Source of the DNA: an uncultured delta proteobacterium
GTDB taxonomy: Bacteria > Desulfobacterota > Binatia > UBA9968
Length of the DNA stretch: 64,000 nt
Assembly (NCBI GenBank): GCA_963755715.1
Contig: CAVWLW010000027.1
Location: 160,001-224,000, forward strand
Reading direction: 5' to 3'
Position 1 is the first letter of the stretch; each line of letters opens with the position of its first letter. Shown here piece after piece: positions 1 through 64,000 of this stretch. Position numbers and translations under genes: made by a program. The notes beneath the pieces are model-generated. The model was not told where the DNA came from and searched no databases. It saw nothing but the letters and a program-made list of their open reading frames with translations.

Positions 1-23
1 CATTCCAATTTGCCCGCGCCCCC

Positions 24-596
24 TCACATATCAAAGAAAACTGTTTCGTTGTCTCCCTGTAAGCGAATGTCGAAGCGATAAACGGTCTTGCCGTTTTCCA
101 TTCCGGGCGACGCAATCAAAGTCTGCCGCCGCTTTTTGTTTTTGATCGAGTTCAGCACCGGATCGCTCGCATTGGCCGGCTCGTCGGCGAAATACAGCCG
201 CGTGTACGCATGCACCAGCATACCGCGCGCAAAAACGACAACGTTGATGTGCGGCGCTTGTACCGATTCATCATTTCCCGGCACCGGACCGGGCTTGACG
301 GTTTCAAAGGTGTAAAAACATTTTTCGTCGGTGCCTGAACGGCCCCAGCCGGTGAAAGTCGGATCGAGAGGTTTTTCTTGTTTGTCGTCGGGATGGTTGT
401 AGCGGCCGTAGGTGTTGGCTTGCCAAATCTCGACCATGACATCGGGAATCGCCACGCCGTCGCCGTCGAAGACTTGCCCCTCAATGCGAATCCGCTGGCC
501 TTGGGTCGCGTCCGTCGCCATGACATTCATCGGCTTGCGCGTGAGTCCGATGGAATAGAACGGCCCGACCGTCTGTGACGGGGTTTGCTTCCTCAT
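24..596 (-). CDS. pcaG: Protocatechuate 3,4-dioxygenase alpha subunit
   Basis: Motifs TPSQTVGPF, EIWQAN, APHI and ARGMLVHAYTRLYF; overlaps the end of pcaH. Confidence 0.95.
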   Translation of the reverse strand: MRKQTPSQTVGPFYSIGLTRKPMNVMATDATQGQRIRIEGQVFDGDGVAIPDVMVEIWQANTYGRYNHPDDKQEKPLDPTFTGWGRSGTDEKCFYTFETVKPGPVPGNDESVQAPHINVVVFARGMLVHAYTRLYFADEPANASDPVLNSIKNKKRRQTLIASPGMENGKTVYRFDIRLQGDNETVFFDM

Positions 597-1306
597 CTAG
601 ATTCCTCAAACGGCGTGGCCTTTCTGCCGCGCAGCACGATGTCGAAGCGATAGCCGAGTGCAAACTCGGGCTCGCTCACGTCATGAGCATAGCTCGACAT
701 CAGACGCTCGCGCCCGCTCTTGGTCGGCACCGAATTCAAAATCGGATCGAGTGGAATCAATGGATCGCCGGGAAAGAAAAATTGCGTTACCAAGCGGGTG
801 ACAAAGCTCGGCCCGAATAAGGAGAGATGAATATGGGCCGGCCGCCACGCGTTGGGATGATTGAGCCACGGATAAGCGCCGGGCTTGATCGTCAAGTATC
901 GATACTCGCCTTTTTCGTCGGTCACGCAGCGCCCCGCGCCGGTGAAGTTCGGATCGAGCGGCGCGTTGTGTTGATCGACGGGGTGGCGATAGCGCCCGGC
1001 CGCGTTGGCCTGCCAGATCTCGATCAGCGTATTCGGCACCGGCTTATCGTCTTCGTCCAAGACCCGGCCGACTACGATAATGCGCTCGCCCATCGCCTCT
1101 TTTCCAGTGTCGGCATCGCGCGTGAGATCGTTCTCGCCGGGCTCCAGTTTGATATCGCTGAACAACGGCCCGGTGATTTCCGACAAAGTCTGCTGGATCG
1201 GCACGAGCCTTTTTAACGGCCCGCGTTTAACGGAAGACCCGTAGTCTTTAAACGTATAAGGCGGATGAGATTTCCAGTCGCGCGGATTGTATTCTTGAAT
1301 GCGCAT
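593..1306 (-). CDS. pcaH: Protocatechuate 3,4-dioxygenase beta subunit
   Basis: Motifs EITGP, WQANAAGRYRH, KPGAYPW and WRPAHIH (Fe ligands); start moved to ATG 1306, which follows an AAGGA RBS. Confidence 0.95.
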   Translation of the reverse strand: MRIQEYNPRDWKSHPPYTFKDYGSSVKRGPLKRLVPIQQTLSEITGPLFSDIKLEPGENDLTRDADTGKEAMGERIIVVGRVLDEDDKPVPNTLIEIWQANAAGRYRHPVDQHNAPLDPNFTGAGRCVTDEKGEYRYLTIKPGAYPWLNHPNAWRPAHIHLSLFGPSFVTRLVTQFFFPGDPLIPLDPILNSVPTKSGRERLMSSYAHDVSEPEFALGYRFDIVLRGRKATPFEESR

Positions 1307-1353
1307 AAGAGCTTCCTTCTTTGGTCGATTACGATCCGACAACAGAAGAGGAG

Positions 1354-1384
1354 TGTCGATCGCTGAACGCAGTGAAGGATCTCG
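1354..1384 (+). repeat. Degenerate REP-like element of the TGTCATCCTGAGC..GCGAAGGATCTCG family
   Basis: tgtcgatcgctgaacgcagtgaaggatctcg resembles the copies at 10587 and 13518. Confidence 0.55.
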
Positions 1385-1394
1385 ACCTGAATTT

Positions 1395-1784
1395 TCACTT
1401 TTTACCTTCAGCCTCCATCTCCTTATACGTCCGTTTGGCGATAGCGAAAGCCGAGTTCGCCGCCGGCGCACCCGCATAGACTGCGACTTGCAGAAGAATT
1501 TCTTTGACTTCTTCTTTCGTGACTCCGGTGTTGCGGGTCGCACGAATATGCGCGCCAAGCTCTTCAAGTCTACCCAATGACGCGAGCATGGCGATAGTCA
1601 ACATGCTGCGCGTCCGCCTTTCGAGTCCGGGCCTGCTCCACACCGCCGCCCAGGCGTGCTCCGTCACGTAACGCTGCCAGTCTTCGTCGAACTCCGTTTT
1701 GTTCGCTTCCGCGCGCGCGACGTAGTCGGCGCCGAGCACCGCTTTACGCGTCGCCATGCCCTTGTCAAATAAATCGTCAGACAA
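1395..1784 (-). CDS. pcaC: 4-carboxymuconolactone decarboxylase
   Basis: Motifs GMATRKAVLG, WSRPGL..RTRSMLTIA and QVAVYAGAPAAN; lies between pcaD and pcaH; TTG start. Confidence 0.93.
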   Translation of the reverse strand: MSDDLFDKGMATRKAVLGADYVARAEANKTEFDEDWQRYVTEHAWAAVWSRPGLERRTRSMLTIAMLASLGRLEELGAHIRATRNTGVTKEEVKEILLQVAVYAGAPAANSAFAIAKRTYKEMEAEGKK

Positions 1785-2571
1785 TTTGCACCTCCTGAAA
1801 GAACCGCAACATTTTCTGAGTCAGAATGTCCGGCTGTTCGATACACGGCAGATGGGCGGCGTTTTCAATCAAGGAAAACTGCGCGCCCGAAATCAATTCC
1901 GCGAGCTCGCGGCCAAGCTCCGGCGGCGTCGCGATATCTTGTGCGCCGCACAGAACCAACGTCGGACAGCGGACTGTCGCGAGGGTCGCGCGAAAATCCG
2001 CGTCTCGCAACGCGCAACAAGTTCCAATATATCCTTCCACCGAGGTTTGCAGCAGCATGTTCGAGTAACCGCGAATATCGGCGGAGCGGCGCGCCCGAAA
2101 CGTTGGCGAAAACCACCGCTCCATCGTCGGCGATTCAAGCGCTTGGAGACCGCCTGCTCGCACTATTTCGATACGTTGCCGCCAAGATTCGATGGAGCCG
2201 ATCCGCGCCCCGGTATCGCACAGAACCAGAGCGCGCACACGCTTCGGGTAATTCAATGCGAACGCCTGCGCGATCAAGCCGCCTACGGATACACCGCATA
2301 GCACCGCCTGTTCGATTTCGAGAGCATCGAGCACGCCGGCAACGTCTTGCGCGAGATCGTTGATGGAATAAGGCGACGGTGGCGCATCGCTTAAGCCATG
2401 TCCTCGTTTATCGTAGCGAACTACTCTGAAATTTTCGTCCAGGCAATTGGTTACGTCATCCCAAATCCTAAGGTCCGTGCCGAGAGAATTGGCGAACAGC
2501 AGCGCTGGCTTGCTCTTCGCCCCCGAGCTCACATAATGGTGGACGTTATTGTTAATCCGAGCGAAGGCCAC
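1777..2571 (-). CDS. pcaD: 3-oxoadipate enol-lactonase
   Basis: Motifs NSLGTDL, RYDKRGHG, GVSVGG nucleophile elbow and AAHLPCIEQP. Confidence 0.93.
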   Translation of the reverse strand: MAFARINNNVHHYVSSGAKSKPALLFANSLGTDLRIWDDVTNCLDENFRVVRYDKRGHGLSDAPPSPYSINDLAQDVAGVLDALEIEQAVLCGVSVGGLIAQAFALNYPKRVRALVLCDTGARIGSIESWRQRIEIVRAGGLQALESPTMERWFSPTFRARRSADIRGYSNMLLQTSVEGYIGTCCALRDADFRATLATVRCPTLVLCGAQDIATPPELGRELAELISGAQFSLIENAAHLPCIEQPDILTQKMLRFFQEVQIV

Positions 2572-2603
2572 TTCGCTATTCCTCGTTCAGGCTGAAGCCG
2601 AAG

Positions 2604-3164
2604 CTAAATATCCCCTCGGACATAACGGATCAGCCGGTCGATCCCCGCAAACATAACCCGGCGCTCATTCGGGTCGAGCTGGGCAATCAGTCGGCGCTGG
2701 CGCTCTCGATTCATGCGCATGACAATTTCGTACTTTTTCTTTCCCTGCTTGGTAATCGCGAAAACCGCGCTGCGCTCGTCGGCGGAATCTTTACTTCGGA
2801 GCGTATAACCGCGGCGCACGAGCGCTGCCGCGGCCCGGCTAATTTGCGATTTGGCCATGTAGGTTCGCGCCGCGATGCCGCGAACCGTCGTCGGCGAATT
2901 TGTCGCCAATTGGCCCAGCACGCGCCACTCGGCGATAGACAAATCATGATGTTCGGCGAGCATCTTCTTGAGCTGCCGATCGAGCAATCGATAGAGAAGA
3001 TTGATGCGAAAGGTGAGAAAGTCCTTGATCTGCCATTTACTGGTATCGGGTCCGAGCCCGTCATCGCGGCCTAACCCCTGTTTGGAATCCGAATCGGCCG
3101 CTCCGCCGGTTCGATCGGTGAACTTCGGAAATGACTTTTGTATTGCGTGACTGCTCTTTCGCAT
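2604..3164 (-). CDS. MarR family transcriptional regulator
   Basis: LSIAEWRVL, winged HTH and D.R motif (ADERS); directly upstream of pcaD; start uncertain. Confidence 0.85.
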   Translation of the reverse strand: MRKSSHAIQKSFPKFTDRTGGAADSDSKQGLGRDDGLGPDTSKWQIKDFLTFRINLLYRLLDRQLKKMLAEHHDLSIAEWRVLGQLATNSPTTVRGIAARTYMAKSQISRAAAALVRRGYTLRSKDSADERSAVFAITKQGKKKYEIVMRMNRERQRRLIAQLDPNERRVMFAGIDRLIRYVRGDI

Positions 3165-3218
3165 GCCGGTCAAGCTTTCTACGTAAGCGCGTATCCTAGC
3201 GAAAACCGCTTGATCATT

Positions 3219-4229
3219 TCAACCGAGGCGGAGCAGTTTGCGCGCGTTTTCCTCGTAGATTTTCTTTTTGTCCTCGATCGAAGCCGTGATGTTGTCGATG
3301 ACACGAATCGTTTCACGGATAAATCCGGGACCTTTTTCCGGATCGAACGGCATGTCGGTGCCGAAGAGCACATGGTCCGAGCCGAAGAAAGCCAAGCCGC
3401 ACTCGGTGGCCGGCAAGGCGCCGAACAAAGCCGTGTCCGCGTAAAACATTCTAAAATAGTCGAAGGGCCGTTTTTTGAGACGGCCTAGGGTCCCCACGTC
3501 GTGTTCGTCATCCGTGCGCCGGCCAAGCTGATCCAACCCCCCGCCGATGCGCCCTTCAAAATAGGGAATCATGGCGCCCATATGATGCGTGATGATTTTT
3601 AGATCGGGATTCTCGTCGAACACGCCTGACAGCGCGAGACGCCCCATGGCGACGCTCGTTTCATAAGGCCAGCCGAAAGCCCACCAGAGATCGTATTTCG
3701 AGCGGTTCTCGTTTTTGTAGTCGGCGAAGTCCGGCGATCTCGTCGGGTGCAACCAGATGGGGTAATCCAATTGAGCCATGAGCGAAAACAACGGACGGAA
3801 CTCCGGCTCGTCCAGCGGCCTGCCGTTCACGTTGGAACCGATCTGAACGCCACGCGCGCCAAGCTCTTTCACCGCCCGCTCCGCTTCGCGCAGCGTGGCA
3901 TCGGGATTGTTCAACGGCAGCGACGCAACGAACGCAGGAAAATGTTTCGGATATTTGCTCACCAGCTCGGCCATGCTGTCGTTCGCCAGCTTGGCGAGAT
4001 CCGGACTCTCCTTGGGACCCGCAACCACTTCGATCGGCGGCAAATTGAGCGTCAGCACCTGCGCGTAATCCTGATACTGCTCCATAATGCGAAAGCGAAC
4101 GTCGAGATCGTACATAACGGGAATATCCCGCACGCGCTTTTGCATGTATGCGCTCCGGCTGCTCATGGACAACATCTTGTCGAAATAAGGTTTGGGCAAG
4201 ATATGCGGAAAAACGTCGATCTTCGTCAT
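3219..4229 (-). CDS. Amidohydrolase_2 family protein (ACMSD/LigW-like decarboxylase or hydratase)
   Basis: Motifs IDVFPH, PIWLHP, HHMGAMIP and FGTDMPF. Confidence 0.85.
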   Translation of the reverse strand: MTKIDVFPHILPKPYFDKMLSMSSRSAYMQKRVRDIPVMYDLDVRFRIMEQYQDYAQVLTLNLPPIEVVAGPKESPDLAKLANDSMAELVSKYPKHFPAFVASLPLNNPDATLREAERAVKELGARGVQIGSNVNGRPLDEPEFRPLFSLMAQLDYPIWLHPTRSPDFADYKNENRSKYDLWWAFGWPYETSVAMGRLALSGVFDENPDLKIITHHMGAMIPYFEGRIGGGLDQLGRRTDDEHDVGTLGRLKKRPFDYFRMFYADTALFGALPATECGLAFFGSDHVLFGTDMPFDPEKGPGFIRETIRVIDNITASIEDKKKIYEENARKLLRLG

Positions 4230-4297
4230 GGTTCCCTCCCAGCTGATTTGAATGGGTTAAAGAAGATAGTCGACTTATTAACGTTCACTTTGCAACG

Positions 4298-4326
4298 AAT
4301 TTACCAATCCCACCTGATCCAGTCAA
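4298..4326 (-). promoter_or_regulatory. Putative sigma70 promoter for the amidohydrolase-marR-pca genes
   Basis: TTGACT-N17-TAAATT on the minus strand. Confidence 0.5.
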
Positions 4327-4382
4327 CGACGACACGGATCCTTGTTCTCAACTTGAGATGGGAGCGAATCCAATCCTGACCT

Positions 4383-4412
4383 TTGACTTCCAGGCACGGA
4401 GGTAAGTAGAAT
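4383..4412 (+). promoter_or_regulatory. Putative sigma70 promoter for the DsbA/FrnE gene
   Basis: TTGACT-N18-TAGAAT, about 30 nt upstream of ATG 4442. Confidence 0.55.
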
Positions 4413-4441
4413 CAAAAAGCTGAGAGAGAAAGGAGACGATC

Positions 4442-5056
4442 ATGCCGGAACCGCTCGTTCTCGAAGTTTTTTCCGATTTTGTTTGACCGTGGTGCTACCT
4501 CGTCACCGGGCGTGTCGAGAAACTGAAGCAGAATTACGGTCTGGAGATTAAGTTCACTCAATTCCCACTGCATCCGGAGACTCCCGAAGAAGGCAGCGTG
4601 CGCGGGCCGGAGATCATCGCGCGCAACCAGCGCATGAAAACGAACATGGAGCAGGAGGGTTTGCCTTTCAATGCCGAACGCAACATGTCCTACAATAGCC
4701 GGCTCGCCCAGGAATTATCGAAATGGGCCGAAGGCAAAGGCAAGGGTGATGAAATCCATGACGCTCTCTTTCGCGCTTACTTTGTCGACGTGAAGAACAT
4801 CGGCAAAGCGGAGGTGCTCGCGGAGATTGCCGCGGAACGCGGTTTGCCGGCCGACGAAGCGACCGACGTCTTGTTAAGCCGGAAATTTAAAGATGCCGTC
4901 GACGAGGACTGGCGCCGTTGCGCCACCTATGGCGTCAACGCCGTGCCGACTTTTCTGGCTGGAAAATATTTAATGGTCGGGGCGCAGCCCTACGAAGAAT
5001 TGCAGCGCTTGATCGAGCATGTAGTAAAGTCACCGTCTGATCAAACCGCGGGATAA
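4442..5056 (+). CDS. DsbA/FrnE-family thiol-disulfide oxidoreductase, probable selenoprotein (UPWC active site)
   Basis: AGGAG RBS, then ATG 4442 reads MPEPLVLEVFSDFV-TGA-PWCYL in frame with ORF 4598..5056 (FPLHPETP, GVNAVPTF, GAQPYE); TGA 4484-4486 sits where the first Cys of CPWC belongs. Confidence 0.88.
4499..4519 (+). promoter_or_regulatory. Candidate bacterial SECIS hairpin
   Basis: CTCG-T-CAC-[CGGGC]-GTG-T-CGAG stem-loop with a G-rich apical loop, after a 12-nt spacer from the in-frame TGA. Confidence 0.65.
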
Positions 5057-5208
5057 CAGATCCCATCGGCTAATTCCGATCGAGCGAGGCCTTCGTGATC
5101 GACGTCTGCGGCTGATTTTGATAGCGCGCTGATGGAGTCGAAATTGATTCTCGAACGGTGAAAGCTCTCAAATTCATGCGTGAGGATTAGAAAACACCTA
5201 TACTTAAG

Positions 5209-6203
5209 ATGCAACCTCTAGTCATCCGATCACTTTTCGTATTATTTTCTCTGATTCCCCTATTCAATCTTGCCGCGCAACAACGCCACCTTCATAGTAG
5301 CGCGGGTGTCGGCGGTGCGCAGATTCCCCTCTGGACCGGGAAGGACCTGGGAACATTTCGCAAATATCAATTGGACGTGGAAAGTGTTCTGATCTCGGGA
5401 GGAGCGCGCGGAATGCAAGCGCTACTCGGCGGGAGCGTTCATTCCGCGAATATGGCGGCCATGGTTCCCATCCGTACGAGTCTCGCCGGTGGAGATGTGG
5501 TCATCGTCGGCGGGTTTCTAAACAAAAATTTGCTGAAGTTCGTCGCGCAAAAAACCATCACGAAGCCTGGAGATCTTCGTGGGAAAAAAGTCGGCATTGC
5601 CAATTTCGGCGGATCAAACGAATTTGGCGTTCTGCTCGCGCTTCGAGAATGGGGCATTCCACGCGAAGCGGTAAATATCATTCCCGGCGGCGGCAGCGCT
5701 GCGCGACTAATCGCGATGGAGCGCGCGGCTTGGATGCCACTGTCATTTCGTATGACCATGCCCTCATAGCTGCGCAAAAGGGAATGACTATTTTAGGTGA
5801 CCTGGCCGAGATCGTACCGGAGTTCCCCGACAGACTGATCGTTGCGCGTCGTTCGTTTCTTGATAAGGAGCGCGATACCATCAAGCGTTTTCTCCAAGCG
5901 CTTAGCGAGTCCATCTACCAAGTCAGTACCCAGCGCGAAAAAATCCTACCCATTATTAGCAGACACCTAAAAGTGGATCGCAAAGTAGCGGAAGAGACCT
6001 ATGATCTCTACCACAACGTATTTTCTTTACCGCCTCGGGTCGGCCGTAAAGGTGTTAGAGATGTCGCTGACGTCGTTCTGCAACAGATGGGACGCCCAAA
6101 AGAGGAAGTAAATTTGAGCCGGCTCATCGACGAAAGCCTGATCGATGAACTGGAGAGAGAAGGCTTTTTTAATAAATTGCAGAAGGAATACACGCAGAGA
6201 TAA
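5209..6203 (+). CDS. NMT1/SsuA-like ABC substrate-binding protein (frameshift near 5725)
   Basis: Signal peptide and DLRGKKVGI in ORF 5209..5769; the C-terminal half continues in ORF 5649..6203. Confidence 0.8.
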
Positions 6204-6280
6204 ACGACATCGGCGACTGTAATATTTTGTAGTGCCAGCGAAGTTTGCACGCGTATTAAAAATTAGAAAGGAGCTTTACA

Positions 6281-7162
6281 ATGATAGCAAAGATCAAACA
6301 TGTGGCGTTTATGAGTCACAACGCGCCCCGGCTCTGCCGATTCTATGAGTGCTTGTTTGGGCTAACTCGGGCAAGGGCAGATACCTCCCCGGCATCCGAG
6401 GAAGAGTTTGCCAAGCGTTTCGGCAATCCACTTTTATCGACCAAACGCGTTGCCAAACCTTACGATGCAACGGTGATAGCGGGCGATGGCAACGTTGGGG
6501 TGGCGTTCCTGCGCCGGCGACCGGGATATCCAGCCGGCATAGATCACTTTGGCATCGAGGTGGACGACCTGGACCGCGTTTTCAGCCGCTACAAGGAAAA
6601 ATATCCCGCAGTGGGAGTGGTGAAGAGACCAAGCAACCGACCTTTTGCGTCTTTCAGCTCACACGATCCTGAAGGCCATCTGTTCGACCTGAGCCAGCCC
6701 GGTTTGGATAACGTCCGCGGCGTTTGGGCCGAGTCCGATCGGGAGCAAGATCGCCATATCAAGCACCTGACGATACGCGCCATCAATCCGGGTGCGTTGG
6801 CGCGCTTTTATGTGGACGTCTTCGAATTTAAAGAAGAGGAAAAAGCGTTGGAAGATCCGAATTTTTACCTCACCGACGGCAAAGTCACGTTGATCCTGAC
6901 GCCGTGGAAAATCGAGGACTATCACGGCGCCGAACACCGGGGTCCTGGACTCGACCACGTCGGATTCAAGGTAGAAAACATGGAGATGTTTAGAAAAGAC
7001 TTCGATGTTTTGACCAGCGTGGATCCTGAGTGGATGACTCCGAAGGCTCCCAATCAGGCTTCTGAACACGATGTCGTACTGCGACTACTCTCGGCTTGTC
7101 GTTACGGCCGACATCAACTGGCCGATCCGGACGGGAATTTCATAGACGTAACCGATCAATAA
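6281..7162 (+). CDS. Two-domain VOC/glyoxalase family protein
   Basis: Duplicated motifs IKHVA/IKHLT, GIDHFGIEV/GLDHVGFKV and DPEG/DPDGN. Confidence 0.85.
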   Translation: MIAKIKHVAFMSHNAPRLCRFYECLFGLTRARADTSPASEEEFAKRFGNPLLSTKRVAKPYDATVIAGDGNVGVAFLRRRPGYPAGIDHFGIEVDDLDRVFSRYKEKYPAVGVVKRPSNRPFASFSSHDPEGHLFDLSQPGLDNVRGVWAESDREQDRHIKHLTIRAINPGALARFYVDVFEFKEEEKALEDPNFYLTDGKVTLILTPWKIEDYHGAEHRGPGLDHVGFKVENMEMFRKDFDVLTSVDPEWMTPKAPNQASEHDVVLRLLSACRYGRHQLADPDGNFIDVTDQ

Positions 7163-7209
7163 ATTGTTTGGCGAGAATAACGATGCCGCTCACTTTTCGG
7201 AGGACCTGG

Positions 7210-8204
7210 ATGAGCATGGAAAGATGTATCGCTACTTTAATCGCGCTTTCATTCATCCTGTTAAGTCCCACGGCTGAAACTGCGTTTTCTGCCGATAAAG
7301 CGGACAAACTAACGCAGGTCCGCATGGGCTTGGCAGCAAGAAGCACGACTTCCATGCCCTTCTTCGTTGCCAAGGAGCGCGGCTTTTTCCGCGAGGAAGG
7401 ATTAGACGTCGAGCTGATCGTCATGCAGGCGATTCAAACCATTCAGGCGACGATGGGGAAAAGCTTACAATTTGCCTCAGCAACCGGCTCGGCGGTGAGC
7501 GCCGCGGTCAACGGCGCCGACATCAAAGTGATCTTGGCCGTCACGGACCGGCCGTCGTTCGATCTCATCGCTCAGCCGAATATTACCAGCATCCAACAAT
7601 TGCGCGGCAAGAAAATCGGCACCGGCGGTGTCGGCTCTTTGGCGGAAATTCTCTCGCGCCGCATTTTGACCGCTAACAACGTTCGCCCCGAAGAGGTGAC
7701 TATTCTGGCTACCGGCCCAAGCCACGTCACCTACATGTCTTTGAAAGCGAAAGTGATCGATGCCGCGCCGCTGCAGATGCCCCTGACCTTCACCGCGCAA
7801 GACGAAGGTTTTCGCAAGCTCGCAGCCGCCGGGCGACGTCTATCAATCCGTGCAGGGCGGTCTCGCGACGACCAAAGCCGTCCTAACGGAACAGCCCGAA
7901 ATGGTGACCAAAGTAGTCCGCGCCATGCTGCGTGCGATTCGGCTTATCAAAAACGACAGAAAGTACGGCATCGAATTCATCAAAGGACCGTGGCTCGATC
8001 TCGGCAAAGAGCGCGGACAAGATCGCCGCGCGCGTCTATGACGTCGCGGCGCCGGATCTTTTGGAAAACGGCATAGTCAGCGACGAAATTCAGCGGCAGA
8101 TGATCGCAGATGCGTCATCGCGGATAAAGCCGGCGCATCCGGTGCTGCCCGAGCAGGCTTTCGACTTTAGCATCGCCCGTAAGGTCAGCGCGACGTTGAA
8201 GTAG
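7210..8204 (+). CDS. NMT1/SsuA-like ABC substrate-binding protein (frameshifts near 7831 and 8012)
   Basis: Signal peptide, GFFREEGLDVE and QLRGKKIG; continues through ORFs 7850..8041 and 7932..8204. Confidence 0.8.
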
Positions 8205-8208
8205 CTGA

Positions 8209-9069
8209 TTAATGATTGAGCAGCGCCACGGCAATCGAGCCCACGGCCAAGCCGATCGTTTTTTGCTTCGACAACCGTTCCCGAAAGAGTAACACCGCCA
8301 AGACCGCGCTCACCGCGACTACGCCCACGCTATAAATCGGAAAGAGCTGCGAGCTTTGCCAGCCTTTCAACGCCAAGACTTGCAGCAACGCATAAACTGC
8401 GACGTAGTTTACTACGCCGAGAAATATCCCCGCCCAGATATGCTTCAAGCAAAAATCGGCCGAAGAGAAAACGCTTTTGACGGTACCGATCACAATGCTC
8501 GATAAAAACGCGAAGACAAACGCCGACATGACGTAGCTGTGATACGACGAATCATCGAGATAGTAAGTCTGCAGATATTTGAGAATCGTAAAGTAGACGC
8601 CAAAGGTTGCGAAAACAAGAAGCGGCAGCAACTGGAACAACCGCGATCCGCCCGCGCCTTTCTCCGGCGCGGTGCAGAGATAGAGCGCCATGAGCGCAGT
8701 TAATAACCCGGCAAGTTTAATTGCCGTCAGAGAATCGCCGTAGAGCGCAAACGCCAGGAGCGACGGTATCACCACCGACAATCGGCTCGCCAACGCGGCA
8801 AGCGCCACCCCTGCGCGCTGCGCCGTTTGGGCAAGCAGGTAAAAGTTCACTGCCAGGAGGATTCCTTGAACAGCGGCGAGCCAGAGCCAAGGCTTTGCGG
8901 TCACGCTCAGAACACCAACTGAGTTTCCCGTCAAAAGGCTTCCAACCAAAACGCAAGTTACGTAATTCGCCGGGATCGCCCAAAAAAGATTGATGCCGAA
9001 TTTATCGAAGGCGCGAAAGATAACCGGGATGACGCCCGAGCCAAAAATGGCGAGAAGTAAGTAAATCAT
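8209..9069 (-). CDS. EamA/DMT family transporter
   Basis: About 10 hydrophobic segments in two repeats; LFRERLS motif. Confidence 0.85.
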   Translation of the reverse strand: MIYLLLAIFGSGVIPVIFRAFDKFGINLFWAIPANYVTCVLVGSLLTGNSVGVLSVTAKPWLWLAAVQGILLAVNFYLLAQTAQRAGVALAALASRLSVVIPSLLAFALYGDSLTAIKLAGLLTALMALYLCTAPEKGAGGSRLFQLLPLLVFATFGVYFTILKYLQTYYLDDSSYHSYVMSAFVFAFLSSIVIGTVKSVFSSADFCLKHIWAGIFLGVVNYVAVYALLQVLALKGWQSSQLFPIYSVGVVAVSAVLAVLLFRERLSKQKTIGLAVGSIAVALLNH

Positions 9070-9106
9070 GGGCGGCGCTGTTGTGCTGTCGATGCGTTTT
9101 AGAGAA

Positions 9107-9186
9107 AGATTTCTCCCAGAGGTCGAAATAACAAAGGCGAGACAAACACGCTGTCATTTCGAAGGAGCGAAGCGACTGAGAAATCT
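9107..9186. repeat. Inverted pair of REP-like elements
   Basis: The reverse complement of agatttctcccagaggtcgaaataaca (9107-9133) resembles tgtcatttcgaaggagcgaagcgactgagaaatct (9152-9186). Confidence 0.7.
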
Positions 9187-9213
9187 TTCTTCGACTCTCC
9201 CCTCCAAATGGCG

Positions 9214-10567
9214 TTAAAACAACAACTCGCTCACCCGCTCCATGAGGTCGCGGTGGGCTCACCTTTGCGTCGGCAAGGATCTTTTTCTCATCGAGCTGTG
9301 TGAGCGCGCGATCACGCATTAAGATTTCCCCGTTGACGATCACCGTCTGCACGTCGCTCGCTTTGGCGCAGTGAACTATTTGGCTGAAAATATCGTTCAC
9401 CGGCTGGTTATGAATCGTGTTCATGTCGAGAAGAATCAAGTCCGCCTGCTTGCCGACTTCGATCGTGCCGCACGTAGAATCGAGCCCCAACGCCTTGGCG
9501 CCGCCGATCGTCGCCATGCGCAGGACAGAATACGGATCGATGACGCCCGCGTCTTGGTGATGCACTTTCTGCAGCAGTGACGCCGCCTTCATCGTGTCGA
9601 AGAGATCCTGCGAGTGGTTGCTCGCGGCGCCGTCGGTGCCAAGGGCGACGTTCACCCCTTCACGCAACATCTCCACCACCGGGGCAACACCGTCGCCGAG
9701 CATCATATTGCTCACCGGGTTATGCGACACGGATGTGCCGGTTTCTTTCAGTATCTCAATTTCATCCTTCGACACGTGCACCGAGTGGGCGAAGATCGAA
9801 TTTTTTCCCGGGATGCCGAACTCTTGCAAAAATTCTATGACGCCGTTCTTGCCGTGATCGCGCCGCACGCACTCTACCACCGACTTCGATTCCGCCACGT
9901 GCGCGCTGATGCCGAGAGAATGATCGTCGGCAAAGCGGCGCAGCTCGCGAAGTAAATCCCGCGTGGTGTTGATCGGCGGCGTGTTCGGTCCGGTCATGAA
10001 TGAGAGCCGAGCGTCGTTTCGGTGCTTGGCTAAAATTGCCTCGATGGAATGAAACGCTTGCTCGGGCTTTTCTTTCGTACAGTCCGGAACGATCTCGCCG
10101 GTGTCCATAATCGTGCGCGCGAAAACCGCGCGCAAACCGGACTGTTGAATCGCGCCGATAGTCGCAAACGCACACTCAGCGCTAGGATTGAGGAAATTAT
10201 GCTCGCACACGGTCGTCACGCCGCTGCGGATCGCCTCGACACAGCCGAGCAAGCTGCCGGTGTAAAAATGTTCCGGCCGCAGCACTCGAGCGCAGCCGTA
10301 GATGCGCTTGAGCCACGGCATCAGCTCGAGATCTTCCCAGACCGCGCGCAGTAAAACCTGATACAGATGCGTGTGCGCGTTGATTAATCCCGGCATGAGC
10401 ATGCAACCGGAGGCGTCGATGATTCGTTCCGTCTCTGTGTTTTTTGGCGGCGCGCCGGTTCCGATCTCGGTAATCACGCCGTCTTTTGTACCGACGTAAC
10501 CGTTAAACGACCGGCGTTCATCGGTCATCGGAATGATGAGCGCATTGGTGATAATCAGATTACTCAT
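9214..10567 (-). CDS. Metal-dependent amidohydrolase (MtaD/SsnA/TrzA-like deaminase); frameshift near 9260
   Basis: Motifs PGLINAHTH, HVAES, HNPVSN and ALGTDG; the likely true C-terminus HRDLMERVSELLF ends at TAA 9214-9216 in another frame. Confidence 0.85.
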
Positions 10568-10586
10568 TCGTCCCTTGTATCAGTTG

Positions 10587-10616
10587 TGCCGTCCTGAGCA
10601 AAAGCGAAGGATCTCG
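10587..10616 (+). repeat. REP-like element (GTCCTGAGC..GCGAAGGATCTCG)
   Basis: Close match to 13518-13546. Confidence 0.65.
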
Positions 10617-10742
10617 CCTTGGTCAACCTTTGGATCGGGCGGGATTGATTTTCCGATTGCGATGCCGTCTCACACGCGGAAGAAATTCTCTGAGCCGTAT
10701 CCCGCAGAAACCACCAAAGCGGAAAATAATTGTCTCACTGAC

Positions 10743-11726
10743 TCAGCCGGCTTTTCCGAACAGCTTATCCACGAACCCGCTTTTGCGGATTTCTTCCATG
10801 AGGCTCCCATCGATGAAGTCTTCAGCTTTCGCGCCGCGGGCTTTGGGCATGGGCAGCGAATCGATGACGTTTTGAATGCCGCGGGTTTCGGGCGACGGAA
10901 AGTCGCGAAAGGATTTGGACAGCCTTTCATAAAGCGCAGTCACGTCAGCGTCGCCGTTACTCTGGCGCAAGACGGCGCGCGCCACGTCGGGCTTGGACTT
11001 GAAGGTGTAAATTCCTTCGATCAACGCCTGCAAAAATCGCTTGACGTTGTCTCTTTGGTTTTTGAGCAAGGAGCCGGAAACCACCACGCCGTAGTTGGCG
11101 AACTCGAGCGGCAGCTCGGAAAGATCCGCCAGCACGCGGCAGCAACCCGTGGCGACGATCTTCGCCACACCCGTCGAGCTAACCAGCGCGGCATCCATGT
11201 GGCCGGCGATCAGCGCGGCGGTGCGCGTCGGTGTGTTGCCGGATTGGAAGAAGCTCACGTCTTTATCCGGGTCGAGCTTCCAGTAGCGCAGTGCCACGCG
11301 AGTCATAATATCCGAGCCCGAGCCGAAGCGGCTGATCGTGATCTTTTTGCCCTTGAGATCGGCCGGCGTCTTAATGCTGCTGCGCACGACAAAAAACGGC
11401 TCGAGACGATTGATCGGCACGGCGATGACCTTGAGACTGTGACCGGCCAAAGCCAGGCTGAGCATTGCCGGAGTGTCGAAACCGGCGATGCCGATGTCCC
11501 CCGACGACAGCGTCTGCGCCATCAAGCTTCCACTGGAAAGGTAAATTGTGCGCACGTCGATGCCATGCTTGCGCCAGAGCCCGTTGCGCTCGATCACTTT
11601 GAGCAGATCCGAACCGATGCCAGCGCCGCTGAAGCCCATATTGAGGATCGGAACATTTTGCGCTGACGCCGGCACACTCAACCACAAAAGCAAAGCCGCG
11701 CTGAGCTTGATCAGCCATTTTTGCAT
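10743..11726 (-). CDS. NMT1/SsuA-like ABC substrate-binding protein
   Basis: Signal peptide ending ASA-Q; DLKGKKITISRFGSGSD; GGAGG RBS. Confidence 0.88.
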   Translation of the reverse strand: MQKWLIKLSAALLLWLSVPASAQNVPILNMGFSGAGIGSDLLKVIERNGLWRKHGIDVRTIYLSSGSLMAQTLSSGDIGIAGFDTPAMLSLALAGHSLKVIAVPINRLEPFFVVRSSIKTPADLKGKKITISRFGSGSDIMTRVALRYWKLDPDKDVSFFQSGNTPTRTAALIAGHMDAALVSSTGVAKIVATGCCRVLADLSELPLEFANYGVVVSGSLLKNQRDNVKRFLQALIEGIYTFKSKPDVARAVLRQSNGDADVTALYERLSKSFRDFPSPETRGIQNVIDSLPMPKARGAKAEDFIDGSLMEEIRKSGFVDKLFGKAG

Positions 11727-11847
11727 GATGTCCTCCATACGATCGCCGATCCGCTTGAACGCATAAGTATTATAGTCCAGTACGAACCGTCAATGCGCAG
11801 CGGTCATGAAACGAAGCCGCCGTCGAATCAATCGATCTTTCTTCCCC

Positions 11848-11877
11848 TTGACCCGTGCAACCGAACGGGATTAAGCT
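11848..11877 (+). promoter_or_regulatory. Putative sigma70 promoter for the cupin gene
   Basis: TTGACC-N18-TAAGCT. Confidence 0.45.
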
Positions 11878-11905
11878 TCAGGAAATTTCAAACCCGAGGT
11901 GATCC

Positions 11906-12313
11906 ATGGCACAAGATGCGAAAGAATTTAGATATCAGACTCCCCAATTCGAAGGTGTCAAAAAAACGTTGCAAGTTTGCAACAGCGACCTGATGAAGGT
12001 CCAGGTGCAGGTAGTCAAAAACGGCGGCGAAAATAATCTGCATACGCACACCGGCGATGACGCATTCTGGTATGTCATCAACGGCGCCGCCAAATTTTAC
12101 GGCGAAGGCGACAAGCTAATCGGAGAATACAAGAAGGGCGAAGGGATTTTGGTCCCGCGCGGCTTCAAATACTGGTTTGAAAGTTCCTCGAGCGAAGCGC
12201 TGGAAGTACTGCGCGTGACCGCCAAAGATCAAAACGTCGAAAACAAGCGCGTCGACCTCTCGCCCCAGAAGCAGTGGATGGTCGAGCAAAACACCTTCGG
12301 CACCCGCCAGTAA
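11906..12313 (+). CDS. Cupin domain protein
   Basis: GGENNLHTH...WYVING and ILVPRGFKYWF cupin motifs. Confidence 0.85.
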   Translation: MAQDAKEFRYQTPQFEGVKKTLQVCNSDLMKVQVQVVKNGGENNLHTHTGDDAFWYVINGAAKFYGEGDKLIGEYKKGEGILVPRGFKYWFESSSSEALEVLRVTAKDQNVENKRVDLSPQKQWMVEQNTFGTRQ

Positions 12314-12347
12314 ATCGGTCCGAGCGCAATCATTCGTTTCGCACCAT

Positions 12348-12377
12348 CGTAGGGGACGGTCGTGACCGTCCCCTACG
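12348..12377. repeat. GTAG-type REP palindrome
   Basis: cGTAGGGGACGGTC-gt-GACCGTCCCCTACg, a perfect 14-bp inverted repeat. Confidence 0.8.
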
Positions 12378-12479
12378 TGCTTTCTCACGGCGCTGGGGCG
12401 CCGCTTGCGGCAAATTTGAGCTGGCAGAGAAATTCTTTTTTTAATATAACCTCAAGCAATTTCTGTAAGAGGTGAACGC

Positions 12480-13469
12480 ATGCGGTTAAGTAGATCTCAG
12501 CAAATTCTCTTGGCTTTGTTTCTGATCGTGATGTGGCCGCTCAAGATTGCCTCGGCTGCCGAGCTATTGCCGTTGCGTGCGAGTTACTCGTCGATCGGCG
12601 GGGCTTTTGCGCCGCTCTGGCTCGCGCAAGATAAAGGGCTTTTCACCAAATACGGCCTCGCAGTAGAGCTAAAGTATATTCTCTCGGCTACGGGAACCCA
12701 GGCGCTTTTTTCCGGTAGCATCGATATCGTCAATCCCGCCACGGAGATCGTTGAAGCCGGCCTGGGCGGTCAGCGCGTAGCTTTTATAATAGGAATTCTC
12801 AATCGCGCCGTGCTTTCCGTTTACAGCAAAGCGGAATTGCGCCAATTGACCGATCTGCGCGGCAAGGTCATGGGAGTTACATTACCGGGATCGACCACCG
12901 ACCTCACCGCGAAGATACTTTTTCAACAAGCCGGCATGGTTCCGGGCAAAGACGTGCAGGTGACTCACTTGCAAGGCATGCCGGATATCATCACCGCGTT
13001 AACGCAAGGACGGATCGACGCCGGCGTTGTCTCCGCGCCGACGACGTTGAAGCTGCGCCAAGCCGGCTTTAAAGAGCTCGTCGATGTCGCCGCTCGAAAC
13101 GTGCCGATGATACACGCCGGGCTCGCGACGACAAAGGATTTTATCAAGAACAATCCTGAAAAAGTGCGCCGCTACGTGCAAGCGTACATCGAAGGCACAA
13201 AGATCGCGCGCACCGACCCGGAGACAACCAAACAGATAATCGGCAAGTATACCAAGACCGACAACAAAGAAGACTTGGACGAGACGTACAACACCTACGC
13301 CAAGGTTTGGGAGCAAGCGCCGTACGTCTCCGCCGCCGGCATGCAGACGCTGCTCAATTTTGCCGTCAATCCAGCCGGCAAAACCGCGAAACCGGAACAG
13401 TTCATCGACAACTCGTTCGTCGCCGAGTTGGAAAAGTCCGGCTTTATTGAAAAGCTCTACAAACCGTAA
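12480..13469 (+). CDS. NMT1/SsuA-like ABC substrate-binding protein
   Basis: Signal peptide; GLFTKYGL, DLRGKVMGV and FIDNSFV..LEKSGFI motifs. Confidence 0.88.
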   Translation: MRLSRSQQILLALFLIVMWPLKIASAAELLPLRASYSSIGGAFAPLWLAQDKGLFTKYGLAVELKYILSATGTQALFSGSIDIVNPATEIVEAGLGGQRVAFIIGILNRAVLSVYSKAELRQLTDLRGKVMGVTLPGSTTDLTAKILFQQAGMVPGKDVQVTHLQGMPDIITALTQGRIDAGVVSAPTTLKLRQAGFKELVDVAARNVPMIHAGLATTKDFIKNNPEKVRRYVQAYIEGTKIARTDPETTKQIIGKYTKTDNKEDLDETYNTYAKVWEQAPYVSAAGMQTLLNFAVNPAGKTAKPEQFIDNSFVAELEKSGFIEKLYKP

Positions 13470-13517
13470 GTAGAACAAAATTCCTATCACGTTGATCGCT
13501 GCGACTATGTGCGTAAA

Positions 13518-13546
13518 TATCATCCTGAGCAACGCGAAGGATCTCG
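13518..13546 (+). repeat. REP-like element (ATCATCCTGAGC..GCGAAGGATCTCG)
   Basis: Close match to 10587-10616. Confidence 0.65.
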
Positions 13547-13575
13547 CATTATTGCGCTCGGAAGGAATATTCCCT

Positions 13576-14716
13576 GTGGATTTCGGCTTTACCCAAGAGC
13601 AACAAAAGCTAATTGATCGAGTCAATCAACTGGTGCAAGAGCGCATCGCACCCCGGGCCGCTCAGTACGATCAATCTTTCGAAGCGCCGATTGAGGACGT
13701 TCAAGATCTCCATCGAGAAGGCTGGCTGCTGGCAAATCTCGATAAGCGACGCGGCGGTCTCGGCTACGGTTTACACGGCGATGATCCATTGTCTTTTTTT
13801 CTCATCGACGAGCATCTGGCCTACGGTAATCCTTCGACGGCGCACTGTTTCCAGGTGCACAACAACGCGCTCATGATGATCGATGCCATGGCCGCCGACG
13901 CGCAAATCCAACGCTGGATCGAGCCGACGGTCAAGCATGGCGCTTTGATTCCCGGCGCCGGCGCTGAACCGCACGGAAGCGCGCCGACCACGGCAAAACG
14001 CGCTACCGGTGGCTTTCGGGTAAGCGGCACCAAACATTACGCAACCAATGCAAGTTTGGCGGAGTGGCTGTGGATCGGCCGCGTCGACTTCGGACTCGCA
14101 CGCCAAACCGATCATGTTCATGATGCACAGAGACACGCAGGGGTTGAAAATCGATACCGAGGTCTGGCGCCCGACCGGAATGCGCGCCTGTGTCAGTCCG
14201 TGGCTCTATCTTGACGACTGCTTCGTGCCGGAGGAAAACTTGCTCGGCCAACCGGGGCAATTTCTCGGTGAGAACTGGATGGGCAAGATCAACTTCGCTT
14301 TTACGGCGAATTATTTAGGTTCGGCGCGGGCGATGTACGACTGGGCTTTGAATTACATCCGCGAGCGCGGCGGCGGCAAGGATTCCTACCGCCAGCTCCG
14401 CTTCGGCGAGCTAAAAAGTATGCTCGATGCCTCGCGCCTGCTGCTCTACAATACCGTTCGAATGTTCAAGACCAACCCCGATGGCGCGATGGTTGCCGCC
14501 CACGAGGCCAAATGGATGGCCAAAGAAACCCTGGAAAAAATCATGTGGAGCGCCGCCGAAGTTTGTGGCTCAACTTCGTTATTCGAAAAACACCCGCTGG
14601 AGCGCTTTTATCGCGATATGCATCTGCACATGATGCACGGCCGGCACGACATCGCCGCGCAAATCGTCGGCGCGTCGGAGCTAGGCGAGCCCTACGACGT
14701 CAATCGGACACACTAG
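13576..14716 (+). CDS. Acyl-CoA dehydrogenase-fold flavoprotein (DszC/SfnB-like); frameshift near 14090
   Basis: GTG start MDFGFTQEQ; SGTKHYAT; W.PTGMRA..S and LERFYRD in the second frame. Confidence 0.82.
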
Positions 14717-14800
14717 AGGAAAGGATAAAGGCAAAGGGATAAAGGATAAAAAAGCGAGTCCCAGTAAATTTTATCCTTTTGCCTTTATCCTTCATCCTTT
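14717..14800. repeat. Tandem-inverted repeat with a 7-nt AAGGATA unit
   Basis: Left arm about 4x AAGGATA, right arm about 4x TATCCTT; fills the gap between two convergent genes. Confidence 0.85.
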
Positions 14801-15768
14801 ATTTTCCCGCTTCCAACTCTTTCATCGCCTGGCGCGCGAAGGAAAAGTCTCTGACTTCATCCAGTGGCCGCTTTTTTTCGCCGACGCGCGCGATGATCGC
14901 TTCGATTTCCGCATCGGTCATTGTGCCGTCTTTGCTGAGGGTTTTGAGCTCGCCGTCGTAGGAATGCTCGGCGATGTCGAGCGGCTGGGGTAGCCATTTG
15001 ATCAGAGTTTGAATCGTCTCTTGGCGGTTGTCGAGAATATACAAGTGTGCTCGCAGCAGCGCCTTGAGCGTGCGCCTGACCACCTGCGGATTTTCCTTGA
15101 TGAGACGATCGGAAGTGAGCATACCGGCGGAGGGCAAGCCTACTTCGGGCGGGCCGGCCAACGCCGGATAACCCATTTTTTTGAGCATTAAATCGTGCGG
15201 CGGCGCGACACAGATCGCTTCCACCGCGCCGCTGATAAGCGCTTGCATGCGCACTGGCCCGTCGCCGATGGCGACCGCTTGCAGCAGATTTGGATTGAAT
15301 CCCTTCGCTTGCAGCATTTCTTCGGCGACCAACTGGTCCGTGCCTTTGATCGTAGCGACGCCGATGCGCTTGCCTTTGAACTGCTGCACATCTTTGATGT
15401 CGGGACGAACCATCACGTAGTACGGACCTTTTTTGAGATGAATGAAAACAAGCTTCATCGGAAAACCCTGGAGCACGCCGCGAAATACGCTGGTGAACGG
15501 CGTGGCAAAGGACACATCGCCGTTGACCACCGCCGTCGCGCCAAGCCGCGGGTTCATCTGAATGATCTCCACCTCCAAGCCTTCGCCTTTGAAGTAGCCC
15601 TTTTGCAACGCCATATACTGCGGCATCGCCGAGCTGCTGCGGCTCGCGTAAGCGATCCGCACTTTTTGCGGCGCCTCAGCGCTGAAAATCGGCGTCGCGA
15701 TGCCGAGCACGAAAGCAACATGAAACATCAACGACAGAAAGACGATGAGCGCGGTTACTCGCCAACAT
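14799..15768 (-). CDS. NMT1/SsuA-like ABC substrate-binding protein (frameshift in the signal peptide)
   Basis: GYFKGEGLEVE and FKGKRIGV motifs; ATG 15768 is one base out of frame with WRVTALIVFLSL. Confidence 0.82.
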
Positions 15769-15782
15769 AAGGCTCCGTCCTT

Positions 15783-16749
15783 TCACTGCACGCCCAATTC
15801 TTTTTGCACTTCTCTTAACAAGCGTGTAATCGACCAATCGCTCGGGCGGAAAGTCGACATTCTTGCCGACCGCCGTGCCGAGTGTCTCGATCATGACTTT
15901 CAATCCTTTGTCCGTGGCCAGCCCGTTTTCGCTCATCGCCGGCAGCAGCGAAGCATAAACTTTATCCGCCACCGCGTCCTGCAGTTTGTAATCCTTGGCG
16001 ATGAAACGTACCGTCTCGGCGCGATTTTTGAGCGTGAATTGCAAACCGCGCAGCGTACCGCGCAAAAGTTTCTTGATCAGCTCTCGCTTGTTCTTGAGCG
16101 TCGCGTCGGAAACCGTAAAGCCGCTCTGAGGAAATTCGAGAAAATCGCCGACGTAAGCGAGCACACGCAACCCCATTTGCTCGGCATACACGTTAAAGGG
16201 CGGCGACAACGTCGTCGCGTCAAATGAGCCGGCCTTGAGTCCCTGGAGACGCGTTGACGTCGAACCGGCGACGATGCGTTTCATATCCTTGTCCGGATCC
16301 AATTTTCCGCTCGCAGCGTAGATTTTCATGGACAAATCGGTGTCGCTGCCAAAGGAGCTGATGCCGATCGTCTTGATTTTTAGATCGGCGGCGGATTTTA
16401 TCTCCGGCCGTGCGACGACGTAAAACGTCGGTTTTTTGAAAAGCCAGATGACTGTGCGCACCGGCACGTTCTGACTCGCGATAAAGCGCGACGCCGAACC
16501 GACGCAGCCGGTCGCCTGCAGATCGCCCGTCAAGAGAGCCGTCACCGCAATATCGCATTTGGTATTGAGCAGCTTGACGTCCAATCCAAGTTCCTTGAAA
16601 AAGCCTCTTTCAATGGCGAGATCGAAGTGAAAAAAATTGAGACTCTTGCCCGGATTGCCGATGAAGACTTCTTGGCCCACCGCCAAAGACGCGAGCAGAA
16701 GGTTTAAAGCGATCAGCACCACACAGATTGAACAATTGAATCTCATCAT
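15783..16749 (-). CDS. NMT1/SsuA-like ABC substrate-binding protein (frameshift near 15820)
   Basis: Signal peptide, GFFKELGLDV and ISSFGSDTD; the likely true end REVQKELGVQ-TGA is at 15783. Confidence 0.82.
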
Positions 16750-16760
16750 CACCCCGCCCC

Positions 16761-16844
16761 GGAGTGATGGAGTACTGGAGGGGTGGAGTGATGGGTTTCC
16801 GAGCCAATACCCCAGTACTCCAACACGCCATTACTCCAGTTCCC
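16761..16844. repeat. Tandem-inverted repeat with an 8-nt GGAGTRNT unit
   Basis: GGAGTGAT GGAGTACT GGAGGGGT GGAGTGAT, then CCAATACC CCAGTACT CCAACACG CCATTACT. Confidence 0.85.
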
Positions 16845-16851
16845 GCTATCC

Positions 16852-17943
16852 TTACAAAGCATAGAACGCCCGCGGATTATCGATCATGATTTTTTGCCGC
16901 AACTGCGGCGATAAGTCCTGCCGAGCGTTGAGGACGTTGACGAATTGATCTTCGCGCGACGGATCGCTGTGCGGATAGTCCGAGCCGATCAGCAGATGAT
17001 CATCGCCGGTGTATTTCGCCAGATACGGAATATCCTCGTCGGCTTCGCACGCGACGTAGAGCCGATACTCGCGAAACAGCTCTGCGCTCGAGCCGAAACG
17101 AAATTTGTCCTTCTGCAAGCGCCGCACGATGTGAATCAAAAACGGCACCCAGCCGGCCGCCGCCTCGATGAAGCCGAAGCGGAGCTCGGGAAACTGTTCG
17201 GGAATCTTATTGGCGATGAGGTCGCGGAAGGCGAGCAGCGGCATCACCCGAGTGTGGCCGAAGGTGTGATTCCGAGATAGCTCGAACATTTCGAGAATCG
17301 CCCTGACGCCGCAGCCGGTGTGAACGCAAATCGACAGGTTCTGTTTCTGCGCTTCCTCGTAAATCGGAAAGAGGTACGGATTGTCGAGGGTGTAGTCGCC
17401 TTCGATGCCGCGAAAGAAAATACCGACGGCGCCATTTTGTTTGGCGAAGCGGATTTCGTCGACTGCTTCGCTCATCGACTGAAACGGCAAAACCGCGACC
17501 CAGTTCATCCGATCCGACGCCTGGGCGCAGGCCTGCGCGAGGAAACGGTTGTAGGCACGGCACAGCGCGATCTCCAGGTCACGGTCCTTGGTGTTATAAA
17601 CGAGAAAAAGCGTAGGATAAACGACCTGCTTGGCGGTATGGAGCTTATCCATATCGGCGAGGCGACCCTTGATGTCGGTCATTTCCCTCGTCGCCGGCGT
17701 GGAGTCTTTGCGGCCCGCCTGGACTTTTTGCGCAGAGGGGGTGACGAGAGCAAAACTCCCCTTGCCCGCCGGCTTGGGGTAGATTTCGCCGTCGATCAGC
17801 CAAAACGCATTGCGGTTGCCGTACCAAGTGTCTTCGGGCACCGACAGCATGATGGGCCGGCGCGGCTGCATCGCCTTCTCCATCATCGCCCACATCGCTT
17901 CGCCTTCGGAAATGTGCGTATCGGCATCGATAATTCCTTGCAT
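16852..17943 (-). CDS. Amidohydrolase_2 family protein
   Basis: Motifs IDADTH, ICVHTG, FIEAAAGW and GSDYPH. Confidence 0.88.
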   Translation of the reverse strand: MQGIIDADTHISEGEAMWAMMEKAMQPRRPIMLSVPEDTWYGNRNAFWLIDGEIYPKPAGKGSFALVTPSAQKVQAGRKDSTPATREMTDIKGRLADMDKLHTAKQVVYPTLFLVYNTKDRDLEIALCRAYNRFLAQACAQASDRMNWVAVLPFQSMSEAVDEIRFAKQNGAVGIFFRGIEGDYTLDNPYLFPIYEEAQKQNLSICVHTGCGVRAILEMFELSRNHTFGHTRVMPLLAFRDLIANKIPEQFPELRFGFIEAAAGWVPFLIHIVRRLQKDKFRFGSSAELFREYRLYVACEADEDIPYLAKYTGDDHLLIGSDYPHSDPSREDQFVNVLNARQDLSPQLRQKIMIDNPRAFYAL

Positions 17944-17976
17944 AGCTTTCACCTCGAATAATGAATTTGTGCTCGG

Positions 17977-18828
17977 CTAATAGAAATTGTGCTCGATGGA
18001 AAGATAGAGCAGCGCGCCATAATTGCCCGCGTTGCGATTAAGGCCGATCGGCGCCCCAGCACCAACAACGACCTGCAATTTCTCCTCGTTCACCACTGCC
18101 GTCCGAAAGCCCGGCGAGATCACCGGCAGGAATTCCCGCCTGGCCTTGCCCGCATCATTGATGCTTTCCTGGAACACGCCAATCCATTCGAGCATCAGGT
18201 GAAACCGCGGCAATAACGCGAATATCCCGCTCGCTCCAAGGTTATATGTAACCAGTGAATGACGCGGCGAAAGAGGCCCCGTGCTGCCGCCCAGGCGCTC
18301 CCGTACACCGGGAAGATAAGTGACGCCCAGATTGGCGTTCGTCGCGAATCGCGGGCCGAGCTTCTTGCTGAAAGGAAGCGCCCATTGATAGCCGACCACG
18401 CCATTGCCGGTGCCGCGATCGCGGTTGCCGGTCGGCAGGATCAGACTAAAACGCGGCGCGAAAGCAGGCTTGAACTCCCCCTCTTCCAGCGCCTGGTAAC
18501 GATAATTGAGCAGCATATCGCCGATACCGTAAATGCGGTCTGGCTCTTGGATCAGATGGCCCGACAGAATCGTATATGAGAACTGATGCTCTTGGGAAAA
18601 GACCGGCCATTCCTGCGTGAAATTGAATAGCCATCCGTGCTGTGCTCCGCTCGTCGTGTACGATGCATTGAAAATATGCTGCACGACTCCCGGCTCTTGG
18701 TTGTAGGCCTCTTCGATGAGAAAACTGTTGTCTTCAATCACCTCGATCGGCGTCTCCTCTGCGGCGCGGGCCATAGAACAAAGCAAAACTGCCCACAAGA
18801 TTACAGTCCATAGACCCGTTACTCTCAT
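17977..18828 (-). CDS. Outer-membrane beta-barrel channel (phenol-degradation MetA-like 'transporter' family)
   Basis: Signal peptide, EEAYNQEPG, GIGDMLLNYRYQ, LILPTG, amphipathic strands and a terminal aromatic residue. Confidence 0.7.
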   Translation of the reverse strand: MRVTGLWTVILWAVLLCSMARAAEETPIEVIEDNSFLIEEAYNQEPGVVQHIFNASYTTSGAQHGWLFNFTQEWPVFSQEHQFSYTILSGHLIQEPDRIYGIGDMLLNYRYQALEEGEFKPAFAPRFSLILPTGNRDRGTGNGVVGYQWALPFSKKLGPRFATNANLGVTYLPGVRERLGGSTGPLSPRHSLVTYNLGASGIFALLPRFHLMLEWIGVFQESINDAGKARREFLPVISPGFRTAVVNEEKLQVVVGAGAPIGLNRNAGNYGALLYLSIEHNFY

Positions 18829-18853
18829 CCAGTTTTCCCCCGACGCGAAAATC

Positions 18854-19802
18854 TTAAGGTATGTACCGCAAATCTATCAGTTGTTGAACCGTCAATCCCT
18901 TGGCTTTGGAATTCTCCTTGGCAGCAGCATCGAGCACCACTTCCATGCCTTTTAAAGTCGGTTTGCCGTCATCGGGAGTCGCCCGCAGAGAGCCGTCATA
19001 AATCACTTCGCCCATTTGCCGGTCGGGAAGTTTGCTCAAAAAAATGATTTTCTTCACCGCCTCATCTCGATGGCTTTTAAAATAGCGCACCGATTCCACA
19101 TAAGCGCGCATGAAACTCCGCGCCGTTTGCGACTGGCTTTCGAGATAATCATCGCGCACGACAACGTTTACATGGGGAAACTCGATGCCCTTCTCGATAA
19201 AATCGAGCAAAACTCCATAGCCCATTTTTTGCGCTACCGCGGTTTCCTCCGGGCTTAGCACCGTCGCTTGGATCGCTCCCGATTTCATCGCCACCAGCCG
19301 CGCTTGCGATCCACCTACCTGGATGACTTGCACGTCGTTGGTCGCCAGCGCAAATTGATTCAACGCGAGACGGACAACGTAATCGGTATTGCTGCCAAAG
19401 CGGCTGATGCCGATCTTTTTCCCCTTCAGTTGCTCCGGGTTACGAATGCCCGCCGTCGCAATAAAAGTGTAGGGCAGCAAGTTCACCGCGCCGCCGATGA
19501 TTTTGATCTTGGCGCCTTGCAAATAGGCATTGACGACCGGCGGTCCGCCGGTCATGAGTATATCGAGGCTCTTGCCGATCAGGGCTTGGAGCGACAAAGA
19601 CCCGCCGGGGATAAATATCATCTCCAGATTAAGTCCCTGCTTCTTGAAAATCCCGGCGTCTTGACCCAGATAAATCGGCGCGATCCCGCCAAAGCCGTTG
19701 AACGCAACCCGCACGTTAGTGGTCTGGGCAAACGAGCGTACGTCAGCGCCGATGATGACACCGACCAGCAGTACTACGATGCAAATCGTTCTTAAATGTC
19801 AT
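18854..19802 (-). CDS. NMT1/SsuA-like ABC substrate-binding protein (frameshift just after the start)
   Basis: GIFKKQGL and LKGKKIGISRFGSNTD; the signal peptide LRTICIVVLLVG is one base out of frame with ATG 19802. Confidence 0.82.
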
Positions 19803-19841
19803 TCTCTTCGCTTTCCGCTGAGAAAAGCGAAATCCGAGAGC

Positions 19842-19866
19842 GAAACGTTTTGAACGATTGGAACGG
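19842..19866 (+). repeat. 9-nt TTGAACGNT tandem repeat
   Basis: gaaacgttt tgaacgatt ggaacgg. Confidence 0.55.
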
Positions 19867-19874
19867 ATTTTTAT

Positions 19875-20930
19875 TCAGTTCCAAAGCGAAACCGCCATGC
19901 GTAACTTGCCGTGCTCTAAATCCGCCAGCGCTTCGTTGATCTGATCGTAGCGGTAATTTCTCGTGATCAGGCCCTTCAGCTCGATCCGGCCGAGCGTCGC
20001 CATCTGAAAAACTTCTTCGACGTCATTGGCCTGGCGGCTCGATACGCCCGTGATGGTGATTTCGCTGGTCACGAACCGCCCGCTGCTGATCGTGAAAGGC
20101 CCGTTGCCTAAACCGCCGATGATCGTTGCCGTGCCACCGGGACGGGTCGCCTGGATGATTTGATCGGAAGTCTTTGGGTTACCGATCGCCTCGAAGGCTT
20201 TGTCGACACCGCCGTCGGTGAGTTTGATCACGGCTTTCACCGGATCTTCCGCCGTTGCGTTGATCGTATGCGTCGCACCGAAATTTTTGGCTGCCGCTAA
20301 TTTTTCATCCGCGATATCGACCGCGATGATCGGATAGGCTCCGAAGCATTTGAGAAACTGAATCGTATTGAGGCCGATGCCACCGCAACCGATCACCAGC
20401 GCCGAATCCCCTGGCTCCAGGCGGGCGCGATGTTTGACCGCATTGTAAGCCGTCGTGACGCGGCAACCGACCACGCTCGCCTCTTCCATCGACATGCCGT
20501 CGGGAATTTTGAAAGCCATGTAAGCTGGCACGGATACATACTCGGCAAACCCGCCGACGTTCCAACGGGTGACAATGGTTCCGTCAATCGTTTTCAGCGT
20601 CGGTGGCGCCGGCCGACGCTCGCAGAGATTTTCCCGCGCGCTCAAACAATAGCGGCAGCGCCCGCACTTATAGCGCATGCCGATGATCACCCGGTCACCC
20701 GACTTGAAGTCTTTGCAGTACGCTCCGACCTGCTCGACAGTTCCAGCAACTTCATGGCCAAGGATCGTCGGCGGCGTAAAACGGGTCCTGCCTTCGACAA
20801 CTTTCAAGTCGGTATGGCAAACACCGCACGACGCAACCTTGATCAACACGTCCTCGTCGTCCACATCCGGCATTTTGAGCTCTTCGATCTTTAGCGGTTG
20901 GCGCGCTTCATAGAGAACGGCGGCTTTCAT
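19875..20930 (-). CDS. Zn-dependent alcohol dehydrogenase (MDR family)
   Basis: GVCHTD, GHE, the CxxCxxC..C structural Zn site and GCGGIG. Confidence 0.92.
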   Translation of the reverse strand: MKAAVLYEARQPLKIEELKMPDVDDEDVLIKVASCGVCHTDLKVVEGRTRFTPPTILGHEVAGTVEQVGAYCKDFKSGDRVIIGMRYKCGRCRYCLSARENLCERRPAPPTLKTIDGTIVTRWNVGGFAEYVSVPAYMAFKIPDGMSMEEASVVGCRVTTAYNAVKHRARLEPGDSALVIGCGGIGLNTIQFLKCFGAYPIIAVDIADEKLAAAKNFGATHTINATAEDPVKAVIKLTDGGVDKAFEAIGNPKTSDQIIQATRPGGTATIIGGLGNGPFTISSGRFVTSEITITGVSSRQANDVEEVFQMATLGRIELKGLITRNYRYDQINEALADLEHGKLRMAVSLWN

Positions 20931-21043
20931 AAATCCTCGCTTTCAGTCGTTCTTGGCTGGTGCACGGTGGTATTTACGCCACGCAAAGACGAGCCGTCAA
21001 GCGTACCAGTTCCGCTTGGCGCAGGCATTGGCGCGATTATTTC

Positions 21044-21796
21044 TTACGGCAACGTCTTCAGCTTCTCGCGCATCTCCTGGGCGCTCATCTCCGCTCCGTA
21101 GAGCGGCCCGCCCTGCTCAAAAAGCTTTGAACGCTGCAGCGAGCCGATTTCTACCGGATCGAAGCCGGCATCACGCACCAGCCGCGATGCAATCTTCAGC
21201 GCCTGCGCGTCATCTCCCGCTATGGGGATGGCGAGTCGCGGCTCGGGACGATTGGAGAAGCTGGAAACCTTACGAGAGCTCAAGATGTTGAAGGCGCGGA
21301 CGATGCGCGCGCCGGCGAGCAGCTTTGCCGACGTGAGCGCAACGCCATTTTCCCGAGCTTGCTTGCCAATCTCACCGTCGCGGGCTAGGACCGCATTCCC
21401 GGCGTCGAGCACGATCTTGCCGGCGAATTGCTTGCCGTAATCCTTGGCAATTTGCGGATAAGCGCCGTACGGCACGCCGATGAAAACCACGTCACCAAAG
21501 CTCAAAGCTTCATCCACGGTGCCGGCGCGAGCCAGCGGACCCAGGCCGTCGACCAGTTGCTTCAAGTTCTCCGGATGGCGCGAAGAAAACAAAACTTGAT
21601 GGCCGGCCTTCACCCACAACGTGCCCACCGCGCTGCCGATATTTCCCGAGCCAATGACGCCAATTTTCATCGGCGAAGCTCCCGGTGTCGGTTGCGCAAG
21701 GGTTCCCTTGGGAAGGACTCCCAATACAACGCTCAAACCGAAGATAACCGCCAGACTGCCAAAAAACTGTCGACTCAAAAAATTAGCAGACATCAT
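21044..21796 (-). CDS. F420_oxidored-family NAD(P)-dependent oxidoreductase with an N-terminal signal peptide
   Basis: MKIGVIGSGNIG, DAGN, VRAFN, IAGDD and GFDPV; hydrophobic leader; AAGGAG RBS. Confidence 0.82.
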   Translation of the reverse strand: MMSANFLSRQFFGSLAVIFGLSVVLGVLPKGTLAQPTPGASPMKIGVIGSGNIGSAVGTLWVKAGHQVLFSSRHPENLKQLVDGLGPLARAGTVDEALSFGDVVFIGVPYGAYPQIAKDYGKQFAGKIVLDAGNAVLARDGEIGKQARENGVALTSAKLLAGARIVRAFNILSSRKVSSFSNRPEPRLAIPIAGDDAQALKIASRLVRDAGFDPVEIGSLQRSKLFEQGGPLYGAEMSAQEMREKLKTLP

Positions 21797-21875
21797 GACA
21801 AGCTCCTTTCCATAGAACTGTTTCGCGGCGATACCGCCTCCACGATTTGCCAACATTTGAACGTCTCCTAAAACT

Positions 21876-22889
21876 CTAGCGCGGATAAAGCTCTTTGATA
21901 AATCCTTCCTTCGCCAGCTGCTCCAGCGGCGCCGGATCGTAGAACTGCCGAGTGTCGATTCCCTTTGCTTTGGGATTTCGTGTGGCGATGTCTTCCATCA
22001 TCGCTTCGATTTCCGGCAGTGTCACCGTCGGAACGTTGCGAATGTAGCCGAGAACGTAACTTTTAAACGCGCTCGCCAGCAGCTTGGTATCCGCGGTGCG
22101 GGTATACTTGCCGAGAATTCGAATCGTGAAGTCCGGATTGGCCTTGGCGTATTTGATTCCCTCCAGTGTCGCTTTGAGAAAGCGATTCACCGTCTGCGGT
22201 CGGCCGCGAATGAAAGAATCCGTCGTGATGAGCGCGGTTCCCGGATAGCGAAATTTAACTTCGCTCAAATTCATGAATTCCTTGTAGCCAAGCTCTTTGG
22301 CTTTCTCCAAGGTCGGCGACGAGATCAGACCGCCTTTGATGACGCCCTGCTGCATAAAAAGCAAGATCTCCGGCACGCCGCCGGTTTGAATCATTTTGAT
22401 GTCTTTGTTGGCGTCTAAACCCAGTTCGGTGACGGCCTTTCTCAAGCCGAGATCGGTCAACGAACCGAATCGGCTGACGCCGAAAGTTTTTCCTTTGAGA
22501 TCTTGCGCCGTGGCGATATCGGGAGCGGTCACGAGACTCATGGGAATAACGTTGATCGTCGTGCCGATCACGGTCGCATCCGAGCCCGACAATCGCGACA
22601 ATGCCGCGGCGGCGCCCGAGCCTTGCACGATATGCGCGTCGCCGGAAAGTAAGGTCGTGATCGCTTGGGCCCCGGAAACATAAATGATGTTCACGTCGAG
22701 TCCGTATTTCTTGAAGATGCCGGCTTCGTGCGGCACCCAGGTGGTAATCGACGTCGCAGCAATCGACGAATAGCACACATTGAGTTTTTCCAGCTCGCCG
22801 ACTTGTGCGCCGCGCGCGCTCCCGTTGATAGAAACAGCGAAAATGAGCGAAAACAAAGTTAATGCGGTTGCTGTACTTCGTAGCTTCAT
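21876..22889 (-). CDS. NMT1/SsuA-like ABC substrate-binding protein
   Basis: Signal peptide; GIFKKYGLDV and DLKGKTFGVSRFGSLTD. Confidence 0.88.
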   Translation of the reverse strand: MKLRSTATALTLFSLIFAVSINGSARGAQVGELEKLNVCYSSIAATSITTWVPHEAGIFKKYGLDVNIIYVSGAQAITTLLSGDAHIVQGSGAAAALSRLSGSDATVIGTTINVIPMSLVTAPDIATAQDLKGKTFGVSRFGSLTDLGLRKAVTELGLDANKDIKMIQTGGVPEILLFMQQGVIKGGLISSPTLEKAKELGYKEFMNLSEVKFRYPGTALITTDSFIRGRPQTVNRFLKATLEGIKYAKANPDFTIRILGKYTRTADTKLLASAFKSYVLGYIRNVPTVTLPEIEAMMEDIATRNPKAKGIDTRQFYDPAPLEQLAKEGFIKELYPR

Positions 22890-23060
22890 CGAATGCATCC
22901 TCCGGCTCGGCACATTCATAAAAACCTGCCGTTTTAGTCGTCGCGGCTGACGTTAGAGAAGGCGCTTCGACAAGTCAAGGTAGTGATTATGCCGCGTTGA
23001 GTTGGGTTTTTCGCTGTGATATCTCCGGTGAAGTCCGAGCTTTGCCGTGAAAGTTGAATT

Positions 23061-24269
23061 ATGAGCAAAGAGATTGAATCTGTCGGCGTCGTCGGCCTCG
23101 GCGTCATGGGCTTCGACATCGCGTTTCTGTACGCGATGAAAGGTTTTCCCACTGCCGTATTTGACGCCTCCCAAGCGGCCATGGACGCTCTCGACAATCG
23201 CCGGGAACAAACCATTGAGCGGCTCAACAAACGAAATCGGATCAGTGAAAGCGAGTGTGACAATGTTCGAAGGCTGTTGGTAAAATCCTCGGCCATTGAG
23301 GGATTAGCAAGCACGGATTTGGTGACGGAAGCAGTTTCGGAGAACGCGCGAACCAAACTGGCGGTTTACCGCTCTCTCAAAGCCGCCGGGTTCACGGGGC
23401 TGTTAACGACCAATACTTCTTCCGTAGCTCGCGCTACTTTGCTCGCTGACGGAGTTTGCGATCCAAAGAATTTCGCCCTGACCCATTTCTTCAATCCGGT
23501 GCTTCACACGCAGATGGTCGAAGTCGTGAAGGGCGATATGGCAGAGGCGCAGGGCAACACCGTGATTGGGTTTTTGAAAGGAATCGGCCGCCAGCCCGTG
23601 GAGACCCGCGACATTTCAGGCTTCGTCTCCAACAGCATCCTGATGATTTACGCCGTGATGGCGCTCCGCTTGTTGGAATGTGGCGCGCGCATCGAGCAAG
23701 TCGACCAAGCCGCGCGAGAGCTCAAGCTGCTCCCACCTTTGTTTAGCTTCGACAGTTGGAAGCCGTCCATCGTCGAAGATGTCACTCGCGTCATGTTCGA
23801 GCATCGAGGTGACGCTTTCTTGCGTTCTTCAAAACTGCTCGCCCGATTGGCAAAAGACAATCCCGCATTCTATGTCGACCGATTACCCAATGCGAAAATC
23901 TACGACCTCGCCGAAGCGCACGGCCGATCGATCGATGACGAGAGTATAAAGCACGCGCTGCGCGCGTCCATGATCATCGCCGCCGCGCGCGTTGCCGAGC
24001 TTGGCGAATCGCCCGCGACCATCGATTTCGTCGCGACCGAAGGGATCAAACTGCCCCAGCCGCCGTTAAAAGAGATCGACGGCGTCGGCGCTGCGACGGT
24101 CCTCGACGAATTGGCACGAACAAACCGGCAACTGGGGAGCGCGCCGTTGGCGCCGCCCAAACTTCTCATCGCGATGTCGGCGGAGAGTCAAACTTTCTAC
24201 AAGAACGGCCAGCCGAATCCTTGGCTGTCGGCTTACACGGAACGGGCGACAACCCATGCGCGCCATTGA
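23061..24269 (+). CDS. 3-hydroxyacyl-CoA dehydrogenase family protein
   Basis: Motifs GLGVMG, EAVSE, TNTSS, HFFNP and GFVSN. Confidence 0.85.
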   Translation: MSKEIESVGVVGLGVMGFDIAFLYAMKGFPTAVFDASQAAMDALDNRREQTIERLNKRNRISESECDNVRRLLVKSSAIEGLASTDLVTEAVSENARTKLAVYRSLKAAGFTGLLTTNTSSVARATLLADGVCDPKNFALTHFFNPVLHTQMVEVVKGDMAEAQGNTVIGFLKGIGRQPVETRDISGFVSNSILMIYAVMALRLLECGARIEQVDQAARELKLLPPLFSFDSWKPSIVEDVTRVMFEHRGDAFLRSSKLLARLAKDNPAFYVDRLPNAKIYDLAEAHGRSIDDESIKHALRASMIIAAARVAELGESPATIDFVATEGIKLPQPPLKEIDGVGAATVLDELARTNRQLGSAPLAPPKLLIAMSAESQTFYKNGQPNPWLSAYTERATTHARH

Positions 24270-25092
24270 CGTTCACGTCCATCCGAGCACACGGGGACTC
24301 GATACCCATGCGTGCAGTTATTTCCGCCGAAATCTCAGCGAAGTTCCACAAACGCCGGAAACGTTCGCTGAATTATATATTAAGCACGACGTGAAAGCGC
24401 CGCTGATCGGCTGGCATCCTTCTACCGTCAACGAAGGTAGCCGGAACAGCAACGACCACGTCCTCGACCTCGCAACGAGATTTCCGAACGCGTTTTTGGG
24501 AATTCTCGCGTCGCTCGATACCGGCGCCGAGAATCTCGACGCTGTCGCGCATTATGCGCAGGAACTAGTCCGCAATGCCAAAGTTCTCGGCTTCAAATTC
24601 CATCCACCCGACCAAGGTTTTTACCCCAACGATCGAAAGTTCTACCCGATTTGGGAAGTGCTTCAGGCCAGCGGCAAACCGGTGATGTTTCACGTCGGCT
24701 TTACCGTGCTCGGCGCCAACACCGACGGCGGCAGCGGCATCGCCCTCGACTACGGCCGGCCGATCCATCTCGATACTCTCGCCCGCGATTTTCCGCTCAT
24801 GAAGATCATCGCCGCGCATCCCGGTTGGCCTTGGGAGCAAGAGCTCATCGGCGTCGTGACCCACAAGAAAAACCTATTCGTCGACACCTCCGGCTATCTC
24901 GCCGAACAATTGCCGGAGATTTTTCTCAAGGCAATCGGCGGCCGCCTTCAGGACAAGGCGCTCTTCGGCACCGACTTTCCATACGTTGATTTAGAGAGGG
25001 CGCTCATCAGCTTCGATAAACTGAATTTCAAGCAGTCGGTAAAAGACAAAATCCTCTTCGCCAATGCGCAGTCGTTATTCGGATTAAAGTAG
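24256..25092 (+). CDS. Amidohydrolase_2 family protein
   Basis: Motifs IDVHVH, FKFHP, AHPGWPW and FGTDFP. Confidence 0.88.
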   Translation: MRAIDVHVHPSTRGLDTHACSYFRRNLSEVPQTPETFAELYIKHDVKAPLIGWHPSTVNEGSRNSNDHVLDLATRFPNAFLGILASLDTGAENLDAVAHYAQELVRNAKVLGFKFHPPDQGFYPNDRKFYPIWEVLQASGKPVMFHVGFTVLGANTDGGSGIALDYGRPIHLDTLARDFPLMKIIAAHPGWPWEQELIGVVTHKKNLFVDTSGYLAEQLPEIFLKAIGGRLQDKALFGTDFPYVDLERALISFDKLNFKQSVKDKILFANAQSLFGLK

Positions 25093-25113
25093 ACGCCGTG
25101 CCGGCGCTTCTTA

Positions 25114-25168
25114 CCCTCGCCCGCTTGCGGGAGAGGGCGAGGGTGAGGGTTCTTCGACAGCTCAGCGA
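25114..25168. repeat. CCCTC..GGGAGAGGG palindromic repeat with an adjacent CTTCGACAGCTCAG motif
   Basis: ccctcgcccgcttgcgggagagggcgagggtgaggg hairpin. Confidence 0.65.
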
Positions 25169-25183
25169 AAAAGAGGTCGAGCA

Positions 25184-26176
25184 ATGAAGCGAGTCTTGAT
25201 CTTCCTGATTCTCAATTTTCCATTATCCATTCTCCATTTCTCCCCCGCTCAAAGCGCCGCGCTCGAGCGTCTGAGAGTAGGATATCCGTCCCCGAGCGCC
25301 AATTTCTATCCGCTCTTCGCGACTAAAGAGGCAAATCTATTTGAGAAGTACGGCTTCGAACCCGAAATGATCTATGTCCAAGGAGTTCAATTGATCGCGG
25401 TCCAAGTGGCCGGTCAGTTGGATTTCTCGTCGGTCTCCGGTCTGGTGTTTCTCCAAGCATCGGTCGAAGGATCGGACCTCATTCTCCTCGCCAGCTCCAA
25501 CGACAGTCAGCCGATGAAGCTCATGGTTCACAGCGGCATCACCGGTCCGAAAGATCTCCGCGGCAAGACCGTGGCGGTTACACGCTTCGGTTCTCTTACC
25601 GATTTGCTGCTTCGTCCGGTGCTCAAAAATTGGGGATTGGAACCACAGAAGGACGTGAACCTGCTGCAGATCGGCAGATTGCCCGACATGGTTTTGGCCA
25701 TTGCACAGAAGAAAGTCGATGGCGGCGTAATCTCTTTTCCGAATTCATTGCAGGCCGAGAAAATGGGTGTCAAAACGCTTCTCGACTTCGCCGAGTCGGG
25801 TTTGGACATTCCCTCCACCACGGTGGTGGCAAGCCGCAAATACGCCACCTCTCACCGGGAGGTTGTTTTGAGATTTCTCAAAGCATACATCGAGGGCACG
25901 CGCCGTCTTCTCACCGACAAAGAACTCGGCATTCGCGCGCTCAGAAAGTACGGCGGAGTCAATGACCGGGAACTTCTGACGACAACCTATGATCTTTTCA
26001 CCACTCGCTACACCAAGAAGGTGCCGAAGATCAATCCAAAGACGGTGGAAACAGCGTTGAACCTGCTTGCGGAGGGTAATCCTAAAGCAAAAGGCCGTAA
26101 AGCCGAAGAATTTATGGACACGAGCTTTATGGACGAGCTGGAATCAACGGGATTTATCAACGCGGTTTGGAAATGA
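25184..26176 (+). CDS. NMT1/SsuA-like ABC substrate-binding protein
   Basis: Leader ending AQS-A; LFEKYG and DLRGKTVAVTRFGSLTD. Confidence 0.88.
   Translation: MKRVLIFLILNFPLSILHFSPAQSAALERLRVGYPSPSANFYPLFATKEANLFEKYGFEPEMIYVQGVQLIAVQVAGQLDFSSVSGLVFLQASVEGSDLILLASSNDSQPMKLMVHSGITGPKDLRGKTVAVTRFGSLTDLLLRPVLKNWGLEPQKDVNLLQIGRLPDMVLAIAQKKVDGGVISFPNSLQAEKMGVKTLLDFAESGLDIPSTTVVASRKYATSHREVVLRFLKAYIEGTRRLLTDKELGIRALRKYGGVNDRELLTTTYDLFTTRYTKKVPKINPKTVETALNLLAEGNPKAKGRKAEEFMDTSFMDELESTGFINAVWK
25208..25238 (+). repeat. 7-nt ATTHTCM tandem repeat inside the signal-peptide coding region
   Basis: attctca attttcc attatcc attctcc att, encoding ILNFPLSILH. Confidence 0.65.
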
Positions 26177-26180
26177 GACC

Positions 26181-26206
26181 GTAGCGGCGGACCTCTGTGT
26201 CCGCCC
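26181..26206 (+). repeat. GTAG-type REP (imperfect)
   Basis: GTAGc-GGCGGAC-ctctgt-GTCCGCC, directly after a stop codon. Confidence 0.6.
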
Positions 26207-26257
26207 TTGCTCGGAATCGCAGCGAGGGAGTACGTAAGAAGAAGGAGCGATTAAAGC

Positions 26258-27943
26258 ATGCCTCAAGAAAAAATCGCGTCACAAGCATACCTCGAAGTCG
26301 CGGCGGCACATGGCGTCGAATATGTTTTCGGTTTGCCCGGCACCAGCGGCCAGGAATTTATCGGCACCATCGCCGATCAGGAAAAAATCCGCTTCATCCT
26401 CGCTCTCCATGAAACCTGCGTAGTCTCCATGGCCGATGGTCACGCGCGCGTGACCGGCCGGCCCCAGCTCGCCCAAGTAAGCACCTTGCCCGGCTCCTGC
26501 AATGCGGTCGGCGCGCTTTACGACGCCTATCGCGACCGCTCGCCGGTCATCGTCACGTCGACCAACGTCGACACGAGAATCGTCGGGCGTGACTCGCACA
26601 CGGAAGGCAAAGACCTGGTTGAAATGACCAAGCAGTTCACCAAGTGGAGCGCCGAGGTTCATCGCGCCGACCGTATTCCGGAATATTTAAATCGCGCTTT
26701 CAAAGTCGCCGCGACGCCGCCGACCGGGCCGGTTTATCTGGCGCTGCCGAGCAACTTGCTCGGCGAATCGATCAGCGTCGAGAATCCTTTCGCCGAGCGC
26801 TCGCGCATCGCGCCGCGCATCGGCGCCGATCCCGAAGCGCTGGCTGAAGCCGCCAAGCTGCTTACGCAAGCCAAGCGCCCGGTGATCGTCGCCGGCAGCG
26901 GCGTTGCCAAAGCCGGCGCGGTCGACGAGCTGATCAAGTTCGCTGAGATGATCGCCGCGCCGGTAGTCATGGAGCCACGCTACTCGTTTCTGAGTTTTCC
27001 GACCGATCACGCGCAGAGCTTTCAAGTCGCCGAGCGCCAGCCGTCGTTCAATCTACCGGTTTGGGGCGAGCCGGATTTGTTGCTCGCCATCGGCTGCCGG
27101 CTGATCCGCGAGTATCGCTACCTGTCGGAGCCGGTGATCAAACCGGAAACTCGCTGCATTCACATCGAGGAAGATCCCTGGGAGATCGGCAAAATATTCC
27201 CCGTCGACGTCGGCATCATCGCCGACGCGCGCAGCGCGCTGCGCTCTCTGCTCGATGTTTATCCACGGATTGCCTCGGACACGAACGGAAAAAGAAACGA
27301 GCGGCTCGACTGTATCAAAAAAGCCAAGGAACAAGTGAACACCGAGTTGGAAACACGAGTCAAACAGGGCTGGGACGCAACGCCAATCAACACGGCGCGG
27401 CTTGCTCGAACCATGGATCGGTTGATCGAGAAGGACGCCCTGATCGTCAACGAAAGCCCGACCAGCAAAGATATTCTGATGGCCAATTTTCAGTTCTCCA
27501 AAAGCCGCTCTTACTTTTCCAATTCTTCCGGCGGTTATCTTGGCTGGGGCCTCGGTGCCGCGATCGGCGCCAAACTCGCCTCGCGCAATCGCCGCGTGGT
27601 TGCCTGCCTCGGCGACGGCAGCACCATGTTCGGTCTGCAGGGTTTGTGGACGCTGGCAAAATACCGCGTGCCGTTAACGGTCATCGTGTTCAACAACCGC
27701 GCCTACATGGCGGTGAAGAATCAGTTCCGCGGCTCCGAAGAGCGCGTGAGAATTGCCGCCGAAATGGGCGCCGAACTGGTTGGACCCGATTTAAATTTTG
27801 CCCGGCTTGCCGACACCTTCGGCATCTTCGGCCAACGTGTCGAACAACCCGACGCCATCGAGCCCGCGCTCAAGCGCGCCTTGGAACAAAACGGACCCGC
27901 GCTCGTCGACGTCGTGATCGCGCAAAACACGAGGAAAGATTGA
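26258..27943 (+). CDS. ThDP-dependent enzyme (benzoylformate decarboxylase/acetolactate synthase family)
   Basis: FGLPGT, LHE..MADG and the GDGS..NN ThDP motif. Confidence 0.9.
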   Translation: MPQEKIASQAYLEVAAAHGVEYVFGLPGTSGQEFIGTIADQEKIRFILALHETCVVSMADGHARVTGRPQLAQVSTLPGSCNAVGALYDAYRDRSPVIVTSTNVDTRIVGRDSHTEGKDLVEMTKQFTKWSAEVHRADRIPEYLNRAFKVAATPPTGPVYLALPSNLLGESISVENPFAERSRIAPRIGADPEALAEAAKLLTQAKRPVIVAGSGVAKAGAVDELIKFAEMIAAPVVMEPRYSFLSFPTDHAQSFQVAERQPSFNLPVWGEPDLLLAIGCRLIREYRYLSEPVIKPETRCIHIEEDPWEIGKIFPVDVGIIADARSALRSLLDVYPRIASDTNGKRNERLDCIKKAKEQVNTELETRVKQGWDATPINTARLARTMDRLIEKDALIVNESPTSKDILMANFQFSKSRSYFSNSSGGYLGWGLGAAIGAKLASRNRRVVACLGDGSTMFGLQGLWTLAKYRVPLTVIVFNNRAYMAVKNQFRGSEERVRIAAEMGAELVGPDLNFARLADTFGIFGQRVEQPDAIEPALKRALEQNGPALVDVVIAQNTRKD

Positions 27944-27969
27944 CGCAGCGAGAGAGCAAAATAAGACTC

Positions 27970-28046
27970 ACCACGAAGGACACGAAGAGCACGAAGGTCG
28001 AGTCTCAATTATCAAAACCCTTCGTGTCCTTCGTGATCTTCGTGGT
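27970..28046. repeat. Tandem-inverted repeat with a 9-nt CACGAAGRN unit
   Basis: acCACGAAGGA CACGAAGAG CACGAAGG, then CCTTCGTG TCCTTCGTG ATCTTCGTGgt. Confidence 0.85.
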
Positions 28047-28091
28047 AAAACTCTTTCTGCTCGACCTCGCAACGCAAACTTAGGAGGGAGT

Positions 28092-28466
28092 ATGACACAA
28101 GAGTCCAAAGACGCCTTCGAGAAAACCTCGCTCGGCGCCGAGAACAAAGCTTACAACATCATCGCCAAGCTCGATCCGGAATATTTCGAGAAGCTCAAAG
28201 GCCTCTACGTCGACGGCACCTTCGGCCGTGAAGGCGCATTGCCGCGTCAAACAAAGGAATTGATCATGGTGGGCATCTGCTGCGCGCTCAACCGTCCGCG
28301 CGGCGTGCGTTTGCACAGTGAGCGCGCGCTGACCCTGGGCGCGAGCCCGCGCGAAGTTCTCGAAGCCGTCGAGGTCGCCGCTATTCCCGGCGGCATGCCC
28401 GGCCTCTGGCTCGGTGTCGAAACCTTGGAAGAAGTTCTTAAGGCCAAAGGCATAGAATTCAAATGA
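28092..28466 (+). CDS. Carboxymuconolactone decarboxylase/AhpD-like protein
   Basis: GALPRQTKELI and H..RAL.LGAS.REVLEA motifs; strong RBS. Confidence 0.85.
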   Translation: MTQESKDAFEKTSLGAENKAYNIIAKLDPEYFEKLKGLYVDGTFGREGALPRQTKELIMVGICCALNRPRGVRLHSERALTLGASPREVLEAVEVAAIPGGMPGLWLGVETLEEVLKAKGIEFK

Positions 28467-28481
28467 ATCTACAGATTCCGT

Positions 28482-28509
28482 GTAGGGGCGATTCATGAAT
28501 CGCCCCTGC
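28482..28509. repeat. GTAG-type REP palindrome
   Basis: GTAGGGGCGATTCATGAATCGCCCCTGC. Confidence 0.8.
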
Positions 28510-28510
28510 C

Positions 28511-28543
28511 GAACGGAGCGAAGCGATTGAACGATTTGAACCG
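28511..28543 (+). repeat. TTGAACGNT tandem repeat with a GGAGCGAAGCG motif
   Basis: gaacggagcgaagcgattgaacgatttgaaccg. Confidence 0.55.
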
Positions 28544-28555
28544 AATCTAAGATCC

Positions 28556-29758
28556 ATGAGCGAATTCAACACAGGACCCCTCGCCGGCATCCGCGTGCTC
28601 GATTTGACGCGCGTTCTCGCTGGCCCTTACTGCACGATGTTTCTCGGCGACCTCGGCGCCGAGGTGGTCAAAGTGGAACAACCCGGCGTCGGCGACGATA
28701 CGCGCGGCTGGGGTCCACCGTTCGCCGGCGGCGAAAGCGCCTACTTTCTTTGCATCAATCGCAACAAAAAAAGCCTCACCGTCGATCTGAAATCGCCCGA
28801 GGGCATTTCGTTGGTGCGCCAACTCGCCGAACGCGCGGATGTCTTAATCGAAAACTTTCGCCCCGGCGCAATGGAACGATTGGGCCTCGGCGACGATCAA
28901 CTGCGCGGTGCCAATCCGAAACTGATTTACGCCTCGCTCTCCGGATTCGGTGCGGACGGTCCAATGGCGGATGTTCCCGGTTATGATCTGATCGTTCAAG
29001 CCTGGGGCGGCTTGATGAGCATTACCGGCACGGCGGAGAGCGGGCCGTTGAAAGTCGGCGTGGCGATCATCGATCTCGTCGCCGGCTTGATGCTCGGCAA
29101 ATCGATCGCCGCTGCGCTCTATGCCCGAGAAAAAACCGGCCTGGGACAAAAAATCGACACCTCGCTGCTCGAAGCGGAAGTTGCCGTGCTGATCAACGCC
29201 GGCAGCAATTATCTCATGAACGGCAAAGTTCCCGGCCGTTGGGGCAACGCCCATCCGACCATCGTGCCGTACCAAAGTTTTCAGACGGCGGATAGCTATC
29301 TGGTTATCGGCGTTGCCAGCGAAGGAATTTGGCAACGCTTCTGCAAGGCGATCGGCAAGACCGATCTCGTCGACGATGCGCGCTTTGAGAAGAACGCCAA
29401 TCGCGTCGAGAACCGCGACGCCTTGATCCGTCTCCTGACCGAAATCTTTCGCAGCCGTGATAATGATACGTGGCTCCAAATTCTGAATGAAGCCGAAGTT
29501 CCCTGCGCGCCGATTCAAACCATCGATCAAGTGTTCCATGCGCCGCAAGTTCTTCACCGCGACATGCTCGTGGAAGTCGCGCATCCGACGGCAGGCACCG
29601 TGCGCATGGCTGGATTACCGGTAAAGCTATCCGCGACGCCGGCGTCGGTGCGGTTGCCGCCGCCTTTGCTCGGTGAGCATTCCGAGCAGGTGCTGTCTTC
29701 GTGGCTCGACATGAGCGCCGACGCCATCGAGCGCCTGAAAAAGAAGGGCGTGATATGA
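28556..29758 (+). CDS. CoA-transferase family III (CaiB/BaiF)
   Basis: Motifs PLAGIRVLDL, AGP, NRNKKS, ENFRPG and GYD. Confidence 0.93.
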   Translation: MSEFNTGPLAGIRVLDLTRVLAGPYCTMFLGDLGAEVVKVEQPGVGDDTRGWGPPFAGGESAYFLCINRNKKSLTVDLKSPEGISLVRQLAERADVLIENFRPGAMERLGLGDDQLRGANPKLIYASLSGFGADGPMADVPGYDLIVQAWGGLMSITGTAESGPLKVGVAIIDLVAGLMLGKSIAAALYAREKTGLGQKIDTSLLEAEVAVLINAGSNYLMNGKVPGRWGNAHPTIVPYQSFQTADSYLVIGVASEGIWQRFCKAIGKTDLVDDARFEKNANRVENRDALIRLLTEIFRSRDNDTWLQILNEAEVPCAPIQTIDQVFHAPQVLHRDMLVEVAHPTAGTVRMAGLPVKLSATPASVRLPPPLLGEHSEQVLSSWLDMSADAIERLKKKGVI

Positions 29759-30206
29759 ACGGCAAAACATTCGAACAGTTCAAACCTGGCGACCGCTACG
29801 TCACCGGCCGGCGCACGATTACCGAGCATGATATCTTGCAGTTTGTCGGGCTCGTCGGGTTGACCGAGCCGCTCTTCTTGGATCTGGAATACATTCGCAA
29901 GGAAAGTTTATACGGCGAGCGCATCGCGCCGGGGAGCTTGACCTTCGGCATGGCCGAAGGCCTCACGGTGCAAACAGGGATCATTCACGGCACCGGCATG
30001 GCGTTCGCCGGCCTAGACAAGATGCGGCTTTTCGGTCCGGTGAAAGTCGGCGACACGATCCAAGTCGAGATCGAAGTTCTCGATGCAAGCCGGTGCCCGC
30101 GCGCGGCGGCGGTATCGTGCGTTATCGCCAGTGGGTAAAGAATCAACGCGGCGAAACGATCATGGAATACGACGTGGCACGCTTGATCCGTGGCGCCACG
30201 GAGTGA
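29755..30206 (+). CDS. MaoC-like (hotdog-fold) dehydratase; frameshift near 30090
   Basis: RTITEHD, GERIAPG and PVKVGDTI; the C-terminus GIVRYRQWVKNQRGE is in another frame. Confidence 0.82.
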
Positions 30207-30213
30207 GAACACG

Positions 30214-31173
30214 ATGACCCGTTCAACAATAAACTTTGGTGTCTTGCTACCGACGCGCGAAGCCGTGATGTCCGGCCGATCCGATCCGTCAACCTTGATG
30301 CAAATTGCGGAGCGCGCCGAAGCGCTGGGATTTAGTTCCGTGTGGGTCGGCGACAGCCTCACGGCGCGCCCACGAATCGACGCGCTCACAACCCTCGCAG
30401 CCGTCGGCGCGCGCACGCGCCGGGTACGCCTCGGCACGGCGATTTTTCTTGCCGCGCTGAGAAATCCGATCATGCTCGCCTATCAGCTGGCCAGTCTTGA
30501 CTGGATCACCGGCGGACGGATCGATCTCGGCATCGGCTACGGACGTCCGAAGGAGCCGGCGGCAGAACACGAATTCAAAATCCTCGGTCTCGACCCCAGC
30601 GCGCGCATGAAAATGAGCGAAGAATTGATCCAAGTAATGCGCCGGCTCTGGCTCGAGAAGGACGTTTCTTACGCAGGCAAATTCACTAGCTTCGAACACG
30701 TCACCCTCGAACCGAAACCCGTCCAACCTAAGGGCGTGCCGATCTGGATCGCTTCGAACAACGTGGAGCCGGGGCTCAAGCGCGTCGCTCGCCTCGGTGA
30801 CGCTTGGATCAATAACATCAAGAGCCCTGATATTTTCGCTGAATGTTGGCAGAAGATCCGCGCTTACGCCGCGGATGCTGGACGTGATCCGAGTTCAATC
30901 CACGCAAGCATCTACTTTACCCTCGCCGCCGGGGGCAAGGATGCGGTCATCGAAGGCCAAACTTTTCTCGCGCAATATTACAATCGTTCCTATGAAGCGG
31001 TCGCCAACGCCATGCTATGTGTCACTGGGACTTGGGATGAAGTGATCGACTGGATGGAGAAATACGTCGAAGCCGGCGCGCGCACCGTCGTCCTGCGCTT
31101 CGCCGCGAATGATCAGCTCCGCACTCTCGAAGCGTGCGCCGAGGCGCTCCATCGGCGCGGGTTGCTCGGCTAA
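30214..31173 (+). CDS. LLM-class flavin/F420-dependent oxidoreductase
   Basis: Motifs AEALGFSSVWVGD, TRRVRLGT, GGRIDLGIG and PKPVQ. Confidence 0.9.
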   Translation: MTRSTINFGVLLPTREAVMSGRSDPSTLMQIAERAEALGFSSVWVGDSLTARPRIDALTTLAAVGARTRRVRLGTAIFLAALRNPIMLAYQLASLDWITGGRIDLGIGYGRPKEPAAEHEFKILGLDPSARMKMSEELIQVMRRLWLEKDVSYAGKFTSFEHVTLEPKPVQPKGVPIWIASNNVEPGLKRVARLGDAWINNIKSPDIFAECWQKIRAYAADAGRDPSSIHASIYFTLAAGGKDAVIEGQTFLAQYYNRSYEAVANAMLCVTGTWDEVIDWMEKYVEAGARTVVLRFAANDQLRTLEACAEALHRRGLLG

Positions 31174-31200
31174 ATCGCCGATTCGGGCCAATGACCCGCA

Positions 31201-31237
31201 TTAAACGATTTTGAACTGCTTTAACCCTTGGAACGGC
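31201..31237 (+). repeat. Degenerate TTGAACGNT tandem repeat
   Basis: ttaaacgatt ttgaactgc tttaaccct tggaacggc. Confidence 0.5.
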
Positions 31238-31246
31238 CTGACCTTT

Positions 31247-32297
31247 TCAAGACTCCGATCCATCCGGTATGCTCAGAACAACTTTACCAAATTGCCGCGC
31301 CTCTTCGACGTAGCGTTGCGCCGCTGCCGTTTTCTCGAGCGAAAAAACTCTATCGATGATCGGCTTGATTTTGGCTGCGGTCAAAAAACTGATCAGTTGA
31401 CGAAACTCTTCTCGGCTGCCGAGAGTTGAACCGTAGATTTTAAGTTCCTTCGAACAAATCGCCGCGATATCGTCGATCGGTTGGCCGCCCGCCGTGGCGC
31501 CGCAGGTCACCAGACGCCCGCCGCGCGTCAAAGATGCAAGGCTTTTCTGCCAGACTTCGCCGCCGACGGAATCGAGGACAACATCGACACCGCGATTTCC
31601 AGTCAGCGCCTGCACCGCACCGACAATGTCCGTGTTCCGATGATTGATGCCGTGATCCGCGCCCAAACTCCGAGCGCGTTCCAGCTTCGCATCACTGCCG
31701 GAGGTGACGATCACGCGCGCGCCGATGTCTTTTTGCCAACTGCATCGATGCGCTCGCCACGCCGCCGCCGATGCCGATGATAAGAATGGTTTCCCCCGGT
31801 TTCAGCTCGGCGTTGGTGATCAACATTCGCCACAGCGTGATGAACACCAGCGGGAAGGCAGCGGCTTCTTCGAATGAATAATTTTGCGGAATAGGAAAAC
31901 AATTTTGCGCCGGCAGCTTCACGTATTGCGCGTAAGTGCCTTCCATTCTTTCGCCGAGGACGCGCAAACGAAAACACAGGAAGTCGCGATCCGTCAAGCA
32001 GAATTCACACTGGCCGCAGCCGGTCAGCGGATAGAGACAGACCGGATCACCGACTTTGACATTCGCGACTTTCGCCCCGACTTCTACGACCACGCCGGCG
32101 CCATCCGCACCGAGAATGTGCGGCATCGGCACGACAATGCCGGTTGCGCCCATGCGGTTCCAGATATCGATATGATTGATCGCCGCCGCTTTCAGCTTGA
32201 CGATCACGTCATCGGGCTCAATTAATCTTGGCTCGTCCGCCTCTTCGTAGAAGAGTTGCTCCACGCCGCCGTAACCGTGCATGCGAACTGCCTTCAA
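31247..32297 (-). CDS. Zinc-binding dehydrogenase/quinone oxidoreductase (MDR); frameshift near 31715-31735
   Basis: TTG start after AGGAG; NHIDIW, ILGADGAG, CGQCEFC, GIGGGVA and GKVVL. Confidence 0.85.
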
Positions 32298-32461
32298 GAA
32301 ATTTCTCCTGCTTCGACAGACAACTCGGTAACAAGAGAAATTTTTGAAGTCAAACCGGCGTGCACGGCAAAGGAGTCTCTTCACACCGAACGGCGCTTGA
32401 ATTCGAACTACAGAACGCGCGGCTCTGTTTCGAAAATAAATGTAAGTTTAGCTTTAGGGTA

Positions 32462-32575
32462 GGGTGTCCCCTTAGCGGGGACACCCCGGGGTGATAGCGT
32501 CAAACATGAACCGAGGAGGGGAGTCCATGCTCACGCTCGGGAACTTGTTTTGCCGGTGCAATCCGGCAAGTCGAA
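32462..32575 (-). ncRNA. Candidate structured RNA of three stem-loops, with a CCUCCU anti-SD loop
   Basis: Stems at 32550-32569, 32496-32537 (15 bp, with three G-U pairs that form only on the minus strand; loop UCCCCUCCUCG) and 32462-32486 (perfect 10 bp). Confidence 0.55.
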
Positions 32576-32583
32576 AAAAACAT

Positions 32584-32784
32584 TTACCTCATTCGATTCA
32601 TAGCGAACTGAAGCTTCTTAAGCTCACTCTGCAGAAACAGATCCTTTAACTCATGACGATCCATATGCGCTTCGAGCAACTCTGTGGGAAACATTCTCGC
32701 ACCACAGCGATTGCAGACCGCCGCGCGAAAGGTTTCCTTTTCAAACTGGATGTCGTGCGAATCGGTGCTGTTTAATGATTCCAT
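32584..32784 (-). CDS. 66-aa C2H2 zinc-finger microprotein
   Basis: CNRC-GARMFPTELLEA-H-MDR-H fits C-x2-C-x12-H-x3-H; GAGGGA RBS; own promoter. Confidence 0.75.
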   Translation of the reverse strand: MESLNSTDSHDIQFEKETFRAAVCNRCGARMFPTELLEAHMDRHELKDLFLQSELKKLQFAMNRMR

Positions 32785-32826
32785 TTGTCCCTCTTTATTC
32801 GATTACTTGCAGACGATGCAGGCTAG

Positions 32827-32843
32827 AGCAATTGATATGCCAG
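32827..32843 (-). promoter_or_regulatory. sigma54 (-24/-12) promoter
   Basis: CTGGCATATCAATTGCT has GG-N10-GC and is close to consensus; about 43 nt upstream of ATG 32784. Confidence 0.8.
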
Positions 32844-32868
32844 TTCGGAAGGCGCTGAAAGGATCGGC

Positions 32869-32881
32869 CAACATATTGATA
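32869..32881 (-). promoter_or_regulatory. IHF binding site
   Basis: TATCAATATGTTG matches WATCAANNNNTTR exactly, at about -53 to -65. Confidence 0.65.
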
Positions 32882-32950
32882 TCTCGTAGAATCGGCTTGA
32901 CAATGGCAAGTGGACAAACAAGTTTCCGCACAAAGTCCGATCGTGGCGGT

Positions 32951-32965
32951 TGTCAATCGTTGACA
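32951..32965. promoter_or_regulatory. Candidate enhancer (bEBP) site
   Basis: TGTCAA-tcg-TTGACA palindrome at about -135 to -149 from the predicted start site. Confidence 0.55.
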
Positions 32966-33287
32966 TTTTTGTGCTCCGATCGATCAGGATCTACCCATGA
33001 CGGCTTCAAGGCTTGACTCGATCGCGGGTGCCAATTTTTTGGCGGACAAAGCATTGGAGTCGCATATAGGGCCTATCCGCAGATCGGCAAAGTAAGATCG
33101 TACTCGACCGTGGCAATGCGGTGGCGGCGCGCGACCGTGAGATCACTAAAGAGACGCGCGAAAGGACGCGCTGGCAACGGCATCGGCTTTAGTCCGAGGC
33201 GCAAGGCGCGCCCTTACACGGACAAGAAATCACCGCCCGGAAAATGCAGCAGCGTATTAGGAGCTGCGTGAAAGCGCTGTAAAAAAT

Positions 33288-35003
33288 TCAAACTTGGCGC
33301 AAGATCGCCATGCCGTGACCGGCGAGAGAGATGCGAACCGCGCGACGATTGCCGCAAGTTTCCACGCTAAGCCGCGTTTTGGGGTCGAGTAAGTTGGTCA
33401 GCTTGGCGCCATCTTTATTGAGATTGGCGTCCACCGTCACGTAGTCGGTTCGAGGAACCGCTTCGAGATTGAGCGCGATCAGCACTTCGGTATCGTCGAG
33501 GATTCTCGAGTATGCCAGGGTGCATCGACCATCGAGCGGAAAGCCGAAGTCGATGCCATTGCCGGAAATCTCTCGAAAATATTGGCGACCGTAGCGTAGC
33601 GCCGGTTCGTTTCGGCGCACCGCGGCGATTTGCGCGATGCTTTTATAGATCGGATTTCCCGGTTTGAAAAAGTGGCGCTGCCGACTGTCGAAAGCGCCCC
33701 ACTCGCCGCCGAACATGCACTCCCGCACATAGCTGTCATTATCGCCGCCGCCGTCGAACCCCTGCTCCGTGCCGTAATAGATGCACGGCACTCCCTGGCT
33801 CGTCAGCAAATAACCGATCGTCTGCGCCGCTTGTGGTGGAAACGGATTGGCGTGCATGAACCGCCTATAGGGGCGCGCCATCTGGTCGTGGTTATCGACG
33901 AACGTAACGAAATATTGGCCGGCTTCGCCGTGGTCGGCGTACTCGGTCTTAAAGCGCTCGTAACGCGCGCGCAACTCCGCCGGATTCAAAAAACCTTTGA
34001 GGGTTTCCTCTAAAATAAAATACAGGGGAAAATCCAGCGCAGCGTCGAGCGAGGGAAAACGTTCGTTGGTCCCTTCGATTCGGCTGTTGCGGCCGAGGTA
34101 ATGCTGCAGCGTTTGATCGTCGGCGACGATCTCGCCAAAAATAAAAAAATTGTGCTTGCCGATGCGCCGGGCGTACTCGCGAACTGCGTTGCAAAAGATC
34201 GCCGTCGCACTCGATTCCATATGCTTGACCGTATCCAAACGAAAGCCGTCGATGTCGGCGGCAGCGATCCAGTACTTGTAGACCTTGATCAGCCCGTCCA
34301 ACACGTCGGCGCGCCGGATATCGAGCTCTTTCAAGCTCAAAAAATCGCCGTTGATCGCCTCTTCGGGATCGCTCCAGTTGCGGATCTGGCCGCGCCGCTT
34401 GTAACTCTCCGGCCGCTGCAGCTCGATCGGCCAAACCGCGTCGTCTTCTTGCAGGTTCGGTGCTGCCTCGTTTTCGCGCCAGAAACCGAAATCGAAGGGA
34501 GCGCTTGATTGATTAGAATAGAAGTATGGAAAATCGCCGGGATAGGCCCAATTGTCGCCGGTGTGGTTCAAGATGATATCGAGGATCACATACATGTCGC
34601 GCGCGTGGGCTTCGCTGACGAGTTTCTGTAAATCTTCTTTGGTGCCGAAGCGCGGATCGACTTCAAGAAAGTTTTGGATGCCGTAGCCGTGGTAGCTGTC
34701 GGCTTTTTCCCGGCGATTTTTCAATATCGGGCTGAGCCAGATCGCGTTGGCGCCCAATCCTTTAATATAATTTAGCCGGCGCATGATTCCTTTGAGATTA
34801 CCGCCTTGAAAGATTTTTCCTTGCGCCGGATCTCGGCCTTGCGGCCCCGATGCGACATAGGGCCGCAGACCCTTGCTGTTATTATCAAAGCGGTCCACGA
34901 GTAAAAAATAAACAAATACATCGCGCCAATCGGCTGGAGACGAAAAGACATCATCTTGCGGAGTAAAATCCAACTGCTGAACGGATCGAAGCGGCTCGGC
35001 CAT
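33288..35003 (-). CDS. GH13 alpha-amylase family glycoside hydrolase (no signal peptide)
   Basis: YFLLVDRF, YHGY, DIILNH, GFRLDTVKH, FGE and FVDNHD conserved regions. Confidence 0.92.
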   Translation of the reverse strand: MAEPLRSVQQLDFTPQDDVFSSPADWRDVFVYFLLVDRFDNNSKGLRPYVASGPQGRDPAQGKIFQGGNLKGIMRRLNYIKGLGANAIWLSPILKNRREKADSYHGYGIQNFLEVDPRFGTKEDLQKLVSEAHARDMYVILDIILNHTGDNWAYPGDFPYFYSNQSSAPFDFGFWRENEAAPNLQEDDAVWPIELQRPESYKRRGQIRNWSDPEEAINGDFLSLKELDIRRADVLDGLIKVYKYWIAAADIDGFRLDTVKHMESSATAIFCNAVREYARRIGKHNFFIFGEIVADDQTLQHYLGRNSRIEGTNERFPSLDAALDFPLYFILEETLKGFLNPAELRARYERFKTEYADHGEAGQYFVTFVDNHDQMARPYRRFMHANPFPPQAAQTIGYLLTSQGVPCIYYGTEQGFDGGGDNDSYVRECMFGGEWGAFDSRQRHFFKPGNPIYKSIAQIAAVRRNEPALRYGRQYFREISGNGIDFGFPLDGRCTLAYSRILDDTEVLIALNLEAVPRTDYVTVDANLNKDGAKLTNLLDPKTRLSVETCGNRRAVRISLAGHGMAILRQV

Positions 35004-35173
35004 TGCTCCTCCCGAGACATTTTTTTTCTAATGATACAACCTGAACTTCGCGAAACAACTCCGCAGCGCATCGAATATTTCGATCGCGCGCAGATTTTTC
35101 GCGCTAGATCGTCAGATAGAAATGGAGATTGGCTGGAAGCGAATATCGCAGCGTTGGCTGGCGTGAACCGCCG

Positions 35174-36289
35174 TTAAGAACGGCCCGCGAGACGCCGCAA
35201 TTTTTCTTTGTCGACTTCGATGCCGTGTCCTGCGGTCATCGGCGGATAGGCTGTGCCGCGCGTTACTGTGATGGGACTGAAAATATCTTGCTCGCCGAGC
35301 CGCATGAAGCCGGTCATCTCACCGCCGGGTTGAGCATTTTTTAACGCACAGTGAAGTTGCATCTCCGCGGCGGAAAGGATCGTCGTGCACGCGCTTCCCT
35401 GGCCGATGACAACGGGGAGCCCTTTCGCGCCGACCACCGCCGCGACTTCACGCGCGCTTTCAAATCCGCCGATGTGCGTGAGCTTGATCTTCAAAAGATC
35501 GGCCGCCTGCTCCTCGAGCACCGCCAGCGCATCCTCCGGCGAGCTCACGCTTTCCTGTGCCGCGATCGGGATGCCGACGGCGCGGCGTAATTCGGCGAGG
35601 CTGCGCAAATCGGAGCGGGTCAACGGCTGCTCGGCGTCGGTGATGTGAAAGCGGCTGAGCTCGTGCAAGACAACGCGCGCGTCGGCGAAAGAATAAGCAG
35701 CGTTGCCGTCGACGCGGATCGAAGCGTCGTCACCGACGGCCTGGCGTACAGCGCGCACCCGCTCGATATCTTTTGCATGATCCGGTTGGCCGATCTTGAT
35801 TTTAAATGTGCGAAAGCCCTCTTGTTGGAGCAAGCGAGCGCGCGCGCCGATCACTTCCGGCCCTAAATCCATCCCCAATCCGCCGACGAGGTTTATCTCG
35901 CGGCGATGAGGCCCGCCAAAAAAGCGGCAGAGCGGCACGCGATAAGCTTTTCCCAAAGCGTCGAAGATCGCTATTTCTATGGCCGCTTTGGTAATCGGAT
36001 GGCCATAGCGAACGCGATGAAGCTTGCTGATGACAACACCCGTCTCTTCGAGATCCAGACCAAGGAGCGCCGGCGCAAAATATTTTTGCGCCATGATCTC
36101 CATCGTTTCCAGAGTCTCGTAGGTATTGCCCGGCCGCCCCTGGGTGGCCTCGCCCCAGCCTTCGATGCCATTCTCCGTCTCGACCCGGACGATCAGCGAG
36201 CGGCAATCTTCGAGGAAACCCGCGGCACCGCCATAGACTTCTTTAATCGGGAGCACCAGTGAATACGTATCGAGCTCGACGATTTTCAT
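35174..36289 (-). CDS. Enolase-superfamily enzyme (muconate cycloisomerase-like)
   Basis: GWGE, KIKIG, RVDGN, EQP, QES and KIKLTHIGG. Confidence 0.88.
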   Translation of the reverse strand: MKIVELDTYSLVLPIKEVYGGAAGFLEDCRSLIVRVETENGIEGWGEATQGRPGNTYETLETMEIMAQKYFAPALLGLDLEETGVVISKLHRVRYGHPITKAAIEIAIFDALGKAYRVPLCRFFGGPHRREINLVGGLGMDLGPEVIGARARLLQQEGFRTFKIKIGQPDHAKDIERVRAVRQAVGDDASIRVDGNAAYSFADARVVLHELSRFHITDAEQPLTRSDLRSLAELRRAVGIPIAAQESVSSPEDALAVLEEQAADLLKIKLTHIGGFESAREVAAVVGAKGLPVVIGQGSACTTILSAAEMQLHCALKNAQPGGEMTGFMRLGEQDIFSPITVTRGTAYPPMTAGHGIEVDKEKLRRLAGRS

Positions 36290-37660
36290 CATGGGCCTCG
36301 CAACAAATCACCGATGGACGAAACGTCATCGAGCTTTTCTAGATCTTTGACCGCCGCGACCAGCCGCTCGAGCTGCCCTTCGGACAAGATCGAGCGCGTC
36401 AGCTTGCGCGCCTTGTCCTCAACTTCGAGTTGGGTTAACGGATTTCGCGGCGTGCCTTTGAAATGGATAATGAGCTTGGACGGACGTTGCTTGTTAGCGA
36501 GACTGACGGTCACGCGGGCGGCGCGGTCCCAGCCTTTTTGTTCGATTTCACGATCGACTTTGAGCCGGACCTTGCGCATCATGGCGAGGATTTTTTTGTC
36601 CTTGAGCTTTTTCTCGTCAAAAGATTCGGGATCGGTCGGATCGTCATACAGACTCAACGCGACGCAGAAAGGAATGCTGTACTGCGCCATCATCAAGTCT
36701 TTGGGTTGATAGATGGCATGATGCGTCACCAACTTCTCGATGCCGCCGACGGTGATTTCACGCACATCTTCCGGCTTGAATCCCGTTTCGGCTTGAAGCG
36801 CTTGCAGCGCTTCGATCGGCGCGTGGGCGTTGATGTGGCAGGCGCAGCGCTTGATGCCGATATTCATGCTCTCGAACTCGCGCCCCAGGCGGTGCGTAAG
36901 ATAAGAAAGCTTTGGTGAATCGGAATACGTCTGGCAAAAACCGAACTTCCCTTCGAGGATGCTTTCCGGCCCGGCGAAACCTCTGCTCGCGAGCAGCGCC
37001 GCGGTCACTCCTCCTTCCCCTGCTTTGCCGAGGTGGAGCCGCTTGATCATCGCGCCTTCCTGGCAGCGGGAAAATTCGATCAGCCCGCCGGAGTACGACG
37101 CCGCGATGCCGAGAGCATTGACCATCTTCGTATCATTCAATCCCAAGAGCCGGCCTGCCGCCACGGCAGCGCCGAAAGTACCGGTCAATCCGGGCGCGTG
37201 AAAACCTCTTCGCTCGAGCGAGTTTCCTGCGGCAACGCCGATGCGCGACATCACTTCGCAGCGCGGCGACAAAGGCGGTGAGCAACGCTTTGCCATCGGC
37301 TTTCGTTTCTTCCGCCATCGCAAAGGCCGGGAAGAAAAGCGGTCGCGCCCGGATGGACGCCCGCGCCCGGCTGGCGCACGTTGTCGAGCTCGAAGGCGTG
37401 GGCCATGACGCCGTTGGCGAGCGTCGCTTGCGCCGGCTGCGCCGCAGAAATTTTCGCCCAATCACGGTGGAACGGCCGCGCAGACGCGGAGTCGCGAACG
37501 AATCCGCTGACGGTGCGGCTCCACGGCTTCGTCGAGCCGTACAAGCGAGACCGCCAGGGTATCTAGAATACAGGCCTTGGCCCGCTCGATCACTTCGCCG
37601 GGAATACTGCTTGTAATTGAGTTCAAGGGCAAAGTGCGCCAGACGCTGCGTGGCGTTCAT
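36289..37660 (-). CDS. MmgE/PrpD family protein (several frameshifts at 37250-37610)
   Basis: ANGVMAHAFELD..HPG, GFH, KRLHLG, LEGKFGF, AQYSIPF and GTPRNPL spread over three frames. Confidence 0.82.
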
Positions 37661-37669
37661 AGAATAAAA

Positions 37670-38656
37670 TTAGCGCACAACTTTGGCGCCGGCTTCTTTG
37701 AGCACGTCGCGCATCTGCACGGTCAGATCGTCGAAGAATTTGCTCAGCGCCGGGTCCTTTGAGATAGCCGTCTTCGAACTGATTTTGCTCCACGTACTGC
37801 TTCCACTCGCAGTTTTCTGCGAAGCGGTCGAAAACTCCTTCCCAGTATTGCACCACTTCACGCGGCGCTGCCCGGCGGCGCGACGACTCCGCGCGCTTGC
37901 GGAATCAGCGGGACGTCGATGCCTTGCTCCTTGATCGTCGGCACATTGGCCAGCGACGCCAACCGCTTCTCCGTCAGCGCAGCGATGACGCGCAAATTTC
38001 CCGCGCGAATCTGCTCGCCGGCTTCTTGCGGCTCGATCACCATCATTTGCACATGGCCGCCGAGCAGATTGGACAGCCGTTCGCCGCCGCTCGGGAAGGA
38101 AATAAAAGTTCCACTGCGCGCCGGTGGCCTTTTGCAGCAACAGGCGCATGAGATTGTCCCGCGAAGTAATCGTGCCGCCGGACTGCGCGAGCTGTTTAGG
38201 GTTTTTCTTCGCCGCCTCGATGAAGTCTTGCATATTCTTGTACGGCGAGTCCGCTTTAACCGCGATCACCGCGGGCTCCAAAACCAGACGGACGATCGGC
38301 GTCAAATCTTTTACGGTGACGTTCGCTTCGGCGGTGGTCAGAGGATTGGTCACCCACACGCCGGTAAAAAAACCGATGGTGTGCGTCTCGCCTTTTTTCT
38401 CCGCGAGGTAGGACATGGCGACGGCCGGGCCGCCGCCGGGTTTGTTGACGACCTGCATGCGCTGGGAGATGAGCTTTTCTTTTTGCAGCAGTTCGGCGAT
38501 CGCGCGCGCCAACAAATCCGAGCCGCCGCCAGGACCGGTATGAACCACGGCTTCGATTTGTTTGCTGGGCTTGAACTCCTGGCTCCAAGCACGACTCAAC
38601 GATAGAGCCATGATCGTAGCGATGGTGATCGGTAATAGAATCGCTCTATGTTTCAT
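37670..38656 (-). CDS. tctC: Tripartite tricarboxylate transporter binding protein (frameshifted)
   Basis: GPGGGSDLLAR, VVNKPGG, SPYK and VPTIKEQG across frames. Confidence 0.85.
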   Translation of the reverse strand: MKHRAILLPITIATIMALSLSRAWSQEFKPSKQIEAVVHTGPGGGSDLLARAIAELLQKEKLISQRMQVVNKPGGGPAVAMSYLAEKKGETHTIGFFTGVWVTNPLTTAEANVTVKDLTPIVRLVLEPAVIAVKADSPYKNMQDFIEAAKKNPKQLAQSGGTITSRDNLMRLLLQKATGAQWNFYFLPERRRTAVQSARRPCANDGDRAARSRRADSRGKFARHRCADGEAVGVAGQCADDQGARHRRPADSASARSRRAAGQRRVKWCNTGKEFSTASQKTASGSSTWSKISSKTAISKDPALSKFFDDLTVQMRDVLKEAGAKVVR

Positions 38657-38712
38657 CTTCCACGCCTCCCGTAAGATTTTGGCCGCTAATGTCTCAGCCG
38701 CAACTATCATCT

Positions 38713-40230
38713 TCAGCTCTCCCGCTCAATAGCTTCGACCCGCCAGGAGCGCACTTTGCGAACCGCCGGCAGACATAAAATCACGGCAGCGATGAACAGC
38801 AAGGTTGCCGGAAATGGGCCGGTTCGCGAGGATCGTGAGGTCGCCCTGCGACATCATCAGCGATTGGCGCAGCGCCCGCTCGAGCGCGTCGCCGAGCACC
38901 ATTCCCAAAATCAGCGCCGCCGCGGGAAAATCGAGCTTGCGCATCAGATAGCCGAGCAAACCGAAGAGGCCCATCATCCAAACATCGAACAGACTGTTGT
39001 TGACGCTGTAAACGCCGACGATGGAGATGCCGACGATGAGCGGATAGAGAACGTAATACGGCAAACGCAAAATCTGCGCGAACAGCGGCACCAGCGGCAG
39101 ATTCAAAACCAGCAGCAAGACGTTGCCGATGTACATGCTCGCGACCAGCCCCCAAAAAAGCTCCGGGATGTTCCTGGATCAGCAGCGGACCCGGCTTGAT
39201 AGCCCCAGAGAATCAGGCCGCCCAACAGGATCGCGGTGGTATTGCCGCCGGGAATGCCGAGCGTCAGCAACGGCACCAGCGCGCCGCCGGCATCGGCGTT
39301 GTTGGCGCCCTCCGGCGCGGCCACGCCTTCGATCACGCCGGTGCCGAATTTTTCCGGATGGCGCGAGACCGCCTTTTCGAGACCGTAGGATAAGAACGAG
39401 GCGACCGTCGCGCCCGCGCCGGGCAAGCGCGCCGACGAAAAAGCCGATCATCGAGCCATTCAAGAAAGCAAAGCGGCAATCCTTGAGATCTTGCAGCGTC
39501 GGCAAAAGATTTCTGAGCCCTTTCGCAAGCTTGAAAATCTCTGCGCCGCCCTGTGGATTCCAGGTTCACCAGGACTTCGCCGATCGCAAAAACCCCGACA
39601 GTCGCAGCGATAAAGTCGACGCCGCCGAGCAGCTTCACCTGGCCGAAGGTAAATCTCGATTCAGCGGTGAAAAGATCCGTGCCGATCGTCGCGATCCAAA
39701 GACCGACAAGCATCGCTAGCAGGGCTTTGACCATCGACTCGCCGGCCAAGAAAACCACCATGGCCAGCCCCAAAACCATCAAGGCGAAATACTCGGGCGG
39801 AGCAAAGCGCAACGCGAAGCGCGCCAGAGGCGGCGCGATCAGCATCAAACCCGAGCACGCCTACGGTCCCCGCGACGAACGAAGCGATGGCGGAAATTCC
39901 CAGCGCAGCCCCCGCTCTTCCTTGACGCGCCATCTGATAGCCGTCGAGACAGGTCACGACCGAAGAGGACTCTCCAGGTATGTTCAAAAGGATCGATGTA
40001 GTTGAGCCGCCGTAGCGCGCGCCGTAAAAAATACCCGCAAGCGCGATGATGGCCGTCGTGTGGTCCATTTTGAGGGTGAGCGGCAGCAACATCGCGATGG
40101 TCGCCGCCGGCCCCAAACCCGGCAACACGCCGACCATGGTGCCCAGGATCACGCCGACCAAACACCAGAATAAATTTACCGGCGTCAGCGCGACCGAAAA
40201 CCCAAGCAGGAGATTACCGAGGTCCTCCAT
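38713..40230 (-). CDS. tctA: Tripartite tricarboxylate transporter large subunit (frameshifted)
   Basis: [24 protein letters not shown] and [16 protein letters not shown] across frames. Confidence 0.9.
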
Positions 40231-40252
40231 GATTCAACGATCTAACCCGGAG

Positions 40253-40714
40253 TCAGAATCCCCAAAATGCCTTCGGTAAAGACACATCGAGAGCTACGAC
40301 AAAAATCAAATGGAATGACACCGCGAGGCCGATGCCGACGCCGACCGCAAGCAAAGTGGGGCGTCGATCCAAAGCGACGATGAGGAACATCGTGAGAACT
40401 ATAAAGCTCACGGCAAATCCGATGCTGCCCAGAAGAGCGATGGCGACCATCAGCGCCAACCATGCGGCCAGGGCGCGACCGGCAGCTTTCCATGATTTGG
40501 ATTCGCCTTTAGCCTTGCTTCGGGAGATCGACAAGGATGCGAGCATCAATCCAGACGCAAATAGCACCAGGCCGATGCCGAGCCAGAGCGGAAAAAATCC
40601 CGGTCCCGGCCCGACCTCGGACACGTAGTCCAGTCTGGCAGCCACCGAAATCACGTAGATCCCGAAAGCGGCGAGACAAGCCGCAGAAATGAAATTACCT
40701 TTGTCGCGTATCAT
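40253..40714 (-). CDS. tctB: Tripartite tricarboxylate transporter small subunit
   Basis: GPGPGFFP, four TM helices and a C-terminal LDVSLP. Confidence 0.88.
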   Translation of the reverse strand: MIRDKGNFISAACLAAFGIYVISVAARLDYVSEVGPGPGFFPLWLGIGLVLFASGLMLASLSISRSKAKGESKSWKAAGRALAAWLALMVAIALLGSIGFAVSFIVLTMFLIVALDRRPTLLAVGVGIGLAVSFHLIFVVALDVSLPKAFWGF

Positions 40715-40910
40715 AAGAAGTTTTACACGTGAGCGCTGTGAATAGCGTTTATTAACGATTCGCGCAAGAGCATGGAGACTGAGGCGGGAGAGTATTGCGC
40801 ACGTTCATGAAGATTCTAGCGCGAGTAGACACGGCCGTCCTGGCGTCGCTGACATGGTGACAAAACGAAACCTGTGAGAAAAACATCGAGAGCGCGCGAG
40901 CAACCGCCGG

Positions 40911-41378
40911 CTAACCAAAAATCTTGCGCTCCACGCTTTGCCAGTCGTAGGGCACAAAGTTATTTTCGCTCGGCGTCCGCATCTGCGGACTTTCAGCTTC
41001 ATCGAATAGACCGATCGACGTTTGCTGCAGTTTGCCGGCGACCAGCGCGGGAGCGTGAGCCTCGACCACGACTGCATCGGCGTCGGAACGGTTCCACGCC
41101 CAATGAATCTTGTGGGACGGGATACGATGGAAATCTCCGGCTTTGCAAAGAAAGCCGCGCTCCTCGACAAAGAACCAGATTTCGCCTTCGAGCACGTAAT
41201 TGATCTGCTCCGCCTCATGCGCGTGCGGCGTCGTGTGATAGCCGGGCGCTCGGGTGGCGTACATCAGGCTGCACTCGTTGCCGTAACCTCTTCGCACCAC
41301 CATCGCGCCCTCGCCTTCGACGCCGGTGCGTACTACCTTTCGCTCAGGCACATCTTTAGCTTTAACGTGCAGCGACAT
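40911..41378 (-). CDS. Cupin domain protein
   Basis: PHAHEAEQINYVLEG and GDFHRIP...H; AGGAG RBS. Confidence 0.88.
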   Translation of the reverse strand: MSLHVKAKDVPERKVVRTGVEGEGAMVVRRGYGNECSLMYATRAPGYHTTPHAHEAEQINYVLEGEIWFFVEERGFLCKAGDFHRIPSHKIHWAWNRSDADAVVVEAHAPALVAGKLQQTSIGLFDEAESPQMRTPSENNFVPYDWQSVERKIFG

Positions 41379-41409
41379 GAGGAATCTCCTGGGAGGAAGA
41401 TTGCACCAC

Positions 41410-41482
41410 TGGAATGTTGGAGTGACGGAGTGTAATGCTCTGGAACCAACACTCCAGTACTCCAATACTCCATCACTCCAGC
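41410..41482. repeat. Tandem-inverted repeat with an 8-nt GGAGTRNT unit
   Basis: GGAATGTT GGAGTGAC GGAGTG, then CCAACACT CCAGTACT CCAATACT CCATCACT; same family as 16761. Confidence 0.85.
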
Positions 41483-41865
41483 TCTTTCGGTTTCTTGTAC
41501 CGCGCCTTCGGCACGATCTCGGCCACCGTACCGCCGGGAGCGCGAAACTTGATCGGAATCACTCCGGGATCGCTGATGATCTCGCAGCCGAATTTTTGCA
41601 ATTGAGCGGCCGAATCCTTCATGTCGTCGACCTCGATGGCAAAGTGATGGATGCAGGGGCCCAATCCCGACGCGCGCGCTTCGGCCGAATCCTCGCTGTC
41701 ATACTTGATCAGCGCCAGATCGATCGTGCCGTCGGTCAGATGGCGCGAGGTGTGATCTCTCACCTGGCCGGTTTCCATCTCCACGAAGCCAAAACCCTTT
41801 TCGTAAAACTCGGTGGCTTTTTCCAGATCATCGACCTTGAGCGCGATGTGAACGATTCGGGCCAT
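41473..41865 (-). CDS. VOC family protein
   Basis: IVHIALKV, IHHFAIEV and APGGTVAE. Confidence 0.88.
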   Translation of the reverse strand: MARIVHIALKVDDLEKATEFYEKGFGFVEMETGQVRDHTSRHLTDGTIDLALIKYDSEDSAEARASGLGPCIHHFAIEVDDMKDSAAQLQKFGCEIISDPGVIPIKFRAPGGTVAEIVPKARYKKPKELE

Positions 41866-41966
41866 GGTCCCTCCTTGCTTCGCTTGAGGTCTAACACAGT
41901 GAAGAGAAGCGATTCAACCCACCGCTATCGAGGACGACTCCCGGAGGCAAAGTTCTGCCTCGGACG

Positions 41967-43133
41967 TTAATATTTACCCAGCCTGGCTAATCTTTCAGAC
42001 GCAGCCGCGAGGGTTTCGTCCTTTTTGCAGACCGCGAATCGCGCGAAGTGTTGGCCCAGATGCTTGTCCGATTCCTGATAAAACGGACTGGCCGGAACGC
42101 AGGCGACACCGACTTCGCGAATCAACCAATGCGCGAATTGAAAGTCATCCGTCACGCGCGCCGGCGCGACGCCGCGCCAGTCGACCATGACGAAGTAACT
42201 CCCTCGCGGCTGAAAAACTTTGAAACCTGCGTTTTGAAGCGCATGGAGCACCCGGTTTCGCCGCGCTTGATAACTCGCTCGCAGATTGTCGAAAAATTGA
42301 GTCGGCAAGCAGAGTGCTGTGGCGGCGGCTGCCTGCAGCGGCGAAGCGACGGCGTAGGTAATGAATTGGTGCGCCTGATTCACTGAGTTGACCAAAGCCG
42401 CTGGTCCAACGGCCCAACCGATTTTCCAGCCCGTGACGCTGAAAGTTTTCCCCAAGCTACTGATCGTAACGGTGCGGTCTTCCATACCGGGCAGCGTCGC
42501 GAGTCGTGTATGAACCGCGTCGTCGTAAAGAATGTGCTCGTACACTTCGTCGGTGATCGCGATCACGTCGTGTTTCTGACACAGATCGGCAATCACCCGA
42601 AGCTCCTCGCGCGCATAGACTTTGCCGGTCGGGTTATGCGGCGTGTTGACGATGATCGCTCGCGTATGCGCGTTGAAAGCCCTCGCCAGCTCATCCGGAT
42701 CGAAAGTCCAATTTTCCCCGCGCAACGGAACGTAGCGCGGCGTTACGCCGGCCATGACCATGTTCGGCACATAGGTGTCATAAACCGGCTCGAACACAAT
42801 CACTTCATCGCCCGGATCAGTGAGACCGAGGACCGCCGCAAATACACCTTCGGTCGCGCCGCTGGTTACCAGAACATCGGTTTCGGCGTTGAGCTTTTGG
42901 CCGTAGAAGCGTTCGGCATGCTGCGCAATCGCTTCGCGCACAGTGGCCATGCCGATGCCGGGGGCGTATTGATTCAGCGCGCTGTTTACGGCCTTGACCG
43001 CGGCGGCGAGAACTTCCGGCGGACCATCGAAGTCCGGCGCGCCTTGGCCGAGATTTACCGCGTTGTGTTGTCGCGCCAAATCATTGATCTCGACAAAAAC
43101 CGTCGTGCCAAATCCGGCGACGCGCTGGGACAT
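41967..43133 (-). CDS. PLP-dependent class I/II aminotransferase (YbdL/DapC-like)
   Basis: NLGQG.PD, NTPHNPTG, DEVYE and SLGKTFSVTGWKIG. Confidence 0.92.
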   Translation of the reverse strand: MSQRVAGFGTTVFVEINDLARQHNAVNLGQGAPDFDGPPEVLAAAVKAVNSALNQYAPGIGMATVREAIAQHAERFYGQKLNAETDVLVTSGATEGVFAAVLGLTDPGDEVIVFEPVYDTYVPNMVMAGVTPRYVPLRGENWTFDPDELARAFNAHTRAIIVNTPHNPTGKVYAREELRVIADLCQKHDVIAITDEVYEHILYDDAVHTRLATLPGMEDRTVTISSLGKTFSVTGWKIGWAVGPAALVNSVNQAHQFITYAVASPLQAAAATALCLPTQFFDNLRASYQARRNRVLHALQNAGFKVFQPRGSYFVMVDWRGVAPARVTDDFQFAHWLIREVGVACVPASPFYQESDKHLGQHFARFAVCKKDETLAAASERLARLGKY

Positions 43134-43326
43134 CAATGAAATCTCCGGGTCATCTCCATTAAAGCTTCTTCATCGGAATAATCATGATCGCGCCTGTGTT
43201 TCAACAGTTCATTGTATGGTGTTTCGTGAGGGGTGCCCATGACTCACGCCTCGCTCATCCCTGGACATTTTCGCCAGGTTTCAATATCAAAGACAGTAAC
43301 AGACCATCCCTGAAGGAGTAATTCTC

Positions 43327-44824
43327 ATGGCTCAAACAAATGCATTTAATGTTGTCGAAGCAACCATCGAAGACATACACACCGGTTATAAATCCGGCAA
43401 GCTCACCTGTCATCAGCTCGTGCAAATGTATCTCGACCGCATCGAAGCCTTCGACAAGAAAGGCCCGAACATCAACGCACTCATCACGATCAATGCCGAC
43501 GCGCTCAAAGAAGCCGACCGCCTCGACGCGGCATATAAGGCATCCGGCCCCATTGGTCCGCTGCACGGCATTCCGGTGATCGTGAAAGATCAGGCCGATG
43601 TCAAAGGCATGCCGACGACCTTGGGCTCGCTGTTATTCAAAGATTACTTTCCCGATCGTGACTCCTTCGTCGCGGAAAAGTTGCGCAAGGCCGGCGCAGT
43701 GATTCTCGGCAAAGCCACGCTCGGCGAATTGGGCGGCGGCGACACGCATGGCTCGCTTTTCGGCTCGACAAGAAATCCTTACGACATCGAGCGTACCGTC
43801 GGCGGATCCTCGGGTGGCTCCGCGGCATCGGTGTCGGCGAATTTCTCGACGGTCGCCGTCGGCCAGGAAGGTTTGGCATCGATCCGCCGACCGTCGACGT
43901 GGAACGGCATTGCCGGCATGCGTCCTTCCGCCGGTTTGGTCAGCCGCGGCGGCGTGTACGGCTGCTGGCCGGAGATCTTCGGCTCCCTCGGCCCGATGGC
44001 GCGAAGCGTCACAGATTTGGCCAAACTTCTCGACGTCATGGCCGGCTACGATCCGGAAGATCCCATTACGGCGCGTAGCGTCGGCCATATTCCGGAAACG
44101 TTTACAAAATTTCTCGATAAGAACGGCCTCAAAGGCGCGCGCCTGGGCATTTTGCGCGAATCGATCGGCCTCAACGCCGAACCAGAATCGGCAGACTTCA
44201 AAAAGGTAAGTGAAGTTTTTGACAAAGCCATCAGCGAGTTGAAAGCCGCGGGCGCTGAGCATCGTCGATCCCATCGTCATTCCGAAGATCAAAGAGCTGC
44301 TCGCCAAACGCTCCGGCGGTCCGGGAGACACGGACGAGTCGTTTAAAAACTACTACGGCCGCAGCGCCAATCCGCCGTTCAAGACGCCGCAGGAAGTCAT
44401 CGCCGCGCCTGACTTCGCCAAAGTCGTCAAACGATCGCAAGACCGTTTCAAAAGGCAGCCCGACGCAGCGAAACACTACGAAAGTCTTAAAGCGCAAGAC
44501 GAGCTGATGACGAATTTGTTAAAAGTGATGGCCGATCACAAGCTCGACGCCATCGTGCACAAGGCCGTCGAGCACCAACCAACCTTGATCAAGGACGGCA
44601 TCGCGCCGCCCTTCACCGACCAAAAAGGCGCGCCGCATCTGAATACGTTTTTAGTCTATACGCCGACGATCGTGGTTCCCGCGGGCTTCACGCGCGACAA
44701 TCTACCGGCAGGCGTCTGCTTTATCGGCCGTCCCTACGACGACGGCAATCTGATCAAGTTCGCCTACGCTTACGAACAGGCGACCCATCATCGCAAGCCG
44801 CCGGCGAGCACGACGGGACTGTGA
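43327..44824 (+). CDS. Amidase signature family protein; frameshift near 44260
   Basis: LHGIPVIVKD, TRNPYD, GGSSGGS and ASIRRP; C-terminus GRPYDD...AYAYEQ in another frame. Confidence 0.88.
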
Positions 44825-44906
44825 TCTGTCCGTCGTTCGCTTGGTGAAAAACTTTTCTTCAGGGCGGGACGTAACCCGCCCTGAGAGCATCAGTTCCCAT
44901 TCGTTG

Positions 44907-44934
44907 GCGCTGAGCTGCGCGGCCGGCTCAGCGC
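44907..44934. terminator. Hairpin between convergent genes, possible terminator
   Basis: GCGCTGAGC...GCTCAGCGC inverted repeat. Confidence 0.4.
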
Positions 44935-44953
44935 TCAGAAACACATTGATTTC

Positions 44954-45916
44954 TTACTTGCCGAGCGTTTTTAGAAACCCTTCCCGATCCAGCTCTTCGA
45001 GCAGGGAATTTTCGTAAAAATCCTCGATCTTGCGGTTGGTCGGCTTGTCGGTCGGTAGTCCTGCCTGGATCGTCGCCGCGTCGGACAGCGGCATGACGGG
45101 ACTGTTTTTGACAAAGTAATTATAGGATTGCGCCAGCACGTCGGCGTTGGCGAGCTTGGAATACTTTTGCAATACCTGAATGGCAAAATTTTTATTTTGC
45201 CGGTGAACGTTCAGCCCGTCGATGAGCGCCATGAGAAACCGCTTGGCTATCGGTCTGTTTTGAGTCAGGGAGGTGCGCCGCGATGCGATCACCGAGGTGG
45301 GATACGTGATCTTCAACGCGCCGAGATCGGCCAGCAAATTGAGACCGCGCCCGGTCGCGGCAAAGAGTCCCGGCGGCGCCAGCATCGTTGCTTGCGCCGA
45401 GCCGGATTCCAGCGCGGCGATGCGCACGGGGTCCGGCCCCGCCTGCAAAAAAGATACGTTGCGCGCGCCGACACCCAGTCGATCGAGCGCGATTCGAGCA
45501 GCGGTCTCCTCGATGCCGCCGAGGCGCGCGACCACGAATATCTTACCTTTGAGATCCGCCGGCGCATGAATGTTCTTGCCCGACACCATGCCATAGGGCA
45601 TCAGCCCGTACGCCGTGGCCAAAATCACGATATCGGCGCCCTGCACGGTCGCTTGGAGTGGCGATGCGCCGCCGAGATAGGTAAATCCGATCTCGTTTGC
45701 CATCACCGACTGAATGTTGGTCAGGCCGCCTGAGATCAGCAGCATTTCAGCCGACAAACCGTATTTTTTATAGAGCCCGGCCTCGTAAGTAATCCAGAAC
45801 GGCAAGTTTTGACCTGATAGTCCCGAATAACTGACGCGCACCGCTTGAGCATAGCTCAACGACGGAAAGTAAGAGAGCGCAGCTAGAAAAATAAAAATAA
45901 CCCACCGTAGAAACAC
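44954..45916 (-). CDS. NMT1/SsuA-like ABC substrate-binding protein
   Basis: Signal peptide ending SYA-Q; GLYKKYGL and DLKGK. Confidence 0.87.
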   Translation of the reverse strand: MFLRWVIFIFLAALSYFPSLSYAQAVRVSYSGLSGQNLPFWITYEAGLYKKYGLSAEMLLISGGLTNIQSVMANEIGFTYLGGASPLQATVQGADIVILATAYGLMPYGMVSGKNIHAPADLKGKIFVVARLGGIEETAARIALDRLGVGARNVSFLQAGPDPVRIAALESGSAQATMLAPPGLFAATGRGLNLLADLGALKITYPTSVIASRRTSLTQNRPIAKRFLMALIDGLNVHRQNKNFAIQVLQKYSKLANADVLAQSYNYFVKNSPVMPLSDAATIQAGLPTDKPTNRKIEDFYENSLLEELDREGFLKTLGK

Positions 45917-45950
45917 CGATCCTCCTTTTTGCGCGCCCGTAGAATGGCGC

Positions 45951-46999
45951 TTATTGTAATTTAAAGATATTTTGAAAAAGTTTTTCGTAATGCTCCCAGC
46001 GCTCGCCCAGCGATTCGTCGACGGAAATCATTTGCACTTTGGCGTTCCTGATCTTTGCCATGAACGCGGATTTCACATCGGTACGCCCCGAAGGTTTGAC
46101 GAATTGTTCTTCGAGCAAGGTCTCCTGCACGTCTCTCGATAATACGTGGTTCAAATAAAGCTTGGCGGCGTTGGGATGGGGCGCGTTCGCCGCAATGCCA
46201 ATCGTGACGACGTCGACGACCGTCGGATCGAGAGCAACCCATTCGATCGGCGCGCCGCGCCGCTTGGTGAGCTCCACGCGCGGACCGTTCAGCGAAACCG
46301 CGCCTGCGTGTTCGCCGGCGGCGACCAGTTGAGTGATTAAAGTATTGCCGTTGAGTATTTTCAGGTTTTGCCCGGCCAGACGGCGCATGAAGGCGAGGCC
46401 TTTGTCTTCGCCCCAGTGGCGCAGCAGCGTCGCGAACCACTCGATGGCGGTTTGCTCGAACGCGAGCTGTCCGTTCCAGCGCGGCTCCAAAAGATCGCCG
46501 TAGGCCTTGGGCGCGGCGGTCGAGGCAATCAGCCGGGTATTATATGCGGTCACTTCTGGATTGACGTAGAACGCGGTCCAAAAGCCGTTGCGGTCTTTGA
46601 ACGCTGGATCGAAGCGGGCTCTTTCCGGTGATTCGTAATTCATGATCAGGCTGCGCTGGATGAGCGCCGTCATATTGAGCCGGCTGATACCGATCACGTC
46701 GACCAAAGGCCGTCCGGCGCGCGCTTCGGTCATCACTCTTGCGGTGATCCGCTCGCTGGCGCCGGGACGAGTCAGCGACACTTCGACAAATGGGTATTTT
46801 TCTCGAAAATGATTGACGATGCGCGAGTGATCCGGCACGGCTAGGAGCGAATAAATAACCAGCCGCCCTTCCTTGCGCGCGCCTTCGACGAGCGCCGACG
46901 ACTCCGCCGCGCAAGCAAGGGAACTGTGATTGATCGCGCAGAGCACAACCAGCAGCGAAATAAGGCCGCCGGCGCGGCGCGCTCGATTTTTGTTTGCAT
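45951..46999 (-). CDS. Fe3+/thiamine-type ABC substrate-binding protein (start uncertain)
   Basis: GARKEGRLVIYS, AYNT, DLLEPRWNG and APHPNAAKL. Confidence 0.82.
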
Positions 47000-47052
47000 C
47001 ACGGTTTGCGTCAATCGCTCTTTGAACGTGAAAGAATTCGCCGGCTACGCGA

Positions 47053-48517
47053 TTATTCCGTTCTTTGGACGGTGAGAGAGAAGTCGCCCTTGCGGATATG
47101 GACGTGCCCCAGTTTCTTTTTGCCAAGCTCTTCGACCAGACGCACAAGCGGCTTGCGCGCGAGATATTCCTTCCTCGGCGGCGCGCCTTTTAGAGCATCG
47201 ACAAACTCGGGACCCGCGTAGAAGCGTAGCAGCAATTCTTCGTCCGACAAATGTGGTCCGCCGTATTGTTTGCGCACTTCTTCGAGCGCCGGCTCCGGGT
47301 ACTCGATTTTTTCAATCTCTCGGGCGCGCGGACGATCGAGAATTTTCGCCTTAACGGCTGAATCCATATGATCGCTGCCTTCTTTGCCCCAGAGACCGAG
47401 CGCATATTGAATCACTGGATCCGTGACTTCTTTATATCGCTCGCCCAGAATTACGTTGATCGCCGCTTGGCTGCCGACAAACTGCGCGAACGGCGTCACC
47501 ATGATCGGATAGCCGAGCTCGGCGCGCACCTGCGCGGTTTCTTCCAGCACTTCTTGCAACTTTTCCTCTTTGCCCATCAGCTTGAGCTGATGGCGCAGGT
47601 TCGAAATCATACCGCCCGGCACCTGATGGCCGTACCAGGCTTGATCGAATTCGCGCGGGGCGCCCACCGGCAAGCCCTCGCGCTTGGCAATCCACGAGAA
47701 GTGCTCGCGCACCGGCGGCAGCGCGTCGAGATTCACCAATGGCTTATATCCTAACGCGCGCAGGTTGCCGACGACATTGAACACGGAAGGTTGCGACGAG
47801 CCGTTGGCGAGCGGCGGTATCGCGGTATGAACGATGCGCACGCCTTCTTTCACCGCTTCGAGCAGATTGAAAGGCGCCAAGCCCATTGTTGCAGTGGGCA
47901 TGGAACTCAAGCGGCGTGTCGCCGATATTTTGTTTGATGAGTCTTACCAAATCGCGCGTGCGGTCCGGCGTTAACATGCCGCCGACGTCTTTGAAGCACA
48001 GCCGATACGGCTTCAGTGCCGCCGCGTCGCGCGCTTTTTGCGCGTAATACTCGTCGGTGTGGCGCGGCGAGATCGAGTAGATCAGGTTCATCACCGTTTC
48101 CATGCCGAGCTTTTTAAGTTCTTTCGCTTCTTTTCCCAAAGCTTCGAAGTCATTCCAAGCGTTGGAAGTGCGGGTCAGATCGATGCCGTACTTGGCAACG
48201 GTTTGAATCACCAACCGGCGGATGCACTCCGGAATGAACTCAAAGCCGCTGTGCAACCCGCCGTGATAGCGCAGGCGAGTTTTTTTGATCTCTTTGGTTC
48301 CAAGCCGCAGCCAATCCCACGGATCTTCTTTGTGCTCGCGAACGAATTTTTTGAAACGCAAGCTCAAGAAAAACTCCATGGAATCGAAGCCCGCCTCGTC
48401 CATGTGGCGCAACGCCGGCAGCATCATGCCGGTGGTCATGCCATAGGCCCAAAGGCTGATATCGCCATCGCGCAGAGTCGTATCGACGATTCGGATTTCG
48501 TCCACGGCTTGATTCAC
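47053..48517 (-). CDS. Pyruvate carboxylase B/OadA-like carboxyltransferase without a biotinyl domain; frameshift near 47885
   Basis: DTTLRDG, EDPW, KDVGG, FHAH, HQVPGGMISN and GYPIMVTPFAQ. Confidence 0.85.
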
Positions 48518-48538
48518 CTCGACGTCTTCATCTGACGT

Positions 48539-49901
48539 TCACAACGCAGGTTGAATGTCGACCAGATTCATGAGCGCACCGATGTGCTGAGCATCTTTTA
48601 CGCGCCACCAACTTTCCAGCGCAGTGCGGCTGCGATCTTTGCCCAGTGCCGGTTCCGCCAACGCCATAAATTTTTCTTCGATGTGGTGGTCTTGCATCGG
48701 ATTGTCGGGATGGCCCAATGGATTTTCCACTTCGACGAAATGCCGGGCGCCGTCCTGCGTCGTCGCAACCACTCGAATCAAGACTTTTGCCGGCAGCAGA
48801 GCTTCGATGGCATCGTCCGGAATCACTTTGATCTTTTGCATCAACGGCCGCAGCGCCGGATCTCGAACGGCTTCGTCGTTGAATGAAGAAACGCGAATCG
48901 GTCCGTCGACGAGCGCTCGGGCAAAAATATACGGCAAGCTGTGATCCGCCGTTTCGCGCGTCTTGGGATCCCATTTTTCCGGCTCACTGCCGATTTCGAA
49001 CCAGGTAAACTTCGAGGTAAAGACTTCGATCTCTCTTAACTCGTCTGCTTTGGTTTTCGCACGCAGCTCCAGCGCCGCCCACACCGCAGCTTGACCATTA
49101 GTTTCGATGGGCCAGTATTTGAGTTGAACCCGCGGCGTCAGATAGACGCCACCTTCGTCAGGGAAACGGCGCCAAATCGAACGGGCCGGTGACCTTTTCC
49201 CAAAGTCCATTGCGGCCCTCAAACGCGCTGCCGGGCCCGCTCATGCCTTCGGCCGCGAGCAATGCGGCAAAAAGTCCATTGCGCGCGGCGTATGCCGTCG
49301 CGACATTTTTCCACGGCGTAAGCTCGCCCGAGCGCGTAACCCGCAACGGCAGATTGGAAGTTGCGGCGATGCCAACCGCGTGCGCGGTCACATCGGCGGA
49401 AAGTTTCAGCAGGTTACAAACTCCCGCCGCGGTCGCGATGCCGATGGCGTAGCCTTGATCCCAACCGCGCCGGCTGAGCGTCGTGGCATCACTCAGACGC
49501 GCAAAAATCTCGTAAACCACGATCATGCTGGCGAGCAAACTTTTCCCGTCCACTTGCATGCTGCCCGCCAACGCGAGCAGTGCGCCCAGGCAATCGCTCG
49601 GATGCCCTCCCGGATAACGATCGTTGAAATCAAAATTGCGAATCATCGCGGTGTTAATGAACGCCGCGGACTCCGCAGGTAAATTATCGCCGAAGCAAAG
49701 CACGCGACCTGCATATTTGCCGGGAGCCTGCCCGCTTGCCAGCCTCCGACCGATCTGCGCGGGCTCGCAGTCGAAGGCTCCGAGCGCACAGCCGATCGAA
49801 TCTATCAGCCGCTGGGTCGCGGCGTGCGCCGCTTCCGCGGTTAAATGGTCGAACCTCGTAGAAGCGGCGTAATTGGCGATCTTGTCAGTGACTGCATCCA
49901 T
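48539..49901 (-). CDS. MmgE/PrpD family protein (2-methylcitrate dehydratase-like); frameshift near 49170
   Basis: DSIGC, DFND..HPSD, R.GELTPWK, PKTRETADHSLPY and GHPDNPM. Confidence 0.87.
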
Positions 49902-49958
49902 GAATTAAACCCAAGGCCGCTGCCGATAACTTGAAACTCCCGAGCTCAACGACTGTGC

Positions 49959-51026
49959 TTACAGTGGCGGCGCCTTGACGACCGTCGATGCATCGATGCT
50001 GGCGACAGTCGGCCGGCCGCATTTGGCCATGGTAATTTCGATTTCCTCGCGCAGAATATCGAAAACACGGATAACGCCTTTTTCGCCGTCGACGGCGAGT
50101 CCCCAAAAAAGTGGCCGGCCGATGAAGACGGCTTTGGCCCCCAAGGCGATTGCCTTGACGACATCGGCGCCGCGCCGCACACCGCCATCGAGGTAGATTT
50201 CCAGCTTACCCTTGGCCGCCGCCACAGCCTCGGCAAGCACTTCGATGGTCGCCAAGGTGTTGTCCAAATGGCGCCCGCCGTGATTGGAAACTATGACGCC
50301 ATCAGCGCCGACTTCGGCGCAAAGCTCGACGTCCTCGCCGGTCAATACGCCCTTGGCGATAACGGGAAGTTCCGTGGCGGACTTGATCCAGGCTAAATCG
50401 TTCCAGGTCGCGGCGGGGTCGGATCCTTCTCCGGCCCTGCCTGCGGGTCTCGGCGTCTCCGCATTCGTCTTTGGATAGTTAACACCGCGCGTCCTGCGAT
50501 AATTATTGCGGATGTTGCGCTCGCGCTTGGGCGGCCATTGCGAATCCAAGGTGACGATGATCGCCTCATATCCCGCTTCCTTGGCACGGTCGAGCCACTC
50601 CTGAGTCATTTCCTTATCGCGGAAGGGATACATCTGGACCCATAAGTGTCCGCGCGCGGCTTTTGCCAGTTCTTCAAAAGACGTATTCGAATTGGCGCTG
50701 ACGGCCATGATACTGCCGCACGCCGCTGCGGCGCGATAGGTGGCGAGCTCGCCGTCGGGATGGGCGCGCTTGTGTCCACCGCAAGGCGCGATCAAAACCG
50801 GCAAGCTCACTTTGGTGCCAAGCACCGTGGTCGACAGATCCAATGCGCTCACGTCGCGCAGCACGCGCGGGCGCAGCGCCCAAGAGGCAAACGCGCGGTG
50901 ATTCCGATCGACGCTGATCTCGTCCGTGGCGCCGCCGGCGATGTAGTCATATTCTTCTTTCGGCAAACGCTCTTTGGCGAATTGCTCGAATTCAAAAAGA
51001 TTGATCGGTTGTGGTAGCGCGGTCAT
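49959..51026 (-). CDS. FMN-dependent alpha-hydroxy acid oxidase/dehydrogenase
   Basis: YIAGGA, LRPRVL, VSNHGGR and DGGVRRGADV. Confidence 0.92.
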   Translation of the reverse strand: MTALPQPINLFEFEQFAKERLPKEEYDYIAGGATDEISVDRNHRAFASWALRPRVLRDVSALDLSTTVLGTKVSLPVLIAPCGGHKRAHPDGELATYRAAAACGSIMAVSANSNTSFEELAKAARGHLWVQMYPFRDKEMTQEWLDRAKEAGYEAIIVTLDSQWPPKRERNIRNNYRRTRGVNYPKTNAETPRPAGRAGEGSDPAATWNDLAWIKSATELPVIAKGVLTGEDVELCAEVGADGVIVSNHGGRHLDNTLATIEVLAEAVAAAKGKLEIYLDGGVRRGADVVKAIALGAKAVFIGRPLFWGLAVDGEKGVIRVFDILREEIEITMAKCGRPTVASIDASTVVKAPPL

Positions 51027-51270
51027 TCTTCCTCCGTAAATTGAGTCGATCTGAAGAAATCGAGGCGAGATAAATCCATGCAGATAAATTTCGCCCTCGA
51101 TCCAAATACCGGCCTCGTCATGTCATATCTTTTCTTGCGCCGAGCGTCCACATCTGTCAAACGTACGGCGGTATTTTGACTCAGAAATCGAGAGCTAGTT
51201 TTTTTACTCGATGCTGGAATCCGCAGTCGATTTAGGATCGGGAGATGTCACTGATGGTCTTTAAACGACA

Positions 51271-51303
51271 AAGCCCAGCGAGGAGCAATCCCTCGCTGGG
51301 CTT
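51271..51303 (-). terminator. Probable intrinsic terminator after the CsgG-like gene
   Basis: AAGCCCAGCGAGG...CCTCGCTGGGCTT 13-bp stem with a U-rich tail on the minus strand. Confidence 0.7.
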
Positions 51304-51333
51304 GAGTCGATGCCGTTAGATTCTTATTTAAGT

Positions 51334-52263
51334 CTAATAGGGCGGTTTAGTCGGCGCAGGTTTTGCCGCGGGCTTAGGTGCCGGTTTTGCTGCCGGCTTG
51401 GCTGCTGGCGCCGCCGCCGCGGCCGGCGTCAAAGCCTGCGATGCAGGCGTCGTTCCACCCTGGACGCCTAAGCCGCCGCCGGTGCCGAGACCACCCTTGA
51501 CCTCTTGAGCTTTGTAATTTCGCACGGACTGAACCAGCCGGTTATAAGCATCTGCAAACGCGCCGGCAAGGACCTTGCCTTCCGGAGTGTTAGTGTATCC
51601 TCCGAGTCCTCCCCCGCCCCCCGAACCGAAGCCGGCGCTGAAGAGATTGAAATCGGTATTCGACGCAGCTCCTTCGGCAGAAGCCAGTTGCACGCCCGAT
51701 CGATTATCCACCAAGGTAAGCGTGGTGGATGCTTCGCTGGTTCTAAGACCGCCCGCGAGTGCACCGAACGCTCCGGCGTAGGGAATTCCACCTAATGCGC
51801 CTCCCAGACCTTTGGTATCCCGTTGGCTGAACGTGATCATCGGATTGAGCGAATAATCCGCAGCCACGACCTGCCCTTGCCCGAAATTACTTCCCTCGCG
51901 TAGCTCGCCGCTTTGTTGGAGGGCCCGCTCGCCCTGCATCTGACCGAAGGCTCGGCCGCGCTCGACGACAACGAAGCAGTTGGACTGCTGCACCAGCAAG
52001 CGAATGAGCGGAACCGTCGAGGTGAGCTTGTACTCCCGAGTGAGTCGATAGTACCAGGGCGACGTCTGGTCTTCGATGACAGCCAAAGTTCCAAGCGATT
52101 GATCGCAGCGCTCCAGCTTGGCATTGGCGTTTTGTGAGGTTGCGCCGCCCGCCGATCCCGTCACTGGCGTTCTGGCGGAGTCGTCACCCATCTGGACGCC
52201 GCAACCTGTCAGCAAGGCCAAAACAAGCATGCCGTACAATGATTTAATGATGGCCGATTTCAT
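51334..52263 (-). CDS. CsgG/HfaB-family lipoprotein
   Basis: Lipobox LLTGC, QQSNCFVVVERG, ERALQQSGE and a C-terminal PAAK repeat tail. Confidence 0.8.
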   Translation of the reverse strand: MKSAIIKSLYGMLVLALLTGCGVQMGDDSARTPVTGSAGGATSQNANAKLERCDQSLGTLAVIEDQTSPWYYRLTREYKLTSTVPLIRLLVQQSNCFVVVERGRAFGQMQGERALQQSGELREGSNFGQGQVVAADYSLNPMITFSQRDTKGLGGALGGIPYAGAFGALAGGLRTSEASTTLTLVDNRSGVQLASAEGAASNTDFNLFSAGFGSGGGGGLGGYTNTPEGKVLAGAFADAYNRLVQSVRNYKAQEVKGGLGTGGGLGVQGGTTPASQALTPAAAAAPAAKPAAKPAPKPAAKPAPTKPPY

Positions 52264-52400
52264 TATTTCCTCCCCGTTGCTGATCTATGTAGTGTTTGGG
52301 ATGCATAATCGGGGGAGGTTTTACCTTTTTTTACGCTATCACGTCAATACCCTCACAAAACGATCAATTTTTACCAGCCAGCTTACCTAAAAAGGGGTCT

Positions 52401-53333
52401 TTATTGATAGAGTTTTCGGATATAGCCGCTGTCATCGATCTCCTTGACGTAGTGCAAATCCCACAGCGCCAGCGGGTTGAATTCCTTGATCTCCGGATCG
52501 CGCTTCACGCCGAGCGCGAAGACGTTTTGAATAGCCTCGATGGACGGATACGGAGCTTTCTCCAGCGAGTCGGCTTGGTTTTCGTAGAAACAATCCCACT
52601 CCTGGTCATCGTGCATTTTGAGCAGCTGGGAGCAATGTTTTTTAATAATAGCGATGGTGTCGGCTTTCTTGGTTTTGAAAAAATGAGTGCCGTCGATCAG
52701 CGCCATAATCAGGGATCGGCACTCGTCTTCGTGTTTACTCACATACGTGGTCGTCGTCGTCAGCGTCACGCCTTCGATCATCGCCATCGGCGGCACTTCG
52801 ACGATCTTGGCGTTGAATTTGAGCGCGCGCAGGCGATCCACGGCGCGAATAAAAGTGGCGTCGTATTTGCCTTCAGTAACGGCCTTGGCCCGTTCTGCGC
52901 CTTTGACTGGGTCCGTGACCAGTTCGACGTCGCGCCCTTCTTCCAAGCCATGTTGTTTAAGATACAGCCAGACGTTTAAGCCGGTATGGCCGTCATAATC
53001 GTCCATGGCGACGCGCTTGCCTTTTAGATCCTTGAGGCCCTCAATGCCTTTACCGCAAACAAGATAATTTTCCCGCCAGGCATTGTTGCTCTGCGCGATG
53101 TGCACGTAGGGATCGCCGTAGAGCGCCTTGCGCACGTACAAATTGTGATGATTGCCCGAGACGACATCGAGGTCACCCGCCTTCAACCCGTCCGCCGCGC
53201 GTTTGCGCTGCCCTTCGAGCGAGCCCATCTCCATTTCCAATCCGTGCTTCTCCAGAAACCCGCCTTCCTCCATCACTTTCCACAGCGGTACGTGACTCGG
53301 CGCCCGATAATGAATTTTGATTTTCTTAGCCAT
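52401..53333 (-). CDS. NMT1/SsuA-like binding-protein fold without a signal peptide
   Basis: GFLEKHGLE, DLKGKRVA and IDDSGYIRKLY; the N-terminus MAKKIKIHYR has no hydrophobic core. Confidence 0.8.
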   Translation of the reverse strand: MAKKIKIHYRAPSHVPLWKVMEEGGFLEKHGLEMEMGSLEGQRKRAADGLKAGDLDVVSGNHHNLYVRKALYGDPYVHIAQSNNAWRENYLVCGKGIEGLKDLKGKRVAMDDYDGHTGLNVWLYLKQHGLEEGRDVELVTDPVKGAERAKAVTEGKYDATFIRAVDRLRALKFNAKIVEVPPMAMIEGVTLTTTTTYVSKHEDECRSLIMALIDGTHFFKTKKADTIAIIKKHCSQLLKMHDDQEWDCFYENQADSLEKAPYPSIEAIQNVFALGVKRDPEIKEFNPLALWDLHYVKEIDDSGYIRKLYQ

Positions 53334-53360
53334 CACTCTTCCACCTTTCCTGGTTTTTCA

Positions 53361-53404
53361 CTAAACGATTTGAACGGCTGAACCCTTTGAACGTTTTGAA
53401 CGAC
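53361..53404 (+). repeat. 9-nt TTGAACGNT tandem repeat
   Basis: ctaaacgat ttgaacggc tgaaccct ttgaacgtt ttgaacgac. Confidence 0.75.
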
Positions 53405-54495
53405 TATTTTCCTTTTAGCACTTGCCATACTTTCTCACGATTCTCCTGGCGGCCGGTGACGATCCAATTCCAATCGGTATCGTCGAAATATTTAACGCCC
53501 TTCTTCGGTAAATTGCCGGGATTCAGATTCGCTTCGTCGATATCCGTGCGCAGGCTAACGGAGCCGAAGCCGCGCGCATAAGTGCCGAGCCCCTCTTTGG
53601 ATAGAATCCAGTTGGCGAAAAGTTGCGCTGCTTTCGGATTGGGCGCCTTGTTCGCGAGAGTCAACATCCACGGCGAACCGTTGACCGACCCGGGCATATC
53701 GGCGAGCGAAAATATTTCGAGAATCTTGAAGCCGTCTTTTATCAATGGCCGGACGTCGTCCTCGCGGCAACTGAGACAGATCGGCTGCGTGCCGCGCGCC
53801 AACCAGTCGCTCATCTGCCTGCGATCACGCGTGCGCACGGCCTTTTGCTCGATATAAAGTTTGCGGACGAAATCTTCGCCGAAGTCATGATAAAACCTGG
53901 CCGCGGCGTTGGCGCCCGAGCCGGTGGTCGTCGGGTCTTCGGTGGAAATCTTGCCGCGCCATTTGGCATTGAGCAGATCTTTGGCCGCGCGCATCTCTTC
54001 CGGCTTCACCTGATCGGTGTTGATGAACAACAAGGTCGCCACGCTGCTGAAAGCGCGCGCGACGAAACGCTCTTCGGGATCGGCGAACCAGATTTTGCCC
54101 TGTTTCCATTTCGTGGCGTCGGTAACTTCCGGCATGATCAGAAGCGGTTTGAGAGGATCGATCAACTTTTCGCCGTAGAGCGTCGTGGCCGTGGTATCGG
54201 GCCCGGCGAGAAAAACATCGACACTGTAAATACCCGAGCCGCGCTCGGTTTTGATCCGCGCCGTGATTTCACTCGAGCGGCCGGCGATAAACTCGATGGG
54301 AATGCCGTAGCGTTCTTTGAATTTCGGTATCACGTCGTTGCGCATGACCGGATCGGGAGAGCCGGCGACAACGACTTTGCCTTCTTTTTTCGCCGCCTCG
54401 ACGACGGCATTCCATTCTTTGTCGCTCGCCTTGGTTTGCGCAAATCCAGGCGCGCTCCATCCGAGCATTGCGATGATTAGGATAAGCCAAGCCAT
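53404..54495 (-). CDS. Fe3+/thiamine-type ABC substrate-binding protein
   Basis: Own signal peptide MAWLILIIAMLGWSAPGFA; AAKKEGKVVV and APNPKAA. Confidence 0.87.
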   Translation of the reverse strand: MAWLILIIAMLGWSAPGFAQTKASDKEWNAVVEAAKKEGKVVVAGSPDPVMRNDVIPKFKERYGIPIEFIAGRSSEITARIKTERGSGIYSVDVFLAGPDTTATTLYGEKLIDPLKPLLIMPEVTDATKWKQGKIWFADPEERFVARAFSSVATLLFINTDQVKPEEMRAAKDLLNAKWRGKISTEDPTTTGSGANAAARFYHDFGEDFVRKLYIEQKAVRTRDRRQMSDWLARGTQPICLSCREDDVRPLIKDGFKILEIFSLADMPGSVNGSPWMLTLANKAPNPKAAQLFANWILSKEGLGTYARGFGSVSLRTDIDEANLNPGNLPKKGVKYFDDTDWNWIVTGRQENREKVWQVLKGK

Positions 54496-54515
54496 AATGC
54501 CCCCACGGTCATGTA

Positions 54516-56247
54516 TCATTGCAGCCCCGATAACTGAAGACCCAAACGCCGGCCGATCAGCATCATGGCGCAGATCATCGCCGTGATCAGCAGGCCGAGA
54601 GCGGCGCCCCGTTCTAACTCGCCGGTCACGCTGTATTCGAGCAGCAAAATCGCCAGGGGCCTCGACTGGTGGCTGTAGAGCAGCACCGGCGTGCTGATGC
54701 TGGTCAAGGCGCCGCCAAAATTCATCAAGCCGACTGCGCCGGCGATCGGCGCCAAGAGCGGCAGCAGAATTTTTCGGTAGGTATACCACCACGACGCGCC
54801 GGTTACGCGCGCCGCTTCTTCGAGGTCCGCGACCGAGCTGCAAATATCCCGCTCTGAATGCTTGAGTGGTCACCGGACTGTCGCTCACCATGAGCGCCAG
54901 GGCGATGCCCCAAACCGTGCCGTAGAATAGAAAGCGCAGCGGTGTGGCGAGAAACAACCACAGAATCCCGAGCCCAAGGAGTATGCCCGGCAGAATATGC
55001 GGCAACCAGCAAAGCCCTTCCAGCAGCGGCGCCGCAACCGCGCGGCGCGATACCAGTAAGTAAGCGACCGTGGAGTAGAGCACGATGCCGCCTACCGCCG
55101 TGATCGAGGCGATGATCAAACTATTTTTCAACGACAAGAGAAAAATCGGATCGCTGAGAAGATCGCGCCAATGCGCCAGAGTAAACGGCGAGTTGATATT
55201 GAAGAAACCGTAGCGGCGCATGAACGAGCCGATGATGAGAAATATCAAAGGCAGCACGGTCATGACCGCAATATAAAAAAGGCAACCCGCCAGCGCGACC
55301 CAGCGCCACTTGCCGAGCTTAACGCGCAAGGTCGAATAACCTTGGCCCGTGACCACGGTAAATTGCCGCTTGCCGCGAAGAAAGCGCCAGTAGAGAAACA
55401 GCAGCGCGCCGAGAGTGAGGATGAAGACGGAACCGAGCGCCGTCGCTTCGCCGTACGAAGAGGGCTCGCGGTGGATGTAGTCATAAATCCGCGTCGAGTA
55501 AACGTAGATCCCCGCGGGGGTGCCGAGCAGAAGCTCGGTGTTGAACGATTGCAGACCGCGAATGAAACTCAACACCGAGACCGCCAAAATCATCGGCGAT
55601 AGCAATGGAATCGTTATGCGCCAAAGCATCGTCGCCGTGTTGGCGCCGGCGACTCGCGCCGCTTCTTCCAGCGCCGCGCCGAGACGGCGAAACACCGGCG
55701 TCAAGAGAATCACCTTAAACCAGATACCGCCCGCCGAAGTGTGCACCCAGACGATGCCCCAGAAGCTGTACGGATTGAACAGCGGCCCGTCGACGAACGG
55801 CAGATGACGCGCCAATGTGTTGAGGAAGCCGTAATTAGGATCGAGAAGCAAAATCCACGCAAGCGTCAGCGGGAAATCCGGAATAAAGTACGCAACCCAG
55901 CAAAAAAACTCGATGGCGTTGCCACCCGGCATGTCGGTGCGCGCGATCAACCACGCGAACATCACGCCAATCATGATCGCGGGAATCAGACGCGCCACGG
56001 CAAGAAGGAAACTCATCCAAAGCGCGCTGATCGTCGTCGGATCGTTGAACGCGCGGAGCCAATTATCAAATCCATACGCGGCCGCTCGCCCTGGCTGCGC
56101 TAAATTGAAGCTGCCGGTAAGCAGAAACAGAAGCGGCAGTCCCGTCACCACCGCGAAGAGCAAGAGCATTGAGAATTCCGCCACACGAATCGGGCGCAGG
56201 CGAAATCTCGGCCGCGGTAGCTCTAGAGTCGAAGCCGGGATGCTCAT
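54516..56247 (-). CDS. FbpB-like double-domain ABC permease; frameshift near 54830
   Basis: ARTDMPG; first EAA loop LEEAARVAGA; the second EAA loop and C-terminus are in the frame ending at 54516. Confidence 0.87.
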
Positions 56248-56254
56248 CAAAGCC

Positions 56255-57343
56255 TCAGCGCGGATGAATAGTCACGGCGCTCGGATCGAAGCTCAGTCGG
56301 ACTTTGGCGCCGATTGGGTAACGGTCTCGCTTGGGAGCGGACAGAACTAAAACTGCGCCCGCCGCCCGCACATAGTACTCGAAGCGGTCGCCGAGATAAT
56401 CCACTTGTTCGACGGTCGCGTCGATCTGATTCGATGCAGGTTCCGCCGGCGGAAGAATTTCGATATCCTCCGGCCGCGCGATCAGCCGCACTGGCGCGCC
56501 ATCGCGCAACGAGTCGGTTGAATATGCGCTAACCGCAAGGCGCCCGCCGCCAGTCAATTCAATCCATTGGCCGCCAACTGGTTTCCTCAGCGCTCCGTCG
56601 AGCGTAACCGTCCGGCCGAGAAACTCGCCCGCAAACGTGGTCGCCGGTTTCTCGTAAACCTCCTCAGGCGATCCCACTTGTTCAAAGCGGCCCCGATTGA
56701 CCACCGCGATGCGATCCGACAGCGTCATCGCTTCGGTCTGGTCATGGGTCACATAGAGAATCGTCAGCGTCAGTTTCCTCTGCAGCGCGCGCAGCTCGAA
56801 ACGCATCTGCTCGCGCAGCTTGGCGTCGAGATTCGACAGCGGTTCATCGAGCAGCAATACGGCGGGCTCGTACACCAGCGCCCGCGCTAACGCGACCCGC
56901 TGCTGTTGCCCACCGGAAAGTTGCGTCGCGCCGCGATCAGCAAAGCCATCGAGACCAACACTCTCCAGCGCATGATCGACCCGTTGTCGAATTAAGTCGG
57001 CGGATTCACGTCGCACCCGAAGCGGAAATGCAACGTTTTCGAATACCGTGAGGTGCGGCCAGATTGCGTAGGATTGAAAGACCATTCCAAGTTGGCGCTT
57101 TTCCGGCGGCAGAAACAGTCCCCGTTGCGGCGCCGCGACGATCTTGCCGTCGATGTAAATCTCCCCGTCGTCCGGCTCTTCCAGTCCGGCCACCAAGCGC
57201 AGCGTGGTCGTCTTGCCGCAGCCGGACGGACCGAGCAGAGTAAAAATCTCACCACGCTGAACGGCAAAATTCACACCGTCTACCGCGTTGACGGTCCCGA
57301 AGCGTTTGATGACGGCACGAAATTCGAGAACCGGCGGAGCCAT
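56255..57343 (-). CDS. ABC ATP-binding protein (FbpC/PotA-like)
   Basis: GPSGCGKTT, LSGGQQQ, DEPLSNLD and a TOBE-like tail. Confidence 0.93.
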   Translation of the reverse strand: MAPPVLEFRAVIKRFGTVNAVDGVNFAVQRGEIFTLLGPSGCGKTTTLRLVAGLEEPDDGEIYIDGKIVAAPQRGLFLPPEKRQLGMVFQSYAIWPHLTVFENVAFPLRVRRESADLIRQRVDHALESVGLDGFADRGATQLSGGQQQRVALARALVYEPAVLLLDEPLSNLDAKLREQMRFELRALQRKLTLTILYVTHDQTEAMTLSDRIAVVNRGRFEQVGSPEEVYEKPATTFAGEFLGRTVTLDGALRKPVGGQWIELTGGGRLAVSAYSTDSLRDGAPVRLIARPEDIEILPPAEPASNQIDATVEQVDYLGDRFEYYVRAAGAVLVLSAPKRDRYPIGAKVRLSFDPSAVTIHPR

Positions 57344-57390
57344 AACAATCGATCAAAGCGTTACTCTTGGACCCTGCTATTCGCTTTCCG

Positions 57391-57429
57391 ACGATTTGAA
57401 CGACTTGAACGTTTTGAACGATTGGAACG
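57391..57429 (+). repeat. 9-nt TTGAACGNT tandem repeat
   Basis: acgat ttgaacgac ttgaacgtt ttgaacgat tggaacg. Confidence 0.8.
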
Positions 57430-57439
57430 CGTTGGAGAC

Positions 57440-58168
57440 TTATTCCTCATCGAGCAGCTTACAGTAATAGCGCCAGTTGGAATTGGCATGCACCCCTTTG
57501 CTGTCACTGCGCGACTTGCCGACGAGAATTTCAATGTCTTCCTGTGGAATCGGTTGCGGCGTGCCAAGCAGCGAAGCTTGGTAGTTGATCACCGCTGCGT
57601 CATTGAGTTTGATCGCCGTAAGCGTCGCGTCTTCGATACTCGGCCCCGCGCTGGTGATCCCATGGCCGCGCATGAGGCAGGCTTGCTTCTTGCCCATCGC
57701 GTTTGCGAATTCTTCGCCGAGCTTTTCACTGGATACAGTAATGCTTCTGGGGTAAGTCGCCAGTCCTTCCACCAGCAGGCGGAGACCAGACGGATCGTAC
57801 GCGCCGAAGAGAGGTTGCAAAGGCTTGCCGCAAATCGTGAACAGCACAACGGTCAACGGATGCACATGCACGACGCATTCAACATCCGGCCGCGTCTTAT
57901 AGAGCCAAGTGTGGATGAAGACTTCCTGAGGCACATCCAGGCCGTCGTCGCCCGCCAGTTTCTTGCCGTTGAAATCGACGGTGATGATATCGCGCGCGCT
58001 CACGAAACGCAGACCCGATTCCTCGGGCCCGCGCGCTTTGATGAGAACTTTGTCCTCGCCCGGCACGCGCGCGCTGACGTGGCCGCTGGGCTCTTTTGTA
58101 AGGTTAAGTTTGCCGAGGACACGGCAAGACTGGGCAACCAACTCGCGCAACTTTGTTTGATCTGCCAT
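57440..58168 (-). CDS. Class II aldolase/adducin family protein
   Basis: GHVSAR, E..IH..LYK.RPDV, HVH and LMRGHG metal ligands. Confidence 0.9.
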   Translation of the reverse strand: MADQTKLRELVAQSCRVLGKLNLTKEPSGHVSARVPGEDKVLIKARGPEESGLRFVSARDIITVDFNGKKLAGDDGLDVPQEVFIHTWLYKTRPDVECVVHVHPLTVVLFTICGKPLQPLFGAYDPSGLRLLVEGLATYPRSITVSSEKLGEEFANAMGKKQACLMRGHGITSAGPSIEDATLTAIKLNDAAVINYQASLLGTPQPIPQEDIEILVGKSRSDSKGVHANSNWRYYCKLLDEE

Positions 58169-58219
58169 AAAATTTATTCTCCGCTATTCTTGAATTTGAT
58201 CGTCACGGAAAGCGACTGG

Positions 58220-58248
58220 ATCATAGCCTCGGTCAAATGCCAAGGCAA
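58220..58248 (-). promoter_or_regulatory. Putative sigma70 promoter for the aldolase-ABC genes
   Basis: TTGCCT-N17-TATGAT. Confidence 0.45.
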
Positions 58249-58398
58249 GCTAAGAGTTGGATCGGGCGCGCGGGAAACCGGGCGGATGATCGCGATTGAA
58301 TTCGGCGTTCGTTGAGAAAATCCCGAGTAGCAGACTCTGGACTCGAAGCAAAAACAACCGAGCCCCTCGGAGGGGGATCGAGGAGCTCGGTTGGAGCG

Positions 58399-59565
58399 TT
58401 ACTGATTGACGGCGCGCGGCGCGCGATCGTCGCCGATTTGCGCGATGGACTCCAGCAAATGGGTGTCGATGAATGGATTGTTCGCCGCATCGCGAACGAT
58501 GCCCAGAGGATCTTGACCCTGCCTCACCTTTTTCAATTCACGGAACATCACTTCGCGCAGCAGGATGACGCCACGATCCGAGCTGGTCAGCCGTTCGGTT
58601 GTGCGGTCCGCGATCGGCCCCTGAGTTTCCCAGGCCATATGGTCTTGGGCCTGCACCATATCCATGCGGAATTTCGTGTAGGGATGGAGCGCGTCGGGAG
58701 GATTCTTGTACGGCTTGATATATTCCACGGGCGGCTCGTCGTTCTCCACAATCTCGCCGTTTTCAGCCGGGAAAAAGCGCACGAAGTAAACTTTTGTGTG
58801 TGTATCATCCATCGGTACGCGAATTTGACCGACGTTTCCCTGGCGCAATATATTCGGGAAGATCACCGGATGCTCGTCGATCATGCCGTTTTTGTACGTC
58901 CGACGTTTCATGAGTCCATAAGAGACCTCGTAAAAGTCGAATTCCTGAACGTCATCCGTGAGTCCGCGCGTGCTGTCTTGAATCGGCCGGCCGCGATTGG
59001 CCGTATCCTGATGGAGAATCTGCAGATGCGCCGGGTCCATGGAATTCTCCATCGCTTGAAACCAATTGCAGTCGAGTTGCGGTTGAATGAAGATTTTTCG
59101 GTGACCATCCTTACGATACCAAACATCGAAGTTTGGGATCAGCGGCAGCGGCTGTGGCCCCAGGTAGGCCCAGTAAAGACCGACTAATTTTTGCACTGGA
59201 TAGGATTTTTGTTTTACGGTCAGGTGAAATTTGCTTTCGGCGGGTTCAGCGGGCGTCTCCAGACAGTTTCCCTTGGTGTCGTACAGCCAGCCATGGTAAG
59301 GGCAAGCGATGCCTCGTTCCTCGACGCGTCCATAACAAAGTGACGCGCCGCGGTGCGAGCAGCGATCGTTTAACAGACCGACGTTGCCTTTCTTGTCGCG
59401 AAACAGCACCAGCGTCTCGCCGAGAATCCGCACGATTTGCGTGGGGCTTTCAGCGGTAAGCTCGCTCGCGACACCGACGGGAAACCAATAGCGCCGCAAC
59501 AGTTCTCCGGCGGGGGTCCCCGGTCCCACACGGGTGATCATCTCATTTTCTTCTCTAGTAAGCAT
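58399..59565 (-). CDS. Rieske non-heme iron oxygenase alpha subunit (phthalate 4,5-dioxygenase/LigX-like)
   Basis: MLTREENE..GPGTP.G.LLRRYW, CSH...CPYHGW, ENSMDPAH..ILH and QD..AWETQG. Confidence 0.92.
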   Translation of the reverse strand: MLTREENEMITRVGPGTPAGELLRRYWFPVGVASELTAESPTQIVRILGETLVLFRDKKGNVGLLNDRCSHRGASLCYGRVEERGIACPYHGWLYDTKGNCLETPAEPAESKFHLTVKQKSYPVQKLVGLYWAYLGPQPLPLIPNFDVWYRKDGHRKIFIQPQLDCNWFQAMENSMDPAHLQILHQDTANRGRPIQDSTRGLTDDVQEFDFYEVSYGLMKRRTYKNGMIDEHPVIFPNILRQGNVGQIRVPMDDTHTKVYFVRFFPAENGEIVENDEPPVEYIKPYKNPPDALHPYTKFRMDMVQAQDHMAWETQGPIADRTTERLTSSDRGVILLREVMFRELKKVRQGQDPLGIVRDAANNPFIDTHLLESIAQIGDDRAPRAVNQ

Positions 59566-59650
59566 AACCAAATCCTCCGACTTCGATGTCGAGCGCTATT
59601 TTTCTCCCGCTTAGCTAAAGCCTCATCGCTCCCAAATCATAATCGAATTG

Positions 59651-59704
59651 GAACTCTTTAGGCAAGAGTTCTATGCGAAAAAACCAAGAAAAATCAATAA
59701 CTTA
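59651..59704. promoter_or_regulatory. Operator-like palindrome and IHF site upstream of the Rieske gene
   Basis: GAACTCTT-N5-AAGAGTTC (59651-59671); AATCAATAACTTA (59692-59704) matches the IHF consensus. Confidence 0.45.
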
Positions 59705-59855
59705 TGTTAGGTATGGAATTTTTAGACGTTAACGATCGGAGGATCGACGATTGTCCGGGTGGCGGCGTCAATACTGAACTGCAAACCCATCTGCGGGGAA
59801 AATTTAGTGATCTGAAATGGCCGGAACGGAGAGCCAAAGAAAGGTCGTCGAGAAT

Positions 59856-61040
59856 TCAGCGCGCGGCACGGCTCAGCGTCGCTCTTGTGTCCGACGCGGC
59901 GAAGAGGCCGATTCGCTCGTTGATCACACCGAGATCAATCAGCTGGTTTCTTTCGGGGTCGCGGATAATCCCAAGAGGTTCGAGCCCTTGCTGGACGCGC
60001 TCGATTTGCTCGCGCAGAAGTTTTCTGAGCTCGATCACTCCCTCGTCGCCGACACCGAGGTGTTCTCGGGCGCGGTTGGCGAGTAACCCTTGAGTTTCCC
60101 AGGCCATCGAGTCCTGCGCCGACACCATGTTCATCTTGTACTCTCGCGGTCCGGTCTTGAGCGGCGTGAAACGAAACGGCACCGGCGCGTCCGCGGGCGA
60201 GCGTTCGGTCTCTGACGGAACGAAATTTACGCGAAAAACCTGCGTGTGAAAGTCGTCCACTGGCACGCGGATCTGTAAGTTGTGACGATGTCCATTGCCC
60301 TCATTGAACGGCGCCACATGGCGCAGCACCGAGGGAAATAGCAGCGGATGTTCATCGACAGCGGGCTCCGCGCCGGTCGCCAGCGGCAGAGTCGTGCGCC
60401 GTTTTTTGATGCCGTATTCGAAGCGAATGAATTCATGCTTCTCGGCGTATTTTTTTACGCGCGGCGCGAGATGCGCCGTGTCGCCGTGCAGCCAATAGAG
60501 ATGCGACGGGTCGACGGAGTTTTCCATCGGCTGCAGCCAGTTGCACTCGATGATCGATTCCTTGACGATCCAACGTTTGCCATGCTCCCACACCAACACA
60601 TCCCAGCGCGGCAAGAGCGGCACCGGCGCCGGACCCAAATACGCGTAAATCAGCCCGCCGAGGTACTCGACCGGATAAGCAACATGTTTGATGCGGTCTT
60701 TGAACGTGCTGTCCGCCGGCTCCGCCGGCTGTTCGAGACATTTGCCCGTGCAATCGAACTTCCAACCGTGGTACGGGCAACGAATTCCCTCGTCATCGAC
60801 GCGGCCGTAGGCAAGTGAAGCCGAGCGATGCGGACAATGCTCGCCGACTAAACCGTAGTTGCCTTTCTTGTCGCGATAGACAACCAATTCCTCGCCGAGA
60901 ATTTTCACAGGGCGAATGGGTTTTTCTTCCGTGAATTCTCCCGCCGCCGCCACCGGGTGCCAATAACGGCGCAGCAGTTCGCCGCACGGCGTGCCGCGGC
61001 TGACTTGAGTTAGAAATTCGTTTTCTTCACGTGTGAGCAT
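59856..61040 (-). CDS. Rieske non-heme iron oxygenase alpha subunit (paralog)
   Basis: MLTREENE, CPH...CPYHGW, ENSVDPSH..WLH and QD.MAWETQG. Confidence 0.92.
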   Translation of the reverse strand: MLTREENEFLTQVSRGTPCGELLRRYWHPVAAAGEFTEEKPIRPVKILGEELVVYRDKKGNYGLVGEHCPHRSASLAYGRVDDEGIRCPYHGWKFDCTGKCLEQPAEPADSTFKDRIKHVAYPVEYLGGLIYAYLGPAPVPLLPRWDVLVWEHGKRWIVKESIIECNWLQPMENSVDPSHLYWLHGDTAHLAPRVKKYAEKHEFIRFEYGIKKRRTTLPLATGAEPAVDEHPLLFPSVLRHVAPFNEGNGHRHNLQIRVPVDDFHTQVFRVNFVPSETERSPADAPVPFRFTPLKTGPREYKMNMVSAQDSMAWETQGLLANRAREHLGVGDEGVIELRKLLREQIERVQQGLEPLGIIRDPERNQLIDLGVINERIGLFAASDTRATLSRAAR

Positions 61041-61088
61041 GGTTCTTTCTCTTACTCTTAAATGCAAAGTTACAACAATGCAAAACCG

Positions 61089-62861
61089 TCAGCTTTGCTG
61101 CACGCCATAGCGTCGCGCGATGACATAATAAACCACCGCGATCGAAACCAAGATCACCGACCAAATGACGCCGAACGCGGCCAGCTCGCCCACCTGGGCG
61201 TTTTCCCAAAGCTCAAAGATCGCGACGGAAACCACCGGCGTCTGCGGGCTCACGAGCAAAACCGACATGGACAATTCTTTGGCGGACAATAGAAAAATAA
61301 ATACCCAGCCGCCGAGAAACGACGGCGTGATCAGCGGCACGACGATGCGGCGCATGGAGTTGAACCAAGACGCGCCGGACACGTAAGAAGCCTCTTCGAG
61401 TTCCTTGTGCAACTGCAGCAAGGCCGAATGAGTATAGCGAATGCCGTAAGGGATGTAGCGGGTGACGAAAGCGATCAAGAGAATCCACAGCGTGCCGTAC
61501 ACGGGAATCGGCACGAACAGATAAAAGCGCAGGATCGCCAACCCCATGACGATGCCGGGGAACAACAGCGGCAGCGTCGTCAGCAAGTCGAGCAGCCACC
61601 GTCCGCGCATTTTGGTCCGCACCAGAAGCCAAGAGGCAAACAAGGTGAGTAACATCACCGCGCTGGCGCTGCCGAGCCCGAGCAGGATGCTGTTTTTGAT
61701 CGCGTCGGTGACTTTCGGGAAATGAAGCGCCGTGATGTAATTTTTCACTGTGAATTTGGCCATCGCTTCGATGGACGGCTGCATGTAATACGGCAACAAA
61801 GACGCCCAGAGAATAATGAGAAAAGGCAGCACGAGCAGCACGACGGAATAAAATACTAACGCCGACGCTGTGAGATAACGCCAGCGGCCGAGGTTAATCA
61901 GTTTGGGCCGGTAACCTTTACCCGTCACCGTGTGAAAACGATCGCCCTCGCGAGTGATGCGGAAATAGAAATAGAGCGTCGCCGCCACCACCAGCATCAA
62001 CAGCACCGAGAACGCGCCGGCGCTGCCATACTTCGGCGGCAGCTTCTGCGCGTCGAGGTAGATCGACGTGGTCAGCACGCGGATGTCGCCGGGAAGTCCG
62101 ACCAGTGCGGGAATCTCGAAGGACTCGAAGGATCGGATGAAGATCAACAACATCACGGAAAAGAACGCCGGCAGCATCAGCCGGAGCGATATTCGCCGCA
62201 TGGTCTGCCAAACCCGTGCGCCGCAAACCGATGAAGCTTCTTCCAGCGAAGGATCCATGGAGCGGAACGTGGCCGCCAACATGAGAAAGACAAAAGGCGA
62301 CCACAGCAACGACTCGATGAAAATCATGCCGAACAGCGAATAAATGTTGACCACCGGGCCCGGCTGATCCAGCACGGTTTTAAGCCAGTAATTGACCGGC
62401 CCTGCCCTGCCCAGCAACAATAACCAGCCGATGGTGTAAAGAATAAAGGGAGTGCCGAAGGAAGCGAACGCGGTAAAATAACCCAAGCCGCGCAGCGGAC
62501 TGTCCGTGCGCGTGACGATCCAAGCGATTGAGCCGCCAAGCAGGGTCGCCAGAAGCGCGCTGCCCAAAGAAAAATAGAATGTGTTCAGAAACGGGCCAAT
62601 GACCTGCAGCTCGCGCAGCAGATCTTGATAATAGCGGAGCGTGAACTCATCGATCTCACCGGTGAGCTTGGTCGTGAACAGACTGGTTTGGATGACGGAA
62701 TAGAGCGGCGGCAAAACAAGATAAGCGGTGACGACCGATACGATGATCATCACGATCGTCGCAACATCAAAATTGGAAGTCGTTCCCAGCGACCAAAGTC
62801 CACCCGAGGTGCGGGTTTTCAGCGGCACGCCGATGGTCTTGGTCGATTGTTGCTTGGCCAC
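61089..62861 (-). CDS. FbpB-like double-domain ABC permease
   Basis: Two EAA loops (LEEASSVCGA, LEEASYVSGA) and about 12 TM helices. Confidence 0.9.
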   Translation of the reverse strand: MAKQQSTKTIGVPLKTRTSGGLWSLGTTSNFDVATIVMIIVSVVTAYLVLPPLYSVIQTSLFTTKLTGEIDEFTLRYYQDLLRELQVIGPFLNTFYFSLGSALLATLLGGSIAWIVTRTDSPLRGLGYFTAFASFGTPFILYTIGWLLLLGRAGPVNYWLKTVLDQPGPVVNIYSLFGMIFIESLLWSPFVFLMLAATFRSMDPSLEEASSVCGARVWQTMRRISLRLMLPAFFSVMLLIFIRSFESFEIPALVGLPGDIRVLTTSIYLDAQKLPPKYGSAGAFSVLLMLVVAATLYFYFRITREGDRFHTVTGKGYRPKLINLGRWRYLTASALVFYSVVLLVLPFLIILWASLLPYYMQPSIEAMAKFTVKNYITALHFPKVTDAIKNSILLGLGSASAVMLLTLFASWLLVRTKMRGRWLLDLLTTLPLLFPGIVMGLAILRFYLFVPIPVYGTLWILLIAFVTRYIPYGIRYTHSALLQLHKELEEASYVSGASWFNSMRRIVVPLITPSFLGGWVFIFLLSAKELSMSVLLVSPQTPVVSVAIFELWENAQVGELAAFGVIWSVILVSIAVVYYVIARRYGVQQS

Positions 62862-62870
62862 GATGCGCCG

Positions 62871-63962
62871 CTACTTCACAAATATGTTGTTAAAGTAATC
62901 CACCCAGTCATTGCCTTTGTCGTACTGCGCATCTGGGTTGATATAGTAGGCACGCTTGAACCGTCCATTGCCGGGTTTCAAATCGACCTGCTTCGCCGGA
63001 ACTTTCGGGTGCGAAGGTAAGTAGTTCGATTGCTGAAAAACCTTTTGACCCCTCTCCGACATCGCGAAATCGAGGAGGAGCATCGCGGCGTGCGGGTGCG
63101 CTGAGTTTTTTGCGAGGGCAATCGTTTGAATGGTTGCGGTCACCGGTTCATGCGGCTGCCAATCCACCGGCGCCCCCGCCGATTTGCTGATAAAAGCGTG
63201 ATGATTGAATATTTGCAGCGCCAAGGGATATTCGCCGGCGATCGTCAAATCCAAAACTTGGCGATTGCTCGCAGTGGTCTTGGCAATGTTTTGCGCCTTC
63301 AATTTTTGTAAGTAAGTTTTACCGGCTTCCGCTCCCATGGTGCCCAGAATCGTGCCGATGAAGATCGGCGCACCGGAGCCGCGGCTCGTCGACCACATCA
63401 TCTGACCTTTCCAGCGCGGGTTGAGTAAGTCTTCGTAGGTTTTCGGAACTTCATTCGGCTTGACCATGCGCGTGTTGTAGCCGGTCGCGAAAAAATAAAG
63501 ATTGGTCGTTCCCCAAAACCCTTGGGCGTCTTTCAAATCGGCCGGATATTCCGCCAGCATCGGCGAATAGAATCGCTGTAATAAATTCGCTCGCCGCACC
63601 ATTGTCGGCGACACCGTGCCGTCGATAATGTCGACGTCGTATCTCTTGGCTTGATACTCAGCGAGCATCTTTTGCACCAGGCGTTCGGCGTTGCCGCGGA
63701 AGAATTCTACCTGCAGAAATGGGTACTCTTTCTCGAAAGCGTCTTTCACAGGCCGCACCACCTGATCGACGATCAGCGTCGTGTACCAGGAAACCTTTCC
63801 CTCTTTCTTTGCTCCCTCGACGAGAACCTTTTGCCGGTCGGCACGGTTCATCAGTGCGATCTCTTCCACCGTCGCGGCCATGACTCGGTGCGTTATCGCT
63901 ACGTCGGCGAGTCCAGCCACGATTGCGATAACGACGATCCATGACCGCTGGATTTTGGCCAT
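62871..63962 (-). CDS. Fe3+/thiamine-type ABC substrate-binding protein
   Basis: Signal peptide; GAKKEGKVSWYT, GYNT, DLLNPRWKG and HPHAAML. Confidence 0.9.
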   Translation of the reverse strand: MAKIQRSWIVVIAIVAGLADVAITHRVMAATVEEIALMNRADRQKVLVEGAKKEGKVSWYTTLIVDQVVRPVKDAFEKEYPFLQVEFFRGNAERLVQKMLAEYQAKRYDVDIIDGTVSPTMVRRANLLQRFYSPMLAEYPADLKDAQGFWGTTNLYFFATGYNTRMVKPNEVPKTYEDLLNPRWKGQMMWSTSRGSGAPIFIGTILGTMGAEAGKTYLQKLKAQNIAKTTASNRQVLDLTIAGEYPLALQIFNHHAFISKSAGAPVDWQPHEPVTATIQTIALAKNSAHPHAAMLLLDFAMSERGQKVFQQSNYLPSHPKVPAKQVDLKPGNGRFKRAYYINPDAQYDKGNDWVDYFNNIFVK

Positions 63963-64000
63963 CTCTCAGTCCCCTTCTAAAATCAAGGCGGTGATTTCTG

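Follow-up and report, generated by a model that had tools for sequence, protein, structure and literature searches.

A minus-strand gene of uncultured soil bacteria is conserved and transcribed, and encodes a zinc protein with a single finger followed by a conserved, folded RNA tail. Neither the protein nor the RNA falls within a described family; in general type the gene belongs to the small-protein-plus-3'UTR-RNA arrangements. Within the window, the 64,000-nucleotide stretch of DNA that was analyzed, it would form a single self-contained unit of ~370 nt running from roughly 32816 to roughly 32440 (Table 1). A sequence-only reading of this DNA had listed on the minus strand a palindromic enhancer-like site, an IHF site, a sigma-54 promoter, a ribosome-binding site, a C2H2 ORF and three stem-loops. 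All of these parts are present at or beside the places where it had put them, and they are co-conserved. Homologs were collected and checked for co-conservation of the -24/-12 box and the downstream structure. The observation that was to count against that reading, homologs devoid of promoter and RNA structure, was not made because the homologs retain both. NCBIfam, Pfam and Rfam gave no family match for protein or RNA (the Pfam and NCBIfam rows for the protein and its paralogs were all sub-threshold). Searches of one literature library found no description of the zinc-finger protein or of the RNA and no paper describing their combination, which the sequence-only reading had not recognized.

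Table 1 Features of the zinc-finger gene and its RNA tail (window coordinates)
Feature	Positions	Strand	Sequence	Remarks
Upstream activator-like region	32974-32928	-	GCACAAAAATGT ... TTTGTGC	~-158 to -112 from the predicted start
Palindrome	32965-32951	-	TGTCAACGATTGACA	overlapped by the GCACAAAAATGT motif
End of upstream region	32934-32928	-	TTTGTGC	
IHF-like bending site	32881-32869	-	TATCAATATGTTG	pattern WATCAANNNNTTR; assigned from sequence and fixed spacing
Sigma-54 -24/-12 promoter	32842-32827	-	TGGCATATCAATTGCT	predicted start near 32816
Ribosome-binding region (SD)	32793-32785	-	GAGGGACAA	unusually invariant
ORF, 66 aa	32784-32584	-		disordered N-terminus, beta hairpin, zinc finger, helix 36-65
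Zinc finger of the ORF			C24-x2-C27-x12-H40-x3-H44	
Helix 36-65 of the protein				ends in conserved ELKKLQ..MNRMR
Three hairpins	32569-32461	-		MFE -60.6 kcal/mol; z = -5.5 versus shuffles
Hairpin 1	32569-32550	-	UUGCCGG / CCGGCAA	conserved stem, freely varying loop
Hairpin 2	32537-32496	-	CUCCCCUCCUC (apical loop)	invariant CCUCCUC at 32519-32513
Hairpin 3	32487-32461	-	GGGGUGUCCCC / GGGGACACCCU	near-invariant stem sequence and variable loop; not followed by a U-tract
3' tail of transcript	32460-32435	-		C-rich part followed by an A/U-rich one; limit of RNA contig cover

The sigma-54 promoter proposed by the earlier reading is supported. The box TGGCAT-N5-TTGCT precedes the ORF in 19/20 orthologous genome loci when a strict pattern is used, the 20th ortholog reading TGGCATATCAAATGCG, and it was found in the metagenome loci in 56/65 (strict) or 64/65 (relaxed) cases. 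In the window the GG and GC doublets of the box upstream of the gene are exactly ten bases apart, fitting TGGCAC-N5-TTGCW, and genome-wide the strict pattern gave 59 matches versus 6 for a reversed control. The genome contains rpoN (one Sigma54_DBD gene) and 31 strong enhancer-binding-protein genes (Sigma54_activat, E < 1e-59); no activator gene lies within the window. Farther upstream, the palindromic site of the earlier reading is present, but the best-conserved enhancer-like core is CACAAAAWTGT, located -127 to -132 from the -24 box in 19/20 orthologs, rather than the palindrome as such (TGT-N9-ACA, 14/20). TTTGTKY is found at -91 to -95 from the -24 box in 14/20 orthologs, and the first upstream motif in 59/64 metagenome loci. 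A regulon search found the composite upstream motif only once in the 7.4-Mb genome, at this locus. NifA-type sites have the form TGT-N10-ACA, and assignment of the upstream motif to this type was rejected given its N9 spacing.

The IHF-like site is located between the activator-like site and the -24 box. Its pattern alone is not significant (2 matches in the window versus 1.29 expected), but its position, -39/-40 from the -24 box, is kept in 18/20 orthologs (11 exact plus 7 relaxed), and in the metagenome loci the site was found in 31/64 (exact) or 53/64 (relaxed) cases. The genome has three genes of the HU/IHF family, among which IHF is not distinguishable from HU. Conservation of these elements in orthologs, together with the presence of the box in two further paralog families, supports a predicted sigma-54 dependence that involves an IHF-like site and, farther upstream, a site for an activator. 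Almost certainly, an enhancer-binding protein situated ~110-160 bp upstream and an IHF-type bend would render sigma-54 polymerase active at TGGCAT-N5-TTGCT.

The ORF is under protein-level selection, a conclusion supported by codon-position identities of 0.87, 0.92 and 0.53 for positions 1, 2 and 3. The ribosome-binding region GAGGGACAA is invariant in 20/20 orthologs and the ribosome-binding sequence GAGGGACA was found in 59/65 metagenome loci. The C2H2 ORF of 66 residues reported by the sequence-only reading proved sound: the CxxC-x12-HxxxH ligands C24, C27, H40 and H44 are invariant in 37 sequences from three paralog families, the ligand spacing fits the classical C-x2-4-C-x12-H-x3-5-H with a hydrophobic Leu at the canonical place, and the AlphaFold2 model (mean pLDDT 80.4; 84-97 over residues 21-60) has strands followed by a helix from residue 36, the arrangement of a classical beta-beta-alpha finger whose helix extends over 30 residues. 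Family-profile searches matched solved human and other eukaryotic C2H2 fingers with E values of 3.5e-4 to 5e-3. The best Foldseek rows were C2H2/UBZ fingers (rmsd 0.8-2.0 A over 22-29 aligned columns) with E > 1 because the domain is tiny. A VIA-align comparison with 48,161 chains gave a best Z of 4.2 with none above noise, and a Pfam scan with E up to 10 gave no PF00096 (zf-C2H2) row for the window protein. In the ESM Atlas the family's own unnamed clusters came first, followed by a DUF629 cluster and a zf-C2H2 cluster, which are leads only. The family comprises 291 clusters at 90% identity, and a profile search of a 1.8-billion library gave 229 representatives at 50% identity, some being poly-finger proteins.

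The two further paralog families are also preceded by sigma-54 boxes, and the upstream motifs differ among the three families. Paralog 2 (69 aa) has the box in 16/16 loci and carries a covarying, C-rich 3' hairpin of its own (CCCCC-rich loop, CCCCUCCC tail), 9/18 pairs showing compensatory changes. The third family has no counterpart of this tail, and other small ORFs lie behind its gene; its protein scored 16.7 bits against PF00096 (cut-off 25.2; E 0.01).

These properties bear on the unlikely alternative that the protein is an effector having no contact with RNA, which would bind either a protein (RNA polymerase-sigma-54, an enhancer-binding protein or the ribosome) or DNA (as a dimer at the palindrome), the tail being an independent RNA element such as a decoy for another RNA-binding factor. 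Single C2H2 fingers are often protein-binding rather than nucleic-acid-binding. The C-terminal helix is conserved on both faces (ELKKLQ..MNRMR is invariant), as at a tight interface, and protein-binding UBZ-type fingers are among the best fold matches. For DNA binding there is a weak match to an engineered finger-zipper DNA-binding dimer (1llm, Z 3.8); homodimer prediction with two copies and alignment A3 returned 'no answer' (score 0.00) and is uninformative either way. Three sigma-54-linked families having different upstream motifs would also fit signal-specific small modulators. However, each of two paralog lineages retains a structured, C-rich tail of its own adjoining the ORF, which suggests protein-RNA coupling, and the gene neighborhood points to no partner.

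Three hairpins follow the stop codon in 25/25 genomes having a complete ortholog and in 79/80 metagenome loci, the 80th locus being cut 29 nt past the ORF. The hairpin RNA is present in one copy per genome, always abutting the ORF. In 78 distinct sequences, using an alignment fitted to the model, 97.0% of cells were paired versus 41-49% when the partners were slid, and 15/31 pairs had compensatory changes, a value reached by 0/500 shuffles. An independent MAFFT alignment of 22 sequences gave 97.2% pairing with compensatory changes in 7/31 pairs. The three hairpins are more than chance and are under selection. The sequence-only reading had reported three stem-loops with a CCUCCU loop; the three hairpins are conserved but the C/U-rich loop is found only in the middle one. 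Identity in hairpin 1 is 0.895 for the stem versus 0.395 for the loop. In hairpin 2 the loop has an identity of 1.00 (22 sequences), versus 53% at third codon positions, the invariant CCUCCUC is followed by GG, and compensatory changes were seen in 7/13 pairs of the main stem. The CCTCCTC loop was found in 67/68 metagenome loci; it is absent from the divergent homologs L043-L045 (50-59% identity), which keep the sigma-54 box. The arms of hairpin 3 have identities of 0.93 and 0.91 versus 0.40 for its loop. Note that hairpin 3 was rejected as a repeat element, the genome containing its sequence only once, and that a hidden 18-codon ORF in the tail was rejected because orthologs carry 1-2-nt indels there. 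A search of Rfam 15 over 31500-34000 with E up to 10 gave no match.

Expression was seen in four runs of four soil metatranscriptome studies, in which RNA contigs spanned the ORF together with the tail (32452-32789, 32491-32787, 32435-32801 and 32435-32770). These contigs are assemblies and carry no transcript ends, strand or level. All four bridge the stop codon at 32584 and the hairpins, which, strandless as they are, hints at co-transcription of the ORF and the 3' structure. On the promoter side the contigs stop at 32770-32801, downstream of the sigma-54 box, and no contig in the soil metatranscriptome assemblies lay on the promoter or upstream region; within the 801-nt stretch compared with the contigs, gaps in cover are not by themselves evidence of silence. 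On the tail side they end at 32435 (two runs), 32452 and 32491.

The positions of these ends and the neighboring genes speak to another reading, in which the downstream alcohol-dehydrogenase-like gene has the hairpins as its leader or attenuator, or in which they are plain terminators. Across loci the neighbors are enoyl-CoA hydratase, alcohol dehydrogenase or luciferase-like genes, and a zinc-dependent dehydrogenase gene is next downstream on the same strand in 8/17 loci examined. Moreover, hairpin 3 is a strong GC stem located where the RNA contigs end. We disfavor this reading as very improbable. The RNA is fully retained where the next gene is convergent and luciferase-like (L009, L014 and L019), and the contigs finish before the dehydrogenase start. 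A terminator scan that found U-tailed terminators behind the upstream gene reported nothing at hairpin 3, the stem of which is followed in orthologs by CCCUUCCCCCAAAA and lacks a direct U-tract, so it does not qualify as an intrinsic terminator. The invariant loop and stem sequences also argue against a leader or terminator.

The reading that we prefer is that a sigma-54 transcript yields both a zinc-finger nucleic-acid binder and a regulatory tail RNA that pairs with other mRNAs, although we give this whole scheme somewhat less than an even chance. Some of its steps seem almost certain: the RNA would be translated to a 66-residue microprotein having a single classical Cys2His2 finger, the recognition helix of which continues into a conserved, partly basic C-terminal helix, and the end of the RNA would consist of three hairpins that are selected for. 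The tail may then itself function as a regulatory RNA. Its CCUCCUC loop, flanked by unpaired C-rich runs, would pair with G-rich or Shine-Dalgarno-like sites of other mRNAs, whether the tail stays on the full-length transcript or is processed from it. This mode would be Hfq-independent because Hfq was not found in the lineage (0/41 searched genomes of the order). The protein may bind nucleic acid from the same message, its own transcript being the likeliest ligand. Candidate sites are the invariant hairpin 3 stem and a similar GGGACA in the invariant ribosome-binding region, and such binding would couple the protein to the stability of the RNA or to its own translation. The dual-output transcript had been put forward by the sequence-only reading, and this interpretation is supported in part, by the promoter, the coding selection and the presence of ORF and RNA on the same contigs. 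The remainder, action of the RNA in trans on ribosome-binding sites, processing of the transcript to a stable short RNA of ~110 nt and protein-RNA binding, we infer.

A genome-wide target search was rejected as uninformative, the complementarity being generic: GAGGAGG occurs 640 times in the genome, 205 of these before ORF starts. The 9-nt complement CCGAGGAGG has 77 sites, 24 of them ahead of a start, and one of the latter belongs to the genome's own paralog-2 gene, a match which, as judged from the sequences, is not kept in other genomes. Seven ORFs have a 10-nt match to the loop and share no common theme; five were scanned, three of which gave unrelated Pfam families (POR_N, NMT1-like and amidohydrolase). 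A pattern search of the assembly for the 16S 3' end gave no match. Besides the generic complementarity, the presence of an anti-SD-like loop in just one of the three hairpins, the loss of CCUCCUC in L043-L045, the tailless third paralog family and the frequent binding of proteins by single C2H2 fingers count against the preferred reading.

Such generic complementarity is also what would be expected if the tail acted only in cis, a serious though rather doubtful alternative in which the hairpins serve their own mRNA, there are no trans targets and the protein is the sole output. Hairpin 3 would serve to block the 3' end or exonucleases; the C-rich runs would fold back on the ribosome-binding site of their own message or bind the protein, thereby setting the amount of microprotein. 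The RNA never occurs without the ORF in genomes or metagenome loci, and the two are found together on the RNA contigs. Moreover, GAGGGACAA is invariant beyond the needs of a plain SD and resembles the 3' arm of hairpin 3, and in the full-transcript fold the SD pairs with the C-rich tail past hairpin 3. However, that helix has only 4 pairs, CCUCCUC is a poor match to its own GAGGGACAA (4-5 pairs as read from the sequence), and a stem that only protects an end needs neither an invariant stem sequence nor an invariant apical loop. An extended form of the two-output scheme seems to us a long shot. In this form the system would be an Hfq-independent ribonucleoprotein switch in which the microprotein recognizes the hairpin 3 stem and GGGACA, the loop damps mRNAs led by GGAGG, and three paralogous modules, each with a different sigma-54 activator, give signal-specific post-transcriptional outputs.

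To our knowledge eukaryote-type C2H2 fingers are rare among bacteria except for Ros/MucR, and here a whole family of bacterial one-finger microproteins has a classical zinc finger under predicted sigma-54 control. Its message carries an RNA structure separately maintained by selection, and the search for Hfq in this lineage found none. Given their small size, the parts lend themselves to in vitro work with no need to culture the organism. Assemblies of the transcript come from four soil studies, and the covariance model and protein profile are candidates for new Rfam and Pfam entries.

The protein shares with eukaryotic zf-C2H2 domains the C-x2-C-x12-H-x3-H spacing, the Leu position and the beta-beta-alpha model, which superposes on solved fingers with an rmsd of ~1 A over 23-29 residues, but its only finger lies in a 66-residue bacterial protein and has a helix lengthened to 30 residues. 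Among the eukaryotic proteins TFIIIA is an RNA-binding Cys2His2 zinc-finger protein. Ros/MucR proteins are prokaryotic zinc-finger regulators (PMC9779718). The likeness is that of bacterial proteins with a Cys2His2-type zinc site, which is predicted here. The ligand spacing and fold of Ros differ from those of the classical C2H2 microprotein. The protein described here is shorter and had no Pfam ROS_MUCR match with E up to 10.

On the RNA side, RoxS/RsaE of Firmicutes and RepG of Helicobacter are Hfq-independent, stand-alone sRNA genes with C-rich loops. By analogy, the unpaired C-rich loop and linker motifs of the present tail would likewise pair with G-rich ribosome-binding regions, but the tail is unrelated to them in sequence and structure, and no Rfam match was found. 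GlnZ of enterobacteria is a 3'UTR-derived sRNA of the NtrC-controlled glnA mRNA (PMC9731577; 10.1101/2022.04.01.486790). The shared feature is an mRNA controlled by an enhancer-binding protein that carries a regulatory RNA in its 3' UTR, the present RNA being a candidate. GlnZ depends on Hfq, and its host ORF encodes a large enzyme. In contrast, the ORF here encodes a microprotein, Hfq was not found in the 41 genomes searched and release of an sRNA is putative.

The closest likeness is to ccaF1-CcsR1-4 of Rhodobacter sphaeroides, in which a 71-aa DUF1127 protein is co-transcribed with 'cuckoo' sRNAs from an alternative-sigma promoter (PMC8034643; PMC4615179). CcaF1 is a small RNA-binding protein that affects the CcsR sRNAs (PMC8034643), and the cuckoo/CcsR (ar14) RNAs have 2 to 4 adjacent hairpins with CCUCCUCCC in each loop (PMC4615179). 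Both systems combine a small ORF (71 aa there, 66 here) with a structured 3' UTR having a C/U-rich, anti-SD-like loop. The sequence-only reading had made this comparison, which is valid as an analogy, but membership fails for each feature tested (loops, Rfam and DUF1127). There is no homology, the protein here having a C2H2 finger and no DUF1127 in a Pfam scan with E up to 10. The motif occurs in one of three hairpins and is CCUCCUC rather than CCUCCUCCC, and no Rfam covariance-model match was found (31500-34000, E up to 10). The predicted control is by sigma-54 and an activator site rather than RpoHI/HII, and there is one copy per genome in a different phylum; processing and RNA binding are putative here. 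If the protein and RNA do cooperate, this gene would represent the CcaF1-CcsR design a second time, without homology to the first, and would point to a general logic of small-protein-plus-RNA operons.

Each element that the sequence-only reading had described, from an enhancer-like palindrome through a sigma-54 promoter and a C2H2 ORF to a hairpin-rich 3' RNA, was located on the minus strand, and its account of the parts was accurate. The outer limits it gave shift, however, as the conserved upstream motif begins at 32974 and RNA coverage reaches down to 32435.

Elements of the zinc-finger microprotein locus and their positions in the window
Feature	Position	Strand	Basis or remark
Upstream motif GCACAAAAATGT	32974-32963	minus	overlaps palindrome TGTCAACGATTGACA
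Palindrome TGTCAACGATTGACA	32965-32951	minus	sequence
TTTGTGC	32934-32928	minus	sequence
IHF-consensus match TATCAATATGTTG	32881-32869	minus	sequence
Near-consensus sigma-54 box TGGCATATCAATTGCT	32842-32827	minus	sequence
Ribosome-binding region GAGGGACAA	32793-32785	minus	sequence
ORF, 66 codons	32784-32584	minus	ORF call
Three hairpins	between 32569 and 32461	minus	folding

Relatives of the ORF are present in 33 of the 61 related genomes (29 of the 30 within the same genus), and those in public records come from uncultured soil and sediment MAGs with labels that include Candidatus Binatia, 'delta proteobacterium', Syntrophobacter sp. SbD2 and Thermodesulfobacteriota. Mean pairwise identity among 22 orthologs was 0.87, 0.92 and 0.53 at codon positions 1, 2 and 3, the signature of a translated gene, and on this pattern the microprotein is almost certainly translated. 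The CxxC-x12-HxxxH arrangement is invariant in 37 sequences from three paralog families, and in the C-terminal 13 residues (ELKKLQ..MNRMR) the invariance extends over both faces of the helix. AlphaFold2, given the 37-row alignment, returned a model of mean pLDDT 80.4 having a disordered N-terminus, short strands and a single helix (36-65). The family profile matched solved eukaryotic C2H2 fingers (HKR3, E 3.5e-4; ZBTB17, 1.6e-3), and the best Foldseek rows were C2H2 or UBZ fingers at an rmsd of about 1 A, with E-values above 1, as expected for only 25 residues. An exhaustive profile search gave 229 representatives, long poly-finger proteins included. No Pfam or NCBIfam model reached threshold for the protein or its paralogs, and none of the 291 protein clusters found by profile search has a Pfam domain. 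Some clusters bear an automatically assigned JGI label, 'ribosomal protein S27AE', for which the present data give no support. Note that in some orthologs (L013, L015-L017, L040 and L042) tandem MEA-x repeats separate the SD-proximal ATG from the conserved core, and thus the N-terminus varies in length.

The strict -24/-12 pattern precedes 19 of 20 genome orthologs, the 20th having TGGCATATCAAATGCG. The 80 metagenome loci reduced to 69 distinct sequences, 65 of them with at least 200 nt upstream; 56 of these 65 carry the box in strict form and 64 in relaxed form, the single locus without it having a 3-nt insertion within the box. Strict TGGCAY-N5-TTGCW has 59 matches in the 7.4-Mb genome vs 6 for the reversed control, and this genome encodes one RpoN, three HU/IHF-family proteins and 31 strong enhancer-binding proteins, none of the latter within the window. 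One contig of the genome, C24, holds nine of the 59 boxes, three of them on one strand within 1.6 kb (1960-3585). Farther upstream, the genome orthologs have CACAAAAWTGT at -127 to -132 (19/20), TTTGTKY at -91 to -95 (14/20) and a TGT-N9-ACA palindrome frame (14/20); the first upstream motif is present at 59 of 64 metagenome loci, and the composite motif occurs in the genome at this locus only. The IHF-like site lies at -39/-40 from the box, exact in 11 and relaxed in 7 more of the 20 genome orthologs, and exact in 31 and relaxed in 53 of 64 metagenome loci. The IHF pattern by itself is non-significant in the window (2 matches vs 1.29 expected), unlike the other elements. The ribosome-binding site reads GAGGGACA at 59 of 65 metagenome loci. 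We consider it nearly certain that the message is monocistronic and depends on sigma-54 and an activator; its promoter is probably also IHF dependent.

In an 801-nt stretch around the locus, 25-34% of sampled words were found in six RNA runs vs 67-82% in DNA runs. From each of four RNA runs, one per study, came a single short whole contig (32452-32789, 32491-32787, 32435-32801 and 32435-32770). All four bridge the stop codon and hairpins 1 and 2, three include hairpin 3 and none touches the promoter or upstream region; in one run the downstream gene had a low-depth contig of its own. This fits a single transcript with its start shortly past the -12 element and its end slightly beyond hairpin 3. 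The contigs agree with the start predicted earlier at about 32816, but as they give neither strand, ends nor level they are supporting evidence rather than proof, and bear on the transcript as a whole rather than on a processed 110-nt RNA.

The tail folds at -60.6 kcal/mol (z = -5.5), a value as low being reached by 0 of 200 shuffles. A covariance model made from 22 tails matched at full length once per genome in 25 of the 61 related genomes, always directly adjoining the match to the ORF, and gave a single further hit, a weak one (22 bits). These 25 are exactly the genomes with a complete top ortholog, a 26th copy being interrupted by a contig end. The match lies 3' of the ORF at 79 of 80 metagenome loci, and the 80th has just 29 nt past the ORF. 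Both the promoter and the RNA structure are thus co-conserved with the ORF, bearing out their association in the sequence-only reading, which had proposed this check. RNAalifold on a MAFFT alignment of 22 sequences gave three hairpins with 31 pairs, 7 showing compensatory changes; 97.2% of cells were paired vs 38-50% with partners slid, and the observed pairing values were reached by at most 1 of 500 shuffles. With 78 distinct sequences, in an alignment fitted to the covariance model and so biased towards the structure, 15 of the 31 pairs were compensatory (91 compensatory cells) vs 3-5 pairs in slid controls. No count rests on row L007 alone, which comes from a genome flagged unpublished (G005). 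Conservation is very uneven: mean pairwise identity is 1.00 in the hairpin-2 loop, 0.93 and 0.91 in the hairpin-3 arms, 0.90 in the hairpin-1 stem and about 0.40 in the loops of hairpins 1 and 3, the third codon positions giving 0.53 for comparison. The loop sequence CCTCCTC is found in 67 of 68 metagenome tails. There is little doubt that purifying selection acts on the fold of the tail and on the sequences of one loop and one stem. A hidden ORF in the tail was excluded by 1-2-nt indels in the loop region.

Gene neighbourhoods were surveyed at 17 loci by scanning the 33 longest of 136 flanking frames; no activator or obvious partner gene was found near the locus. In 12 of the 17, the gene on the upstream side is an ECH_2 enoyl-CoA hydratase in divergent orientation. 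In the window its place is taken by an alpha-amylase-family gene (33288-35003, minus), a difference suggestive of a local rearrangement in which the entire promoter region was spared. Downstream lies a same-strand zinc-dependent dehydrogenase in 8 loci; in 3 others the gene there is luciferase-like and convergent. In the window, a frameshift or assembly error breaks the dehydrogenase (31247-32384, minus) into two frames that overlap (31692-32384 and 31247-31714), orthologous loci having a single ORF of about 350 aa. It is highly improbable that the tail is a leader or a plain terminator. It is intact at the three convergent loci and hence is not a dehydrogenase-gene leader, and no U-tract follows hairpin 3, where the terminator scan lists no site; the scan does pick up hairpins with U-tails at the end of the amylase-family gene upstream.

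Genomes carry two or three family members. For paralog 2 (69 aa; G000:C32:57477-57731 in the window's own genome; L048 / L071), all 16 loci have a sigma-54 box some 50 nt upstream; the upstream repeats differ, being of the TGTCA/TGACA type, and the ribosome-binding site is an ordinary GGAGG. It has a 3' element of its own, in which a hairpin of 13 pairs capped by a CCCCC-rich loop precedes CCCCUCCC and 9 of 18 pairs show compensatory changes. Paralog 3 (49 aa; contig C9; L069 2379-3408) has the box at all four of its loci and further small ORFs downstream instead of a structured tail; this may be a small-protein operon. These ORFs include a 90-aa Cys-rich ORF, and a similar one follows paralog 3 of the related genome G019. 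Homologs that belong to the window's own group but are more divergent (50-59% identity) retain the box, with different 3' hairpins that lack CCUCCUC. Sigma-54 control is therefore a trait of the family and a C-rich structured tail a trait of two lineages.

We tentatively favor a reading in which one message yields both the microprotein and a regulatory RNA tail. A covarying stem topped by an invariant C/U-rich loop is the usual way to display a base-pairing seed, and the invariant 7-nt apical loop of hairpin 2, flanked by further unpaired C-rich runs, would be such a seed. Generic complementarity of the loop to potential targets and its absence from the divergent homologs count against a specific role in trans. 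A tail acting solely in cis seems to us somewhat less likely than the dual-output reading. Hfq (PF17209) was found in none of the 41 genomes of the order searched (the window's own and 40 relatives, several closed). Hfq-independent action through C-rich loops exists in other systems, and by analogy the lack of Hfq matches fits such a mode. The sequence of hairpin 3 occurs just once in the genome. In this hairpin the combination of an invariant stem sequence and a free loop suggests sequence-specific duplex recognition or alternative pairing. Its 3' arm GGGGACACC (32462-32471) resembles the equally invariant ribosome-binding sequence, the two having GGGACA in common, perhaps as a shared recognition motif or for alternative pairing. 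The co-encoded finger protein would be the obvious candidate reader of this sequence; that it acts apart from the RNA we think unlikely.

Ros/MucR is a known bacterial C2H2 family, to which the protein gave no match in the Pfam scan. No description of the protein or RNA family was found in the literature searched. By analogy, the nearest design is the ccaF1-CcsR operon, in which an RpoHI/HII promoter drives co-transcription of a 71-aa RNA-binding DUF1127 protein and of 3'UTR sRNAs that bear CCUCCUCCC in their loops and are affected by the protein (PMC8034643; PMC4615179). The sequence-only reading had drawn this parallel, but the locus differs from that kind in all features tested: the C/U-rich motif is not in every loop of the tail, there is no Rfam match and the protein lacks a DUF1127 domain. 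The reports on GlnZ show that an activator-controlled mRNA is able to carry a 3'UTR sRNA (PMC9731577; 10.1101/2022.04.01.486790). We view the present locus as a small-protein-plus-3'UTR-RNA module, non-homologous to the known ones, that combines a bacterial classical zinc finger with sigma-54 wiring.
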